Assembly: GCA_048886685.1 (NCBI GenBank)
Contig: JBHLKM010000010.1
Location: forward strand, 87,946 to 151,945
Source of the DNA: Candidatus Hodarchaeota archaeon
Lineage (GTDB): Archaea > Asgardarchaeota > Lokiarchaeia > Sigyniarchaeales > SOKP01
Reading direction: 5' to 3'
Length of the DNA stretch: 64,000 nucleotides
Shown: in pieces, positions 1 to 64,000 of the stretch
Layout of the letters: each line of letters opens with the position of its first letter
Numbering within the stretch: the first letter of the stretch is position 1
The notes under the pieces: generated by a model
The model's input: the letters and a program-made list of their open reading frames with translations, nothing else
What the model was told of the DNA's origin: nothing
The model's database searches: none
Made by a program: the position numbers and the translations under genes

Positions 1-1
1 T

Positions 2-1633
2 GTTGGTGTAAATGTAGCATCAGATGCATTCATGACGGCGGCATATGCAGGTGCTCGAGGTGGAATGGTACTAGTTTCAGCAGATGATCCAAATTGTTAT
101 TCATCACAAAATGAACAAGATAATCGACATTACGGTTTACATGCTTTAGTTCCCGTTTTTGAACCTTCGACACCTCAAGAAGCTAAGGAACTAATTAAAT
201 ATGCATTTGATTTTTCTGAAAATTTTCATACTATAGTGTTATTTCGCACAACCACTCGATTAAATCATGGGAGAGGTGAGGTAATACTTGGAGAAATTGA
301 AGAAATTAAGAGAGAATATGGATTTGATTGGGATCGATCCCGTTGGGTATGTTTACCTTCACATTCACGAGTGCTTCGTCTAAGATTATTAGAAAGATTA
401 AAGGATATTTCTGAATTTGCAGATAATTTTCCATTTAATTTTTTAAAAATATCCAAAAAGAAAATTAATGGAAAGCGGATCGGCCTTGTTTCGGCTGGAG
501 TTCCGTATGCTCATTTAATAGATGCTCTTAACCATTTTGACATAAAAAATGATGTATCAATTCTTAAACTAGGAATGGTATATCCCCCTCCAAAGGAACT
601 AATTAAAAAATTATTTACATCAGTTGATAAAATTCTAGTTGTCGAAGAATTGGAACCTTTTATAGAAAATATGCTTAAACAAATAGCTTATGATGAAGGT
701 TTATGTAAAGAAATAGAAATTCATGGTAAAGATATATTTCCACAAAACGGGGAATTTTCAGCAGGACTTTATCTAGAGAATATAGCTGATTTTATGGATC
801 TAGAATATGAGGGTGTACCGGTTCCTAAAGATTTAATAATAATGCCCCCAAGACTTCCTATTCTATGTCCTGGCTGCTCTCATCGTGCAAGCTTTTACGC
901 GATAAAGCAAGTAGAGAAGAATCTGAAAACAAAATTCGTTAATTCATCCGATATAGGTTGTTATACATTAGCAGTTTACAAACCTCTTGAAGGTTTAGAT
1001 ACGGAGGTTTGTATGGGGGGTTCAATAGGATTAGCGAATGGGATTACTAAAATTCAGAGTAAAGAAAATCCAGTTTTAGCCATTTTAGGAGATTCTACAT
1101 TTTTTCATTCGGGTATACCTGCTCTGATAAATGCTGTTCATAACCAAAACAATATATTGATAATGATATTGGATAATAAATCAACAAGTATGACGGGGTT
1201 TCAAGATAATCCTGGAACAGGAATAAAAATCACAAAGGAATCAGGTACAAAAGTAAATATCGAAGATCTTGTAAAAGGATGTGGAGTTTCAGCTGAAAAT
1301 ATATGGATAGAAGATTCTAATAATTTAACCAAGATGATTGAGAAATTAGAGGAAGCGGTTAAAGCTGATGGAGTTAGAGTTTTTATTTCTAGGCACACTT
1401 GCTCTTTAGTAGAAATGAATGAATTTAAGTTAAAACAAATTGTACCTCCTACTATAAAGGTTGATCCAGAAAAGTGTACAGGATGTCTCATATGTGTTAA
1501 TAAATTTGGCTGTCCTTCAATAATATTTAATGAACAAGAAAAAAAGGCGATAATAGAGCAGGATACATGTAGAGGGTGTAAAGTTTGTATCGATGTATGT
1601 ATTCACGATGCTATTTTTGAGGAGGAAGCATAA
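2..1633 (+). CDS. iorA: Indolepyruvate:ferredoxin oxidoreductase alpha subunit (5' truncated by window edge)
   Basis: ADDP..SSQNEQDNR motif, LCPGCSHR, TPP motif GDSTFFHSG, C-terminal 2x[4Fe-4S] ferredoxin. The frame is open from base 2 (VGVNVASDAFM...). Confidence 0.93.
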   Translation, partial: VGVNVASDAFMTAAYAGARGGMVLVSADDPNCYSSQNEQDNRHYGLHALVPVFEPSTPQEAKELIKYAFDFSENFHTIVLFRTTTRLNHGRGEVILGEIEEIKREYGFDWDRSRWVCLPSHSRVLRLRLLERLKDISEFADNFPFNFLKISKKKINGKRIGLVSAGVPYAHLIDALNHFDIKNDVSILKLGMVYPPPKELIKKLFTSVDKILVVEELEPFIENMLKQIAYDEGLCKEIEIHGKDIFPQNGEFSAGLYLENIADFMDLEYEGVPVPKDLIIMPPRLPILCPGCSHRASFYAIKQVEKNLKTKFVNSSDIGCYTLAVYKPLEGLDTEVCMGGSIGLANGITKIQSKENPVLAILGDSTFFHSGIPALINAVHNQNNILIMILDNKSTSMTGFQDNPGTGIKITKESGTKVNIEDLVKGCGVSAENIWIEDSNNLTKMIEKLEEAVKADGVRVFISRHTCSLVEMNEFKLKQIVPPTIKVDPEKCTGCLICVNKFGCPSIIFNEQEKKAIIEQDTCRGCKVCIDVCIHDAIFEEEA

Positions 1634-1637
1634 CAAA

Positions 1638-3014
1638 ATGGTCTCTTTTTTCTTTTATCCTGAAACTATCGCAATTATTGGTGCTACTAATAACCCTAAA
1701 AAATTTGGAAATGCTGTTACTATCAATATCCTTAAGAATAAAAACCTTCGATATGAAGTTTTTCTTGTTTCACATAAATCTCAAGAAATTGAGGGTTTAA
1801 AATGTTTTAAGTCGATATTAGAGATTCCGAAAGAAATTGATATAGCAATTATTTTAGTCCCTGCAAGAGTGATTGATGAAGTAATTAATCAATGTATAGA
1901 AAAGAGAGTTAAGGGTATTATAATTGTAACTGCTGGCTTTAGTGAAATAAATAAAGAAGGAAAAAAAAAAGAACTTGAGATTACTGCTAAGTGTAAAGAA
2001 GTGGGAATTCGTATAATGGGACCTAATTGCGTAGGAATACAGAATTTAGAAATTGGATTAAATGCTTCATTCATTCAAACTGCACCCTCTGGAGATATTG
2101 GCATGATAAGTCAATCTGGCTCCTTTGGATGTGCAAGTTTTTATGCTATGGAGAGAGAATATATTGGGTGCTCAAAATTTGCGAATATAGGTAATAAAAT
2201 TGATGTTTCTTTCACAGAAATACTGGAATTCTTTAAGTCAGATCAAAACACTCGAATAATAGGAATTTATATGGAGACAATTGAAAATGGGAGAGAATTT
2301 GTAAATACCGTTAAAAAAATCGTGGTAGAAAAACCAATTGTTATATTAAAAGGAGGTAGAACTAGTTTGGGTATGAAAGCTGCTAGTAGCCATACAGGTT
2401 CAATTGCCACTAATTATAAAATGTTAAAAACCTCTATAAAACAAGCAGGAGCCGCATTATGTGAAACCGCAAATGACTATATTACTGCTCTTAAGACTTT
2501 CTCCTATTTACCAATTCCTAAAGGGGAAAAGATTGGTGTTCTTACTAATAGTGGAGGAAGCTCAGTTTTATTTAGCGATAAAACTGAGGAGCTTAATTTG
2601 AAATTGGTTGATTTTTCTGACGAATTTAAAGAAAAAGCATCTCCCTATCTAATACCACTAGTAAAATTTGTTAATCCCCTTGATATGATTGGAGGTTCAG
2701 ATGAAGATACTTATTATAATATAACTAAAATTATGCTTGAAGATCCTAACATTGATATTGTTGTTGCGTGTGTTGTAATCCCTCCATTTTTAGAAATGAA
2801 ATCAGATGAACATTATAAAGGAATGATAAATGCATGGAATGATACTGGGAGAAAGAAACCTTTAATCCCTTTAATTATGTTTGGTGAAGAGTTTATAAGT
2901 TTAAGAAATCATGTAAGAAAAGAAAAAGCGACAATCTTTTTCACTCCTCATGATGCTGCTTTCGCAATAAAATTATTAATTGATAGAATGAAATATATTA
3001 AACAAATTTTATAG
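1638..3014 (+). CDS. Acyl-CoA synthetase (NDP-forming), alpha/CoA-binding subunit
   Basis: PETIAIIGA CoA-binding start, MGPNCVG, ISQSG, phospho-His SHTG, NPLD. ATG at 1638 follows GGAGG and the iorA stop. Confidence 0.88.
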   Translation: MVSFFFYPETIAIIGATNNPKKFGNAVTINILKNKNLRYEVFLVSHKSQEIEGLKCFKSILEIPKEIDIAIILVPARVIDEVINQCIEKRVKGIIIVTAGFSEINKEGKKKELEITAKCKEVGIRIMGPNCVGIQNLEIGLNASFIQTAPSGDIGMISQSGSFGCASFYAMEREYIGCSKFANIGNKIDVSFTEILEFFKSDQNTRIIGIYMETIENGREFVNTVKKIVVEKPIVILKGGRTSLGMKAASSHTGSIATNYKMLKTSIKQAGAALCETANDYITALKTFSYLPIPKGEKIGVLTNSGGSSVLFSDKTEELNLKLVDFSDEFKEKASPYLIPLVKFVNPLDMIGGSDEDTYYNITKIMLEDPNIDIVVACVVIPPFLEMKSDEHYKGMINAWNDTGRKKPLIPLIMFGEEFISLRNHVRKEKATIFFTPHDAAFAIKLLIDRMKYIKQIL

Positions 3015-3051
3015 AAATTCTAGTTAGGTATAAGAAATTGACAAAATGAAG

Positions 3052-3468
3052 CTATAAAATTATCGTAAATCCACTCTTCTGGAGAGTTTTCACTGCTTCT
3101 TCTATAATATCGTCCTCCACCCGGACTATAAGCATTGAATCATCTTTCACCAAAGTAGAATAGCAATAGTCAATATTGATATCATTATCACCTAATGCTT
3201 TTGGAATTTGATATAACGCATTAGGATTATCATTTAATCTAATTGCAATAACTTCTGTAGTAGAAAGGAGATAGTCATTTTCTTCTAAAAGAGTCATGCA
3301 TTGTTCCGGCTTATCTACTAAAACCAATAACAACCCATATTCAGATGTTTTAGCAACAGTTAGAGCTCTAATAAAAATTTTATTATCCATTAATAATTTA
3401 ATAAATTTTGCTAATACACCTGGTCTATCTTCGAGAAATACACTTAGTTGTATCATATTAAAGGTCAA
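3052..3468 (-). CDS. Tandem ACT-domain protein
   Basis: QLSVFLEDRPGVLA and a second ACT repeat (NDINIDYCYS). This type is often found near ior/phenylacetate-CoA ligase genes. Alternative ATG at 3456. Confidence 0.85.
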   Translation of the reverse strand: MTFNMIQLSVFLEDRPGVLAKFIKLLMDNKIFIRALTVAKTSEYGLLLVLVDKPEQCMTLLEENDYLLSTTEVIAIRLNDNPNALYQIPKALGDNDINIDYCYSTLVKDDSMLIVRVEDDIIEEAVKTLQKSGFTIIL

Positions 3469-3591
3469 ATTTTTATTAACTTTTTAGCTGTAAATTTTAA
3501 TATTGCCTTTTTTTTAAATTTAGTAATAATAATTAATTTACTATTATCATTTTTATTTCAGTAAGAAGTAAATTACTAAAGATCAACTTCC

Positions 3592-4350
3592 ATGACAAAA
3601 GATTTTTATGATAAGCATAAGAATTTTTCTTTTAGAACGTTAATAGATTATTACATTTCTCCAGGGATAAAATGTAAATTTGATCTTTTAAAGGCAAATA
3701 TTGATACAAAGAAAAAATTTAACTATGGGATTGATCTTGGTTCTTCTGGGAATTCATTTCTATTCTTTTTAGATAATATAAGTCAAAAATTTTCTTTAGA
3801 TATAGCAGAATTTCCCCTAGGACAATATATTAAGAAAAGTAATTGGCATCCTTTATGTGGTGACCTCATGAAATTACCTTATCGAGATGGTTCTTTTGAT
3901 TTCTTAAGTGCTATTGATGTATTGGAACACATAAGGAATGATGAATCTGCTGTTTCTGAAATAAGCAGGATTTTAAAGAAAAATGGGATCATTGTTATAA
4001 CAGTGCCCCATAGAATGAAATACTTTACCCAACAAGATATTTTAATTGGCCATCATAGGAGATACGAAATCAACAAAATAACTTCTCTTTTTGAACGATA
4101 TAACTTAAAAATGATTCGTACTTTTGGTGTATATGGGCAACTAATGAGGATTGCTGATATTCAGTCAACTAATCCTAAAAAAATTGAACAGAATATAATA
4201 AATTTACGAACCCGATACATGTTTAATGGCGGATTTAGGAAGATCTGGGATTTTTTTATGAAAATAAGTTCTACTATCATGAAGATAGATGCGAAATATC
4301 ATTCATTAAAGAATATTATGAATATTGGATTAATTTTTAGGAAGATTTAG
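3592..4350 (+). CDS. Class I SAM-dependent methyltransferase
   Basis: DLGSSG motif I, GDLMKLPYRDGSFD, DVLEHI, RILKKNG. Confidence 0.85.
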   Translation: MTKDFYDKHKNFSFRTLIDYYISPGIKCKFDLLKANIDTKKKFNYGIDLGSSGNSFLFFLDNISQKFSLDIAEFPLGQYIKKSNWHPLCGDLMKLPYRDGSFDFLSAIDVLEHIRNDESAVSEISRILKKNGIIVITVPHRMKYFTQQDILIGHHRRYEINKITSLFERYNLKMIRTFGVYGQLMRIADIQSTNPKKIEQNIINLRTRYMFNGGFRKIWDFFMKISSTIMKIDAKYHSLKNIMNIGLIFRKI

Positions 4351-4369
4351 GATCTTTAATTATGGTTCT

Positions 4370-4798
4370 TTAAGATGCCTCTTTTTTTAACTTATCAAAT
4401 AATTTCTTGTACTCGTCAATATATTTTTCTTCATTGGATTCATCGATTTTTTGTAAAAGTTCAATAGATTTAGTTAATACTTCAGACTTTTTCTTTATTT
4501 GTTCAAGAAATTGCTGCTTATTAAAATGAGCCCTTGAAATATCGATCTTATCTTTTACCTCTAAGATTGATGTTTCAATTTCTTTTTGTGATTCAATTAC
4601 GCTATTAATTACACCCAATTCTAGTTTTTTCTTTCTTTCGTCTAGCTTTATACAATTTTCACAAACAATTTCTTCGTCCTTTTCTTGCTTTCTTAATTTT
4701 TCTCCTTTATTCATCATAAAGGGATTCTTACAGCGCTCACACGCGACAAGCTCCAGCAAAAGCTTATCAGAGTTGGAATTGGGCATATTAAGAATCAA
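4370..4798 (-). CDS. Hypothetical protein, CxxC...CxxC Zn-finger plus coiled coil
   Basis: CERC and CENC pairs followed by a K/E-rich helical tail. Confidence 0.6.
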   Translation of the reverse strand: MILNMPNSNSDKLLLELVACERCKNPFMMNKGEKLRKQEKDEEIVCENCIKLDERKKKLELGVINSVIESQKEIETSILEVKDKIDISRAHFNKQQFLEQIKKKSEVLTKSIELLQKIDESNEEKYIDEYKKLFDKLKKEAS

Positions 4799-4916
4799 AT
4801 AGTTCTTAATTTTAAATATTTATCTATAATAATTATCTTGTTTTTATAATATATTATTATTCCATTAAATCTCAGTTTTTAGAAAAGTAATAATACCGTA
4901 ATGTATTTCAAGTTAT

Positions 4917-5717
4917 ATGGATCTTGGAGTAATTATCATCTTACTAATTTTTGGATTAATTTTTGGGATGATTAGTTCTATTACAGGAATAGGGGGTGGG
5001 GCGTTATATATGTCATTGATGGTTTTGCTATTCACTATCCCTATTGATGAGGCAAGGGATACATCAACTTTTATAATAGTCCTTTTCTCTGGCGCCGCAT
5101 TTATCAGTTACTTCAGACAAGGAAAAGTAGATCTCAAATTATCTTTAATTTTCGCTTTCCTTGCATTATTGGGTGGTATTACAGCAACCATTTTCTTCCT
5201 TTTATTTCCAATTGATAATTATATTCTAAAAATAATTATTGCATCAGTTGTATTTGCTTCAGGACTCAATATGATACGCAAGGCTATAAAAAGTTATAAT
5301 TTAGATAAAAAAAATAATGATGTTTTAGAAATAGAATTCTCATTTGAGAATTATGATTATAAATTAAAATTGATAAAAGGGATTCCTCTGTTCTTTTTTG
5401 CAGGTTTCGTTGCATATGTAAGTGGTATTGGAGGAGGTATGTTATTTGTACCAATTCTCAGTATAATTTTTAACATTCCAATCCATTACACAACAGCAAT
5501 ATCTGCTTCTATGATTTTCTTTATCGGAATATATAATGCTGGTGTTAGAATGATTATAGGTGAAATTCACTATCTCATTGGGATATTAATAGGAATCGGA
5601 GCAATTACTGGTTCATTATTAGGTGCGAGAACATCGAGTAAAATCCCAAAAGACTATCTCCAATTTGGGGTGGCAGTAATATTAATAATTTTATCGATTA
5701 GGTTGTACTTTGTATAA
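4917..5717 (+). CDS. TauE/SafE family sulfite exporter
   Basis: Two GIGGG repeats and about 8 hydrophobic segments. Confidence 0.88.
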   Translation: MDLGVIIILLIFGLIFGMISSITGIGGGALYMSLMVLLFTIPIDEARDTSTFIIVLFSGAAFISYFRQGKVDLKLSLIFAFLALLGGITATIFFLLFPIDNYILKIIIASVVFASGLNMIRKAIKSYNLDKKNNDVLEIEFSFENYDYKLKLIKGIPLFFFAGFVAYVSGIGGGMLFVPILSIIFNIPIHYTTAISASMIFFIGIYNAGVRMIIGEIHYLIGILIGIGAITGSLLGARTSSKIPKDYLQFGVAVILIILSIRLYFV

Positions 5718-5811
5718 GGTTAATTTATAAATTTATAAATTTTAAAACTTAATCTTTAATTGGATAGAGATTAATAAAAACATTAAAAATAACTATAGGA
5801 GGAGTAATTTC

Positions 5812-6042
5812 ATGGTAAAAGTAAAAGATATTGAAAATCTAATGGATGATTTTATGATTGAACCAGATGATAAATTTATTGATATAAAAAGATACCTTCT
5901 TAGTGAATTCGAATGGAAAGTAGATCCTTTAAAAAAATCTCAATTTATGATTAGAGGCATTCCTATAGAAGATGATATGAAATTAGGTGACCTTCTGAAA
6001 GCTTATTTGCCTGAAGAAATGGTTGTTCTGAAAGAACTATAA
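5812..6042 (+). CDS. Small ubiquitin-like (beta-grasp) protein without C-terminal GG
   Basis: 76 aa, strong SD (AGGAGGAG). Aligns by eye to ubiquitin: IEPDD/VEPSD, DIK/NVK, FMIRGIPIEDDMKLGD/LIFAGKQLEDGRTLSD. Confidence 0.6.
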   Translation: MVKVKDIENLMDDFMIEPDDKFIDIKRYLLSEFEWKVDPLKKSQFMIRGIPIEDDMKLGDLLKAYLPEEMVVLKEL

Positions 6043-6062
6043 ATTTATTATTATTAATAAAC

Positions 6063-6103
6063 GCTCTATCTTCAAAAACAAGCTTTATTGCTTTTGAAAG
6101 AGC
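6063..6103. repeat. Inverted repeat/hairpin downstream of the ubiquitin-like gene
   Basis: GCTCT-atc-TTCAAAA-a-CAA-gcttta-TTG-c-TTTTGAA-AGAGC. Confidence 0.5.
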
Positions 6104-6257
6104 TATTATTTTGACTTCTCTTCCTGCTTATTCCATATGCATTTTTTTCAAATTATTGTATCAAAATATATTTTGATTTTTCTATGCTAAAAAATCTTAA
6201 ATCGTTTTAAGAATAGTATAAATTAATTTATCATAACGAATGAAGTGAATTTATGTA

Positions 6258-7073
6258 ATGAGTAGTGGCTTTAGGCTTCTTCGAGTAGAATATATCTTTT
6301 CTGTAATAATACCCTGCTTATTATGTGTATATTTGAACGATTATGATGTAGTTTCTCATACTTGGTTATTAGCTGGTTTTTCATTTTATGCAATTACTGG
6401 AAACACTCTTAATGATGTCATTGACATGAAAGATCCGAGAGAAAAAGAAACTCTAGAAAGAGTAAAAGGTTATGGGAGAAAAGAAATTGCTGTTCTTGCT
6501 GTAGCAAGCTTTATGCTAGGAACGATATGTTTCATGAATGAAATTTTAGAGAAACCAATTCTAGGATTTTATCTAGTGATAATCATATTTATGGTAGTTT
6601 TCTATTGTATGTTCAAAAAACTTGTTATTATCAACCATATTATTTTAGGAGTTTCTCATATAATTCTACCATATTTTATGATAAAAATTAACGCAGGGGA
6701 TGATATCATAAAATTATTTCCTAATATGGAGTTGGATGAGTCTTTAATATTAGCAACTATAACTGCAGTAGCTTTCACTGGACAAATGGTTCATGAAATG
6801 ATTGATGGAGATTCTCTAGCACAATTAAATCCAAAAGCATCTCAACTAATAATTTGGATTGCCTGTACAATTTCATTACTTATTGCTGTAATTTCCTTTA
6901 TTATTACTACATATTGGATATTTATACCAATCGTCTTTTTTCCATTAGGGATAATGTACATTTTTAGAAAACCAAGGAATAATTTATTAGGAAGAACCTC
7001 GTTAAAAGATACGGGGATTATATTAGGGAATTTAATGCTTATTTATATGATTATTCTAATTATAGCACCTTGA
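6258..7073 (+). CDS. UbiA-family prenyltransferase
   Basis: Asp-rich GNTLNDVIDMKD motif, second acidic motif HEMIDGD, polytopic membrane protein. Confidence 0.78.
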   Translation: MSSGFRLLRVEYIFSVIIPCLLCVYLNDYDVVSHTWLLAGFSFYAITGNTLNDVIDMKDPREKETLERVKGYGRKEIAVLAVASFMLGTICFMNEILEKPILGFYLVIIIFMVVFYCMFKKLVIINHIILGVSHIILPYFMIKINAGDDIIKLFPNMELDESLILATITAVAFTGQMVHEMIDGDSLAQLNPKASQLIIWIACTISLLIAVISFIITTYWIFIPIVFFPLGIMYIFRKPRNNLLGRTSLKDTGIILGNLMLIYMIILIIAP

Positions 7074-7182
7074 TTTCAGATTCAATTATTCTTTTTTTAG
7101 TAATTTGGGAAACAATAAGTTTGTAAAGAGTTTTTTATTTAAGTTTACTAATCCTAGATTAATAATTTACTTTAAACTACTT

Positions 7183-8247
7183 ATGTCACAAGAAATTGAT
7201 CTAATTAGTCATAAATTTCTAAAGAAAGCGAAATACCAGAAAATTATTAATGAAAAAATTACCCAATGTTTAACATGTGAAAGAAGATGTAAAATATCGG
7301 AAGGAACATTAGGTCATTGTCAAACTAGATATAATTTAAATGGAACTATCTATACCATTGTTTTTGGATGCAATGCGGGTCTTTCAAACAATCCTATTGA
7401 AAAAAAACCACTCTATCACTTTTTTCCAGGTACTAGAGCACTTACTATCGGCAGTTTTGGGTGTAATTTTGATTGTTTCTGGTGCCAAAATTATCATATG
7501 TCCCATCCTGGAAATAATATTTTAGAAATAATGAGTAAATATAACAGATTTATTTCTCCAAAACATTTTATTGATCTGGCTTTAAAAGAAGGCTGTCAAG
7601 GTACCTCTATTTCGTTTAATGAGCCTACTTTATTATTTGAATATTCATTGGAAGTTTTTAAACTAGCTAGGCAAAATGAATTGTATAATACTTATGTATC
7701 GAATGGTTATATGACAGAGAGTGTTTTAAACGATTTAGTAGGTGCAGGGCTTGATGCAATGAATATTGATATCAAAGGAGAAAAAGATATGGTTCAGAAA
7801 TATTGCGGTGTTAATGTAGAAAATGTGTGGAGAAATGCTAAATTAGCAAAAGAATTAGGGGTACATATCGAAATTACAACACTACTTATTACTAAATTAA
7901 ACACCAATGAATCCACAATAAGATATATATCAAAAAGAATTATCAAGGAATTGGGAGATGATACCCCATTTCACTTATCACGATTTTTTCCACAATTCAA
8001 GTCTTATGATCACGGTATTAATAATCCAACTCCTATAAATTACTTAAATAATGCATATAAAATAGCAAAAAATGAAGGTTTAAAATTTGTGTATCTTGGT
8101 AATATGCCTAGTAATGAATATGATAAAACAATTTGTCCTAATTGCTCTAAAATAGTAATTGAAAGAGCTTTTTTTGGTGTAAAGAAATTAGATTTGGATA
8201 TCTACGGAAATTGTAAATACTGTGGATTTCCAATTAGTATAATTTAA
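7183..8247 (+). CDS. AmmeMemoRadiSam-type radical SAM enzyme (PFL-activase-like)
   Basis: CLTCERRC N-terminal Cys cluster, PIEKKPLYHF, CNFDCFWC, NEPT, C-terminal CPNC/CKYCG. ATG 7183 preferred over TTG 7105. Confidence 0.9.
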   Translation: MSQEIDLISHKFLKKAKYQKIINEKITQCLTCERRCKISEGTLGHCQTRYNLNGTIYTIVFGCNAGLSNNPIEKKPLYHFFPGTRALTIGSFGCNFDCFWCQNYHMSHPGNNILEIMSKYNRFISPKHFIDLALKEGCQGTSISFNEPTLLFEYSLEVFKLARQNELYNTYVSNGYMTESVLNDLVGAGLDAMNIDIKGEKDMVQKYCGVNVENVWRNAKLAKELGVHIEITTLLITKLNTNESTIRYISKRIIKELGDDTPFHLSRFFPQFKSYDHGINNPTPINYLNNAYKIAKNEGLKFVYLGNMPSNEYDKTICPNCSKIVIERAFFGVKKLDLDIYGNCKYCGFPISII

Positions 8248-8315
8248 TTTTTTCTTAAGTGTTTTCTAATTTTGGAACATTAAAAATATATTTTTGTGAA
8301 TAATAATATATTCAC

Positions 8316-9149
8316 ATGAGCGAAATTTCATTTGCAGATGTTGAAGGAATAAAATTATCTTATAGAATTAAGGGTGAAGGATATCCCATCTTTCTTATAC
8401 ATGGTTTTGCAAAAAAAGAATTCTGGATTGGGCAAATAGATGCTTTATCCAAAGAGTTTAAAGTGATTTGGTTTGATAATCGCGGAGTAGGAGAATCTGA
8501 TCGTCCAAATATGCCTTATACAATGAAGATGTTAGTAGAAGATTTAAAAGATTTAATGGATTTACTTGATATTCAAAAAACTCATTTAATAGGTCATTCA
8601 CTTGGGAGTTTTATAGCTCAAAACTTTGCTTTAACATATCCTGAGCGTGTTAATAAATTAATACTACTAAGTACAAATCCAGGGTTACCAGATAAAAAAG
8701 GTGCTGATATATTTAAAGACAATCAAATTGCTCTATATGAAGCAAGGATTGCAGATCCTATTGCTGGTTTCTATACCAAGATGAAAGTAAGATTTACACG
8801 CGAATTTCTCAAAATGATGAGAGCTGATCCTACGAAAAAATTACATGGAATCTTTTCTGCTGAAGATCTTATTAAGAGTGAAAATGAGAATCCTTGGACT
8901 CCTCAAGATATTATTAATCATTCTAATGCATTAGCAGATCATAATACATTAGATAACCTCCATAAAATTAAGCATGAAACCTTGATAATTGCTGGAGAAA
9001 AGGATAGATTAACCCCAAAAATATCAAATGAACAAGTTCATAAAAAAATTCCTAATAGTGAACTTAGAATTGTTTCAGGAGGGCATTATTTTCCATTAGA
9101 AAACGCACCTGAGGTAAACAAAATAATTTTCGATTTTCTTAAAAGCTAA
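8316..9149 (+). CDS. Alpha/beta hydrolase (paralogue 1)
   Basis: HGF, DNRGVGES, GHSLG nucleophile, GEKD, GHYFP. Confidence 0.9.
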   Translation: MSEISFADVEGIKLSYRIKGEGYPIFLIHGFAKKEFWIGQIDALSKEFKVIWFDNRGVGESDRPNMPYTMKMLVEDLKDLMDLLDIQKTHLIGHSLGSFIAQNFALTYPERVNKLILLSTNPGLPDKKGADIFKDNQIALYEARIADPIAGFYTKMKVRFTREFLKMMRADPTKKLHGIFSAEDLIKSENENPWTPQDIINHSNALADHNTLDNLHKIKHETLIIAGEKDRLTPKISNEQVHKKIPNSELRIVSGGHYFPLENAPEVNKIIFDFLKS

Positions 9150-9166
9150 GATACGTTCTACTTATT

Positions 9167-10012
9167 ATGACAGAAGCTTTTGCTGATGTTAATGGTATAA
9201 CAGTTTGCTATGGTATTCAAGGTGAAGGTTTTCCATTAATCCTTCTTCACGGTTTTGGCTCCAAAAAAGAGAGCTTTATGGCACAAATCCCTGATTTATC
9301 TAGGCATTTCCAGGTTATCACGGTTGATATGAGGGGGGCTGGAAAGAGCTCAAGACCAAATTACCATTATTCTATGGACATGTTTGCTGATGATGTTAAA
9401 GGATTGATGGACTACCTAAAGATTGATACGGCTCATTTAGTTGGTTTTTCATTTGGGGGGATGATAGCTCAAAAGTTTGTCTTGAAATATCCTTTACATG
9501 TAGCTAAACTTATTCTTATCAATACATCAGGTTTACTGAAGATACCCAAGGAGTATGATCCGGAACCTTATATTCAATTCAGAATAAAAAGTTTAGAATT
9601 AATTAAACATGATCCTGTTAAAGCTTTTTGGCAGAGTACTCAATTAGGATTTCCTCAAGAATTTAGGGAAGAAATGTTGGCAAATCAGAAGAAGAAATTC
9701 TACGGATTATGGTCTGTGGAAGATCTTATTGATTATTACACAACTGATCCTCCTACACCTCAAGACATTCGAAATATTGCATATTCTTTCAAAACTTTAA
9801 ATTTTTCTAATAGACTACATGAAATTAAGAATGAAACTCTATTACTTACAGCATCTCATGACGTTCTCGTTCCTAAAGAAAGAATGTTTGAGATGCACAA
9901 GTTATTAACAAACAGTATGGTTAAAGTAATAGAAAAAGCAGGTCATGAATCTCCAAAATCTAATGCACCGGAAGTAAATCAAGCCATCATTGAGTTTTTA
10001 GGAAGAAATTAA
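9167..10012 (+). CDS. Alpha/beta hydrolase (paralogue 2)
   Basis: HGF, DMRGAGKS, GFSFG, ASHD, GHESP. Confidence 0.9.
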   Translation: MTEAFADVNGITVCYGIQGEGFPLILLHGFGSKKESFMAQIPDLSRHFQVITVDMRGAGKSSRPNYHYSMDMFADDVKGLMDYLKIDTAHLVGFSFGGMIAQKFVLKYPLHVAKLILINTSGLLKIPKEYDPEPYIQFRIKSLELIKHDPVKAFWQSTQLGFPQEFREEMLANQKKKFYGLWSVEDLIDYYTTDPPTPQDIRNIAYSFKTLNFSNRLHEIKNETLLLTASHDVLVPKERMFEMHKLLTNSMVKVIEKAGHESPKSNAPEVNQAIIEFLGRN

Positions 10013-10088
10013 CGCAAAATTATTAATTACTAAATTATTAGTAAATTTATCACTATTAGAAAATTTTAATCTTGGTTTATGGGGATTA

Positions 10089-10928
10089 ATGATGAAAGAA
10101 GCATTTGCATTTATAAATGGTGTTAATATTTGCTACGAGATCTATGGAGATGGAGATCCAGTATTATTAGTTCATGGATTTGGAGCAAAGAAGGAATCAT
10201 GGATTGCCCAAATAAGCCCTTTATCAAAGCATTTCAAAGTAATAAGATTCGATAACAGAGGCGCAGGAAAGTCGGATAGACCAGATGGTCCTTACACTAT
10301 GGAAATTTTCGCAGATGATATAAATTCATTATTAGATCATTTAGAAATTGAGAAAACCCATATCATTGGCTGGAGTTTAGGAGGGATGATTGTACAAAAT
10401 TTTATATTAAAATATCCTCAAAGGATTAACAAAATGGTGTTAATTAATACAAATTATGGTATACCTGATGAATCCGGGGCGGAAACATACAAAAATATGA
10501 GATTACAAAATTTAAAATTAAGCAAAGAAGATCCAGTTAAAACATTTTGGCAATCAATCCGAGCAGATTACCATTTCAAGTTTCGCAAGCAAATGGAAGT
10601 AGAACCTACAAAAAAGTGGTATGGTTTATGGTCAGCTGATGATCTAATCCAAGAGAGCATTATAGACCCCCCAACTGAGAAAGATATAATAGTTCAAGCT
10701 AAAGCACTGGCAACACACCATACTTTTGATAGATTACATGAAATTAAGAACGAAACATTACTGATAACTTCTACTCATGATAGAGTTACACCACAATCTG
10801 TTATGGAACAAATGCACGAGAAGATCTCAAATAGTACACTAAAAGTTATTGACAAAGCGGGTCATGGTTCACCCCGATCTCGAGCTCCAGAAATAAATCA
10901 AATGATAATAGAATTCTTAAAAAAGTAA
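10089..10928 (+). CDS. Alpha/beta hydrolase (paralogue 3)
   Basis: HGF, DNRGAGKS, GWSLG, STHD, GHGSP. Confidence 0.9.
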   Translation: MMKEAFAFINGVNICYEIYGDGDPVLLVHGFGAKKESWIAQISPLSKHFKVIRFDNRGAGKSDRPDGPYTMEIFADDINSLLDHLEIEKTHIIGWSLGGMIVQNFILKYPQRINKMVLINTNYGIPDESGAETYKNMRLQNLKLSKEDPVKTFWQSIRADYHFKFRKQMEVEPTKKWYGLWSADDLIQESIIDPPTEKDIIVQAKALATHHTFDRLHEIKNETLLITSTHDRVTPQSVMEQMHEKISNSTLKVIDKAGHGSPRSRAPEINQMIIEFLKK

Positions 10929-11060
10929 GTAATTAAAATCTCTAATTTTTTCAAGAGAATAAAGCTCTAGATAAGTTTAACGTTTTGAATTTAAAAATGG
11001 TAATTTTAATAATGAGGTTTAATTTTACGATTTAATTTAGTAATATTCTTTTTTCGAACT

Positions 11061-12341
11061 ATGAATCAAAAATCAACTAATCAATCACATAGACAAGCAC
11101 ATCCTACCAAGGTTAAGTACCCCGAATTAAGCCCTTTATGGATTGGATTACTCATTGATGTTTTAGGTTTTTATATAATTATTCCCTATTTACCTGCCCT
11201 GATTAAATTTTTCAATACTACCCCTTTCGTGATAGGATTATTGCTCTCAACAAATGCTATGTTTTCACTTTTTTCAGCACCTATGTGGGGCAGGTTAAGC
11301 GATAAATACGGAAGAAGACCAATGCTTTTAATCGCTGAAGCTGGTACATTTACAGCATTTTTAATTCTAGCTTTTTCAAGTTCACTTATGATGTTTTTTA
11401 TTGCACGAATAGTAGATGGTATTTTTGGTGGAAACTTTCCTCTTACAAAAGCAATAATTACAGATAGAGTCCCTCCAAAAGATAGAGGGCTTCAAATGAC
11501 GAATGTAGGCGTGGTTATGACTATAGCGGGACTCGTTGCCCCAGGATTGGGTGGATTTTTATCTGTATTTAAAATTTTTGGTCCAGATTATCCTATGGCG
11601 CTTCCAGGATTAGTCGCTACGGGATTTTCGTTTTTAACAATTATTACAACTATATTTTTTATAGAAGAATCTTGGCCAAAATCTAAAAGGGAAAAAGCAG
11701 AACAACATATCAAAATAAAAATTAACCTTAGGGACAACAAAGAAGCCCAGTATTTATTAACTCAATTTGCTCTCCACACATTTTCATTTATAATGTATGT
11801 ATCGACACTTGCTCTTTTTATCGGACTAATATTGGGGCTTGACACAATAGGAGTAAGTTTACTTCTAACTGTTTCAGGTGTATCAAGAGCTATTGTACGA
11901 TTCACATTATTTAAACCGACAATGAGAAAACTAGGTGAGAAGAAAATGAAGTTTATGGGATTGTCTATCTTAGTAGTGACATTCTTTCTTGTTGGAATAT
12001 TTGGTACGCTTTATTCAGAAATTTGGATTTTTATCATTCTAATGGTTTTCGCGAGTTATGGAGTTTCATGCTCAAGAGGAATTTTAATTAGTGATGTAAC
12101 TCAAACGGTTACGCCAAAAGAGATTGGAAAGATTAATGGATATACTACAACATTTGATAGTCTTGCTCAAATAGTAGGTCCTCTTCTTGGAGCATTCATA
12201 TTAGAAAATTTTGACCCCTTTTTTTTTGGATTCGTTATGTCGATGTTAGCTTTGGGAGCCTTCATTATGACTTTTAAAAGTGTTGTTCCATTAATGCAAA
12301 AAGAACAATTTAAAGAAATGGAGAAAACTATAGAGTTATAA
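11061..12341 (+). CDS. MFS transporter, DHA1/TetA-like
   Basis: Motif A GRLSDKYGRRP, RIVDGIFGG, 12 TM pattern. Confidence 0.9.
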   Translation: MNQKSTNQSHRQAHPTKVKYPELSPLWIGLLIDVLGFYIIIPYLPALIKFFNTTPFVIGLLLSTNAMFSLFSAPMWGRLSDKYGRRPMLLIAEAGTFTAFLILAFSSSLMMFFIARIVDGIFGGNFPLTKAIITDRVPPKDRGLQMTNVGVVMTIAGLVAPGLGGFLSVFKIFGPDYPMALPGLVATGFSFLTIITTIFFIEESWPKSKREKAEQHIKIKINLRDNKEAQYLLTQFALHTFSFIMYVSTLALFIGLILGLDTIGVSLLLTVSGVSRAIVRFTLFKPTMRKLGEKKMKFMGLSILVVTFFLVGIFGTLYSEIWIFIILMVFASYGVSCSRGILISDVTQTVTPKEIGKINGYTTTFDSLAQIVGPLLGAFILENFDPFFFGFVMSMLALGAFIMTFKSVVPLMQKEQFKEMEKTIEL

Positions 12342-12425
12342 ACTCTTTCATGGAGTCTATTTTTTTCTTTTTTAATAAAATGATTTCGGAATAATTTTTT
12401 AAAGATCTTTGTTAATTATTATATT

Positions 12426-13238
12426 ATGAAAAAAAGCGATGAGGGTAAACAAAACAATTCTTCACCTAAAGATAGCGAAGAGAAGACAGTAGAACTTCCG
12501 GCGTTTGACTTCTTTAAGATTAATTTCATTAGCTTTCTCTTCCCTCTATATGTTTGTTTGGGGCTTTTTCTACTATTTGAATATTGCTTCATTAATTTAT
12601 TTTCAATTCATCCTCTAATCCACTTTTTAATTTTACCAGGATTTCTTTTTCTATTATATTATATTTATTTAATCGTATTAATCGAATTCAGTGCTCTATG
12701 GACTCGGAGTTGGAATAAAAATTCTCCACCACAACAAGGTGTTTTTGCAAGAGTTCTCGATAATATAAACAGTCCGGAAGGAAAATTGATTAAATATTAC
12801 CATAAACGAGGCTTTATTATAAAATATCCCATGTGGTTAACATCAAAATCACCATTTCCTTGGCTGGTTAACCGGACACTTCGGAGAATAGGTCATAATA
12901 AAATAGGACAAAATGTAATTTATTGTGATAGTTATGTAGGATTAGAATTTACAGACCTTGGTGATAATGTTTTTATCTATCCTACTACGGGATTATCAAG
13001 TCACGCGGTGAACACGATTTTTGGAAAAATAACTATGATGGAAATGAAATTAGGAAGGAATACTACTATATATCCGGGTGATGTCGTAGGCCCAAATGTA
13101 ATAACAGAGGATAATAATGTAATTTATCCAAATACAGTTTTACATAAAAATTGGAGAGGAAAACCTGGAAAATCTTATTATCAAGGGAGCCCTGGTCGTC
13201 CTATTGAAGTAAAAGAACTAAATGAAAAAAATTCTTAA
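12426..13238 (+). CDS. Membrane-anchored protein with hexapeptide-repeat (left-handed beta-helix) acyltransferase-like domain
   Basis: Two N-terminal TM helices; KIGQNV, LGDNVFI, LGRNTTIYPG, YQGSPG. Confidence 0.6.
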   Translation: MKKSDEGKQNNSSPKDSEEKTVELPAFDFFKINFISFLFPLYVCLGLFLLFEYCFINLFSIHPLIHFLILPGFLFLLYYIYLIVLIEFSALWTRSWNKNSPPQQGVFARVLDNINSPEGKLIKYYHKRGFIIKYPMWLTSKSPFPWLVNRTLRRIGHNKIGQNVIYCDSYVGLEFTDLGDNVFIYPTTGLSSHAVNTIFGKITMMEMKLGRNTTIYPGDVVGPNVITEDNNVIYPNTVLHKNWRGKPGKSYYQGSPGRPIEVKELNEKNS

Positions 13239-14743
13239 TTTTTTGGGAATTTTCCATATTTTTGTAGAAATTCTCTATAACTATTTAATTTATCTAACAC
13301 ACTCCCTGCTAAATCCAAGCTTTCAAAAACGGGAACATTTCGATTCAAGAGTTTTAGTTTAAATTTATATCTACTCTTATATTCCTCAAAACCTTCATTT
13401 ATTTTAAGCATGACACAATACATAGGTTTAGTGCTAACGCTTTTTGCTTTTGAAATATATCTAATAAACTCTCTATTCAAATCTACCATCTCAAATCCTT
13501 GGATTACCTTATGGGAACGAAACATTTCTTCCATTAATTTTTGAAAATTTCCAAATCTTTCAGGATCCTTAATGAATACAATCGAAGAAATATTCGGATC
13601 TTTATTCAAAGCCATTATCGTACGGTAATAAATATTTGGTTGAATACCTGCACCACCCAAGTCCAGTGGGTTTGTAACGTTAGTATTAACATCTGGTAAA
13701 AACCTTTTCATTTTGCTAATAGTTTTCTCAGATAACATAGGGATTTTTAAATTATTTTTTTCAAGAATATCAATAGCTTCTATGGTTGAACCTCCACCTA
13801 TCCCAATAACACCGACATTTCTAGAATCTGGTAAACTTGTCAAGTTAAAAGCTGAAGCTAATGCTGCTAATTCATTGGAATTGCTTACGATGCAACTACC
13901 TGTTTGTTTACCTACAGTCTTCCACATTTCATTATTTCCCGCTAGTCCACCAGTATGAGATAATATTGCTTTTTTTGTAGCCTCACCGTATCCTGCCCTC
14001 CAAAGTATTACTGGTTTCCGATTTAAATTGCATTCTTTCACCGCTTTCATGAATTGTCTTCCTTGTTTTATAGATCTTAAATTCTCAACATATAGTCCTA
14101 TAATTTTTGTATATTCATCCTGATTAAAGTATTCTAAAAATTCTACTGGTGATAAATCTAAAGCATTTCCAATTGATATAAATTTAGAAACATATAAGCC
14201 GTATGAAACAGCCAATTGTGACATATTTTGGGCAATTCCGCCTGATTGAAAGACTCCTGAAAAATTACCTGCCTTCCTAGATTGAGAAAAAGCAAAGTGA
14301 AGACCTGCCTTTGGATTATAAACTCCTAAACAATTCGGACCAATAATTCTTACATTATATCGTTTCGCGACACTTAAGAGTTCCTGTTCAAGATCTTCTT
14401 TACCAACTTCACGAAATCCTGATGCAAAAACTGTTACAAAGGGAACCCCTTTTTTACCAATCTCTTCCATTAGTTCAGGACATAATCGGGCAGGTATAGC
14501 TAAGATTACATAATCTATTGGTTCTTCAATATCTAAGATCGAACTATAAATTTTATATCCAAATATTTCTTGACCAGTGAATTTAGGATTAAATAAATAT
14601 ATTGGCCTCTTAAACTTTCCTCTCATGCATCTAAGAAAGAAAGTCCCTCCTCTAAAGTCGGGTGATACTCCTATAACTCCTATTGCTCTTGGAAAAAATA
14701 ATCTTTCAAAGTCAATGTTGTTTAATTTTTTCACGTCAGACAT
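13235..14743 (-). CDS. Acyl-CoA synthetase (NDP-forming), CoA-binding subunit
   Basis: PRAIGVIG, IIGPNCLG, QSGG, SHTG, NPLDLG. Confidence 0.88.
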   Translation of the reverse strand: MSDVKKLNNIDFERLFFPRAIGVIGVSPDFRGGTFFLRCMRGKFKRPIYLFNPKFTGQEIFGYKIYSSILDIEEPIDYVILAIPARLCPELMEEIGKKGVPFVTVFASGFREVGKEDLEQELLSVAKRYNVRIIGPNCLGVYNPKAGLHFAFSQSRKAGNFSGVFQSGGIAQNMSQLAVSYGLYVSKFISIGNALDLSPVEFLEYFNQDEYTKIIGLYVENLRSIKQGRQFMKAVKECNLNRKPVILWRAGYGEATKKAILSHTGGLAGNNEMWKTVGKQTGSCIVSNSNELAALASAFNLTSLPDSRNVGVIGIGGGSTIEAIDILEKNNLKIPMLSEKTISKMKRFLPDVNTNVTNPLDLGGAGIQPNIYYRTIMALNKDPNISSIVFIKDPERFGNFQKLMEEMFRSHKVIQGFEMVDLNREFIRYISKAKSVSTKPMYCVMLKINEGFEEYKSRYKFKLKLLNRNVPVFESLDLAGSVLDKLNSYREFLQKYGKFPKN

Positions 14744-14893
14744 GGTATTCTGATTTAAATTTACAATAAAAGATAATTTATGTAGATTAATTAATAATTC
14801 CTAAAATATTTTAGTGTTTTGGTCTCAAAGATGTGATTTGAATATTAACTCAATGTGTTTTAATTAATAATTTCTTTTATTAGGGAACGATTG

Positions 14894-15621
14894 TTAACCT
14901 ATTTCATCTAAAATCTTTTTAACTTTATCAACTTCATTAGTAATAATTCCATCAATACCCAAATTTATTAATCTTTTAATTTTTGACTCAGAATTGACCG
15001 TCCATGGGAAAATTTTAAGATTGTTATTATGAGCTCTAGTGATAAATTTCTGAGTTATAAGTTTGTAGAACGGATTAACCGCATAAAATTTATTTTTAAT
15101 TGCTAAACTGAGTAATTTCTTCCTTGACAACCAACTTTTCATCCATCCAATTCGTGTTGGCCCCAACGATGCCAATTTAATTCCTGGTTCTAATTTATGA
15201 ATTGTTAACAAAACATCATGTTTAAAAGAACTAATTATTGTGGTATTTATTAAATTTGATTCCCTTAGTATTTTAACAATCTTTTCAGCAATTCCTCTTA
15301 CCTTTATCTCGCAATTTAATTTAATTTTCTCTTTAGCTAATTCAATTAATTCATGCAATGTTGGAATTGATTCACCCTCACCGCAGTCAAGTTTTTTTAA
15401 CTCTTCAAGAGTCATTTTTTTTATTATCCCAAACTGTCCTGTTGTTCTAAGGGTATTACCATCATGCATTATAACTATTTCTCCATCTTTACTTTGGTGT
15501 ACATCAAACTCAATGTAATCTGCATTTAGTTCTATTGCCTTTTCAAAAGCTTTTAGGGTATTTTCTGGAGCAATATTGCTGGCTCCCCTATGAGCAACTA
15601 TTAAAACATTTTTATTTCCAT
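14894..15621 (-). CDS. Glycerophosphodiester phosphodiesterase (apparent 1-nt frameshift after codon 2, or non-canonical start)
   Basis: The frame extends upstream of the track start to VLIVAHRGASNIAPENT...EFDVHQSKDG; also EIK, SSF, WTVN, DGIITN. The nearest plausible ATG (15621) is out of frame by 1 nt. Confidence 0.85.
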
Positions 15622-16039
15622 GAGGTAGGATGGGCGATTCCCCTTTCTACTTTATTTTTCTTAAATTTATTTATAAAAAATAAATGTTTTATAATTTTTT
15701 TATTTATTTTTTAAAGGAATGCGCTAAAAAAGTGAATTTTAAGGCTCTATTTATTTAATTAGACAATCATTTTAATAAATTCAGAATTTTATTTTCATTA
15801 AATTCTCGTTAACTCAGAATTTTTTGAGCTCTATTTTTTGCACAAACTTAATTGGAAATTAATAATTCAAACATAAAATTTTTAAATGTGTTTTGGCAAC
15901 AGATAATCTAGATAAAAGTTAAATTTATAAGTGGTTTTTATTTTTTATATTTCTGACATAATTAGAAATAACCTAAAAAACAAAAAGTTTAAAAGTATAA
16001 AAAGACACATTACAGAATTAGGGTGCAACGTAAGAAATT

Positions 16040-16291
16040 ATGAAATTTTGCGACAATTGCGGAAATATGCTTATCCCAAAAAATGGAAAACTATATTGTA
16101 AAGCCTGTGAAGAGGAATTCGACTTAGGTAAAAATCAAGAGGAATATAAAATCCAAAAGAAAATCCGTCACGACGAAAAAGAATCTGCTCCGATAATTAT
16201 AAAGGAGGGATTAAGAGGAGAAAGAATATCTAGCGACGATCGAAAAGCATATGAAGACCTGTTTAGTGGAAGTGAAGCAGATGGTTACTAA
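16040..16291 (+). CDS. RpoM/TFS-like Zn-ribbon protein, N-terminal ribbon only
   Basis: MKFCDNCGNML...LYCKAC matches the TFS/RPB9 N-ribbon; there is no C-terminal ribbon or DE hairpin. Confidence 0.8.
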   Translation: MKFCDNCGNMLIPKNGKLYCKACEEEFDLGKNQEEYKIQKKIRHDEKESAPIIIKEGLRGERISSDDRKAYEDLFSGSEADGY

Positions 16292-16496
16292 TTCAGTCTT
16301 TCTTCACAGAATTAGAGTTAGATCACTTATTCTTCCTTAATAAAAAAAAATCGTATTCTTTATAGATGTTTTAATATTTCTTTAACTCAAGTTTTAAATT
16401 ATTTATACTAATACGGGATAATTTCAGTATTTAAATTAGTTGAGATTTAAACTGAAAATATTAGAAAAAATATAATCTTATTATTTACTGATTAGA

Positions 16497-16892
16497 ATGA
16501 CTGAAGAAAAAAAGAAGAAACTCCGTGGTTTTGCAGGGATTGTATCTAAATTAATTTTACCTCTAAATGAAAACAAAAAATTTAAAGAAAGATTCAAGGA
16601 TACTGAAGTTAAAGTTCTATTGAATGCCAAAGATGGAAAATATGCAGCATTGCTAGTAATAGATAAAGGTACTATTCATGTAGAGGGAATGAAAAATATA
16701 CCTAAAAAGGATTTAAAAAAGAAAGTTGTTGGGTGGAATGGGCTATTACAAACAAAAACTTCGGTTTTTTTGGAGATTCTTGAAGGAGATAATATAAAAA
16801 TAGGAAAAGTTGTATGGAAAATTCTAACTTTTAGAATAAAAATAAGAGGAATAAAACATGTACTTATCCTACTCCAATTGTTTAACTTATAA
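16497..16892 (+). CDS. SCP2 (sterol carrier)-like lipid-binding protein
   Basis: Size and pattern (LVIDKGTIHV ... FLEILEG ... RIKIRG) resemble the SCP2 fold. Confidence 0.55.
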   Translation: MTEEKKKKLRGFAGIVSKLILPLNENKKFKERFKDTEVKVLLNAKDGKYAALLVIDKGTIHVEGMKNIPKKDLKKKVVGWNGLLQTKTSVFLEILEGDNIKIGKVVWKILTFRIKIRGIKHVLILLQLFNL

Positions 16893-16909
16893 CATACATA
16901 TTGCAAACC

Positions 16910-17332
16910 TTATAAGAAAATACTAACTAAAGAATTCATTTTTTCTCTAAGTTTTTCCTTATTTTTCTCATCTTTTAATGAGTTGAGGATTACATCCTTA
17001 TCATTATTGGATATTGAGGGAAAATTTTCAAGAAATTCTCTTAAATAGATGATTTTTTTTGTAGGTTTTTCTTGAATTTTTGAAATAAAATTATCAACTA
17101 GATTTTGCAAAATATTTGCTTGTTCTTTTCCTTTGGTATGTAAATGTTCTCCTTTAGTTTTTTCTATTTCTTGTAAAATACTATTGGATTCAATTATATC
17201 ACTCATAATATTCTTAAGAGTCTCATTTCTTGATAAAATTGATAACATAGAAAGGTATTTTTCTAAATCTAAATTTTTTTTCTCAATATCTTTAATCATA
17301 TTGAGAATTTCATCCTTTTTTCCTCTTTCCAT
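16910..17332 (-). CDS. Hypothetical helical protein
   Basis: 140-aa ORF fills the gap between genes and has typical composition. Confidence 0.55.
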   Translation of the reverse strand: MERGKKDEILNMIKDIEKKNLDLEKYLSMLSILSRNETLKNIMSDIIESNSILQEIEKTKGEHLHTKGKEQANILQNLVDNFISKIQEKPTKKIIYLREFLENFPSISNNDKDVILNSLKDEKNKEKLREKMNSLVSIFL

Positions 17333-17391
17333 ATATAAATTAAGTTTTCTCTAAATTTTTAAATTTAACTGAAAATAATTGTTAAATAGAA

Positions 17392-18123
17392 ATGCTTGAG
17401 ATTAGAAAAGAAAAGGTAAGAAAATTCCAAGAATTTATAGATTACAAGTTTAATAATGAAAAACTTCTGGTTGAAGCATTAACTACCCCAAGGCTGGGAA
17501 ACGAATTAAGGAAACCTAATTATGAATTTTTAGAAATACTAGGAGATGCTGTTATTAAAATTATTTTCATATTAAAATTATATTCTCTAGGGATAAAAGA
17601 TCCTGGTACTATTACAAAAATAAAAGCTTCCTTAGAAAGCGATAAATCCTTAAGAAAAGTTGCACATAAAATGAATTTAAAAGAGTTTGTATTAAAAACT
17701 GAGAAGCAGACAGTTAAAGGAACAAGAATATTAGCTGATATATTCGAAGCAATATGTGGTGCAATTTTTTTGGATTCGAAGAATAACTATACTATTGTTG
17801 AAGAAAAAATGATTAATCCTTTCTATACGGATTTAGATTCTATTATTGATGATTCAGTATTAAATAATAAAAATGTATTATTAGAATTCTTACAGGAAAA
17901 ATTCAAAACTAGTATTGTCATTAAACTTGAGTATAAAAAAGGTGGTTATGAGCATGAGCCAATTTGGGTAGCCAAAAATCCTCAAATTATTAAGAAGAAT
18001 ACCCAAGAGTTATTAATTAATCTCCCTAAAGATCTTAAATCTAATGAATTTGGAAATAAAAAGGATGCTGAAAAGGATATTTACCTCAAAATCTTAAAAT
18101 ATTTAAAAATGAGAGAAAGTTAA
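17392..18123 (+). CDS. rnc: Ribonuclease III (catalytic domain plus dsRBD-like C-terminus)
   Basis: NYEFLEILGDAVI signature, LADIFEAICGAIFLD, dsRBD-like NKNVLLEFLQ...GNKKDAEKD. Confidence 0.88.
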   Translation: MLEIRKEKVRKFQEFIDYKFNNEKLLVEALTTPRLGNELRKPNYEFLEILGDAVIKIIFILKLYSLGIKDPGTITKIKASLESDKSLRKVAHKMNLKEFVLKTEKQTVKGTRILADIFEAICGAIFLDSKNNYTIVEEKMINPFYTDLDSIIDDSVLNNKNVLLEFLQEKFKTSIVIKLEYKKGGYEHEPIWVAKNPQIIKKNTQELLINLPKDLKSNEFGNKKDAEKDIYLKILKYLKMRES

Positions 18124-18183
18124 ACGGTTCCAATTTTAATTTTATATATTTTGTTTTTAGAAGGAATAATAAATCTGATTTTT

Positions 18184-18768
18184 TCAATTCTCTTTTAAGA
18201 ATTCAACTAATTTTTCTAAAGCTTGGCCTCTATGTGAGATTTTATTTTTTTCTTCTATAGATAACTCAGCAAAAGTTTTATCTGGAATGACATTTGGGAT
18301 GAATATAGGATCAAATCCAAATCCTCCTTTACCTCTGATAGCATTGGATACTTTTCCTTCAACTTTTCCTTCAAAAATTAAAGTTTTATCACTTGGTTTA
18401 AAATATAATGCAATCACTGCTAAGAAATGAGCTGATGAGTTACTAAAATCATTAATTAATTTAAGTACCCCCTCATTCCCGATAGTTTGTAAGACATATG
18501 AAGAATATACTCCAGGAAATCCATTAAGTGGCTTATCTACAAAAAAACCAGCATCTTCTATGAAGAAAGAACCTTCTAAATGACATCTTACACTATTTAA
18601 TTTAAATAAAGCTACATCTTTAATTGTTTTTGCTTGGATTTCAGTTGTTTTGATATCTCTTTGTTTTAAAGCATACTTTATATTCTTTTGCTTAAAAAAT
18701 GTCGAAAATTCTCGGAATTTATATGCATTTCCCGTAATAAAGTAAACAGTGTTTTCATCATTGTTCAT
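18184..18768 (-). CDS. rdgB: Non-canonical purine NTP pyrophosphatase (Ham1/RdgB)
   Basis: ITGNAYK, EDAG, LNGFPGVYS, GFGFDPIF, KISHRG. Confidence 0.95.
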   Translation of the reverse strand: MNNDENTVYFITGNAYKFREFSTFFKQKNIKYALKQRDIKTTEIQAKTIKDVALFKLNSVRCHLEGSFFIEDAGFFVDKPLNGFPGVYSSYVLQTIGNEGVLKLINDFSNSSAHFLAVIALYFKPSDKTLIFEGKVEGKVSNAIRGKGGFGFDPIFIPNVIPDKTFAELSIEEKNKISHRGQALEKLVEFLKEN

Positions 18769-18993
18769 ATATATTATAATTATGCTATATTTTTAGTTAT
18801 TTTTTAAATTTAAATAAGAAGCTCAATAAAGATATTTTGATTTCAGTTTTAATTACCAATTAATTTTTTGATCTTGAAAATAAATTTAGTGCTTTTCCAC
18901 AGCTTCATCCAAAACTTTATTTTGTATATTTCTTTATTTATGGTATATTATTATTTTAAAAATCTGTAAAGAAAGAGATTAGATGAGCGAAAA

Positions 18994-19452
18994 ATGGCTC
19001 GGATGCATAGCAGAAAGAAAGGACAAAGTGGTTCCACGAGACCTGCCAGACTGGAGAAACCAGTTTGGGTGGAATTAAGCCCTGATGAAGTTGAAAATGA
19101 GGTTGTCAAGTTAGCTAGAAGAGGACATTCAAAATCAATGATAGGTACTATTATGAGGGATTCTCGTGGAGTTCCCTTAGTTAAAGTTGTTACGGGTAAA
19201 AAAGTAAGTCAAATTCTTGAATCAAATGATATAAAAGATCCACTTCCAGAAGACTTAACCAATTTAATAAGAAAAGCTTTAAATATTAGAAAACATCTCG
19301 AGAACAATCATAAAGATCTAGAAACTAAGAAGGGATTAAATAGAACAGAATCTAAAATATATCGCCTTATAAAATATTATAAAAAGAAAAAAGTATTAGC
19401 TGCCGATTTTAGATATGATCCAGATAAAATCAGAACTTTAGTTGCACGTTAA
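18994..19452 (+). CDS. rps15: 30S ribosomal protein uS15 (S15P/S13e)
   Basis: MARMHSRKKGQSGS, LPEDLTNLIRKA, ESKIYRLIKYY. Confidence 0.97.
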   Translation: MARMHSRKKGQSGSTRPARLEKPVWVELSPDEVENEVVKLARRGHSKSMIGTIMRDSRGVPLVKVVTGKKVSQILESNDIKDPLPEDLTNLIRKALNIRKHLENNHKDLETKKGLNRTESKIYRLIKYYKKKKVLAADFRYDPDKIRTLVAR

Positions 19453-19466
19453 GGGGAGGATTTACT

Positions 19467-20240
19467 GTGAGTTCAAGAGCAAGAAAAAAAAAACCAAAAA
19501 TTAAGAAAGTTACTTTTAAAGATAAATCTTGGTACCAGATAATAACACCGAAAATATTTAATTTTAAACCGATTGGTGAAATTTTAGGTGTCGAAGATAA
19601 TGTAATAGGAAGAACCATCGAAACTCTTCTTTTTGACTTCACTGGAAAATATACTGATATTAGTTTAAAGTTAAAATTTCAAGTTAATGATGTTAATAAT
19701 GAAGCAAGAAAATGTAACGCTATTTTTATTGGTCATCAATACACAAATGATTTCATTCGTTCACTAATCGGTAGAGGTAGTTCAAAAATACAGACTATAT
19801 TAAATTTAACTACTAAAGATGGATACATTTTTCGAATTACTACAATATGTACAACTTTAAAAAGAGCGAGAAATTCCCAAATTGTTTTGATTCGAAAAAT
19901 AATGAGAGAGATTTTATGGGAATTTGCAAAATCACTTAATCATGAGAAATTTATAGCAGGTGTAATTTATGGTGAATTTCAAAATCAAATACGTAGAGTG
20001 GCTAAAACAATCTACCCTTTAACCAACTGTGTGGTAGTTAAGAGTAAACTTCTCTCTATTCCTGAAGGTGGGGAAGATAGGATAGTACCAGATGATCAAT
20101 TCGATATTGTTGAAGTAGATATTAAAAGATCTCGAAAATCAGAAATAAGACGCTCTGAAAGAATAAATGTTAAGAAACTTGCTCAAACTAAAACTTCTAC
20201 TTCAGGGGATACAGATAATAACGAGGATGACGTAGAATAG
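19467..20240 (+). CDS. rps3ae: 30S ribosomal protein eS1 (S3Ae)
   Basis: KSWYQIITP, IGRTIE, TTKDGY, KTIYPL; GTG start after GGAGG. Confidence 0.92.
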   Translation: MSSRARKKKPKIKKVTFKDKSWYQIITPKIFNFKPIGEILGVEDNVIGRTIETLLFDFTGKYTDISLKLKFQVNDVNNEARKCNAIFIGHQYTNDFIRSLIGRGSSKIQTILNLTTKDGYIFRITTICTTLKRARNSQIVLIRKIMREILWEFAKSLNHEKFIAGVIYGEFQNQIRRVAKTIYPLTNCVVVKSKLLSIPEGGEDRIVPDDQFDIVEVDIKRSRKSEIRRSERINVKKLAQTKTSTSGDTDNNEDDVE

Positions 20241-20402
20241 CCTAATCCCTAATAAAACTATTACTTAATCTAAAATATCAATAAAATTAAGAATAAACTT
20301 CATTTTACACATAAAGTAATTTATTCTTAAAATCATATATTTATATAAAATCTATTCTATTATTTTTATAGCCCGTAAATTATTAAGAATTAGGGAAAAA
20401 TT

Positions 20403-22148
20403 ATGTCAAATCAAGAGGGAGATCGTAATAATCAATATAATTTTGATGATTTTTTGTTAGTTAGAGATAATTTTAACTATTACTCTGATGATAAGTTTTT
20501 TCAAGAATTAGTTAGAAAATATACTGGAGATGAGTTTGAACAAATTGATCGGGAGCTTAGAGCACTCTCGGATTATGTTTCATTTAGATTCAAAAATCTA
20601 GCCGAAAAAGCAAATGAGTTAGAAAATCGAATAAAAGTTACAAAACTAAAACACTACGATGCTCATAATCATAGGATTGATAGAATAGAACGTTGTTTGG
20701 AGACTGAAACATTAGAACAAGAAATTTTTAGTCTCGGTCTTTTTGATCCTATAAGAAATAGTCCTTGGAGTAGATTTGTTAAAATGTTTGTGCTATATGA
20801 GAATGGAGAGGCTGGTGTTATGTGCCCCGTGGCGTGTTCGCATGGAGCTGTTGAGCTTATGCAGAAGTTTAAGGATATTTTGGGTCCTGAAGCGAAAAAA
20901 ATTCTTGAACATATGAGAGATGGAAAAAATGGAGAATACGCTAGGGGAGCGCAATTTGTAACCGAAATACAAGGTGGAAGCGATATTCCTTCCAATCTTG
21001 TAGAAGCAGTTTTTGAAACTGAAGAGGGTGCAGATGGAATTTCAAATTGTTGGAGGTTATATGGGCAAAAATTTTTCTGTTCAGCAACTCATGCTGACTA
21101 TGCTATTGTTACAGCAAAACCAAAAGGTGTGGAATCTTCTACTAAAGTCGCGGCCTTTGTTGTACCTTCCTGGCTTCCTGGAAATAAAGAGAAAGAAATA
21201 AGAAACTCATATACTATTGATAGGTTAAAACAAAAGTTGGGAACTGCAGAGTTACCTACCGCAGAAATCACCTATAACGGAGCAGTAGCATATCCTGTAG
21301 GTCCTCTTGAAAAGGGTCTCGCTAATGTTGTTGGTATAGTCCTTTCACTTTCTAGACTTCATGTGGCTGTTGGAATGGCTGCTGGTGCTTTAAGGGTAGC
21401 AAGGGAAGCAATATTATATTCACAATTTAGAAGTGCTTTTGGAGTTCCAATTTCTTCATTTCCATTAATGATTAACCAAATAAAAGATTTAGAACATTAT
21501 TCTAAGAGAAGCGCTGCTGGAGCATTTAAAGTCTATTCAGAATATATTCATTTTGGAGAAGAATTGATTAGTGGTATAAGAGAATTGGAAAAAATAGATA
21601 ATATCGAAGAACGTAAACGCCGTTTCAGATTACGTGAATTAGTAATGCTGCAAAAAATCGTAGTTGCTGATGAAGCTCCAGCGATGATACGTAAAGCAAT
21701 TTCATTTTTTGGGGGTCATGGTATTATGGAAGATTTCTTATCTTTTCCACGATTACATCGTGATTCTATGATCATGGAATTATGGGAGGGGCCCAGGAAC
21801 GTTCTTCTAGCTCAGATTCATCGAGATCTCTCGAGAGTAAAAGAATGGTATCCTTTAGAAGACTTTTGTAGAGATTTACTAAAGGGAACTGATTCTGATA
21901 ATATGGAAAAATATATATCAGAATTCACGAGAATAATGTCTCATGAAAGTCTTCTTACAAATGATCAAAAAACATTAGCAATCTGTCGTGATTGGGAAGG
22001 ATTTTCGAATAAGCTATTTATTGCATATCAAGAACAAGCTCTTAGAGAACTTAATTATAAGGGTGAACCATTGAAATTTTCAAAATTATTACGTGAATTT
22101 AAAAAAAAGAAGAACCAAGAACTTCAAGTAGAAATGGTAGTTCAATAA
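20403..22148 (+). CDS. Acyl-CoA dehydrogenase (AidB-like)
   Basis: TEIQGGSD, GQKFFCSA, RLKQKLGT, GGHGIMED, LWEGPRN. Confidence 0.9.
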   Translation: MSNQEGDRNNQYNFDDFLLVRDNFNYYSDDKFFQELVRKYTGDEFEQIDRELRALSDYVSFRFKNLAEKANELENRIKVTKLKHYDAHNHRIDRIERCLETETLEQEIFSLGLFDPIRNSPWSRFVKMFVLYENGEAGVMCPVACSHGAVELMQKFKDILGPEAKKILEHMRDGKNGEYARGAQFVTEIQGGSDIPSNLVEAVFETEEGADGISNCWRLYGQKFFCSATHADYAIVTAKPKGVESSTKVAAFVVPSWLPGNKEKEIRNSYTIDRLKQKLGTAELPTAEITYNGAVAYPVGPLEKGLANVVGIVLSLSRLHVAVGMAAGALRVAREAILYSQFRSAFGVPISSFPLMINQIKDLEHYSKRSAAGAFKVYSEYIHFGEELISGIRELEKIDNIEERKRRFRLRELVMLQKIVVADEAPAMIRKAISFFGGHGIMEDFLSFPRLHRDSMIMELWEGPRNVLLAQIHRDLSRVKEWYPLEDFCRDLLKGTDSDNMEKYISEFTRIMSHESLLTNDQKTLAICRDWEGFSNKLFIAYQEQALRELNYKGEPLKFSKLLREFKKKKNQELQVEMVVQ

Positions 22149-22158
22149 AATTTATTAA

Positions 22159-23451
22159 TTAAATGAGAGTGGATTTTTTTATAATTTTACCACTTGAATC
22201 TTGATAGTAGAGCGAATTGGGTGCTACATCTTCATTAACTAGAGTGTGTGCTCCGATAATAGAATTTTCACCTACCTTTTTTCCACACATGATACTTGCA
22301 TTGATGCCTGTTTGAGAATTTGGTCCTAAAATTGCGCCTAACTTTCTTAGTTTTGAATCAATTAATTTTCCATTTATATTCATCTTTATATTCTGATTAT
22401 CAAAACGGAGGTTGGACAATTTTGTACCAGCGCCAAGATTAACATTTTCACATATAATTGAATCTCCTACGTAATTAAAGTGTGGAATAGCTGAATTTGA
22501 AAAGACTAAAGAATTTTTTACTTCACTCATTCCAACATGACAACTATCATTAATAGATGTGTACGGTCGAATAAATGCATTCGGTCCAATTAAACAATTT
22601 TCACCAATATAGCAAGGTCCCTCGATATAAGATCCCGATTTGATAATTGAATTTTTTCCAATATAAACATTCCCAGAAATAGTAACATTTTCTTCAATCG
22701 TACCTAAAATTTGGGCTTCTAACTTTTTTAGTAGATAATTGTTTACTTCGAATATTTGCCATGGAAGCCCTAAATCATTCCAATAAAGATTTCTGATGAT
22801 ATAACCCTTGATTTTTCCACCTAATTCCCTAATTAAGATCTCCATGGAATCTGTAAACTCATATTCATTTCTAATAGATTTTTTTGTTCTTTCAATTGCT
22901 TCAAATATCAAAGAATTAAAGATATAGATTCCTGCATTTGCCAAATTTCCTAATTTCAAATTTGAAGAAGGTTTTTCAGTAATTTGTTCTACAAAACCGT
23001 CTCTATTTAAAGAAATAATTCCATAATTTTGAGGGTTATCAACTTCTAATATGGTTAATAAACCCTCAATTTTCTTTTTATTATATTCATTTAATATATT
23101 TTTAAAGATATCTGATTCTATATATAAATCTCCATACAACATTAGAAATGGTTCATCATCAATAGAATCTCTTACCTGATTTGCCGCGTGTGCTGTTCCT
23201 AGATACTCTTTTTGAGTGATATATTCAATTTTTACATCTAATTCGGTGATATTGTTATTAAAATGGTTCCGGATCACATCTTCTTTATAACCAATAATTA
23301 ATATGATATGGTCTATCCCAGCTTCTTTTAAACCTATAATTGTATGCTCCAACAGAGGCTTGCCAATGAGAGGAATCATAGGTTTTGGTTGTGAAGATGT
23401 TATAGGTCGTAACCTCTTTCCCTCACCTGCAGCTAATATGACAGCTTTCAT
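22159..23451 (-). CDS. glmU: Bifunctional sugar-1-phosphate nucleotidylyltransferase/acetyltransferase (archaeal GlmU-type)
   Basis: LAAGEGKRLRP, hexapeptide repeats, HFNYVGDS, NLRFD. Confidence 0.88.
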   Translation of the reverse strand: MKAVILAAGEGKRLRPITSSQPKPMIPLIGKPLLEHTIIGLKEAGIDHIILIIGYKEDVIRNHFNNNITELDVKIEYITQKEYLGTAHAANQVRDSIDDEPFLMLYGDLYIESDIFKNILNEYNKKKIEGLLTILEVDNPQNYGIISLNRDGFVEQITEKPSSNLKLGNLANAGIYIFNSLIFEAIERTKKSIRNEYEFTDSMEILIRELGGKIKGYIIRNLYWNDLGLPWQIFEVNNYLLKKLEAQILGTIEENVTISGNVYIGKNSIIKSGSYIEGPCYIGENCLIGPNAFIRPYTSINDSCHVGMSEVKNSLVFSNSAIPHFNYVGDSIICENVNLGAGTKLSNLRFDNQNIKMNINGKLIDSKLRKLGAILGPNSQTGINASIMCGKKVGENSIIGAHTLVNEDVAPNSLYYQDSSGKIIKKSTLI

Positions 23452-23478
23452 AAGTAAAATTAGATATTTTTTTATAAT

Positions 23479-24372
23479 TTACTTATCAAATTGATTAACA
23501 ACTTCATCAAGATGTTGCTTTAAGTGTTTAAAGGGTTTTAAATCCCCAGCAAATTCCTGGGTAAAAATGGTATCTAGTGCCATTTTAGATTTAAATTGTT
23601 TAAAAATATCCTTGATTTTATAGAAATTCCCAGAAGCAACAAAATCTAATGAATAGCCATTAATATTATCAAATAATATAATCATTTTGTTTTTGATATC
23701 TTCAGTATCAATGAGATGAATTTCTTTTATTCTTGTTTTTGCTCGGATTTGAGTATTCATTGAAATAGTTTCTAATTTTGCAGAAAGATCTGATGTGAAT
23801 AGTTCAATATTTTCATTGGTTTTTTCCTGTGTTAAATTCATTAGTAAATTTGTGTCATAAAGTTGAGATATAATAGGTAATCCCTGTGATGATATTCCTG
23901 CATAAAGGATTGAATTTTTATAATCATTCTCATTCTCGTCAAAAATTATCTCCTCTTCTAATGGTTCTGTATACTTTTCTTTCAAGTAGGTTGTAATTAA
24001 AGAGATTATCTCTTTGAATGTAGATTCTTCGGAAGCACTTTTTAATTCAGCTAGATTTTTATAGTGGAGATTGACTTGTTTACTAAATTCATTCACAGTA
24101 TTAGAAGATTCCTCAGAACCTACATTAAAATTACCAATAATACAAAAAAACAAGTTCTGCTGTTTCTTTGTAACTATATGCTTTACTATTATTCTTTCTT
24201 GTCCTATTTTATGATCCTTATAACAGATTTTTTTCAATCGCCAAGTATTTCTAGGATTGATACTACGCAATAATTTTTCTAAAAAAAGAATTATCTCAAA
24301 TGAATTATACTTTTTACTATCTGAACAATATAAAACATCTTCTTCTAATATAATTGCAAAGCCAGTGATCAT
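23479..24372 (-). CDS. Hypothetical protein, probable tandem longin/roadblock-like domains
   Basis: Two repeats of beta-beta-alpha-beta-beta-beta-alpha; the second begins ILYAGISSQGLPIIS. Confidence 0.5.
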   Translation of the reverse strand: MITGFAIILEEDVLYCSDSKKYNSFEIILFLEKLLRSINPRNTWRLKKICYKDHKIGQERIIVKHIVTKKQQNLFFCIIGNFNVGSEESSNTVNEFSKQVNLHYKNLAELKSASEESTFKEIISLITTYLKEKYTEPLEEEIIFDENENDYKNSILYAGISSQGLPIISQLYDTNLLMNLTQEKTNENIELFTSDLSAKLETISMNTQIRAKTRIKEIHLIDTEDIKNKMIILFDNINGYSLDFVASGNFYKIKDIFKQFKSKMALDTIFTQEFAGDLKPFKHLKQHLDEVVNQFDK

Positions 24373-24563
24373 AGAAAAAACTCTAAGAATGTTTGAAAAG
24401 ATAATTAATGAGCTCTTATATGGTTACTAACTTTTAAGAAATATATTTTTTTTTAAATTAATTAAATCTCAGAATTAAAATTTTTCCAAAATCATAGCTA
24501 TAAATTTATTAGCGATACAACTCTTAAGAAATTAATAATTGACGGAGTAATATTTTTATCCAT

Positions 24564-25370
24564 ATGAAACCACTGGAACTATCTGAAAGAGAAAAAGTTA
24601 AGAAAGCCGCGGAGTTACTTGCAAATTCTAAAAATTCTATAGTATTAACTGGAGCAGGAATTTCGACAGAATCTGGTATTCCTGACTTTAGAGGAGAAGG
24701 TGGAATTTGGGATAAATACAAACCTGAAATTTATGGTAATATAGAATCTTTTCTAAAAGATCCTTCAAAATTTTGGAAAATGGCAGAAGATATAGCTCCC
24801 ACTCTTTTTGATGCTAAACCAAATCCTGGTCATTTTGCTTTAGCTGAACTTGAAAAATTGAAAATAATAAAAGCGATTATCACTCAGAATGTGGATGAGT
24901 TACATCAAAAAGCTGGTGCAGTTATTGTTTATGAAGTTCATGGAAATATTAACAGATTTACTTGTTTTGGATGTGGTGCAAGTTATAATAAAGAACAGGT
25001 TTTAAAAAAGTTAAAAAGGGGAAAAAAATCAACACCTCTTTGTGATTATTGTGGAGCGCCATTGAAACCTTCTGTAGTCTTATTTGGAGAGGATCTCCCT
25101 AAATTTGAAAAATATATGTCTATTGATTTGGCAAAGAAAGCTGATGTAATGTTAATTGCGGGATCTTCCTTAACTGTGGCTCCAATATGTGACTTACCTG
25201 TATATACTCTAAGTGGAGGTGGTAAATTAATAATTGCGAATGACCAACCTACTCATTTGGATGATGCAGCAGAAATATTATTCAAAAATAAAACAGGTAT
25301 AATATTACCGTTAATTGTTGAAGAAATAAAAAAGATTAAAATAGAACACGAATCTGAATTTAACAGATAG
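24564..25370 (+). CDS. cobB: NAD-dependent protein deacylase (Sir2 family)
   Basis: TGAGISTESGIPDFRG, TQNVDELH, HG, CxxC/CxxC, GSSL. Confidence 0.95.
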   Translation: MKPLELSEREKVKKAAELLANSKNSIVLTGAGISTESGIPDFRGEGGIWDKYKPEIYGNIESFLKDPSKFWKMAEDIAPTLFDAKPNPGHFALAELEKLKIIKAIITQNVDELHQKAGAVIVYEVHGNINRFTCFGCGASYNKEQVLKKLKRGKKSTPLCDYCGAPLKPSVVLFGEDLPKFEKYMSIDLAKKADVMLIAGSSLTVAPICDLPVYTLSGGGKLIIANDQPTHLDDAAEILFKNKTGIILPLIVEEIKKIKIEHESEFNR

Positions 25371-26954
25371 ATGTATAATGAAAATTTAATTGTTAAAGAT
25401 TGGAGAGTAATAGATTTTTCTTTTGGGTTGATATACCCTAATGTGTATAAGATAGGGATGTCATCATATTCTATTAGGTTGCTTTATGATTTAATTAATT
25501 CTTATGATAATATCGCTTGTGAACGTATATTTTTACCTGATAATATTAAATTTCCGGCATCATGTGATTATTCTTCAGAAAATTTTGTAAGATCAATAGA
25601 AAATAAAGTATTGCCAAGGGATTTTGATATCTTAGGCTTTTCACTACATTTTGAAAATGATTTTAGGAATATTTTATGGATTTTAGAAAAGGCGAATATT
25701 CCCATTACATTTCAAAAAAGACAAGAATTAATAAGAAATGAGAATTTTAATTTTCCTCTAATCATTGGAGGAGGTCCTGTAGTTACATCTAATCCTACCT
25801 CTTTAAGCAAAATATTTGATATTCTCTTTATTGGTGATGCAGAGCCAAATTTAGATATGTTTTTTAAATTATTCCAAGATTACAAAGACCAAAGAATATC
25901 TTATTCAAAATTTCTAAATGATTTAAAAATAATAGAAGGTATATACATCCCATCATTAAATAATAAAGCAAAAAGAGCTGTTCTTAAGAATTTAGATAAC
26001 TCTCCTATCCCAATTAACCAATTAATGGTGAAATTATCTAAATATGAGTCTATTTTTGAAAGAAACTTTTTTATTGAAACAAATCGAGGTTGTCCTTATC
26101 AATGTAAGTTTTGTATATCATCCTTTCATAATTCTCCCTTTAGAAATAGAAGCTATGAAAATATAATTACTGTAATTGATAACGCCCTAGAGATTTTAGA
26201 TTTTGATACATTTAGCCTAATAGGATCTTGTGTTTCATCTCATCCAAAATTCCAACAAATTTGTGAATATATAATCAGTAGGGGAAAAAGATTAACTCTA
26301 CCTTCATTGCGTATTGAGCACCTTACTCCAGAAATAATTCAAATTCTTGAATCAGGAGGTATAAAGACTATTACAGTTGCTCCTGAGGCAGGATCAGAGA
26401 GTCTAAGATATGCATTAGGAAAAATGATATCAAATGATAAAATAATTTCGGTTTTATCTCAAATAAAGGATTCAGAGATTAGAAATGTTAAGTTCTACTT
26501 TTTAATTGGTTTACCTAATGAAAATGAAAAAGATATAGAGGAAATAATTGATTTATTAAAATCTATTGATAAACTAGGTTTTAAAAGTAACTCGCTAAGA
26601 GTAAATATAAACCCTCTTATCCCAAAATTAAATACTCCTTATGAAAAAAAAATTAATTTTTACTTTGATAAAGAATTAAACAAACTGATTCTAAAATATC
26701 AGAAAATTGAAAAAGAACTAAAAAAATTACACTCAATCAAAATAAAATTCATGAAATATAAGACAATAGTGAAAAACGCGCGTCTTCAAACATTAATCTC
26801 TTTAGGAGATAATAAAGTCTCAGATGTTCTTATAAATTATTATCAAAATGGTGCAAATTTTGGAGCTTTAAAAAAAGCAGAGAAAAATCTCCACTTTTTG
26901 ATGGATAATTATCTATTAAAAATTAAAGAATGTTATAGTCCTTGGAAAATATAA
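25371..26954 (+). CDS. B12-binding-like radical SAM protein
   Basis: YPNVYKIGMS, IGGGP, RGCPYQCKFC, APEAGSE; ATG directly abuts the sirtuin stop. Confidence 0.87.
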   Translation: MYNENLIVKDWRVIDFSFGLIYPNVYKIGMSSYSIRLLYDLINSYDNIACERIFLPDNIKFPASCDYSSENFVRSIENKVLPRDFDILGFSLHFENDFRNILWILEKANIPITFQKRQELIRNENFNFPLIIGGGPVVTSNPTSLSKIFDILFIGDAEPNLDMFFKLFQDYKDQRISYSKFLNDLKIIEGIYIPSLNNKAKRAVLKNLDNSPIPINQLMVKLSKYESIFERNFFIETNRGCPYQCKFCISSFHNSPFRNRSYENIITVIDNALEILDFDTFSLIGSCVSSHPKFQQICEYIISRGKRLTLPSLRIEHLTPEIIQILESGGIKTITVAPEAGSESLRYALGKMISNDKIISVLSQIKDSEIRNVKFYFLIGLPNENEKDIEEIIDLLKSIDKLGFKSNSLRVNINPLIPKLNTPYEKKINFYFDKELNKLILKYQKIEKELKKLHSIKIKFMKYKTIVKNARLQTLISLGDNKVSDVLINYYQNGANFGALKKAEKNLHFLMDNYLLKIKECYSPWKI

Positions 26955-26976
26955 AATAAATAAAAAAAAAGAATTC

Positions 26977-27480
26977 TTAATCAATTTTTTTGAACATTTT
27001 TCTTACTGTCCCACAAACAGGACATTTTTCTGGCGGTTCTTCTTCATGAGTGTAACCGCATACTGGACATATGTAAATATCTTGCTTTTCTAAATCCTTA
27101 CCTTTTTCAACTGCTTCTAAAGCAATTTCGTAGAGTTTATGATGAATTTTTTCGACTTCATTAGCATAGTTAAAGGTTCTTTCAGCACCTTTATTATCTT
27201 CAGCTTTAGCATCTTCAATGAATTCAGGGTACATTTTTGTAAATTCATGATGCTCTCCCTCTACGGCTGCTTGAATATTTTCTTTAGTTGATTTTATACC
27301 TCCAAGTTCTCTGAGATGGTTATGAGCATGAACCGTTTCAGCAGCAGCAGCAGCTCTAAAAAGCTTTGCTACTTGTGGAAATCCATCTTTATCTGCCTTC
27401 TCAGCAAAAGCCAAATATTTACGATTTGCTTGCGATTCACCTGCAAATGCAGCTTTTAGATTTTCTTCTGATCTAGTCAT
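26977..27480 (-). CDS. rbr: Rubrerythrin
   Basis: AFAGESQANRKY, ETVHA, EKIH, C-terminal CPVCG...CPVCG. Confidence 0.95.
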   Translation of the reverse strand: MTRSEENLKAAFAGESQANRKYLAFAEKADKDGFPQVAKLFRAAAAAETVHAHNHLRELGGIKSTKENIQAAVEGEHHEFTKMYPEFIEDAKAEDNKGAERTFNYANEVEKIHHKLYEIALEAVEKGKDLEKQDIYICPVCGYTHEEEPPEKCPVCGTVRKMFKKID

Positions 27481-27634
27481 ATTTTTTTCACATTGAAGAA
27501 ATTTTATTTTAAGATTATATTAAGAGATTTTTTAATTTGGGTTTTATAATTAATAAATTAAATTCTAATATTGTGGAATTCTCTTCTAAAATTAATAGTG
27601 CCAAATTTAAAAATATAAAGATAAAATCTAAAGC

Positions 27635-27967
27635 TTAATTTGATATTACAATTTTTATTTTGTTCACAACCTTATTTAAGTAATGTTCGGCTAAGCCAAA
27701 TTTTACATTTAAACTAAATATTAATATAATAAAATAAGTATCAAGCACATAATCAGAAAAAATAAATTTCTTATCTCTAAAAGTGAGGAACAATTTTAGA
27801 ATTGAATTATTATGAATTTTAACGCGGCAATCGACCTCCTTTAAAAACTTTTTCAAATCTAACTTGTCATAAGAAGAAAAAATTACATGTTCTCTGTCAG
27901 TTAGAAGAACTAATCCCTCTATATCGTCTATTGAAGTTAAATCCTTTAAACAGGCAATAATTATTAA
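27635..27967 (-). CDS. Roadblock/LC7 (MglB-like) domain protein; start unresolved, possibly a pseudogene
   Basis: The frame is open to 27967: LIIIACLKDLTSIDDIEGLVLLTDREHVIFSSY...FIILIFSLNVKFGLAEHYLNKVVNKIK. An in-frame TAA lies at 27968-27970. Confidence 0.65.
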   Translation of the reverse strand, partial: LIIIACLKDLTSIDDIEGLVLLTDREHVIFSSYDKLDLKKFLKEVDCRVKIHNNSILKLFLTFRDKKFIFSDYVLDTYFIILIFSLNVKFGLAEHYLNKVVNKIKIVISN

Positions 27968-28291
27968 TTAATTTTTTCTTAATTTAGATCTCAAATTATT
28001 CAATTAATTTTCTATTTAGAGAAATAGATTTCATTAAAATAACGCTTGTGTAAAAGTTAATTCCAATATTTCCGATTTGTAAATAAATATTTCTTAGTAA
28101 TTTTTGGATTAAATGTGAGTTACGTCCCAATTTTTATATATTTTTGATATTGCAAAATCTGTATTTAGAGCATTGTTATTCATCGTTTAAGATGATCTGA
28201 CCTTAAAGTTTAAAAATAAGGAAGACGGAATAATATTTAAAATATAAATTTATTTAAAACTCTTTAAAATCATTATAGGAGGAATAAAAAA

Positions 28292-28489
28292 ATGGCTAAA
28301 AAAGCAGCTGTAGAGGCTCTGTTTGTAAAAAGTAAAGTTCGAGAGTACATCAAAGGAAAAGGATGCAATACAAGTGGAGACTTGATTGATGGTCCCGCAC
28401 TTAACAATGCTATTATTGAAATCCTTGACAAAGCTATTGGAAGAGCCAAGGCTAATAATAGGAAAACAGTTCAAGAAAAAGATTTATAG
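28292..28489 (+). CDS. Histone-fold protein with short alpha3 (face-to-face/Bd0055-like type)
   Basis: LFVKSKVREYIK...AIGRAKANNRKTVQEKDL carries the histone RKT-x(4)-D motif and ends right after it; SD AGGAGG. Confidence 0.88.
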   Translation: MAKKAAVEALFVKSKVREYIKGKGCNTSGDLIDGPALNNAIIEILDKAIGRAKANNRKTVQEKDL

Positions 28490-28517
28490 ATTTCTTGCTC
28501 AAAACCTTAAACTAAAG

Positions 28518-28526
28518 TTTTTTTTT
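28518..28526 (+). terminator. Oligo-T terminator of the histone gene
   Basis: T9 run about 30 nt after the stop; archaeal intrinsic termination uses oligo-T. Confidence 0.5.
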
Positions 28527-28643
28527 CATCTTATTTTCTCTCATAAAACTTTATCATTAAATCACTAATTTGATGGTGTATTTAGTTTTAAATTATCAAA
28601 ATTTTATCTTTTAACATAACTACACACACAACCACAATAAATA

Positions 28644-28715
28644 AAGAATAAAAATTCCTCCCCAAATCGCCTTATACCTCGGACTCCTTCTAGAGAATCG
28701 GAATTATTTATTCTT
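28644..28715 (-). other. Long stem-loop in the nikR 3' region (candidate structured RNA)
   Basis: AAGAATAAA/TTTATTCTT, AATTCC/GGAATT, TCTCTAGA/TTTGGGGA (G-U pairs only on the minus strand), tandem GA/GA, GTC/GGC. Confidence 0.5.
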
Positions 28716-28719
28716 ATTT

Positions 28720-29247
28720 TTACTTTTTCTCTGAACCTTGTTTAATTTCTTTATCAATAATAAAAAAACCCACTGAAATTACGCTTTTCAATCTTTGCAG
28801 ACGATCTTTAAGTGTTTTTACTCGATCAAAAGGTCCTGAGACCGCGATAATTTCTAAACATTTACCATATTCCAAATGAACATGCATAGTAGATATGATT
28901 ATATCAAAAAAGTGATGCTGAATATCAATCTTTAATATTTCATCTGTTTGTTGAATATTAGCATACATCGTCCCAGAACTATAATCATGCTCATGATCAG
29001 CAGTGTGAGAAGAATTATGAGAGTGTTCATGTTGTTTAATATCTGGATGTTCATGAGCCATAATAATTGTTATACATCCCACAACGTTTCCAGAACTTAT
29101 AGAAATATTTTCTTCACTGATCATAAAAGAATGCATTGCTTTCCGAATAGCATCTGATCTTGACATCCCTAACTTAAGTCTAAACGCCTCAAATAACTTA
29201 TATAACTTTTCAGGAAGAGAAATTGTAAATCGCTTATATTCCTCCAT
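28720..29247 (-). CDS. nikR: Nickel-responsive regulator NikR with His-rich insertion
   Basis: RFTISLP ribbon-helix-helix, SRSDAIR, IQHHF, STMHVHL, CLEIIAV. Confidence 0.9.
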   Translation of the reverse strand: MEEYKRFTISLPEKLYKLFEAFRLKLGMSRSDAIRKAMHSFMISEENISISSGNVVGCITIIMAHEHPDIKQHEHSHNSSHTADHEHDYSSGTMYANIQQTDEILKIDIQHHFFDIIISTMHVHLEYGKCLEIIAVSGPFDRVKTLKDRLQRLKSVISVGFFIIDKEIKQGSEKK

Positions 29248-29288
29248 TTTAAACAATCGTCATCTTTTTTTAGAAAAAGGATAAAAAT

Positions 29289-30026
29289 TCATTTTTTTAT
29301 AAAAATCGCAATTGGCACGCTAGCTTCTCGCCATTGAGCAATTTTTCCAGAATATTCTAAGTTTAACCTGCTTCTACCATGATCACCGATTATGATCATC
29401 AATGAATTTTTCCTTAGTTGCTTATAATTACTTAAGATCCATTTGTCAGTTCGATTTAATAATTTCTCTATTAAATCTTCTGGAGTTCTTTGCCTTAATT
29501 GCTGTTGCTGCTTATGTAAGTTCTCAAAATCTAGGTAATGCATCCAAGATAGGTCAAAATTATTAATTACTTTTGCTGATTCTACCCAAGTACTCATATC
29601 AGAGTCTTTAGCAATTGATTTAGTTCCTCCATCATAACGGTCTAAATCTTTTTTCCGTCCGATAAAACATGATTTTTTGTCGCTTTCATTTAAATGTTTC
29701 AGAAGGTGGAAACCATTAGGTTCCACATCAAACCCACCATACATTAATTGATGTAAAACTCCTAACGTATAAGGATTTCTTGTGCTTAGCAATAACATCA
29801 ATTCAGCGTTGCTAATCATGAATTTTGGCTTCATATAAGTTATTTCGAAGAGACCTAGGTTATCAATTAGATTTATACTAATACGTTCAACATTTTGATA
29901 AAGATTTAGAACTCCTTGAATTGGTTCAGGAATAGTTTTTTGAGGAGGGTCAACTTTTAATAATTTTAATATTGTTGCTGGTAGTTGGTTCATATAGCAT
30001 TTTAAAGTTTGAAGTTCTGAGCTCAT
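29289..30026 (-). CDS. Alkaline phosphatase/nucleotide pyrophosphatase superfamily protein (divergent)
   Basis: LPATIL, LIDNLG, HYLDFENLH, IIGDHG, VPI. Confidence 0.6.
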   Translation of the reverse strand: MSSELQTLKCYMNQLPATILKLLKVDPPQKTIPEPIQGVLNLYQNVERISINLIDNLGLFEITYMKPKFMISNAELMLLLSTRNPYTLGVLHQLMYGGFDVEPNGFHLLKHLNESDKKSCFIGRKKDLDRYDGGTKSIAKDSDMSTWVESAKVINNFDLSWMHYLDFENLHKQQQQLRQRTPEDLIEKLLNRTDKWILSNYKQLRKNSLMIIIGDHGRSRLNLEYSGKIAQWREASVPIAIFIKK

Positions 30027-30147
30027 AGCTGTGCCCTTAAATTGATTTATATTTAATAATTCTTAATATTATTAAAAAGATAATATAATTATAAAATTGT
30101 TATCACTTTAATTATTGAGTATTGTACCAATTTTAAAAAATGATAAA

Positions 30148-31428
30148 ATGAGAATATTATATATTGATTTGAAAAACTCTGGAATCTCTGGAGATATGTT
30201 ATTAGCAGCATTGTTAGGAATAGTTCCTGAACCAGAGGAAATTTTAAAAGATTTAAGAAAATTAAAAAATTATTTACCTGATGTTTCGCAATTAAATATT
30301 GATTTAAATAAAATAGATAGATCAGGAATTCAATTAAATCAACTGAAAATTGAGATTAAAGAAAATAAGGATCATAGGTCGGCAAAAACACTAAAAAATT
30401 CTCTTAATCAATATTTAAATGAAAATTCCTTTTCAGATTTAGCTAAAAATTATGCTAACCAAGTTTTAGATTCTTTAATCCAAGCAGAAGCAGAAGTGCA
30501 CGGTGAATTAGCTAGTAAAGTCCATTTACACGAACTTAGTTCAATTGACACATTAATAGATATTTTAGGGGTTACTACCGTACTAGATAAAATGAATAGT
30601 TTTGATGAAAATTTTAAATTTTTTTGTAGTAAGATACCTTTAGGAGGTGGTGAAGTTAACACCACCCATGGTTTGTTAACAATTCCAGCTCCAGCTACCC
30701 TAAAGATTTTAGAAAAGTCAAATTTAATAACTTTCGGAGGACCTATAGAATCTGAATTGGTAACTCCTACAGGTATTGCCTTATTAACAAGTTTGAGTCC
30801 TGTTTTTTTAGAGTATTTACCTGAGATGATGATTAGGAAATCCGCTTATAGTACTGGTCAGAATAAGTTTAAAGATTTTCAAAATATACTACGCTTATTT
30901 TTTGGAGAATATGAGGATTTAGAAAGTACTATACCTAATCATCCAATGCAAAAATATGTTGAAAAAGTGTCGATTTTAGAAACTGATGTTGATGATGTCT
31001 CGGGAGAGATACTTGGGAATTTCTTCAATGAATTCAAGGAGGAAAAAGTATTAGATCTTCAAATAATTCCAAGTTTAACGAAAAAAAATCGACCTAGTTA
31101 TATAATAAAGGTTTTATGTTATCCAGAATATACATTTGAATTGATTGAAAAAATTATCCATGAATTAGGGACTTTAGGGGTAAGATATAGTATAGTAAAC
31201 CGTGTATGTGTAGATAGAACTATAGAAAAACATATCATTAAAATTAATAAAAAGGAATATGATGTAAATTTTAAAGTCTCTTATATTGAATTGGGAAAGA
31301 GTAAAGAAATCATAAATGTCAAGCCAGAATATGAAGATCTTAAAAAAATTAGTAATAATTCTGGAATTTCAGTGAGAGAGATACAATTTATTATACAAGC
31401 TAAGATAAAACAACTATTTTACTCTTAG
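30148..31428 (+). CDS. larC: Nickel-pincer cofactor biosynthesis protein LarC
   Basis: SGISGDMLLAAL, AEAEVHG, VHLHEL, HG..IPAPAT, ELVTPTG, ETDVDD, TLGVR, KPEYED. Confidence 0.93.
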   Translation: MRILYIDLKNSGISGDMLLAALLGIVPEPEEILKDLRKLKNYLPDVSQLNIDLNKIDRSGIQLNQLKIEIKENKDHRSAKTLKNSLNQYLNENSFSDLAKNYANQVLDSLIQAEAEVHGELASKVHLHELSSIDTLIDILGVTTVLDKMNSFDENFKFFCSKIPLGGGEVNTTHGLLTIPAPATLKILEKSNLITFGGPIESELVTPTGIALLTSLSPVFLEYLPEMMIRKSAYSTGQNKFKDFQNILRLFFGEYEDLESTIPNHPMQKYVEKVSILETDVDDVSGEILGNFFNEFKEEKVLDLQIIPSLTKKNRPSYIIKVLCYPEYTFELIEKIIHELGTLGVRYSIVNRVCVDRTIEKHIIKINKKEYDVNFKVSYIELGKSKEIINVKPEYEDLKKISNNSGISVREIQFIIQAKIKQLFYS

Positions 31429-31503
31429 ATATTATGGATGATAAAAATTATAAAAAATAAGAAAAAAAATTGGTTTATAAATAAATTTCAGTATTTTTCT
31501 GCC

Positions 31504-32046
31504 TTAATATTTATCAACATGAAATTTATTCAAGTAGTACTCATCTTCGACCATTTCTTTGGAAAATTCTTTTAATCGATTTATTTCTTTAGTAATATCT
31601 TTTACTTTTCTTAGTTTTCCTAAATCCTTGAATATTTCTGATGCTTCTTGAAATGTTTTTACGCTTTTATCATAATCCCCGGAGACTTCAAGATCTTCAG
31701 CTAGAAACACTAAACCTTCAGCAGTTTCTACCTTCTTACCTAATCTCTTTTGAATCTTTAGTGATTGATAATGACATTTCATACTTTCAGCATATTGTCT
31801 AAACACAGAGTAGGTTCTTCCTAATGCCCTTAGAACTAGAGCTTCTTGTTCAGGTAAATTATTTTCTCGGCAAAACTTTAAGATAGAATCTAAAAATTGG
31901 ATGTATTCCGTTTTATTCTTTAATTTTGTACGATCTATGCGTTCAAGTGCCCTTTCATAGTGATCTAAAGTATTCTCAATATCTTTTTCTTCAAAAAATT
32001 TTTTTGATCTCTCAAAAAGTTCTTGATGTTCAATAGATGCGACCAT
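31504..32046 (-). CDS. TPR-repeat protein
   Basis: LRALGRTY...YAESMKCHYQSLKI; GDYDKSVKTFQEASEIF. Confidence 0.75.
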   Translation of the reverse strand: MVASIEHQELFERSKKFFEEKDIENTLDHYERALERIDRTKLKNKTEYIQFLDSILKFCRENNLPEQEALVLRALGRTYSVFRQYAESMKCHYQSLKIQKRLGKKVETAEGLVFLAEDLEVSGDYDKSVKTFQEASEIFKDLGKLRKVKDITKEINRLKEFSKEMVEDEYYLNKFHVDKY

Positions 32047-32377
32047 TGGGGTCTCAACTACTTTCTTGCTCTTAGCGAATTTTAGTTTTTATTTAGATAA
32101 AAATAAGTTCAATTATTATTATATTAATTTACATATATATAGTTATCTATCTTAAATTATATGGCGAGAGATATTGAAAAGGGGCAATTTATGAGAAATT
32201 TTAATCTTAATCTTAAAGCATCTTCACGTGTAAAAATTAACTTAGATATCTGTTTATTTAAACCATTATATTGTTAATTAAAGTAAATACCTTACATATT
32301 GCCATATTTCAATTTTAGAAGTTTTGAATGAACACTTAATAGGGAAAAATAAAATACAAAAATTGAGTTTAATAATT

Positions 32378-33049
32378 TTAAAAATTAATTACTCCTGCTA
32401 TACCCAACGGTAAAAATATGCATAATAGCGCAATACCAATAGCGTAGATTGTTCCAACTACTCTGACTTTCGATTTCCTGTCCGGTAAATCGTATACGTA
32501 AAAAGTTCCAACAAAGAAGTGAAAATACCCGAATAAAAAGATTAAAACTGGATTATACCAATGCCACCACGGATATTCCCAAATTAAATAATCTCCCCTA
32601 TTTAACAAAATTTCTACAAAAACAGAAAAGATTGTAAAACCTATTGCCATTGCCCATCGATTTGGGAGTCCCAAAATTTTCTTATTTTTATTATCTGGTA
32701 AAAATTTTGCAAATACTATACCTGCAATTGAAAACATGAAAGCTATTTCAATGTTCCATCCAATTAAAATAATGTAAGCACTTGCTCCAGGGGTAGTCCA
32801 AAAGGCAGAATGATCCGAAAAGGCAAAAATTAGCCCATTCCATATTTCATTAATCAAATCTAAGCCTAAAAGAGTTAACCCTGCAAATACAGTACTCCAA
32901 TTTCCTGTTTCTCTCGCATTTTTAATTTCCACTCCATAAATGTATAATACTAGTACGAGTAGGGGAATAATATACCATCCATGTTCCTGATTCAATTCGC
33001 GAAGTTTGTCTAAAGCTTCAAGTGAAGCGTCTGTGGCCAAATATTTCAC
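32378..33049 (-). CDS. Conserved hypothetical integral membrane protein
   Basis: About 6 TM helices, WTTPG and GWNIEIAFMF. Likely TTG start at 33040 after SD AGGTGA. Confidence 0.7.
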   Translation of the reverse strand: MKYLATDASLEALDKLRELNQEHGWYIIPLLVLVLYIYGVEIKNARETGNWSTVFAGLTLLGLDLINEIWNGLIFAFSDHSAFWTTPGASAYIILIGWNIEIAFMFSIAGIVFAKFLPDNKNKKILGLPNRWAMAIGFTIFSVFVEILLNRGDYLIWEYPWWHWYNPVLIFLFGYFHFFVGTFYVYDLPDRKSKVRVVGTIYAIGIALLCIFLPLGIAGVINF

Positions 33050-33190
33050 CTTTATTTAGAATTTTTTTTAATAATAATTAGAAGAAATTTAGACTCTAAT
33101 ATTTAAATATCTTTTCTTATTAAGGTTAGACTAAAATTAGAATATTAGCTTCTGACTAGTTTACAATTTTAATTTATCTAAAATTACAGA

Positions 33191-33976
33191 TTAAAGCTTT
33201 TCTGAGATTTTATTAGCAATTATTGCAGCAGAAGCCCCAGCACCAAATCCATTATCAATATTTACAACTAATAATCCTGGAGAACAAGATTGCAGCATGG
33301 TAATCAATGCACCCTTCCCTTTTTCACCCATACCATATCCACTTGATATCGGAACACCTATAACAGGAATATCAACAAGAGCCGCAACTAATCCTGGTAG
33401 AGTTCCTTCCATTCCCGCACAGACAATTATTATGTGAACTCCTTTTTTAATCATTTCACTTAAAGGTGTAAAGATACGATGAATACCTGCAATCCCCACA
33501 TCATAAGTAGTAATAGTTTTACAACCCATAACTTCTGCAATAATTTGTGCTTCAATTGCTACTGGAATATCTGAACTTCCCGCTGTAATAATTCCTACAA
33601 TTCCATCCTTTTTAGGAAACTCGTAGGATTTTTCCTTAATAACAATTATTTTTCCGAGGTCATTAATATGAATTTCATAATTTTCAGCTTTATCAAAGGT
33701 TTTTTCAATTAGAATTTTCTGGTCTTCATAATAACGAGAGATTATTGCGAATTGTTTGGTTTCTAGGAACCTCTTAGTAATTTCAATGACGATTTCTGGG
33801 TCTTTATTTTGGGCAAAAATAACTTCAGGTGTACCTGTCCTCGTTTTACGAAAAATGTCTAATTTAGCCAAATCTCCAACTTCTTCAACATGATTGGCTC
33901 TAAGTAATCTTTCAGCTTCTTCTACAGTCATTTTTTTCTCAAGTAATTTTGCGAGAATATCTTTTATTTCATTCAT
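33191..33976 (-). CDS. larB: Nickel-pincer cofactor biosynthesis protein LarB
   Basis: RTGTPEVIF, AGSSDIPVA, DVGIAGIHR, AGMEGTLP, GYG, VVNIDNGFGA. Confidence 0.95.
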   Translation of the reverse strand: MNEIKDILAKLLEKKMTVEEAERLLRANHVEEVGDLAKLDIFRKTRTGTPEVIFAQNKDPEIVIEITKRFLETKQFAIISRYYEDQKILIEKTFDKAENYEIHINDLGKIIVIKEKSYEFPKKDGIVGIITAGSSDIPVAIEAQIIAEVMGCKTITTYDVGIAGIHRIFTPLSEMIKKGVHIIIVCAGMEGTLPGLVAALVDIPVIGVPISSGYGMGEKGKGALITMLQSCSPGLLVVNIDNGFGAGASAAIIANKISEKL

Positions 33977-34171
33977 AATTTATGTCCACAATAGGATGTG
34001 CTAAGAAAAGGTAAATTATTTCGTATAAATAAGAGTTCTTTTATTTTGTATTTTACTAATTTATACAATTTTGAATTTTATCAATTTTTAAAAAAAAATA
34101 ATAACAACATAAAATAAATATAAATTACTACTAATTTCAATTATTAATCCTAATTTAAAGTGAGATTACGT

Positions 34172-35395
34172 ATGAAAATTGATTATACATCTTTTAAGGA
34201 TGTGAATTTAAAAGGTAAAAAAGTCTTAATGCGTGTTGACATAAACTCTAACATTGACTTAGAGAAGATGGAAATTAGAGATTCACCGCGAATTCGTGTA
34301 CTTGCTCCTGCTTTGAATAAATATTTTAAAAAAAGCGCAGTGATAATATTAGCGCATCAATCCCGTCCAGGAAGTGACGATTTTACAGATTTAGACATAC
34401 ATGCGAAAGAAATCGAAAAATATCTTGGTCGTCCTGTTAAATTCGTAAAAGATATCTATGGAGAACAAGCAATCCAAGCTATTAAGGATCTCAAAAAGGG
34501 AGAAGTTTTAGTTTTAAACAATGTTAGAAAATTTGAAGGAGAAATGAAAGGATATAAGGATTTTTCTGAAGCTGAAAATACCGAATTGGTCAAAGCATTA
34601 TTTCCATTAGTAGATTATGTAATTGTTGATGCTTTTGGAGCCGCTCATCGAGCTCATGCGTCAATAGTAGGATGGCCTAAGATGATGGCAGGTCCAATAA
34701 CCGACAAAGAATTAGATGCTTTGAAGAAAATTATGCAAGAGCCTGAGAAACCTATGGCTATGCTAATTGGTGGAGCAAAAGCTATAGACAAGTTTAAAGC
34801 AATGAAATATAATTTTGATAATCAGAAATTAGATTACGCGCTTTGTTCAGGATTAACAGCTATTCTGATCTTTGAAGCGTTAGGGAAAAATATGGGAGAA
34901 CCAAACCATAAAATAATCGCTGAAGATCTGGAAACAAATAAAGATATGATCATAGAAACTTATGAGAAATATAAAGATAAGATTATTCTTCCCGAAGATT
35001 TGATAATTGATGAAAATGGTAATAGAAAAACAATTGAAATTGATGAAGCGGGTACTTATAATACCACTACGGGAGATATTGGCCCTAAAACAGTTGAAAA
35101 ATTTAATGATATTCTAATGAAATGCAAAACAATTGTAGCAAACGGTCCTCCAGGCATTTTTGAAAAGGAAGTGTTTCGAAAAGCTACAAATGAAATTGTA
35201 GATACAATGGTTGCTGCCACTAAAAAAAACAATGCACTCACAATTATTGGTGGTGGTGAAATGGGTGCTGCAGCCTCAATGGCAGGAAAAGCTGACGATG
35301 TTTCTTTCATTTCAACAGCAGGAGGCGCAATGCTAGAAATCCTTTCAGGAAACGACTTACCAATGATTAGAGCTTTACGAGAAAAAAAAGTGTAA
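34172..35395 (+). CDS. pgk: Phosphoglycerate kinase
   Basis: RVDINS, AHQSRPG, DAFGAAHRAHAS, GGAK, DIGP, NGPPGIFE, STAGGA. Confidence 0.96.
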   Translation: MKIDYTSFKDVNLKGKKVLMRVDINSNIDLEKMEIRDSPRIRVLAPALNKYFKKSAVIILAHQSRPGSDDFTDLDIHAKEIEKYLGRPVKFVKDIYGEQAIQAIKDLKKGEVLVLNNVRKFEGEMKGYKDFSEAENTELVKALFPLVDYVIVDAFGAAHRAHASIVGWPKMMAGPITDKELDALKKIMQEPEKPMAMLIGGAKAIDKFKAMKYNFDNQKLDYALCSGLTAILIFEALGKNMGEPNHKIIAEDLETNKDMIIETYEKYKDKIILPEDLIIDENGNRKTIEIDEAGTYNTTTGDIGPKTVEKFNDILMKCKTIVANGPPGIFEKEVFRKATNEIVDTMVAATKKNNALTIIGGGEMGAAASMAGKADDVSFISTAGGAMLEILSGNDLPMIRALREKKV

Positions 35396-35534
35396 AATAT
35401 AACTCATTTATTTTATTATTTTTTTAATATTGAGTATCTTTAAACAGAAATTTACTAAATTTAATAAAATATTTATTTTTTAATGAAATAAATTACCTAT
35501 AGCTAATTTCAATATTCCTTATATTGAAATTAAG

Positions 35535-35608
35535 GGGCCCGTGGTCTAGCCTGGTATGACGTCCGCTTGACGTGCGGAAGGTCGCGCGTTCAAACCGCGC
35601 CGGGCCCA
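35535..35608 (+). tRNA. tRNA-Val(GAC)
   Basis: Acceptor GGGCCCG/CGGGCCC-A; anticodon arm TCCGC-TTGACGT-GCGGA; T arm GCGCG-TTCAAAC-CGCGC; CCA not encoded. Confidence 0.96.
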
Positions 35609-35635
35609 CTAAAAAATTTAGAAGATAATAAAAAG

Positions 35636-36115
35636 ATGCCGATTAGAATCCGTTGGAAGTCAAAAGAGTATATTGGAATCGCCTTGTTGTTATTAGGAAT
35701 GTGTGGGTTTTTACAGCTTCTCTTCATAATCATTGGGCAATATTTTTTAGCGATTGGGAATTATTTCGTTATTATAGTAATCCCAATTGGAATAACATTA
35801 GCAATATTTTATGCTTCTATGATTATCTTTGAGAGTTATGCTCAAGTTGAGAGAAGAGAGAAGTTGAGAAGCCAGTTCCGGAAATCAAAAACCTATTCTT
35901 CTAAATTAAAACAGATCTTAAAGTTCCCTATAACAAAACCTCTAATTATCATAATTGCTATTTTCACTCCAATTTTCTTTGCAACTTTCTTTATATGGGT
36001 TTTAATATTCGATAACATGGTTTCTTTTATAATTGCTGAAAATACTAGTGCCATAATTTGCTTGCTTATAGCAAATTTGATCGAGAAAAACTATGGTAGA
36101 GTTAAGAGATATTAA
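35636..36115 (+). CDS. Hypothetical 4-TM membrane protein
   Basis: Hydrophobic helices; ATG 35636 avoids overlap with the tRNA. Confidence 0.7.
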   Translation: MPIRIRWKSKEYIGIALLLLGMCGFLQLLFIIIGQYFLAIGNYFVIIVIPIGITLAIFYASMIIFESYAQVERREKLRSQFRKSKTYSSKLKQILKFPITKPLIIIIAIFTPIFFATFFIWVLIFDNMVSFIIAENTSAIICLLIANLIEKNYGRVKRY

Positions 36116-36267
36116 ACAGACTCTATGAATAAGACGATGATCTCTAATTATTGCAAACTTATATATTGATATTACCACAATTAATAAATAGATAAGAAAG
36201 ATAACAAAATAGGAATTCTATATACTTTTTATAAAAATAAGTATTCGATAGACTATTTTGAATAAGT

Positions 36268-37122
36268 ATGGCTAAAATTGAAGTTAGATGTCCAATTTGT
36301 TCTAATTGGGATAATATTGAGATCTCAGATGATGCAACAAGAAATGCAACAAAAGGACTTTTAGCTATTAATATAACTGCTGGAATGATTTGCGAACATA
36401 ATTTTATTGCCTATGTTGATAAAAACCTTATAGTGAGAGATTGTTTAATTGCAGATTTTAAAATAGAAGCCCCAGAATCTCCAGGTTCTACAACAAGAGA
36501 AGATACGGATAAAATTATTCCTGAAGTCGAATCGATTAATCACGACTTAATAAAGTTAAATATTCCGGAACCATTAATGGCTTCTATTTTAAGAGCTATT
36601 TTTTTGGGTAAGGGTGTAATATTAATTTCAGATGATCAGTATCTTGCTGATAATATCATATATTTCTTTAAATATGCAATGAAAAATTTATTTGATAATG
36701 AAATTATAGCTATGTCAAAATCTGATTACAATCATAATCAGATTAATTATGAGAAATATATAGTTTTCGAAAAGAGAAAAATTGTTCAAGATTTTGAAAA
36801 TTTGATTAACCCAAAAAAAATAGATATCGAGAAAGGCATTGCAAAAAAGTTTTTGGAAGAGTATGATTTAATAACTGCTTTAATAATTCTTAGAAATGAG
36901 ATTCAAAAAGCATTCGAATTCTCCAAAACTCTAGCTGAGTTTATAACTAATTCTGAAAAAAAAGCATGGACTTCAAAAATACTTCTTGATCATGTTAATA
37001 AAGTGTATAATGAAAGAATTCAAATAAATTATCTTATCTTTTTATACGATATAGTGCATTATTACTTTAAAGTAGATATTCCGAAAATCGAGGGAGTTAC
37101 CAAATTCCTTGGAATTTTATAA
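36268..37122 (+). CDS. Hypothetical protein: Zn-binding N-domain plus possible DENN-like core
   Basis: CPIC...CEH N-terminal motif; ILRAIFLGKGVILISDD segment. Confidence 0.55.
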   Translation: MAKIEVRCPICSNWDNIEISDDATRNATKGLLAINITAGMICEHNFIAYVDKNLIVRDCLIADFKIEAPESPGSTTREDTDKIIPEVESINHDLIKLNIPEPLMASILRAIFLGKGVILISDDQYLADNIIYFFKYAMKNLFDNEIIAMSKSDYNHNQINYEKYIVFEKRKIVQDFENLINPKKIDIEKGIAKKFLEEYDLITALIILRNEIQKAFEFSKTLAEFITNSEKKAWTSKILLDHVNKVYNERIQINYLIFLYDIVHYYFKVDIPKIEGVTKFLGIL

Positions 37123-37155
37123 TTAATTTTTTCATTCAAAGAAATTAACTATTTA

Positions 37156-38022
37156 TTATATTTTAGCGGGAGAAGCATAACAATAATCACAATTATGTTT
37201 ACATCGAAAAATCCCTGTATATCCTCCTATATCTTTTGATTTGAAACATCCACAGCTTTTCCTTTGTCCGGTATCTCTTAATTTTGGGATATTTTCATTA
37301 ATTAATTGTTCAATTTTAATTGCATCTATACAGTGTGCTTGTTCAATCCCTTTAATTTTTAGTAAGTCAGGTTGACAACACGCTTTCATATTTATATTGG
37401 AATCATTACATATTTTAATTAATCCGTTTATAATTTCTTGTTTTTTGTTTAAAGTTAGGTCAATAGGAATATATCCTCTAGCATTCATCCTATTTTTAAC
37501 TTTAGGATATATTGTAGCAAAAGAAAATATGAGTTCTTTTACACCAAGATCGGCTACATTTTCAACTATATTCTTAAATTCATCTAAATTATTTTTTATT
37601 CTATGAGTATCCTTTTTTCTGTAAAAAATGATTGGATCATATCTATAGCTTATAGAAGATACTCCAAACTCTTTGATTAGCCATTCCATTTGCTTTAATC
37701 GTTCTTCAACTGATATAGTTAAATTCTTTTCCAATTCTGAGGGGGAATTGATTGTAAATTGGAAAATATGCCCCTTATAAGATTTAAAAAGATATTTGTT
37801 CTTTTTGTATTCCTTAATCCAGTCTCTAAAATTTTTACTCCACCAGACAAAACACATAACAATTTTAGGATCTAGAGAGACTCGATTTATTTGCTTTCGA
37901 TTAAATGGGTTAACTACATCAACATATCCCACTTTAAGCCTCTGAATAACCCAATCCATCAAAAAAGCAGGTATATCAGTTCTACGTGAACAAGAAATTA
38001 TTGGGGATTCAATTATACTCAT
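37156..38022 (-). CDS. DUF1848 family Fe-S protein
   Basis: ISCSRRTDIPAF, WSKN, RYDPI, CGCFKSKDIG, CKHNCDYCYA. Confidence 0.88.
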   Translation of the reverse strand: MSIIESPIISCSRRTDIPAFLMDWVIQRLKVGYVDVVNPFNRKQINRVSLDPKIVMCFVWWSKNFRDWIKEYKKNKYLFKSYKGHIFQFTINSPSELEKNLTISVEERLKQMEWLIKEFGVSSISYRYDPIIFYRKKDTHRIKNNLDEFKNIVENVADLGVKELIFSFATIYPKVKNRMNARGYIPIDLTLNKKQEIINGLIKICNDSNINMKACCQPDLLKIKGIEQAHCIDAIKIEQLINENIPKLRDTGQRKSCGCFKSKDIGGYTGIFRCKHNCDYCYASPAKI

Positions 38023-38234
38023 TTAAATTTTTACAAAGAATATAATATTTTGTTTAATAATTTTTTAAATTAATAAATTAAAATTAATACTCCTATTAGA
38101 TAAGAAATTGTTCCAAATTGCATAATTAGAAAAACGAGAGTTCTCAATTTTAATATATTTTCTATATTATTTATATTCCTTTTTCTAATTCATCTTTATT
38201 AAGATAATTAAGGATGAGTAGATTCTAGATATTT

Positions 38235-38630
38235 ATGACAAGAAGAAATATTTCTTCTGGATCTCAATACGAAAAGCCTATTGGTTTTTCCAGAGTGGTA
38301 AGGATAAAAAACTTTATTTCTGTAGCAGGGACGGCACCGATCTCTTCAGATGGATCAACCGCGTGTCCTAATGATTTATATGGTCAAACAAAACATTGTT
38401 TAGGAATTATTGAAAAAGCCATTAAGGAAGCTGGAGGTTGTCTAAAAGATGTTATTCGTACAAGAATTATGCTGACTGATATCTCAAAATGGCAAGAAGC
38501 AGGTAAGGCACATGGAGAATTTTTCTCTGAAATAAGACCAGCATGTACTTTTTTAGAAGTTAGTAGATTCATTGATCCCGACTGGTTAATTGAAATTGAA
38601 GCTGATTGTGTAATAGATTATGAGGAATAG
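38235..38630 (+). CDS. RidA/YjgF family protein
   Basis: IGFSRVVR, VAGTA, DVIRTR, RPACT, LIEIEAD. Confidence 0.92.
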   Translation: MTRRNISSGSQYEKPIGFSRVVRIKNFISVAGTAPISSDGSTACPNDLYGQTKHCLGIIEKAIKEAGGCLKDVIRTRIMLTDISKWQEAGKAHGEFFSEIRPACTFLEVSRFIDPDWLIEIEADCVIDYEE

Positions 38631-38725
38631 GATTTTTACAGGATAATTTTAATTTTTACTCTATTTGATTTTTTTGGCTTTGATGAGATAATAATTATTT
38701 AAAGTTTAAAATATTAAATAAAGTC

Positions 38726-39748
38726 ATGATTCCTTCTATAGAATGGACTTCTGATAATAAAGTTAAAATGATTGATCAGACTCAATTACCTCACAAACTT
38801 GAATTCTTAGAGTTTGATGATTATAGAGATGTTGCTACATCAATTAAAGTGATGAATATTCGTGGTGCTCCTGCTATTGGAGTTGCAGCGGCAATGGGCA
38901 TGGCTATAGCAACACTAGAGTATAGAGATTTACCAAAAGAAAAGTTTTTAGAATCTATGGAAAGGGTTGCTAATGTTATAAGAAATACAAGACCGACAGC
39001 TTCAAATTTATTTTGGGCTGTCGATAGAATTTGGAAAATAATTACGTCTTATCCGGATGACCCGATTAATCTTTCAGAACTAGTTATTGAAGAAGCAAAA
39101 CTTATGGCTCAAGAAGATATCACAGTTAATAAAAATATTGGGAAGAATGGAGCTGAATTATTAAAGGATGGAGATGTTGTGTTAACACATTGTAATGCTG
39201 GTTCTCTTGCCACAGTTCAATATGGGACAGCATTAGCTCCTGTAAGATCAGCAATAGAACAGGGTAAGAAAATAAGTGTTATTGCTGATGAGACAAGACC
39301 ACGATTACAAGGTGCAAGATTAACTGCATATGAATTACATTATGATAAGATTCCTGTAAAGGTTATTTCAGATACTTCTTCTGGATTACTTATGAGATTA
39401 GGAGAAGTGAATATAGTGATTGTAGGTACTGATCGAGTTACCTCTGATGCTGTTTTTAACAAAATTGGAACTTATTTAGTAGCTTTAGCAGCAAAAGATA
39501 ATAATCTCCCTTTTTACGTAGCAGCACCGAGTTCAACCCTTTCTCTTCATGAAACTGTAAAGGATGTAATAATTGAACAACGAGATAGTTCTGAAGTTAG
39601 TAATGTTTTAGGAAAAGTTCAGATAGTTCCTGATGGTGTAGAATGTCTAAACTATGCATTTGATATCACTCCGTTTAGGCTAGTTACTGGCGTTATTACA
39701 GAAGATGGTGTATATAACCATAAGGAGCTTTTAAAGAAATACAAATAG
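38726..39748 (+). CDS. mtnA: Methylthioribose-1-phosphate isomerase (eIF2B-alpha family)
   Basis: IRGAPAIG, TRPTA, LTHCNAGSLAT, DETRPRLQGARLT, NKIGTY, FDITP. Confidence 0.93.
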   Translation: MIPSIEWTSDNKVKMIDQTQLPHKLEFLEFDDYRDVATSIKVMNIRGAPAIGVAAAMGMAIATLEYRDLPKEKFLESMERVANVIRNTRPTASNLFWAVDRIWKIITSYPDDPINLSELVIEEAKLMAQEDITVNKNIGKNGAELLKDGDVVLTHCNAGSLATVQYGTALAPVRSAIEQGKKISVIADETRPRLQGARLTAYELHYDKIPVKVISDTSSGLLMRLGEVNIVIVGTDRVTSDAVFNKIGTYLVALAAKDNNLPFYVAAPSSTLSLHETVKDVIIEQRDSSEVSNVLGKVQIVPDGVECLNYAFDITPFRLVTGVITEDGVYNHKELLKKYK

Positions 39749-39775
39749 ATAAAAAAATTTAATATCTTTTGCACG

Positions 39776-40762
39776 TCAATTAAATACTTCTTTTAAAGAC
39801 ATTTTTAACTGTAAAAGGTCTTTAGTTTTGCATAAGTGAGTTCTAATCTTTGTAGAATTCCAAATATTTTTCATTAGCCAAATCGAAATTCTCTTTAATT
39901 CCCTAAATTTGAATTCATCATTTCTATATGGGTATGAAATTTCATTTAGAAAAGTATCAATAATCTCTTCATAAATATTAATATACTTTTTTACTAACTC
40001 CAAATTACTGATAAAGGAAACAATTTTGCCTTTAGTTAAATATTCATGGATTTGTCGAAAGATCTCCGGATTGCCCATCGTTTCTCTACCTATCATAAAA
40101 GCATCAACTTTTGTATAGTCAATAAACTCTTTTGCACTTATCGGTGTCGTAATATCACCGTTACCCACCAGAGGAATAATGATTTTTTCTTTTAATCTTT
40201 TAACTGTTTTTAAATCTAGCGTTCCATTAATAAAGTTACTTTTTACAGTTCTAGCATGGATAGTTAAAAGAGATATCCCTGAATTATTTATTATTTTTGA
40301 TACTTCTTCAATATTCATGGGTTTTTCAAAACCAGTCCTTATTTTCAAGGAGACAGGTTTAGAGGATTTCTTAACAACAACTTGGAGTAATTCGTTTAAT
40401 CCATCCAAATTCTTCATTAAAAATCCCCCCTCCTTGGCGTTAATTGCTCTCCGTGAAGGACAACCTGCATTTATATCTAATACATCAAAATTATAGCTTT
40501 CAAGATAATCAATTGATTTTCTAAAAGCATCTAAATCAGATCCTATTAATTGGATACTTATTGGTCGTTCCTCTTCTATTCCACATAAGTCATGATCTAG
40601 AAATTTCGGATTTTTAACTATTCTTTTAGTATAGAGCATCGGAACACTAACTAATCCAATTTCTTGAAATTTTCTACAAAATCTCCTAAAAGGAGCAGTA
40701 GTCACATTTTGCATAGGTGCTAAAATGTATCTATTCGCTAAGTTAAGTGTTCCTAATTTCAT
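39776..40762 (-). CDS. dus: tRNA-dihydrouridine synthase
   Basis: LAPM, DINAGCP, KIRTG, IHART, GNGDI, MIGR. Confidence 0.92.
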   Translation of the reverse strand: MKLGTLNLANRYILAPMQNVTTAPFRRFCRKFQEIGLVSVPMLYTKRIVKNPKFLDHDLCGIEEERPISIQLIGSDLDAFRKSIDYLESYNFDVLDINAGCPSRRAINAKEGGFLMKNLDGLNELLQVVVKKSSKPVSLKIRTGFEKPMNIEEVSKIINNSGISLLTIHARTVKSNFINGTLDLKTVKRLKEKIIIPLVGNGDITTPISAKEFIDYTKVDAFMIGRETMGNPEIFRQIHEYLTKGKIVSFISNLELVKKYINIYEEIIDTFLNEISYPYRNDEFKFRELKRISIWLMKNIWNSTKIRTHLCKTKDLLQLKMSLKEVFN

Positions 40763-40858
40763 TCGTTCCTTAAATTTCCTTATGTTCTAAAATAATGAAA
40801 CTTTTTTATTAATTCTAATTTTCTATAATTAATTAAATCTGTTCAGATAGCTGATAAG

Positions 40859-41356
40859 ATGTCAAATCAACTTAAAGAATTTAAATTTAAAAAACCTCCA
40901 AAAAGTATTACCTACATAGAAGGTGAACCTTTAAATTTAACGGAAAGATTCGATTTTTTTCATAATAAAACCAAATTGAGAAAAAACCTGACTCAACTTC
41001 AACACCTTTTTAAATCATACATAAAAAATCCTCTACTAGCATCAGGAATTAGAGATAGTTATTTAACAGAGGAATATACTGAAAAATATCTGATTGTATT
41101 ATTTACAACACCTGAAATCGTAAAAGAAGCTAATGAGATTCTAGCAACATATTCTGATATTGAAATTACTCAAGGTAATTATTTCCTTATAACAACCCAA
41201 GAATATATGTTACTTTTAACTAAAGACATTGAGGGCATAAATTCAGGTATTGAAATAATGGAAGAAATTCTAAATCAAGTTCTAGAAGATTATTTCGATA
41301 AAAAGAAATTCGAGGATTTTATTAAAATCCGTCAATTCAAATTATATAATCTTTAA
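40859..41356 (+). CDS. Hypothetical protein resembling GH20 domain 2 (non-catalytic)
   Basis: PPKSITYIEG...GNYFLITTQEYMLLLTKDIEGINSGIEIMEEIL...I.D-like end. Confidence 0.45.
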   Translation: MSNQLKEFKFKKPPKSITYIEGEPLNLTERFDFFHNKTKLRKNLTQLQHLFKSYIKNPLLASGIRDSYLTEEYTEKYLIVLFTTPEIVKEANEILATYSDIEITQGNYFLITTQEYMLLLTKDIEGINSGIEIMEEILNQVLEDYFDKKKFEDFIKIRQFKLYNL

Positions 41357-43083
41357 AAAATTGATCTAACAAATTTCCATGGTTTTTGCTTTTGAAGATT
41401 GTATGCTTTTTCTGCATATTCCATACACATTCTATGGGTATTAAAATAAGCTGCTAAAGAAATGGCGTTCTTTTGTCGAAAGATCCATTCATCATGGTTC
41501 ATGTAGGTTGGGATAATCTCGTTTTCTAAAGTCTCATAAAGCGTATTTGCATCAATATCCCAATCATTTGAAACACCAGGATCATCTGGATTTGAATCAT
41601 CAGGTCCTATAGCCCAACCTGCTAGATGATTCATTTTATATCCTTCCAACCACCATCCATCTTGGACACTAAAATTCGGCACTCCATTTAGAGCTGCTTT
41701 CATTCCACTTGTTCCACTTGCTTCACGATATCTATTAGGTGTATTCAGCCAGATATCAACTCCTGAAACAAGCATGTGAGAGAGATCCATATTATAATTT
41801 TCCATCATTACAACTTTTACTCCATAGTTCTCATACAAGTACTCACCAGCTTCATGAATTTTTTTGATATAATCTTTCCCCATTTGATCTTTAGGATGAG
41901 CCTTACCTGCAAAGATAAACTGTACACCATTTTTACAGATTTTGCCTAATCTATCAATATCATGGAATATTAATATTGCTCTTTTATAGGTGGCAAAACG
42001 CCTTGCGAATCCTATTGTAATTAATTCCTCATCTAGTAAATTCCATGAATGACCCTTTTGATATGATATTAAGTTAAATTTGTTCTCTATATGAGCATCA
42101 AAAACGTCTAAATCATCTAATTCGATGGCATTTTCCAATACCGAAGGATTTGCTCTCCAATTTGGCCATTTTCTTCCAAATAACTTCCGGAAGGGCTTAG
42201 AAACCCAAAAAGGTAAATGGATTCCATTTGTTATATAATCGATTTCATATTGTGGGAACATTTTTCTGGAGATATCCCCATGTTTTTTAGCTACACCATT
42301 TCTATATCTAGAAAGTGCCATTCCAAGAAAGGTCATATTAAATTCCCCATTATCGTCAGCAAGTTTCCTAATTTCAGGAGGCATTCGTTTTTCAAAGACT
42401 TTGTCCACTAAGCCTTGCGTGAAACGATCGTGCCCCGCAGGAACAGGAGTGTGAGTTGTAAATACTACCTTTTCCTTTACTTGTTCAATATCTTCTTTTA
42501 ACATGTCATATAATTCAACAATAGCAAAAGAACCATGACCCTCATTAAGATGATATGTTTGAATGTTATTGTAGCCTAAAGATTTTAAAAGTTTAACTCC
42601 ACCTATTCCTAATATCATTTCTTGCACAATTCTATTCCATCTTGAGGTAGAATCATAAAGAGAACCCGTCATGTTCTTCATCCAATCTTCATTTCCCTCT
42701 ACATCCGTAGTTAATAAATAAATAGGTAACACATGACCTGATTGACCAATGACATTATATTTCCATGCTGAAACTTTCACATCTTTATTCTCTATTTTCA
42801 TTGTAATTGGTTGTGGGACTTTCTCGAATTCATAGAAGAAATTCCATTCAATTTCTCTTTCTTTTTGATCTCCAAACTCATTAAAAAATTGATAAAAATA
42901 GCCAGAACTATAACATAAACAGATACCGACCATAGGGAGTTCTAGGTCTGCAGAGGATCTAACTGTATCCCCAGATAACACTCCCAGGCCACCACTATAT
43001 GTAGGTATATTACTATCGACACCTATCTCCATGGAGATATACGCTACAGTAGTATTATTTTTCAGATCTTCGTCAACTTCCAT
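41353..43083 (-). CDS. glgP: Alpha-glucan (glycogen) phosphorylase
   Basis: YSGGLGVLSGD, HLNEGH, TTHTPVPAGHD, ARRFATYKR, EASGTSGMKAALNG. Confidence 0.96.
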   Translation of the reverse strand: MEVDEDLKNNTTVAYISMEIGVDSNIPTYSGGLGVLSGDTVRSSADLELPMVGICLCYSSGYFYQFFNEFGDQKEREIEWNFFYEFEKVPQPITMKIENKDVKVSAWKYNVIGQSGHVLPIYLLTTDVEGNEDWMKNMTGSLYDSTSRWNRIVQEMILGIGGVKLLKSLGYNNIQTYHLNEGHGSFAIVELYDMLKEDIEQVKEKVVFTTHTPVPAGHDRFTQGLVDKVFEKRMPPEIRKLADDNGEFNMTFLGMALSRYRNGVAKKHGDISRKMFPQYEIDYITNGIHLPFWVSKPFRKLFGRKWPNWRANPSVLENAIELDDLDVFDAHIENKFNLISYQKGHSWNLLDEELITIGFARRFATYKRAILIFHDIDRLGKICKNGVQFIFAGKAHPKDQMGKDYIKKIHEAGEYLYENYGVKVVMMENYNMDLSHMLVSGVDIWLNTPNRYREASGTSGMKAALNGVPNFSVQDGWWLEGYKMNHLAGWAIGPDDSNPDDPGVSNDWDIDANTLYETLENEIIPTYMNHDEWIFRQKNAISLAAYFNTHRMCMEYAEKAYNLQKQKPWKFVRSIF

Positions 43084-43211
43084 TTTGTTTCACTAATCTG
43101 AAGTTATGAATTTGATTTCTTAATAACAATTAAGAATTTTATATATTATGTTTAAAAACCATGGTTTAAAATATTATCTTTATAAAAAATTAAAAGTGTT
43201 AAAAAAAGATT

Positions 43212-44096
43212 TCACTTCATTCTAGCGATTTCCTCATTAATCCTTCTCCTATTTTCTTCGAGATCCTCAATTCCTAATTTTTTTGCCATTTCTTCAAACT
43301 GTTCTGTATTTTGTCCCCACATTCTCCCCCCAATCAATCCACCATCAACAACTAGAGGATGTCCGCTGACAAAGGTGGAGTCATCACTCGCTAACCACAG
43401 AGCAGCTTTAGCTATATCTTCTGGAAGCCCTCCTCTTTTTATTGGTTGAAAATTAGAAAGAAAGATCTTCACAAGTTCTTTGAATCTTTCGGCTTTATCT
43501 TGATCAAATCCAAGACCTTTTCCAAAAATAGCAGTTGCAATTCCGCCAGGACATATGCAATTTACACGGATATTAAATTCTCCTAATTCCATAGCAACTG
43601 TACGAGTTAAGTGGATAATCGCTGCTTTAGCTGCACTATAAACATGTCCTCCCATTCCAGTTCGAAGACCTGCTACACTTGCCGTGCTGATTATACTTCC
43701 CGAACCTTGCTGCTTCATTATTGGAGTAGCATGTTTCATACCAAGAAAAACACTACGAAATTGGATTTCCACACTCACATCAAACCCATCTGTGGGGATT
43801 TCATCAATTGGGCCCCCAACACATGGAAAGCCTGCGTTATTGAACATACAATCAAGTCGTCCAAATTTATCAACTGCAAGATCAATAAGCGCTTTTATTT
43901 CAGATTCATTTCGAACGTCTGCATGAAGATATATGGCATTAGGACCAAGTTCTTCAGCAAGTGCCTCTCCTAATTCATCTTGGATATCCCCAAATACCAC
44001 TTGGGCACCTTCATGTACAAATAACCTTACAGAGGCATTTCCGATACCACTGGATCCCCCTGTAATAACAGCAACTTTTCCGTCAAGTCTACCCAT
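43212..44096 (-). CDS. Short-chain dehydrogenase/reductase
   Basis: TGGSSGIG, NNAG, YSAAK, PGGIAT. Confidence 0.94.
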   Translation of the reverse strand: MGRLDGKVAVITGGSSGIGNASVRLFVHEGAQVVFGDIQDELGEALAEELGPNAIYLHADVRNESEIKALIDLAVDKFGRLDCMFNNAGFPCVGGPIDEIPTDGFDVSVEIQFRSVFLGMKHATPIMKQQGSGSIISTASVAGLRTGMGGHVYSAAKAAIIHLTRTVAMELGEFNIRVNCICPGGIATAIFGKGLGFDQDKAERFKELVKIFLSNFQPIKRGGLPEDIAKAALWLASDDSTFVSGHPLVVDGGLIGGRMWGQNTEQFEEMAKKLGIEDLEENRRRINEEIARMK

Positions 44097-44152
44097 TTTT
44101 CATCATCTCACTTTATTTATTTTATTTTTAAATTAATTTTTTTCAAATATTC

Positions 44153-45085
44153 TCATCTATTCGCTCTTCCAGTTTGTTCAACGGTTTCAAGGAAGTCAAG
44201 AATTTCAGCTAAAGTACGTTTAGGATCTTCGATTGCAGTCATGTGGCCAAGACCAGGCATAACCACATGTCGAACGTCAGGAATCTCTTTTGCCATTATT
44301 TCACTTGGCTTAAAAAAGACTACGTCAAATTCACCAAGTAAGACAAGCGTAGGACACTTGATCTGTCTGAGTTCTTCAATCCTAGGATTAGGATCTGAAT
44401 AAAAACTTGTCATAAAGTATATTATTGCCCGACGATCTTGTCGCCTTAAAAATCCTTCGTAAATTTTCATCATTTTATCGCTTTCCGGATGTTCAGCCAT
44501 TTTGAACAAAAATGGTCCGGGTTCTTGCTTAATACCAGCCATCCTATCCTCAATTGAGATCTTCAAATCCATTTCTATCCATGCTTCTATCATTTTTTCT
44601 CTTTGTTCCTCACTTGCTTTCTGACGTAATTCAGCCAATTGTGCTTGTTGTGCTCTTGCTTTTTTTTCCTCTTCCGTAAATTCTCTGTAATCAGGAATAT
44701 CAACGAGAGTATTTGAACTTGTATCCGTCAACATAGCACTTAATAAACGATTTGATCTTTTCATTGCGTAACGAGCACCCACCATCCCTCCAGTAGCATG
44801 AGTTAATAAATGGAACTTATCAATGCCTAAGAAGTCAGCAAGGTCATCAAAATCTTGAGCCATGGTGTCAGCATCATAACCGTAAGGCTTTTCTTTTACG
44901 ACCGTACGACCATGTGCCCTCATATCAATTGAAATCACCCTATATTTTTTAGCTAATGCAGCAGTAACCCCTGTCTCGCTCCAATAAGTTCCATCTTCCA
45001 TTAGACCATGATTCGCGATGATAGGATCTCCTTTTCCAACATCTTCATAATACATTCGTAAACTTCCTTTTTCAAAATATGGCAT
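44153..45085 (-). CDS. Alpha/beta hydrolase-fold protein with Ala at the nucleophile position
   Basis: NHG, DMRAHGRT, THATGG in place of GxSxGG, GEFD, GHM. Confidence 0.85.
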   Translation of the reverse strand: MPYFEKGSLRMYYEDVGKGDPIIANHGLMEDGTYWSETGVTAALAKKYRVISIDMRAHGRTVVKEKPYGYDADTMAQDFDDLADFLGIDKFHLLTHATGGMVGARYAMKRSNRLLSAMLTDTSSNTLVDIPDYREFTEEEKKARAQQAQLAELRQKASEEQREKMIEAWIEMDLKISIEDRMAGIKQEPGPFLFKMAEHPESDKMMKIYEGFLRRQDRRAIIYFMTSFYSDPNPRIEELRQIKCPTLVLLGEFDVVFFKPSEIMAKEIPDVRHVVMPGLGHMTAIEDPKRTLAEILDFLETVEQTGRANR

Positions 45086-45262
45086 AATTAAATCATTAAA
45101 TTTATTTCTATATGATTAAATTATAAAGTAAGTATTCCAGTTTTATAGATTTCTATTGCTTTAAAGTCAAAAGATTAAAAAACTAGAGATCTGGATATGA
45201 AAAAATTAACAAATTAAGGAAATATGAATTTTGCTTAAAAAAGAAAAAAATAGATTTAGAAA

Positions 45263-45916
45263 TTATACTCTTAGCACTTTATCAGTTAATATTTCAACTT
45301 TTATGTTAGGATCTTTTTTATTCAGAAGTTCTTTAAATTTATTTAAATCCTTGTCCCAATTATGCATCGGTACTGCTATTTCAGGTTGAATATCTACTGC
45401 AGAATCGGTGGCTTCATCGAAATCCATGGTGTATGTACCTCCACATGGAATTAATGCAACTGTTATGTTTTTATCAGCTAATTCTTTCATTTCAGGAATT
45501 CTTTCGGTATCACCTGCATGGTAAACACTTTTACCCCCTGACCTTATGATTGTGCCTGCCCATCCACTTGATTTTGGATGATTTGGCTTTTTTATATTAT
45601 AGGAGGGTATAAGCTGAATTGAAAGATCTTTATAATCAAAAGTATCACCTAATTTAATTGCTTGACCATTAAATTCCTTTAGATTACTTGCTATGCTTTC
45701 TGGACCAAGTAAAATAGTATCATCCTTCATCAATTTTTTTATTGAATCACCATGAAAATGATCAAAATGACTATGACTACTGACAATTATATCTGCTTTT
45801 TCTTCCCCTTTTTTTAACTGATAAGGATCTAAATAAATCACCATTCCACTACCTGTTTTCACTCTAAATGCTGCGTGTCCTAACCATTCAATTTGAAATT
45901 GAAAATCTTCTCCCAT
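45263..45916 (-). CDS. Metallo-beta-lactamase fold hydrolase
   Basis: WLGHA, SHSHFDH, YHAGDT, PMH; SD GAGGTGA before ATG 45916. Confidence 0.9.
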   Translation of the reverse strand: MGEDFQFQIEWLGHAAFRVKTGSGMVIYLDPYQLKKGEEKADIIVSSHSHFDHFHGDSIKKLMKDDTILLGPESIASNLKEFNGQAIKLGDTFDYKDLSIQLIPSYNIKKPNHPKSSGWAGTIIRSGGKSVYHAGDTERIPEMKELADKNITVALIPCGGTYTMDFDEATDSAVDIQPEIAVPMHNWDKDLNKFKELLNKKDPNIKVEILTDKVLRV

Positions 45917-46041
45917 TTGATTCACCTCTTAAATAATTTGAAGACTAGATTATAATTTATTATTATGATTTAATCCTTTAAATTAATAACGTAAAAAGGA
46001 TAAAATGAGATGAAACCTATTATGATCTTATTGAACACATT

Positions 46042-46428
46042 CTAGTCTTCTTCTTCGAATTGCCATTCGGCGCTTTCGAGAGGTATTTTTTTGGAAATTC
46101 CGAAATTATCTTCTTTAGATATATCTAACTCTTGAAATTTGTCTTTTAATATTTTATTTTCAAAATTTGGGATTTCATTTATGAGAAAGGCTTTTGATAT
46201 TGGACTTACAGGTGGAGAGAGAGTATTTGATTTTTTAGCTATGATTTCTTTAGTTATTTTTTGATTTAATCGTTCATTTTTGTTAAAAAAGGGATTTCCA
46301 ATCATAATATTAGGCTTTTTCATTCTACTAAGAGTATTTTTTGGAAAAGTAGATTTTGCAGTTCGACACATTGGACAATTTATTTCATCTAAACCATGTA
46401 TGCAAGGCATTTTTTCTGTATCTCTCAT
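46042..46428 (-). CDS. Hypothetical protein with CxHx6CxxC motif
   Basis: CIHGLDEINCPMC. Confidence 0.55.
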   Translation of the reverse strand: MRDTEKMPCIHGLDEINCPMCRTAKSTFPKNTLSRMKKPNIMIGNPFFNKNERLNQKITKEIIAKKSNTLSPPVSPISKAFLINEIPNFENKILKDKFQELDISKEDNFGISKKIPLESAEWQFEEED

Positions 46429-46652
46429 TTATTCAATTTCTAAGTATTTCGAATTATTTGTATCTTTTATTTTTTTTTATTATAATTTCTTAGTAAAAAT
46501 ATATTTTAAAATCAGAGAATTAAATATAGAATAATTCTATTTTTATGGTTATTATTTATAAACTTTATAAATTTAAACCAATTTTACTTAATGTTTAAAG
46601 TACATTAATAATAAGTACTCTAATAAAAAAAGAAAGCTAAAGTGTAATCAGA

Positions 46653-48419
46653 ATGGCAGATTGGCAAGTAAATGAAGAAAAGGCTTGGTTCAAGAAATGG
46701 TGGCCTAAAGATACACCTAAAAATTATGATTTTGAAAAAATTTCTTTAGGAGATTTCTTTGAAAGACAGAGAAAGAAATACGCGAACGAAAGAATGATGT
46801 GGTTTATAGATTCATGGATGACGTATGAGGAAGCTGGTCAGGCAATAGATTCTTTAGCAACAGCACTTCATAATTTAGGTATAAAGAAAGGAGATGTGGT
46901 TGCATATTTAATGCCAAATAGTTTTCAATATGTTATATGCTTCTATGCAACTATAAAATTAGGAGCAATTGCGACAGGTATAAATCCAACTTATAAACCT
47001 TTAGAAGTATTACATCATCTTAAAATAACTGGTGCTACTGTATTAATAACTCTAGATGCGCTATACGAGGAATTAGCTCGTCCTGTTATTAAACAGTCAA
47101 AAATTGAGATGGTAATCTATACGAATATAGTAGATTTAGCCTCAGGTTTATCAAGCTTAAAAAAAGGCTTAGGAAAATTTTTAGGAAAAATACCAAAAGG
47201 GAAGGTAGATTTTCCTGGAGCGATTAAATTTTTGGATCTTCTTGAAACAGAACCAGATCTCCCAAAGGTAGATTTTGATCCTTTTGAGCATACAGCTACT
47301 TACATTATGACTGGAGGAACAACTGGAGTACCAAAAGCGACTGTATTGTCCCACTTTAATTTAGTTTCGAATGCAATTCAAGCAGTTTTATGGGTAGGTG
47401 GAGAAGATCCTGGCGTAGGAGATATTGGTGCTATACCCCTTTTCCATTCGTTTGCGATGACGGCGGTTATGAATGTTTCTATTGGTTTGGGAGGGTGGAT
47501 GATGTTATTTGTGAGACCCCCACAAACCGAAGAATTTCTGAAAGAAATTACACATATAGATGCTCCAAGAGGTCTTTTTTATGCAGGAGCAGAAATACTG
47601 TTCAAAAGAATCGCAGATTTTCCGAATCTTAAGAAATTTCCTAACTTAACTGGCAGATTAAGACTCTGTATCTCAGGAGCAGGACCTTTACATGCTCCAG
47701 TACAAAAATCATTTCAAGAAAATACTGGCGGAAGAATAGTAGAGGGATACGGACTTTCAGAAGCAAGTCCAATTGTAAGTGGTGGAAATTTATTTGGTGA
47801 AAGCCCTATTGGTGTAATTGGTATGCCGTTTCCTGGTACCGATTGGGGAATCTTTGATGTAGATGACTTTGAGAAAGGACCAATAGCAGATGGGTTACCA
47901 GGATCTAAATATGGGGAGAAAAATACAGGAGAATTGTGTGTTTGTGGTCCTCAAGTTATGAAGGGATATCTAAACCAACCTGACGAAACCGCAGAAACCT
48001 TAAAAATTTGGGATGGGAGAACTTGGCTACTTACAGGTGATATAGGGTTTATGAATGAGGATGGGACAGTAGCTCTTAGAGACAGAAAGAAACAATTGAT
48101 TAAAGTAGCAGGTCATTCGGTATTCCCAGCTGAAGTTGAAACTATGCTAATGAGTAATGAAGCCGTTTCGGAAGCTGCTGTAGCTGGGCTTCCTGATCCA
48201 AAAGGAAAAGTTGGTGAAATCACAAAAGCATGGGTTACTTTAAAACCTGAATATAAGGGCAAAATTACCGAAGAAGAATTAATTGCTTGGACTGAAAAGA
48301 ACATGACAAAGTGGAAATGCCCTGCTATCATTGAATTTATCGATGAGATTCCTAAAAATATAATGGGAAAAGTTCAGAGACGTGTTTTACAAGAAGCAGA
48401 TCCGTTATACAAGAAATAA
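46653..48419 (+). CDS. Long-chain fatty acid--CoA ligase
   Basis: MTGGTTGVPK, EGYGLSE, TGDIG, DRKK, PKNIMGKV. Confidence 0.93.
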   Translation: MADWQVNEEKAWFKKWWPKDTPKNYDFEKISLGDFFERQRKKYANERMMWFIDSWMTYEEAGQAIDSLATALHNLGIKKGDVVAYLMPNSFQYVICFYATIKLGAIATGINPTYKPLEVLHHLKITGATVLITLDALYEELARPVIKQSKIEMVIYTNIVDLASGLSSLKKGLGKFLGKIPKGKVDFPGAIKFLDLLETEPDLPKVDFDPFEHTATYIMTGGTTGVPKATVLSHFNLVSNAIQAVLWVGGEDPGVGDIGAIPLFHSFAMTAVMNVSIGLGGWMMLFVRPPQTEEFLKEITHIDAPRGLFYAGAEILFKRIADFPNLKKFPNLTGRLRLCISGAGPLHAPVQKSFQENTGGRIVEGYGLSEASPIVSGGNLFGESPIGVIGMPFPGTDWGIFDVDDFEKGPIADGLPGSKYGEKNTGELCVCGPQVMKGYLNQPDETAETLKIWDGRTWLLTGDIGFMNEDGTVALRDRKKQLIKVAGHSVFPAEVETMLMSNEAVSEAAVAGLPDPKGKVGEITKAWVTLKPEYKGKITEEELIAWTEKNMTKWKCPAIIEFIDEIPKNIMGKVQRRVLQEADPLYKK

Positions 48420-48564
48420 AATCATTTTTTTTTATCTTTTTTAGAAAATTTTAAATTTCCAGAATCTTGAATTAAAGTTATTAATTAAATTTTAATTTCT
48501 GTTTTAATTAAATTTCAATATCCTAAAGTAATAAATATCTTTATTGAATAATCAAAGTCTGGCT

Positions 48565-49707
48565 ATGACAAAAGGAATAATAATCTCTGGTGGTTGGGGA
48601 ACCCGTTTACGCCCATTAACGTGTACCATTCCTAAATCTCTAATTCCAGTAGTTAATAAACCAGTTATAGAGCGTCAAATACTTTTATTAAAAGCTGCTG
48701 GGGTGACTGATATTTTCTTAGCTGTAAGTGTAATGGCTGATATTTTACAAAACTACTTCGAGGATGGTCAAAAATTTGGAGTAAACATTCAATACACAGA
48801 TGAGAGAGTACCAATGGGAACCGCGGGTGCTATTAAGTTAGCTGAGGATTATTTAAAAGGTGAAAATTTTTTTATGTTAAATGGAGATGTCATATTGAAT
48901 TTTAATATGAGCCAGATGATTAATTTGCATGAAAAGAATAAAGGAATTGGAGTTATTGCTAGTAAAGTGGTAGAAGATCCATCGAGGTACGGGGTTTTAA
49001 TAGTAGATAATGATACGGGTAAAATTAATAAATTCCTTGAAAAAGATGAGTATCAACCTCCAGAAGGAAAGTATGTTCCGATGCCTATCAATGCTGGAGT
49101 TTATTTACTAGAACCTGATGTCTTCGAGTATATCGAACCTACTAAAAAGGTATCTATTGAGAGAGAGATTTTCCCTAAACTCGCAAAAGAAGGTAATTTG
49201 TATTTTTATCCAATATCTGGCATTTGGAAGGATATTGGAAAACCAGAAGAATTATTAGATGCGAATATACTACTGATGAAAGATATCTTACAGAATTCAA
49301 ATGATCAACAGAAGAACATTATAGATGGCAGCCTTGATATTGACGGAAAAGCTCTAATCTATCCTCCTGTAGTTATAGGAAAAAATGTAACAATACGAAA
49401 AAATTGTGAAATAGGGCCAAACGTTATAGTGGGCGATAATGTCTATATTGGAGTTAATACAAAAATTAAAGAATCATTAATTTACAACAAAGCCTATATA
49501 TCTAGGCAGGTAACAATTGAAAAGGCGATTGTATCTGATAATTGTGTAATCAATGATAAGGTTAACCTAAAAGGTAATAACCAAAATTTAGTGATATTAG
49601 CTTCTTATACTGAAGTTTTAGAAAAAGTTAACTTAATTGCACCTTCAAATGGTTCTATTACAGTTTGTCATCATGAAACCGTAAAAGATGATATTCGATT
49701 AAATTAG
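48565..49707 (+). CDS. NDP-sugar pyrophosphorylase (mannose-1-phosphate guanylyltransferase-like)
   Basis: GGWGTRLRPLT..PK, MGTAG, NGDV, INAGVY, WKDIG, hexapeptide tail. Confidence 0.9.
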   Translation: MTKGIIISGGWGTRLRPLTCTIPKSLIPVVNKPVIERQILLLKAAGVTDIFLAVSVMADILQNYFEDGQKFGVNIQYTDERVPMGTAGAIKLAEDYLKGENFFMLNGDVILNFNMSQMINLHEKNKGIGVIASKVVEDPSRYGVLIVDNDTGKINKFLEKDEYQPPEGKYVPMPINAGVYLLEPDVFEYIEPTKKVSIEREIFPKLAKEGNLYFYPISGIWKDIGKPEELLDANILLMKDILQNSNDQQKNIIDGSLDIDGKALIYPPVVIGKNVTIRKNCEIGPNVIVGDNVYIGVNTKIKESLIYNKAYISRQVTIEKAIVSDNCVINDKVNLKGNNQNLVILASYTEVLEKVNLIAPSNGSITVCHHETVKDDIRLN

Positions 49708-51077
49708 ATTTCTTCGCGAAGTCTCATTATTTTTTTCTTAAGCTTTTTTATTCTGGAATCTGAGACATTGAAAATTAAGAAACTTTCTAAGATCTTTAGG
49801 GCCTTTTGATAAAAATTAATACTATTCAGATAATCTCCATTCTTTTCAGCATTTTCTCCAGCTTCTAAAGCAAAATCTAATTCTAACTGCTTCTCTTTTT
49901 TTTCGAGATCTAATACTGATTGCGAAATTCTATTAATATCTTCTTTAATATTGAATTCTCTTGCTATATAAAGAGCCTTTTTATATTCTTTTTCTGCGAC
50001 CTGATATGCTAAAGTTTTTTCAGCATTTTTAGCTTTCTTTACAAATTCTTTTATCATCTTACTTGCCGATAAAATATCCATTTCATCTAAGTTGAGTTCG
50101 ATAGCATCAATTCCAGTATTACTTGAAAGAATGGATGATATTGGTTTAAATTTAGCTACTTTTTCAGAAATAGTCTCCTCGAGCATTTCAATATTACTAG
50201 CAACGGTTTCAAGATTTGTAGAAATAAAAATATTGTTTTTTACTAGCTGATAAATCTCATAAAGAATAATATTTGCATCCAAATTTACAATTTTTTTTAC
50301 TCGATTAAGCAGATTATTTATGAAGAAAAATTGTTTAGAAGCAAGAAGTTCTTTAGCTAAGGTTAGTATGGCTTTTTGGATTTGATTTTGATTTATTTTC
50401 TCTAAATCGTTTGGTGCAATACTATGTGCTAAAGACATAGGAAATACTAATTTAACATTAAAAGAATCTACCAAATATTCAATCATGTTTTCAACATTAA
50501 AAATCCCAGAATCTTTAAAATTACTGATTTCATTTTGAAAAATATCCTCGTATTCTAACAAAAATTGTCTTACATCAGTCCGCAGGTTATCTGAAGCTGT
50601 ATGGTCGAGTATTAGGCAAATCCTTATAAATTCTCCATTTTTGAGTAAGATATTAAAATTCTGATATTGAAATTCATAGAATTGATCATTTCTGAGATAA
50701 CTTGAACCATTAGATGAAACTGTGTCTGATTCAGAGAAGGTTATATTTGCTTGAATAAAACCACTTAATAAATCTGCATCAATTTCCGCACCTGAAACAG
50801 AATAGTTTAATAATTTCAAGCCTGATTCTTTATCCATTAATATAATGTGCCGAATATTCAAAACATCCAAAAATTTCCGCCAAATAATTTCCCGCTCCAC
50901 TTGAAGATGCCTTTCATATGAATCCAATTCAAAAACTTCCAAGCTTGAATCAACTTCAAATCCTAACTCCTTTAGTTTCTTTTTAAGACATGACATACAA
51001 TATTTAGGATATTTTGCACACTTAGATTTACTAACTCCGCAATTAAATCCTAATTGATTAATTTCAAAATAAACCAT
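49704..51077 (-). CDS. Multidomain protein: Cys-rich N-terminus, longin-like domain, winged-helix-like segment, TPR/MIT-like C-terminus
   Basis: IRHIILMDKESGLKLLNY...DADLLSGFIQANITF (longin-like); AEKNGDYLNSINFYQKALKILESF. Confidence 0.65.
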   Translation of the reverse strand: MVYFEINQLGFNCGVSKSKCAKYPKYCMSCLKKKLKELGFEVDSSLEVFELDSYERHLQVEREIIWRKFLDVLNIRHIILMDKESGLKLLNYSVSGAEIDADLLSGFIQANITFSESDTVSSNGSSYLRNDQFYEFQYQNFNILLKNGEFIRICLILDHTASDNLRTDVRQFLLEYEDIFQNEISNFKDSGIFNVENMIEYLVDSFNVKLVFPMSLAHSIAPNDLEKINQNQIQKAILTLAKELLASKQFFFINNLLNRVKKIVNLDANIILYEIYQLVKNNIFISTNLETVASNIEMLEETISEKVAKFKPISSILSSNTGIDAIELNLDEMDILSASKMIKEFVKKAKNAEKTLAYQVAEKEYKKALYIAREFNIKEDINRISQSVLDLEKKEKQLELDFALEAGENAEKNGDYLNSINFYQKALKILESFLIFNVSDSRIKKLKKKIMRLREEI

Positions 51078-51253
51078 AAAAACCCTATAGAACTTAAATA
51101 GTATTCAATTTCTACTTATTTCTATTATAATGAAATAAGAATGTTTTATGCATTTAAAATTGAGTATTTAAAACTTTAATTTTTTATAATAATGCGAAAT
51201 ATTTATTATTCAAATTCAGAAATTATAAAATGACAATAACTTGTGAGGATTAA

Positions 51254-51532
51254 ATGGAAGACCTTAAGGAAAAAGGGCTTAAAATATATAATGCTATTTT
51301 TGAAGGAAAAAAAACTGTTGAGATTGAAGAAATCGAATATCCAATAAAGAAATTTTCAAGCGGTATAAAATATGTTGACCTATTCGGATATCGTTATATA
51401 GAGCAAAATCGCAATAAAAAGTCAGAATGGGGCAAAAAAGCAAGAGAAGGACATAAGATCATGTGGATTATCAAAGGTAGAAGGTATATTGCCCAAATTA
51501 TAGATGGAGATTATAACGATCTAAAGAAGTAA
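51254..51532 (+). CDS. Conserved hypothetical small protein
   Basis: 92 aa, SD GAGG, globular composition (IEQNRNKKSEWGKKAREGHKIMW). Confidence 0.7.
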   Translation: MEDLKEKGLKIYNAIFEGKKTVEIEEIEYPIKKFSSGIKYVDLFGYRYIEQNRNKKSEWGKKAREGHKIMWIIKGRRYIAQIIDGDYNDLKK

Positions 51533-51604
51533 ATGTGTTTAGATTTATTAAGAAAATTCTATATAATTTTACAGAATAAAAATACATGTTTATTTATTAA
51601 ACAA

Positions 51605-51709
51605 CATAGCAGCTTCATTGAAAAGTATATGAAGAAAGTGTAAAAGGTTCTTGGAAGGAGAAACCTTTCTTCTTTTTTGCAACCTTCCTCCCCTTGAAGC
51701 AGATCTATG
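51605..51709 (-). ncRNA. Candidate structured RNA
   Basis: Nested stems CATAG/CTATG, GCTTCA/TGAAGC, GGGGAG/CTTTTC, GAAGAAAG/CTTTCTTC, GGTT-TCT/AGA-ACC. Confidence 0.4.
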
Positions 51710-51810
51710 AGAAAACTAGGTTAAAAGAATAATAACTTTTAGATTTCATTTTAAAAGAATTAAAGATTCTCAATTTTTTGAGTAGAGAGAGCAAGTTTAA
51801 TTATAAATTT

Positions 51811-52410
51811 CTATGACGATTCAAAATGTTCAAGAATTAATTCTAAGTAAGACTTAGTTATAAAATTTTCTTTTTGAATTCCAAATGAGCTTAAGAAATT
51901 AAATAATAATTCTTTAGATTCACTGATTTTTACTTTAGAATTTGATAGGTATTCTACCTCAATGAAATATTGCTCTAGAATCGGTATATAATCAATCAGA
52001 GCTTCAATATGGTAATTTCCAAAATCGAATTCATACAACTCCCTTTCTTTCTTCACAGTAAAGACTTCTTGGAATCCAAGTGTTTCAAGTATTTTTTTCA
52101 TTTTTTTTATATCTTCAATCTTAATATCAATTTCTTTACGAGTTTTAGTTAGATTATCAATTTTTTTTCCTTTATAAGTAATATAATATTCCAGATCTTG
52201 ATTTTTCTCACGATTAGTTTTATCAAATCGACTTGATTTCCTGAGTCTTAAAGCTTCATCAGTCTGTTTAAAATCTCTTAACCCTTTAGGCATATTATAG
52301 TATGTATCTTCGTGGAGCAAGGAAAATTTATAAGAACCTTTATTTTCTTCAAATTTTCTTCTCATTAATGCTGGATCTGGAATCCGAACTTTGATTTCTA
52401 CCTCAATCAT
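51811..52410 (-). CDS. cyaB: Class IV adenylate cyclase / CYTH family protein
   Basis: EVEIK, DTYY, ALRLR, TYKG, VKKERE, FIEVE, SYLEL. Confidence 0.9.
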   Translation of the reverse strand: MIEVEIKVRIPDPALMRRKFEENKGSYKFSLLHEDTYYNMPKGLRDFKQTDEALRLRKSSRFDKTNREKNQDLEYYITYKGKKIDNLTKTRKEIDIKIEDIKKMKKILETLGFQEVFTVKKERELYEFDFGNYHIEALIDYIPILEQYFIEVEYLSNSKVKISESKELLFNFLSSFGIQKENFITKSYLELILEHFESS

Positions 52411-52493
52411 ATAAGGTTTCTACTTTCATCTGATAACAAATATAATTTATTAATTTTTATTAAGTATTAAGAGTTGCTTGAAGAGTTGACTTC

Positions 52494-53462
52494 ATGTCAC
52501 AGAATCAAAAATTAATCCTAAAACTTGCGCAAGAATATGGATATTTTCCGTATATGATTGAAAGGTATGTTCAATTCTTAGGGATAGATGGGACTATTGA
52601 ATTATTAAAGGCAAATGAAAAACCGTTAAATCCATCCATTAGGGTTAACTCGCTTAAAATTAGTAGCTCTGATCTGAAAAAAAAATTAACTCAGAAAGGA
52701 TTTGAGCTTGAACAGGTTAAATGGATTCCTTATGCTTTTAAAGTCATTCAAGAATCCCAAAATTTAGGTTCTACCCATGAATTCCTCCAAGGATATTATT
52801 ATCTTCAAAATGTTGCCTCAATGCTCCCTGCTGTAATTCTTGACCCAAAACCTAGTGACATTGTAATTGATATGTGTGCGGCGCCTGGGAGTAAAGCAAC
52901 ACATATGGCACAGTTAATGGAAAATGAAGGAATGCTCATTTTAATAGATAGAAATAGAAAAAGAATTCCTGCATTAGAAATGAATCTACGTAGAATGGGA
53001 ATCATAAATTCTATTGTCATAAATATGGATGCAATTAACTTATCACAGTTAAATATTAAAGCAACTAAAATACTTCTCGACGCACCATGTACAGGAGAAG
53101 GACTAATAAGACAAGAACATGATAGGAAAAAAAGTCGAAAAATGAAGGATATTGAGAAAATGGCATCAATTCAGAAAAAATTACTTAAAGCTGGATTGCA
53201 TGTATTAAAACTTAACGGAGAAATGCTGTATAGCACTTGTTCTATTGCTCCTGAAGAAAATGAATTAGTAGTTCATGAAATTCTAGAAGAAAACAATAAT
53301 TTTGAGATATCTAAAATCTCGAATATTTATGGGGTGAGTGGTTTAACAAAAGTGTATGGAAAAAATCTTAGAGAAGATTTAAAGTATTGTCAGAGACTAT
53401 ATCCTCATCTCCATGATACAATTGGATTTTTTGTATGTCTAATCAAAAGAAAAAGCCAATAA
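52494..53462 (+). CDS. NOL1/NOP2/Sun family RNA m5C methyltransferase
   Basis: DMCAAPGSK, LLDAPCTGEG, YSTCS..PEENE, GFF. Confidence 0.95.
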   Translation: MSQNQKLILKLAQEYGYFPYMIERYVQFLGIDGTIELLKANEKPLNPSIRVNSLKISSSDLKKKLTQKGFELEQVKWIPYAFKVIQESQNLGSTHEFLQGYYYLQNVASMLPAVILDPKPSDIVIDMCAAPGSKATHMAQLMENEGMLILIDRNRKRIPALEMNLRRMGIINSIVINMDAINLSQLNIKATKILLDAPCTGEGLIRQEHDRKKSRKMKDIEKMASIQKKLLKAGLHVLKLNGEMLYSTCSIAPEENELVVHEILEENNNFEISKISNIYGVSGLTKVYGKNLREDLKYCQRLYPHLHDTIGFFVCLIKRKSQ

Positions 53463-53544
53463 CAATTTTAGCAATTATTACAATTATGTATATTTAATAT
53501 AAAAAAGATAAGACTTAAGAAATAATATTTTTAAATTCTTTTTT

Positions 53545-54126
53545 TTATTGTTTTTTTCTGAGATAATATCCCTTATCACTTAAATTCATAGCGATAATTT
53601 CTTTTTGCATGAGTTTCTGTACGTTTTGATTTTTAACTCGTGATTGGGCTATAGCTATAATTTCATTAAGTATATTAAAAATCAATAGAAAATCCCTTTC
53701 TTTTAAATTGATTGGAATCTCAACGATCATACTTTTTAAAATATTATTACCATAAAGAATTGATTTTTCTCCTTTTTCATTGACTCGAATTGTTTGAAAT
53801 TCAGAAAATAGATTGAGTTTATTTAGAAATTCAGCGCCTTCTAAACTTAAATAGAAAATTCCTTTTTTAATAAAGCCAAAGTATAGTCCAGCTGAACAGA
53901 TTCTAGGTTTGTTGTCGAAATCTTTGATTAATTTGTGTTGTTCATTAGAAATTAAATAGATTGATGGAAAGTTATCATCAATGGATAATTCATATGTAGA
54001 AATAAATAGATCCTTTTCAAGATTGTCAATTAAGGTTAAAATTTTTGGGGAAATATTAGAAAGTGTAGTAAAAATTATTTTTTTCTCTATTTCATTTATC
54101 TCTCTAAAAGTTATTGAATCATTCAT
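53545..54126 (-). CDS. Nip7-like PUA-domain ribosome biogenesis protein
   Basis: SAGLYFG, LSLEG, EKSILYGNNILKS, DKGYYLR. Confidence 0.85.
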   Translation of the reverse strand: MNDSITFREINEIEKKIIFTTLSNISPKILTLIDNLEKDLFISTYELSIDDNFPSIYLISNEQHKLIKDFDNKPRICSAGLYFGFIKKGIFYLSLEGAEFLNKLNLFSEFQTIRVNEKGEKSILYGNNILKSMIVEIPINLKERDFLLIFNILNEIIAIAQSRVKNQNVQKLMQKEIIAMNLSDKGYYLRKKQ

Positions 54127-54206
54127 ATTACAATAGAATAAAAAGAATTAAGAAGTTTTATTATTATTAATCAATAAAGGTATTAAAAAATAGTGTAAAT
54201 GAAAAA

Positions 54207-54920
54207 ATGGGTATTCGAAAGATAGAAGATGAGATTGATTTAAAAGAAGCGATGAAGAAAAAGGCAGCAGAATTAAAGATGAAAGATATGGAAGCAAGAG
54301 CATCTGTCGAAAAATTTACTAAAGATCGGTTACGTGAACTTGCTAAAAGACATGGCGTTTTATTAGCTCTAACTCCTGAATTAAGAAATGAAGTTAAGGA
54401 ATTACAGAAAAAATACAATATCCCTTCATCTAAAATCATAACTGAACAAATAACAGAACATGATGTTTTAAAAAAATTTTCTAAAATAGATCATGAAAAA
54501 TTAGGAATGCTTGCATACCAACGGGTTTTAATGGCAAAAGAAGAAACAGGGGGGATAATCCCATTGTCAGAAGTATTCGAATTGATTAATACCGGAATAT
54601 TAAAAGGTAATGTTGAGGTTAAGGATATTGATAAAGCTTTAAGTCTCCTGAAAAAAAAGAAGGTAATTGAAGATATTACACAATTAGAATCTGGAGCTAT
54701 TATAGTAAGATTCTTTCCTATTCAATATACAGGGGATGAGTCTAAGGTTGTTGAATTAGCAAAAGAAAAAGGTATTCTCACTTTAGAAGATGTGTGTGTT
54801 AAACTAGATTGGTCTCAAGATCGTGCTCTTCATGCATTAGAATCACTTGAAAAGAGTGGAATCGCAAAGTATAGAGAAAATATTTTAACTGGGAAACAAT
54901 GGTTTTTCCCATCAATATAA
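54207..54920 (+). CDS. vps22: ESCRT-II Vps22/Vps36-like (EAP30 domain) protein
   Basis: EKLGMLAYQRVL..KEETGGIIPLSEV, tandem winged helices, LDWSQDRA, WFFP; adjacent to Vps25 and Vps4. Confidence 0.88.
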   Translation: MGIRKIEDEIDLKEAMKKKAAELKMKDMEARASVEKFTKDRLRELAKRHGVLLALTPELRNEVKELQKKYNIPSSKIITEQITEHDVLKKFSKIDHEKLGMLAYQRVLMAKEETGGIIPLSEVFELINTGILKGNVEVKDIDKALSLLKKKKVIEDITQLESGAIIVRFFPIQYTGDESKVVELAKEKGILTLEDVCVKLDWSQDRALHALESLEKSGIAKYRENILTGKQWFFPSI

Positions 54921-54933
54921 AGAGAAAATTTAG

Positions 54934-55836
54934 TTATTCCAATTTTATTTTAAATGCTAATTGTCCGTTCTCTAATTTGAGGACTTTAGCTCTACGATTT
55001 TTCGCTAAGATTTTAAAAATCTCTTCCAAATCTTCTAAAGGAAGATTACTAAAATCTTCTTGTTTTGCTTCCCGGAGTTCATATATCATAATAGGTTCAA
55101 GCTTTCCATTATCATAAGCCCATTTATATATCTCATCTGACCAGACTTCAAGTGTTTTCCAATAAATTCTTAGTTTTTCTTTCTTTTTGGATAGCCATAC
55201 CGCTTGTTTTTGACTAATTAATTGCTCTGCAATTTCTAATATATATTTTTCTCTTTTAGTAAAATTCGAAAAAGGTTTTTGAGAATTTAATTCTCTTATA
55301 TAAATTATATGGAGAACAGCAAAACGAGCATAATCAAAAAGAACTTTTGCCCATTCTGTTTTCCAAGAAATATAATCATTTTTCTGATTATCTTTATTAG
55401 GCATAGTATACATGAATTTTTTACGCTCTTCTTCTAACCAAGGATAAGCTTTTAACAATTTTTCATAAGCAGTTAATTTCTTTTCAATAAGCCCTTTTTC
55501 TCCTATGATTTCTTCTTCTAATTCTTGAAGTTCAGCTTCAATTTGGTCAGCATGTCGTTGGTATACTTTATTATCAATTTCTCCTGCTTTCGAGCTTAAA
55601 ATATTCTCAAGTTTATCAAATTCCTTTTCGATATAGCTTAAATCTGCAATTTTAAAATCTGATTCGTTAATTATTTGTCTTTCTAATGCTTCCTTCTCTA
55701 GTTCTTCTTTTTCTTTTTTTAATGTCCTTAAACGGGCTAGTTCTTTCCTTAATTCTTCTAATTCTTTTTCTGCTTTTTCTTTTTCTTCTTTAGGGACTTC
55801 CGCTGTTTTCTCTCGTTGTCTTTCCATGTTATTCAA
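54934..55836 (-). CDS. vps25: ESCRT-II Vps25 with N-terminal coiled-coil extension
   Basis: WKTEWAKVLFDYAR, IYWKTLEVWSDEIYKWA.DNG, IYEL. Confidence 0.88.
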   Translation of the reverse strand: MNNMERQREKTAEVPKEEKEKAEKELEELRKELARLRTLKKEKEELEKEALERQIINESDFKIADLSYIEKEFDKLENILSSKAGEIDNKVYQRHADQIEAELQELEEEIIGEKGLIEKKLTAYEKLLKAYPWLEEERKKFMYTMPNKDNQKNDYISWKTEWAKVLFDYARFAVLHIIYIRELNSQKPFSNFTKREKYILEIAEQLISQKQAVWLSKKKEKLRIYWKTLEVWSDEIYKWAYDNGKLEPIMIYELREAKQEDFSNLPLEDLEEIFKILAKNRRAKVLKLENGQLAFKIKLE

Positions 55837-55845
55837 TCTCGTTTC

Positions 55846-57066
55846 TTATACTTCTCCAAATTCTTCTGCCCAATCATTATATTGTTTTATAAGAGTTTTA
55901 TTAGTCATCGGTTTTACTTTTTTTAAAGTCTTCTTAAAATCTTTTAAATTTATATCTCTAACTTTTACCTCTTTATCTGAACTTTCCAAAAGGCCACCCA
56001 TATCCAATTCTCGAATTGGTAACATGATAACCTCACGACAAACATTCGCAATATCTCTACCAGAATATCCTTCAGTTCTAACAGCTAATTCAATATAATC
56101 TTCATCTGTTAATGCTGAGTTTACACCCTCAGTATGGATTTTAAAGATTCCTGATCTCGCTTTCATATCTGGAAGAGGAACATGAACTCTTTTCTCAAAT
56201 CTACTCAGCATTGCATTGTCAATATCCCATGGACGATTTGTCGCTCCCAACACCAACAAAGGTTTATCATGAGTAGATTTTAATCCTTGTATTTCACTCA
56301 ATAACTGTGTTTTGACTCTCCTTTCACCACCGCTTTCAGTTCCTTCTCCCCGCTTTGTAGCTACAGAATCGATTTCATCCATAAATATTAGACTTGGTGC
56401 TCTCAATCTCGCAACTTTGAATAGAGAACTAATTAATTTCTCACTTTCACCTAACCATTTACTTAATAGATCAGCTGAAGAAGCGCTAAAAAAGGTTGCA
56501 TTACATTCTGTGGCTGCCGCTTTAGCTAATAAAGTCTTACCACATCCTGGTGGACCAAAAAGTAAAATTCCTGACCAAGGTCTCCTAGCACCCGTAAATA
56601 ATTCAGGTTTAGCTATTGGAAGAACTATTGCTTCTCTCAGAGCTTGTTTAACGTTTTGTAGCCCCGCAATATCCTCCCATTTTACATTAGGTGATTCGGT
56701 AACTATTGTACCAGAGATCATATCAATCAATTCTTGCTCTTCCGAAGAAACCGCTCCAGCTTCGGAATCCGTCAGACTAGAATCTCCAGTAATACTTGGT
56801 GCTTCAGAAGGTCTTGTTCTCCTAGGACTCACTCCACTGAGATGAGATTTTAGTATTTTAGCTCTCTCGACGTATTCTTCAATGTTCTTTTGGCACAACA
56901 TTCTCATTTGCGGATTCTTATTATATTTCATAAATTGCATTAAGATCTCTGCTGCACGTTGGTATTTATTTATAGCCTGCCTTTTTTTTCCTTGATTGTC
57001 CAATGCTACTGCTTCTTTTGCCGTTTTCACAGCATATTGATAAAGTTTTGAATCTACAGATGACAT
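55846..57066 (-). CDS. vps4: Vps4 AAA+ ATPase (MIT + AAA + Vps4_C)
   Basis: N-terminal MIT (AVALDNQG..QAINKYQRAAE), GPPGCGKT, SKWLGESEK, DEID, ATNRPW, YNDWAEEFG. Confidence 0.95.
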   Translation of the reverse strand: MSSVDSKLYQYAVKTAKEAVALDNQGKKRQAINKYQRAAEILMQFMKYNKNPQMRMLCQKNIEEYVERAKILKSHLSGVSPRRTRPSEAPSITGDSSLTDSEAGAVSSEEQELIDMISGTIVTESPNVKWEDIAGLQNVKQALREAIVLPIAKPELFTGARRPWSGILLFGPPGCGKTLLAKAAATECNATFFSASSADLLSKWLGESEKLISSLFKVARLRAPSLIFMDEIDSVATKRGEGTESGGERRVKTQLLSEIQGLKSTHDKPLLVLGATNRPWDIDNAMLSRFEKRVHVPLPDMKARSGIFKIHTEGVNSALTDEDYIELAVRTEGYSGRDIANVCREVIMLPIRELDMGGLLESSDKEVKVRDINLKDFKKTLKKVKPMTNKTLIKQYNDWAEEFGEV

Positions 57067-57254
57067 ATTAAATATATTACAAAATTCTTAGTATTTATAG
57101 CTAATGTAATTTAGCAATCTGTATGATTAATAATTGAATCAGAATATATCAAATTTACTCTTTAAGCAAAAGATAATAAATATTGGTCTACAAATAATTA
57201 TATAATACCGAATTTTTTTATATCATATATAATATATAAGAAATTTTGATGATT

Positions 57255-57884
57255 ATGGGTTTTCTAAAAGATATCTCTAAATGGTTAAGCGGTGGTAAGA
57301 GGGAAAAAGACACTGTTCGCTCTGCAGCAGTAAAATTGAAAGTATTTAATAAAAGACTGATGCGACAAACTAAAAAATTAGAGATGAGCGCAAAATTAGC
57401 AAGAGATAAAGCAGTAAATCTACGGAGACAAGGTGATATGGATGGATCTAAATTTCATGCGCGTAATTATCTTCAGGTTAAGAAGCAATCAAGAGTGGTG
57501 GAAATGTTTCGCACCAATCTGGAAGGTTTATTGTTCAAATTGGAGCAAGCAACTGCAGTTAAAGATGTATCCGAAATTATGACTGGAATTGCTCAATCTC
57601 TTGCCACTTTAAAAAGTCAACTTTCCGTTCCTCAGATGACAGAATTAATGAGCCAAATCGATATTGATATGGAAGAATTTGCTGTAACTGCTGATATTGC
57701 TACAGAAGGTATGGATAATATCTCAATTGATACTGCTGTTACCGATTCAGATGTTAACGAAGTTTTAGGAGAAATAGATGCAGAGATTCAAGTGGAAATG
57801 GGTGCGGCATTACCAAGTGCAGCATCTGACGAAAAGATAGCCGAGTTAGAGAAAGAGTTAAACCGTTTGAAATCTGATGAATAA
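57255..57884 (+). CDS. ESCRT-III subunit, Vps2/24/46 class
   Basis: N-terminal amphipathic helix (MGFLKDISKWLSG), basic N-half and acidic C-half, AKFHARNY-like segment, C-terminal MIM1-like helix; divergent from vps4. Confidence 0.9.
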   Translation: MGFLKDISKWLSGGKREKDTVRSAAVKLKVFNKRLMRQTKKLEMSAKLARDKAVNLRRQGDMDGSKFHARNYLQVKKQSRVVEMFRTNLEGLLFKLEQATAVKDVSEIMTGIAQSLATLKSQLSVPQMTELMSQIDIDMEEFAVTADIATEGMDNISIDTAVTDSDVNEVLGEIDAEIQVEMGAALPSAASDEKIAELEKELNRLKSDE

Positions 57885-58000
57885 AGTTAGTTTTTTTCTC
57901 TAATCTTCTTAATACACCACCTACCAAAATTATTAAAAGATTTCTTTCTATTTTAACAATATTCGATAACTCAAAATTTAATAATATATAAGTGATCTTT

Positions 58001-59014
58001 ATGGATTTTCCAGAATTAATTACGATTGGAAGTAATACTTTAGATATATTAATTCAGATTGATGACATATTACGATTTGAATTGTTTGATAAAGATATCA
58101 TAAAAAAATATACTGCGATCGAATATTCTCGTAAATTGAATGTGAAGAATGTAAGATTTGTACCAGGAGGGTCAGGTGCCAATATCGCAGCAAATTGTTC
58201 CATGTTAGGACTAAAATGTGCATTTGTTGGTGTAATGGGTAATGATTTTTCTGCAGAAATTTGTTTGACTGATCTAAAGAAACGCGGGGTTGATTTATCT
58301 CAAGTTATTCAGACGGATAAGGATTGTACAGCATTATCAATAATATTAAGAACGCAATGGGGTAAAGATCGTAGCATCTTAGCCTATAAAGGAGCAAATA
58401 ATTTGCTAAAGCCTTCTGATGTTAAGGAAGAGTTATTTAATAATATCAAAGCATTCGCCTGGACATCCTTGACCACAGATGAGAGCTGTAAAGCAATAGA
58501 AAAAGCAATAACACTGACAAAAAATAAAGGGGGAATGGTTTTCGCTGCTCCCAGTATGTCAATTATAAAGAACGCACCAGAGTGGGCAAAAATTCTAATT
58601 TCTAATTCTGATGTAGTATCTATGAATCTAGAAGAAGCTCAAGAATTTACAGGAGAAGCTAAAAAGTCATTAATGATAAAGAATTTCTTAGACCTAGGAA
58701 TAAAACTGATTTCTATAACAGATGGACCTAATGGCTCAATCATATCGGATGGCAAGACTATGATAAATAGTGGTGTTTATAGTGTTGGAAAAGTTGAGGA
58801 TACAACAGGGGCAGGTGATGCATTCTTAGCTGGAATATTAATCTCTCGTTTAAACAATTTTACCCTTGAAAAAACATCAAAAATGGCAACAGCAATGAGT
58901 TTCTTGGAATGTAAAGAAGTAGGAGTTCGCGAGGGATTACCAAATAGTCTACAAGAATTAGAAGATTTCATAAATAATAATACAATTAAACAGGTTATCT
59001 CTGAAATCGTTTGA
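58001..59014 (+). CDS. PfkB family carbohydrate kinase
   Basis: GGSGANIA, NLEEA, DTTGAGDAF. Confidence 0.92.
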   Translation: MDFPELITIGSNTLDILIQIDDILRFELFDKDIIKKYTAIEYSRKLNVKNVRFVPGGSGANIAANCSMLGLKCAFVGVMGNDFSAEICLTDLKKRGVDLSQVIQTDKDCTALSIILRTQWGKDRSILAYKGANNLLKPSDVKEELFNNIKAFAWTSLTTDESCKAIEKAITLTKNKGGMVFAAPSMSIIKNAPEWAKILISNSDVVSMNLEEAQEFTGEAKKSLMIKNFLDLGIKLISITDGPNGSIISDGKTMINSGVYSVGKVEDTTGAGDAFLAGILISRLNNFTLEKTSKMATAMSFLECKEVGVREGLPNSLQELEDFINNNTIKQVISEIV

Positions 59015-59081
59015 AGTTTTAATTTCTTATTTAAATCATTAAATTTTAATTTTTTAATATATTCCTAGTATTAACGTTTTT

Positions 59082-59184
59082 GCGCTCTTAGTATAGTGGT
59101 AAGTATGCTAGGTTGCCAAATCTCTGTCTGTTTGAAGCCAGAGAGGTGATCCTAGCGACCCGGGTTCAATTCCCGGAGGGCGCA
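59082..59184 (+). tRNA. tRNA-Gly(GCC) with 31-nt intron (59120-59150)
   Basis: Acceptor GCGCTCT/AGGGCGC-A; anticodon stem CTAGG/CCTAG interrupted after TTGCCAA; T arm CCGGG-TTCAATT-CCCGG; bulge-helix-bulge geometry. Confidence 0.94.
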
Positions 59185-59510
59185 TATTTTTAACTTTATT
59201 TTTAAAGAGGATATTGTTCTTGGAAGAAATTAAGAATTTATCTAAGAAATTAGAAGATAACTCTGAAGAAGAAAGGAAAAAGATCTGGAAAATTATTATT
59301 AAGAAAAATAGAGCCTAATTTAATAAGAAAAATAAAGAACTAAACAAAATTTTAAAAAAAGATTAAATTCTGACTAACAAATTAATCAATCTTCAGAAGA
59401 TAATATTGGCATATATATAAAGAATCGTGAAAGAGGGATTTCACGAACTTTTTCTATGTTATTTCTGAAATATTTTAAATAACTTCTAGTACTTAATACT
59501 AAGAACTCAC

Positions 59511-59927
59511 ATGAAAAATGTCTCATTGGTTGAAAGAATACCAAGCGTACAAGAATATCTTGCTTTAAGAAGAGCAATCAATTGGAAAATTATTGATGAA
59601 GTGACATGTAAGAAAGGATTGCAAGGATCTCTTTATTGTGTCTGTGCAGAACTAAATGATGATATAATCGGAATGGCTAGAGTTATCGGAGATTCTGGGA
59701 TATATTTTTACATTCAAGACGTTATAGTTTTACCTCAATATCAAAAAATGGGAATTGGTACATTAATGATGAAAAATGTAATGAATTTTCTAGGCAATAC
59801 TATATCACCTCTAACTGTAGTTGGATTAATGGCATCAAAAGGTAAAGAACCATTCTATGAAAAATTTGGTTTTAACAAGAGACCCTCCGAAAGACGGGGA
59901 CATGGAATGTTTAGAATTTGGAAGTGA
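59511..59927 (+). CDS. GNAT family N-acetyltransferase
   Basis: IGMARVIGD, DVIVLPQYQKMGIG, FYEKFGF. Confidence 0.92.
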   Translation: MKNVSLVERIPSVQEYLALRRAINWKIIDEVTCKKGLQGSLYCVCAELNDDIIGMARVIGDSGIYFYIQDVIVLPQYQKMGIGTLMMKNVMNFLGNTISPLTVVGLMASKGKEPFYEKFGFNKRPSERRGHGMFRIWK

Positions 59928-60092
59928 AACTTGCGATTAGACACGTTGAAATCATTAAAACTTTAAAAAACTTTGATATAACAAAATTTATCATTAAAAT
60001 TTTAGATAGTGATTGAGGTAATTCACAAAAAATTTAATGAAACCTTTTAAGTTATTTTTTCCATAACTTTCTTTAATAATATGAAGAATAAA

Positions 60093-60135
60093 TTTATATA
60101 AATTCAATTGAAATTCAATTAATAAAAAGGAGTGA
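60093..60135 (+). promoter_or_regulatory. TATA box, palindromic operator-like site and SD upstream of flavodoxin
   Basis: TTTATATA (60093-60100), TTCAATTGAA palindrome (60103-60112), AGGAGTGA (60128-60135). Confidence 0.55.
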
Positions 60136-60141
60136 ATTATA

Positions 60142-60588
60142 ATGAAAGTACTTATAGTTTACGACACAAAATACGGAAACACTCGAAAAGTGGCTGAATT
60201 AATTGGCGAGGGCCTCAAAACCATTGAAGAAAATGAGGTCACAATTGCAAATGTGAAAGAGATTGATCTGAATAAAGATCAGATTTATGATTTAATACTT
60301 GTTGGTTCTCCAAATCATATGGGGACTCATACGGAATCTGTTAGGAAATTCATAAAGGGTCTTCGCGACGCTTTATTAAAGGGAAAATCTTTTGCAGTAT
60401 TTGATACGTATATGTCAAAGGATTATGAAAAAGCAGTAAAGAGAATGGAAAAGCAAATTAATATGGTTATACCAAATATGGCTAGAGCAAGTTCTGGATT
60501 GTCTATTAAAGTTGGAGGGAAGAAAGGACCAATTGTGGAAGAAGATCTCCCTAAATGTAAAGAATTTGGAATTAGCCTTGCTAAATGA
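60142..60588 (+). CDS. Flavodoxin family protein
   Basis: YDTKYGNTRKVAE, GSP, AVFDT. Confidence 0.9.
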   Translation: MKVLIVYDTKYGNTRKVAELIGEGLKTIEENEVTIANVKEIDLNKDQIYDLILVGSPNHMGTHTESVRKFIKGLRDALLKGKSFAVFDTYMSKDYEKAVKRMEKQINMVIPNMARASSGLSIKVGGKKGPIVEEDLPKCKEFGISLAK

Positions 60589-60684
60589 TTTTTTTCCAAA
60601 CCAAGAAAAAATCAAAAACATTTATTTTTTTGTTACTATTATTAATTTTATACCTTAAGCTTTAACTAATAAGAGGGGTAGAAT

Positions 60685-61560
60685 ATGCCTAAATGTAAAT
60701 TTTATATTGTGGATGTTTTCGCTGAAAGAAGACTCGAAGGAAATCAACTAGCTGTCTTTATTTGTGAAAAGGGAATTCCAGATTCCGAAATGCAAAAAAT
60801 TGCAAAAGAAATGAATTTCTCAGAGACCACGTTTATCACTTCAATTGAAAATTATGATGTTCGTATTTTTACACCCGACATGGAGTTACCTTTTGCTGGA
60901 CACCCAACTTTAGGTACTGCTTTAGTTTTTCAGAAAGAAATAATAAAATCTAATATCAAAACTCTTCTACTAAATCTTAAGATTGGTCAAATCCCCGTTT
61001 TATTTAAGTACAAATCTGGTAATACCGAAGAAATTTGGATGGAACAAAACGTTCCTGCGTTTGGACAATTTTATGATCCAGAACTCATTGCTAATACATT
61101 ATTTTTAAGAGAGGACGATATTGATATCAGATTTCCTATTCAAGAAGTATCTACAGGATTACCTTTTATTATTGTTCCATTGAAATCTCTAGATGCTTTA
61201 AAAAGAGCTCGGGTAGAACGAGAGAAGTTTTTTGACTTAATAGAAAATACAAGTGCTAAGTCGATTTTGATTTTTTGTCCCGAAACTTATAGAAAAGGAA
61301 ATCATTTGAGTGTTCGCGTTTTTACTGAAGTTCCCGGATTCGAGGATCCCGCAACTGGTTCTGGAAATGGATGTTTAGCTTCGTATTTAGTACAACATCA
61401 ATATTTTGGCAAAAATAGTGTTGATATTAGAGTAGAACAAGGTTATGAAATTGGTAGGCAAAGCTTACTATTGTTAAGAGCAGAAGAAAAAGAAGGTCAG
61501 ATTAATGTCTCTGTAGGGGGAAAAGCATTTATTATTGCTCGAGGAGAATTTATAGATTAA
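60685..61560 (+). CDS. PhzF family isomerase
   Basis: VDVF..GNQLAV, EMNFSET, RIFTP..ELPFAGHPT, EDPATGS. Confidence 0.93.
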   Translation: MPKCKFYIVDVFAERRLEGNQLAVFICEKGIPDSEMQKIAKEMNFSETTFITSIENYDVRIFTPDMELPFAGHPTLGTALVFQKEIIKSNIKTLLLNLKIGQIPVLFKYKSGNTEEIWMEQNVPAFGQFYDPELIANTLFLREDDIDIRFPIQEVSTGLPFIIVPLKSLDALKRARVEREKFFDLIENTSAKSILIFCPETYRKGNHLSVRVFTEVPGFEDPATGSGNGCLASYLVQHQYFGKNSVDIRVEQGYEIGRQSLLLLRAEEKEGQINVSVGGKAFIIARGEFID

Positions 61561-61594
61561 AAAATTAAATAATTTAATTAATACTTATACTTTT

Positions 61595-62710
61595 TTAACT
61601 ACTTGTTTTATAGGCCCCCACTTTTTTTGCCAATATCTCTACTTCCGTAGAGTTAGAGAATAAAGCACAAGGAGAACCATTGGTTTCTAATAAATGTTCA
61701 CTTTCTCTAATAACCTTAAATAATTGACTATCGAGACCAGCTTTCAAGGAGGATTTCGTCAGGTTATGTGTAGCAATATTCGAAACTGGACATGGGGTTA
61801 AGTCTCCTGAGGGTGTTACATGAGCGAATCCTCTACCAGCAGACACACATCCCCCCATATACTCTTCATCTCCAGGAGAGTGGACTAAGAAAATCTGTTT
61901 CGTTTCACGATAATTTAATACCTTTTTTCTAAACTCGATGCTTTCTTCTTCAGTTAGCATTAATTCATTATCATTATCTACTGGGATATATTCAAGTAGA
62001 AAAGCCAAACGTACTCCTTTTGATATCAAATCATCGAGGTTTTCTGATTTCATCCAAAATTTAAAATTATTGCGATTAATAGTGACTGAAATTCCACTTA
62101 TAACTCCAATTTCATCTAAGTTATTAATAGTACTTAACACTTTTTCATAAACACCATATCCTCTTCTTGAATTTGTTAATTCCTGATCTCCTTCAATACT
62201 TACTATAATTATTGTATTTTTTTGACGTTTTAATTTCTTATAGTCTTCTTCTCCTAAAATTGTTCCATTTGTAAATATCAAAAAGAGCCTATCTTTGAAC
62301 TCCTTGCTGATTTGTAATAGATTTGGCATTAAAAAAGGTTCTCCACCTGCAATTATGAATCCAAAAACTCCTAATTCAGAAGCTTCTTTAATAATTTCGA
62401 TCCATTGCTCTAAATCGAGAGATTTATTTGTTTTATTATTACATAACGTTCCCGTTGCTGCAGCATAACAACCAGTACATTTAAGATTGCAGTTTGAAGT
62501 AATACTTAATATTAAAAAGGAAGGAACTTTTGTTCCCTGCAATAATTCTTCTATCCTTATTCTACGACTCTTTTTATAAGCTCTTGCTAATCGCATCATC
62601 GCATACATGCTTTTTGGGTGTTTTAGAATCCAGGGCATGAAAATTTTGGCCATTTTAGAATCTACTTTCATTAAGGTCTTATTAATAAATTTGGTCTCTT
62701 TATTTTCCAT
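61595..62710 (-). CDS. Radical SAM protein with SPASM/twitch-like tail
   Basis: CNLKCTGC, GGEP, FTNG, GCVSAGRG..HV...G..TPC. Confidence 0.9.
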   Translation of the reverse strand: MENKETKFINKTLMKVDSKMAKIFMPWILKHPKSMYAMMRLARAYKKSRRIRIEELLQGTKVPSFLILSITSNCNLKCTGCYAAATGTLCNNKTNKSLDLEQWIEIIKEASELGVFGFIIAGGEPFLMPNLLQISKEFKDRLFLIFTNGTILGEEDYKKLKRQKNTIIIVSIEGDQELTNSRRGYGVYEKVLSTINNLDEIGVISGISVTINRNNFKFWMKSENLDDLISKGVRLAFLLEYIPVDNDNELMLTEEESIEFRKKVLNYRETKQIFLVHSPGDEEYMGGCVSAGRGFAHVTPSGDLTPCPVSNIATHNLTKSSLKAGLDSQLFKVIRESEHLLETNGSPCALFSNSTEVEILAKKVGAYKTSS

Positions 62711-62917
62711 AATTCTTTTCTATATAATCCATTTATTTTTAGTAAATAGTAAAATTAATCTTAAAATATAATTTCAGTAGTCCATTTTTTAAGAACTATA
62801 ACTAAAAATACATAAATGTCAAATATACATCTTGATTTTATGTAATTGCAAATTATCTTATGTATTTTAAAAGAATTCTTACTCTAATACAATAGTTTTA
62901 AAGCGATAACATTCATT

Positions 62918-64000
62918 TTATACATTCGGAATTACATATACTTTCTTTACAATTTTATTGACGAAGTGTTTTATTTTTTCTTCAGTTTTAGTTCTTGGTA
63001 CGAATAGAGTTCCATTATTGGTATAACCAAATAATTTATCCATTATAGATCTTGGTTTATGAACCATTGTTTTAATTGTTTTTATTAAATAATCTACATC
63101 AGATTTCTTATTTTCAATACCAATACTTATTCTTAATGTCCCCGGAAGACACATTGCTGTTCTTTTTGGAAATATCAACGATGTCATTCTTGCCCCAAGA
63201 ATTCTGATTTTTTGGATTTTAAGGATTTTTTGAATTAATATATGAGCACAAAAACAACCATTTCGAACTCCAATCCCGCCGTATTCTGCAAGTTCCTTTG
63301 CTGCAACATTATGAGGAACTTTTGCTAAATTGAATGAGATAATACTACCTCGCTTACTAATATTATAAGAATTTAAAACATCTATTCCAAAGATTTTTAC
63401 ATCTTCTATTTTCCTTAAACCATCTATGGCAATTTCGATCAAATTATTCTCGTAATCTTCAATTTTTTCAATCCCAATCTTTTCCAGAAGCAATATTGCC
63501 TTCCCTAATGTAGCAATTCCAACAACATTTTCTTCACCAGATAATTTAATCTTCATTATCTCATTAGGATTATACCTTATTAATCTTTTTTTCACCACTA
63601 GTACTCCAGTACCGAATGGAGCATAGATTTTATGCCCCGAAAAGGTAAAATAATCGATATCAATATCAGAAATATTAATCTTATGATGAGCTACTAATTG
63701 AGCTGCATCAATAAGCATTTTTGCACCATATTTATGCACAATTTCACTAATTGCTTTAAGATCATTACGTGTACCAAGAACATTAGAGGCTGCACTCACA
63801 GAGACTAGTTCTACCTTTCTAGTTTTAAGTTTAGCATTTTGATTATATTTACGGAGCAAATCCTCTAGTTCATTCGAATTTATAAATCCATCGTCATCAA
63901 CAGAAATCCTCATTAAGTTAGTGTTTGGAATGTAACGGAAGGGAAGTTCATTGGAGTGATGTTCCAGCTCTGTATTAATTATAACTGATTTTTTATTCTT
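62918..64000 (-). CDS. Class V PLP aminotransferase / SufS-like cysteine desulfurase (5' truncated by window edge)
   Basis: The frame is open to 64000 with EHHSNELP; also ASNVLG, DAAQ, FSGHKIYAPFG, RNGCFCAH. Confidence 0.9.
   Translation of the reverse strand, partial: KNKKSVIINTELEHHSNELPFRYIPNTNLMRISVDDDGFINSNELEDLLRKYNQNAKLKTRKVELVSVSAASNVLGTRNDLKAISEIVHKYGAKMLIDAAQLVAHHKINISDIDIDYFTFSGHKIYAPFGTGVLVVKKRLIRYNPNEIMKIKLSGEENVVGIATLGKAILLLEKIGIEKIEDYENNLIEIAIDGLRKIEDVKIFGIDVLNSYNISKRGSIISFNLAKVPHNVAAKELAEYGGIGVRNGCFCAHILIQKILKIQKIRILGARMTSLIFPKRTAMCLPGTLRISIGIENKKSDVDYLIKTIKTMVHKPRSIMDKLFGYTNNGTLFVPRTKTEEKIKHFVNKIVKKVYVIPNV

Follow-up and report, generated by a model that had tools for sequence, protein, structure and literature searches.

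The window, the whole stretch of 64,000 nucleotides analysed here, belongs to contig C10 of a 4.4-Mb genome and contains an open reading frame of 76 aa (P0001), with an ATG start and a TAA stop, whose sequence matches the one quoted earlier (Table 1). The initial annotation had described its product as a non-conjugatable, eukaryote-type ubiquitin-like (UBL) adaptor of an Asgard archaeon, encoded by a gene with its own intergenic spacing and a strong Shine-Dalgarno (SD) sequence. The spacing was confirmed: the gene is set apart from TauE by 94 bp on its upstream side and from a UbiA-like gene by 215 bp on its downstream side. The SD-like sequence is also present, but it is a local feature that is not generally conserved, since only 14 of 40 relatives carry such a word. 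The upstream word ATAAA[TC]TT, which was chosen by eye, occurs in 24 of 40 upstream regions compared with 8% in the genome background, these 40 regions being kin and not independent samples. In G222 and G185, both rated 100% complete, the ORF has been cleanly deleted with its neighbours left intact, and the remaining 75-bp spacer still carries the AT-rich motif, which is probably a promoter.

Table 1. Features of the P0001 gene and its upstream region (positions in the window).
Feature	Position	Strand	Basis
Gene of the tail-less, remodelled ubiquitin paralogue (P0001, 76 aa)	5812..6042	+	ORF, homologues, dN/dS ~0.10 over 32 pairs
Predicted amphipathic N-terminal helix, residues 4-13	5821..5850	+	AF2 models, hydrophobic moment
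Core derived from ubiquitin, residues 14-61 (helix 1, strands 3 and 4, short helix)	5851..5994	+	hhalign, BLASTP
Last strand, residues 70-76, ending at the Arg72-equivalent, without tail and without Gly	6019..6039	+	Models, alignments
Shine-Dalgarno-like GGAGGAGT, 6 nt 5' of the ATG	5798..5805	+	Read from the sequence
AT-rich upstream motif, probably a promoter	5724..5762	+	Motif count, retention after gene deletion

The gene family and its genomic context

The gene is real and under purifying selection, as seen from 221 homologues at E 0.001 or better, a fixed length (exactly 76 aa in 131 of 141 distinct homologues) and a dN/dS of ~0.10 against 32 syntenic relatives. With a median identity of 79% within the genus, compared with 53-77% for four neighbours, it is conserved like or above its surroundings. 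Named homologues were Asgard, nearly all of them Promethearchaeota/Lokiarchaeia, in agreement with the assumed host. The survey of Lokiarchaeia suggested at the outset led to a real conserved family, but not to one of wide range: among 398 Asgard genomes searched, 42 carry a single copy, namely the window's genome, 34 of the 51 further genomes of its genus and 7 of the 10 genomes of a second genus, and there was no strong match in other Asgard genomes beyond these two Lokiarchaeial genera. A search of 1.8 billion cluster representatives added only few members, with identities down to 39%. Pairwise identities within the family follow those of the neighbouring genes (Spearman 0.4-0.7), consistent with vertical descent.

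In a 50%-cluster library, 13 matches were obtained, all of them family members or fragments except one 3011-aa protein (E 1e-4). A search for longer, fused forms gave none, which is weak evidence, and viral contigs searched with P0001 gave no relative. A match in G133 was rejected as chance, because it lies inside an open frame of ~600 aa and the family profile did not recover G133. Literature searches of incomplete coverage, Asgard papers included, gave no description of the family. One unusual protein, P0125 (L165:96-425; 109 aa), joins a Cys-rich N-terminus to family residues 20-76, so that exactly the helix region is absent; it is known from one 949-bp contig and is possibly an assembly chimera. 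Unnamed Bacillota clusters of 84-87 aa in the ESM Atlas score 0.91 by features against P0001 and are leads only.

P0001 is encoded in a block of genes for ACT, methyltransferase, TauE, UbiA-like, CCG Fe-S, radical SAM, alpha/beta-hydrolase and MFS proteins. This block surrounds the family in all long loci, down to 39% identity, with a shifting place for the gene itself and with immediate neighbours that vary between lineages. Across the taxonomic family, genomes lacking the gene also have the block (107 of 132 genomes gave a UbiA match), 20 syntenic loci have no match to the P0001 family, and the gene is missing from near-complete genomes of the same genus; G183 lacks it as well. As the block persists without the gene and stays intact after the precise deletions, the context reflects an inherited position and gives no function, the gene is dispensable, and a function deduced from the metabolic neighbourhood was rejected. 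The family is thus a young, dispensable, lineage-restricted paralogue of two genera. Two further observations concern the block. Three tandem alpha/beta-hydrolase paralogues of 277-281 aa lie at 8316-10928 (+), with tandem copies recurring in relatives. The gene at 4370-4798 (-) encodes a conserved protein of 142 aa that belongs to no family; it has two CxxC motifs, probably ends in a coiled coil and is found in this block across the family.

Relationship to the Lokiarchaeial 84-aa ubiquitin

Pfam and NCBIfam scans of P0001 gave no family match, PF00240 was matched at E up to 1 neither by 28 family members nor at the locus in the genome scan, and profile searches of PDB sequences led only to unrelated weak matches (neurolysin, SpaO). 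Weak matches at the end of the phylum search led to an 84-aa ubiquitin of the GG type that itself passes the PF00240 cut-off. It is present in 110 of the 132 genomes of the taxonomic family, and the genome's own copy is P0135 (G000:C5:78468-78719, locus L082). For the P0001-family profile this ubiquitin was the top non-self ORF among 28,521 (E 0.013; next 0.36), and reciprocally the ubiquitin profile placed the P0001 gene third. P0001 reached 13.0 bits against the ubiquitin profile, compared with a maximum of 6.5 for shuffled sequences (n=200), and the divergent members P0127 and P0128 scored no better than shuffles. Alignment of the family with Lokiarchaeial ubiquitin by hhalign covered residues 14-61 with a probability of 84% and E 7.6e-6, compared with E 0.06 and 0.59 for the other Ubl types of the genome. 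BLASTP of a divergent member against a Lokiarchaeial ubiquitin showed 13 of 28 residues identical (46%) across strands 3-4 (pairwise E 2e-8). Over the core, 10 of 46 positions are identical in P0001 and up to 14 of 46 in relatives; in both proteins E-[FY]-x-[WL] follows helix 1 and F-x-x-[RK]-G precedes strand 4, and the K27/D52 positions of ubiquitin are kept.

From these comparisons, residues 14-76 of P0001 are derived from ubiquitin, and the nearest relative is the Lokiarchaeial 84-aa protein. The proposed ubiquitin ancestry was therefore upheld by the reciprocal ranking and hhalign, while the expected closeness to eukaryotic ubiquitin, UBL5 or UBX was not; profile similarity to the ubiquitin clan, missing from Pfam, was obtained through Lokiarchaeial ubiquitin, and the likeness to PF00240 is only indirect. 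Weak phmmer matches of P0001 were nearly all UBL domains (Get5/Mdy2, UBLCP1; E ~0.2). As the parent ubiquitin also resembles Get5 (E 7e-5), this likeness is inherited and nothing specific to P0001. Both genes occur together in 37 of 42 genomes, indicating a paralogue and not a replacement.

The parent has 83-84 aa, its main copy being 93-100% identical in most genomes of the taxonomic family, and combines a strand-like N-terminus with a C-terminus of GG or GG plus 1-3 residues. In contrast, the paralogue lacks the tail, is predicted to have a helix near its N-terminus, mostly carries Ile or Leu at the K48 position and is restricted to two genera. The start codon of the parent gene varies: ATT in 23 of 30 close loci and ATG in 7 (L082:5966-6220 (-); L083-L112), and, in the second genus, ATT or ATA in four loci (L128-L131), the non-ATG starts mostly following a GTGA-type SD.

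Predicted fold and C-terminus

AlphaFold2 models were obtained for P0001 (pLDDT 95.7) and P0129 (pLDDT 91.2), which are 39% identical to each other, from shallow alignments of 24-28 rows. Both show the same layout of a starting strand of 1-2 residues, a helix at 4-13, a helix at ~22-32, a strand near 43-47, a short helix and a last strand. Foldseek with both models gave weak matches (TM ~0.5-0.6, best E 0.014), 50 out of 50 listed being ubiquitin-clan, and the top matches in VIA were also ubiquitin-like, with Z-scores of 4-5.6, values that common arrangements also reach. Helix 1 and strands 3-5, as predicted, can be superposed on eukaryotic ubiquitin, NEDD8 and SUMO (type I UBLs) and on Asgard ubiquitin over ~59 residues (TM ~0.5-0.57, rmsd 2.6-4.0). 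Structural alignment pairs model residues 8-76 with ubiquitin 13-72, and alignments of both models to ubiquitin chains mostly start at ubiquitin residue 12-15, leaving strand 1 and half of strand 2 without a good counterpart. The structure check suggested in the initial annotation thus recovered a ubiquitin-clan fold, although weakly, and without its first hairpin.

An amphipathic helix at 4-13 is therefore predicted to stand for strand 1 of ubiquitin and for the first half of its strand 2. This reading is supported by the hydrophobic periodicity, as the moment of residues 4-14 is highest at 105 degrees and amounts to 2.16 at 100 degrees versus 0.01 at 170, whereas that of parent strand 1 peaks at 180 degrees. 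Further support comes from a near-invariant Asp6 together with Asn, Thr or Asp at position 3 in divergent members, which we take to be a helix capping pattern, and from the ESM Atlas model of a P0001-family cluster (match over 73 of 76 residues, TM 0.74). The landmarks E17-P18-x-D20, I25-K26 and G49..I52-E53-D54..L58-x-D60 and the last strand at 70-75, which had been read by eye, are indeed in register with ubiquitin, but the N-terminal 'VK' does not correspond to strand 1. The fold is thus predicted to be a degenerate beta-grasp, with the core of helix 1 and strands 3-5 and a helix instead of the beta1-beta2 hairpin of the complete five-stranded form, and not the intact eukaryote-type UBL first assumed. 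An upstream non-AUG start that would restore strand 1 was rejected, as the open frame is limited to exactly 76 codons in G180 and G207 and to ~80 in most other cases. An Atg8-like N-terminal helix, suggested by LC3/GABARAP matches (TM ~0.6), was rejected because long alignments had an rmsd above 5 A.

The claimed absence of the conjugation di-Gly was borne out, with Gly-Gly anywhere in 0 of 141 homologues and Gly among the last six residues in 0 of 141. L76 of P0001 aligns with Arg72 of ubiquitin, so that the whole four-residue tail is missing and not just Gly-Gly; the common length of 76 aa is therefore a coincidence. Stop codons vary among 40 relatives, only one of which would gain Gly-Gly by read-through or frameshift, and no conserved route of this kind was found among them. 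By established ubiquitin chemistry, a protein with this C-terminal sequence cannot be expected to be adenylated or activated by E1. As initially noted, there is no E1/E2/JAB gene nearby: matches to E1 (PF00899), E2 (PF00179) and JAB (PF01398) are absent from contig C10 and all located on other contigs. C1 and C11 carry E1/E2/JAB clusters with their own Ubls, and C13 carries an E1/E2 pair; the genome encodes seven JAB/MPN proteins.

Candidate binding surface and possible function

With positions assigned from the ubiquitin register, R48 is invariant and Y28, F33 and W35 are nearly invariant among 141 homologues, K26 and D54, the counterparts of the K27-D52 pair in ubiquitin, are found in 138 and 134 of them, and the Ile44-equivalent (M46 in P0001) is M/I/L/V in 133. 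The K48-equivalent is mostly Ile or Leu, the V70-equivalent is Lys, Arg or Glu (mostly Lys), and the L8 loop is absent. The lack of this loop, of strand 1 and of Gly-Gly and the Lys at the V70 position distinguish P0001 from eukaryotic ubiquitin, NEDD8 and SUMO as well as from Asgard ubiquitin. Asgard UEV domains bind ubiquitin through the Ile44 patch (PMC9192718), and as this patch is remodelled here, plain mimicry is doubtful, while a conserved binding face remains. The likely surface for binding is the hydrophobic face M46/I50/V72 together with R48. Without L8, with Lys for V70 and Ile for K48, the partner probably does not read P0001 as ordinary ubiquitin.

We regard it as reasonably probable that P0001 goes back to a duplicated ubiquitin, refolded at its N-terminus, and now acts as a free module that binds a putative protein partner non-covalently. 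The conserved 84-aa GG-tailed ubiquitin would have been duplicated in an ancestor within this Lokiarchaeial family, as suggested by sequence, and the duplicate would have kept the helix-1/strand-3/4/5 core, in line with profile and predicted structure. It lost the whole four-residue tail, and an amphipathic helix, predicted twice and backed by periodicity, would have replaced the first hairpin. Y28, F33 and W35, which occupy hairpin-facing positions in ubiquitin, would then pack on the new helix. Without E1 activation, the product would be a free, probably monocistronic protein that may bind its protein partner non-covalently. Within this best reading, about half of the weight lies on a ubiquitin or proteostasis partner, with P0001 as modulator or decoy, and about half on a new partner; the role is accessory, not essential. 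The adaptor role named in the initial annotation is putative.

It is possible, but clearly less probable, that a natural hairpin-to-helix fold switch yielded a regulator of the Asgard ubiquitin machinery that cannot be conjugated and acts as a decoy or inhibitor, e.g. towards a JAB protease, the proteasomal ATPase or an E2. It is unlikely that P0001 has left the ubiquitin system to assist a neighbouring metabolic enzyme, either as a small accessory subunit, like the ubiquitin-fold subunit TmoB, or as a chaperone. Candidate enzymes would be the UbiA-like prenyltransferase, the CCG-domain Fe-S oxidoreductase, the AmmeMemoRadiSam radical SAM enzyme and TauE, and the constant block in all long loci would suit this view; however, this block is common without the gene, the immediate neighbours differ among lineages, and the precise deletions spare them.

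An intact beta-grasp of the eukaryotic type that keeps the surfaces of ubiquitin and works as a Hub1/UBX-like adaptor could be argued from the core landmarks in register, the UBL domains among the phmmer matches and the hydrophobic Ile44-equivalent. We consider it improbable given the helix in both models, its periodicity and the Get5 likeness inherited from the parent, and the known marks of these proteins are also lacking. Hub1/UBL5 is marked by a C-terminal di-tyrosine, and UBX by an FPR loop between strands 3 and 4. Neither was found in any of 141 homologues (0/141 each), and there was no UBX Pfam match. The Hub1 structure 4pyu aligned with the model at Z 5.0 (rmsd 2.9, 59 aligned, 7% identity), tied with many UBLs. 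The resemblance to Hub1/UBL5 and to type II UBL/UBX proteins (Get5/Mdy2, Rad23) would be a broad one, that of a non-conjugated ubiquitin-fold binding module, whereas P0001 is unfused, has an incomplete sheet according to the models and is probably of independent archaeal origin. SAMP/ThiS/MoaD (PF02597) had eight matches elsewhere in the genome and none at the P0001 locus, and a terminal Gly-Gly is absent. Ufm1 homologues have been reported from Asgard archaea (PMC12962969); here, Ufm1 (PF03671) had no match at the locus, and the last six residues contain no Gly. P0001 therefore belongs to none of ubiquitin, Hub1, UBX, SAMP/ThiS and Ufm1.

A chance or convergent likeness, with P0001 as an unrelated small alpha/beta protein, would fit the lack of a Pfam/NCBIfam match, the unrelated PDB profile matches and the Z-scores usual for common arrangements, but is very unlikely in view of the reciprocal genome-wide ranking, the hhalign result, the 46%-identical stretch of 28 residues and the uniformly ubiquitin-clan fold matches. 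The S4 domain is a degenerate beta-grasp from which the first two strands have disappeared (Burroughs et al. 2007, PMC1949818) and thus a precedent for the part of the fold missing here, although S4 derives from TGS and binds RNA; an S4-like derivative binding RNA or another nucleic acid, which invariant R48 and aromatic Y28/W35 might suggest, is the least probable reading, as the family is acidic (median net charge -4, range -10 to 0) and its ancestry points to ubiquitin and not TGS/S4. Unlike in S4, its hairpin is predicted to be exchanged for a helix. S4 was absent among the fold matches listed, which are filled by the ubiquitin clan.

If the predicted structure holds, the binding module derived from ubiquitin would represent a rare swap of the first hairpin of a ubiquitin fold for a helix, and Asgard archaea would have made non-conjugated ubiquitin derivatives independently. 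As parent and derivative exist side by side in the same genomes, the fold change is directly testable with two small soluble proteins. The weight of the case is limited to a dispensable gene of two genera that did not give rise to the Hub1 or UBX proteins of eukaryotes; being a young paralogue, it has no bearing on the origin of eukaryotic non-covalent UBLs.

Several ubiquitin-system genes were observed elsewhere in the genome. The cluster at G000:C1:127668-133021 (L135-L137) encodes E1, E2 and JAB proteins together with two Ubls that carry acidic N-terminal extensions and a single terminal Gly (-STAG), and a 264-aa Ubl-domain protein with a hydrophobic N-terminus. At G000:C11:510-2796, the gene of an 84-aa Ubl with a terminal Gly-Gly is clustered with E2, E1 and JAB genes. 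A 544-aa protein (G000:C13:124925-126559) with two weak UBC/E2-like matches under the cut-off and a C-terminal Cys motif is possibly of UEV type. A 277-aa fusion (L134:1477-2310 (-), equal to G000:C2:401620-402453) joins a Roadblock/LC7-like domain, itself a weak match under the cut-off (E 0.0086), to a C-terminal PF00240 domain ending in -STAG.
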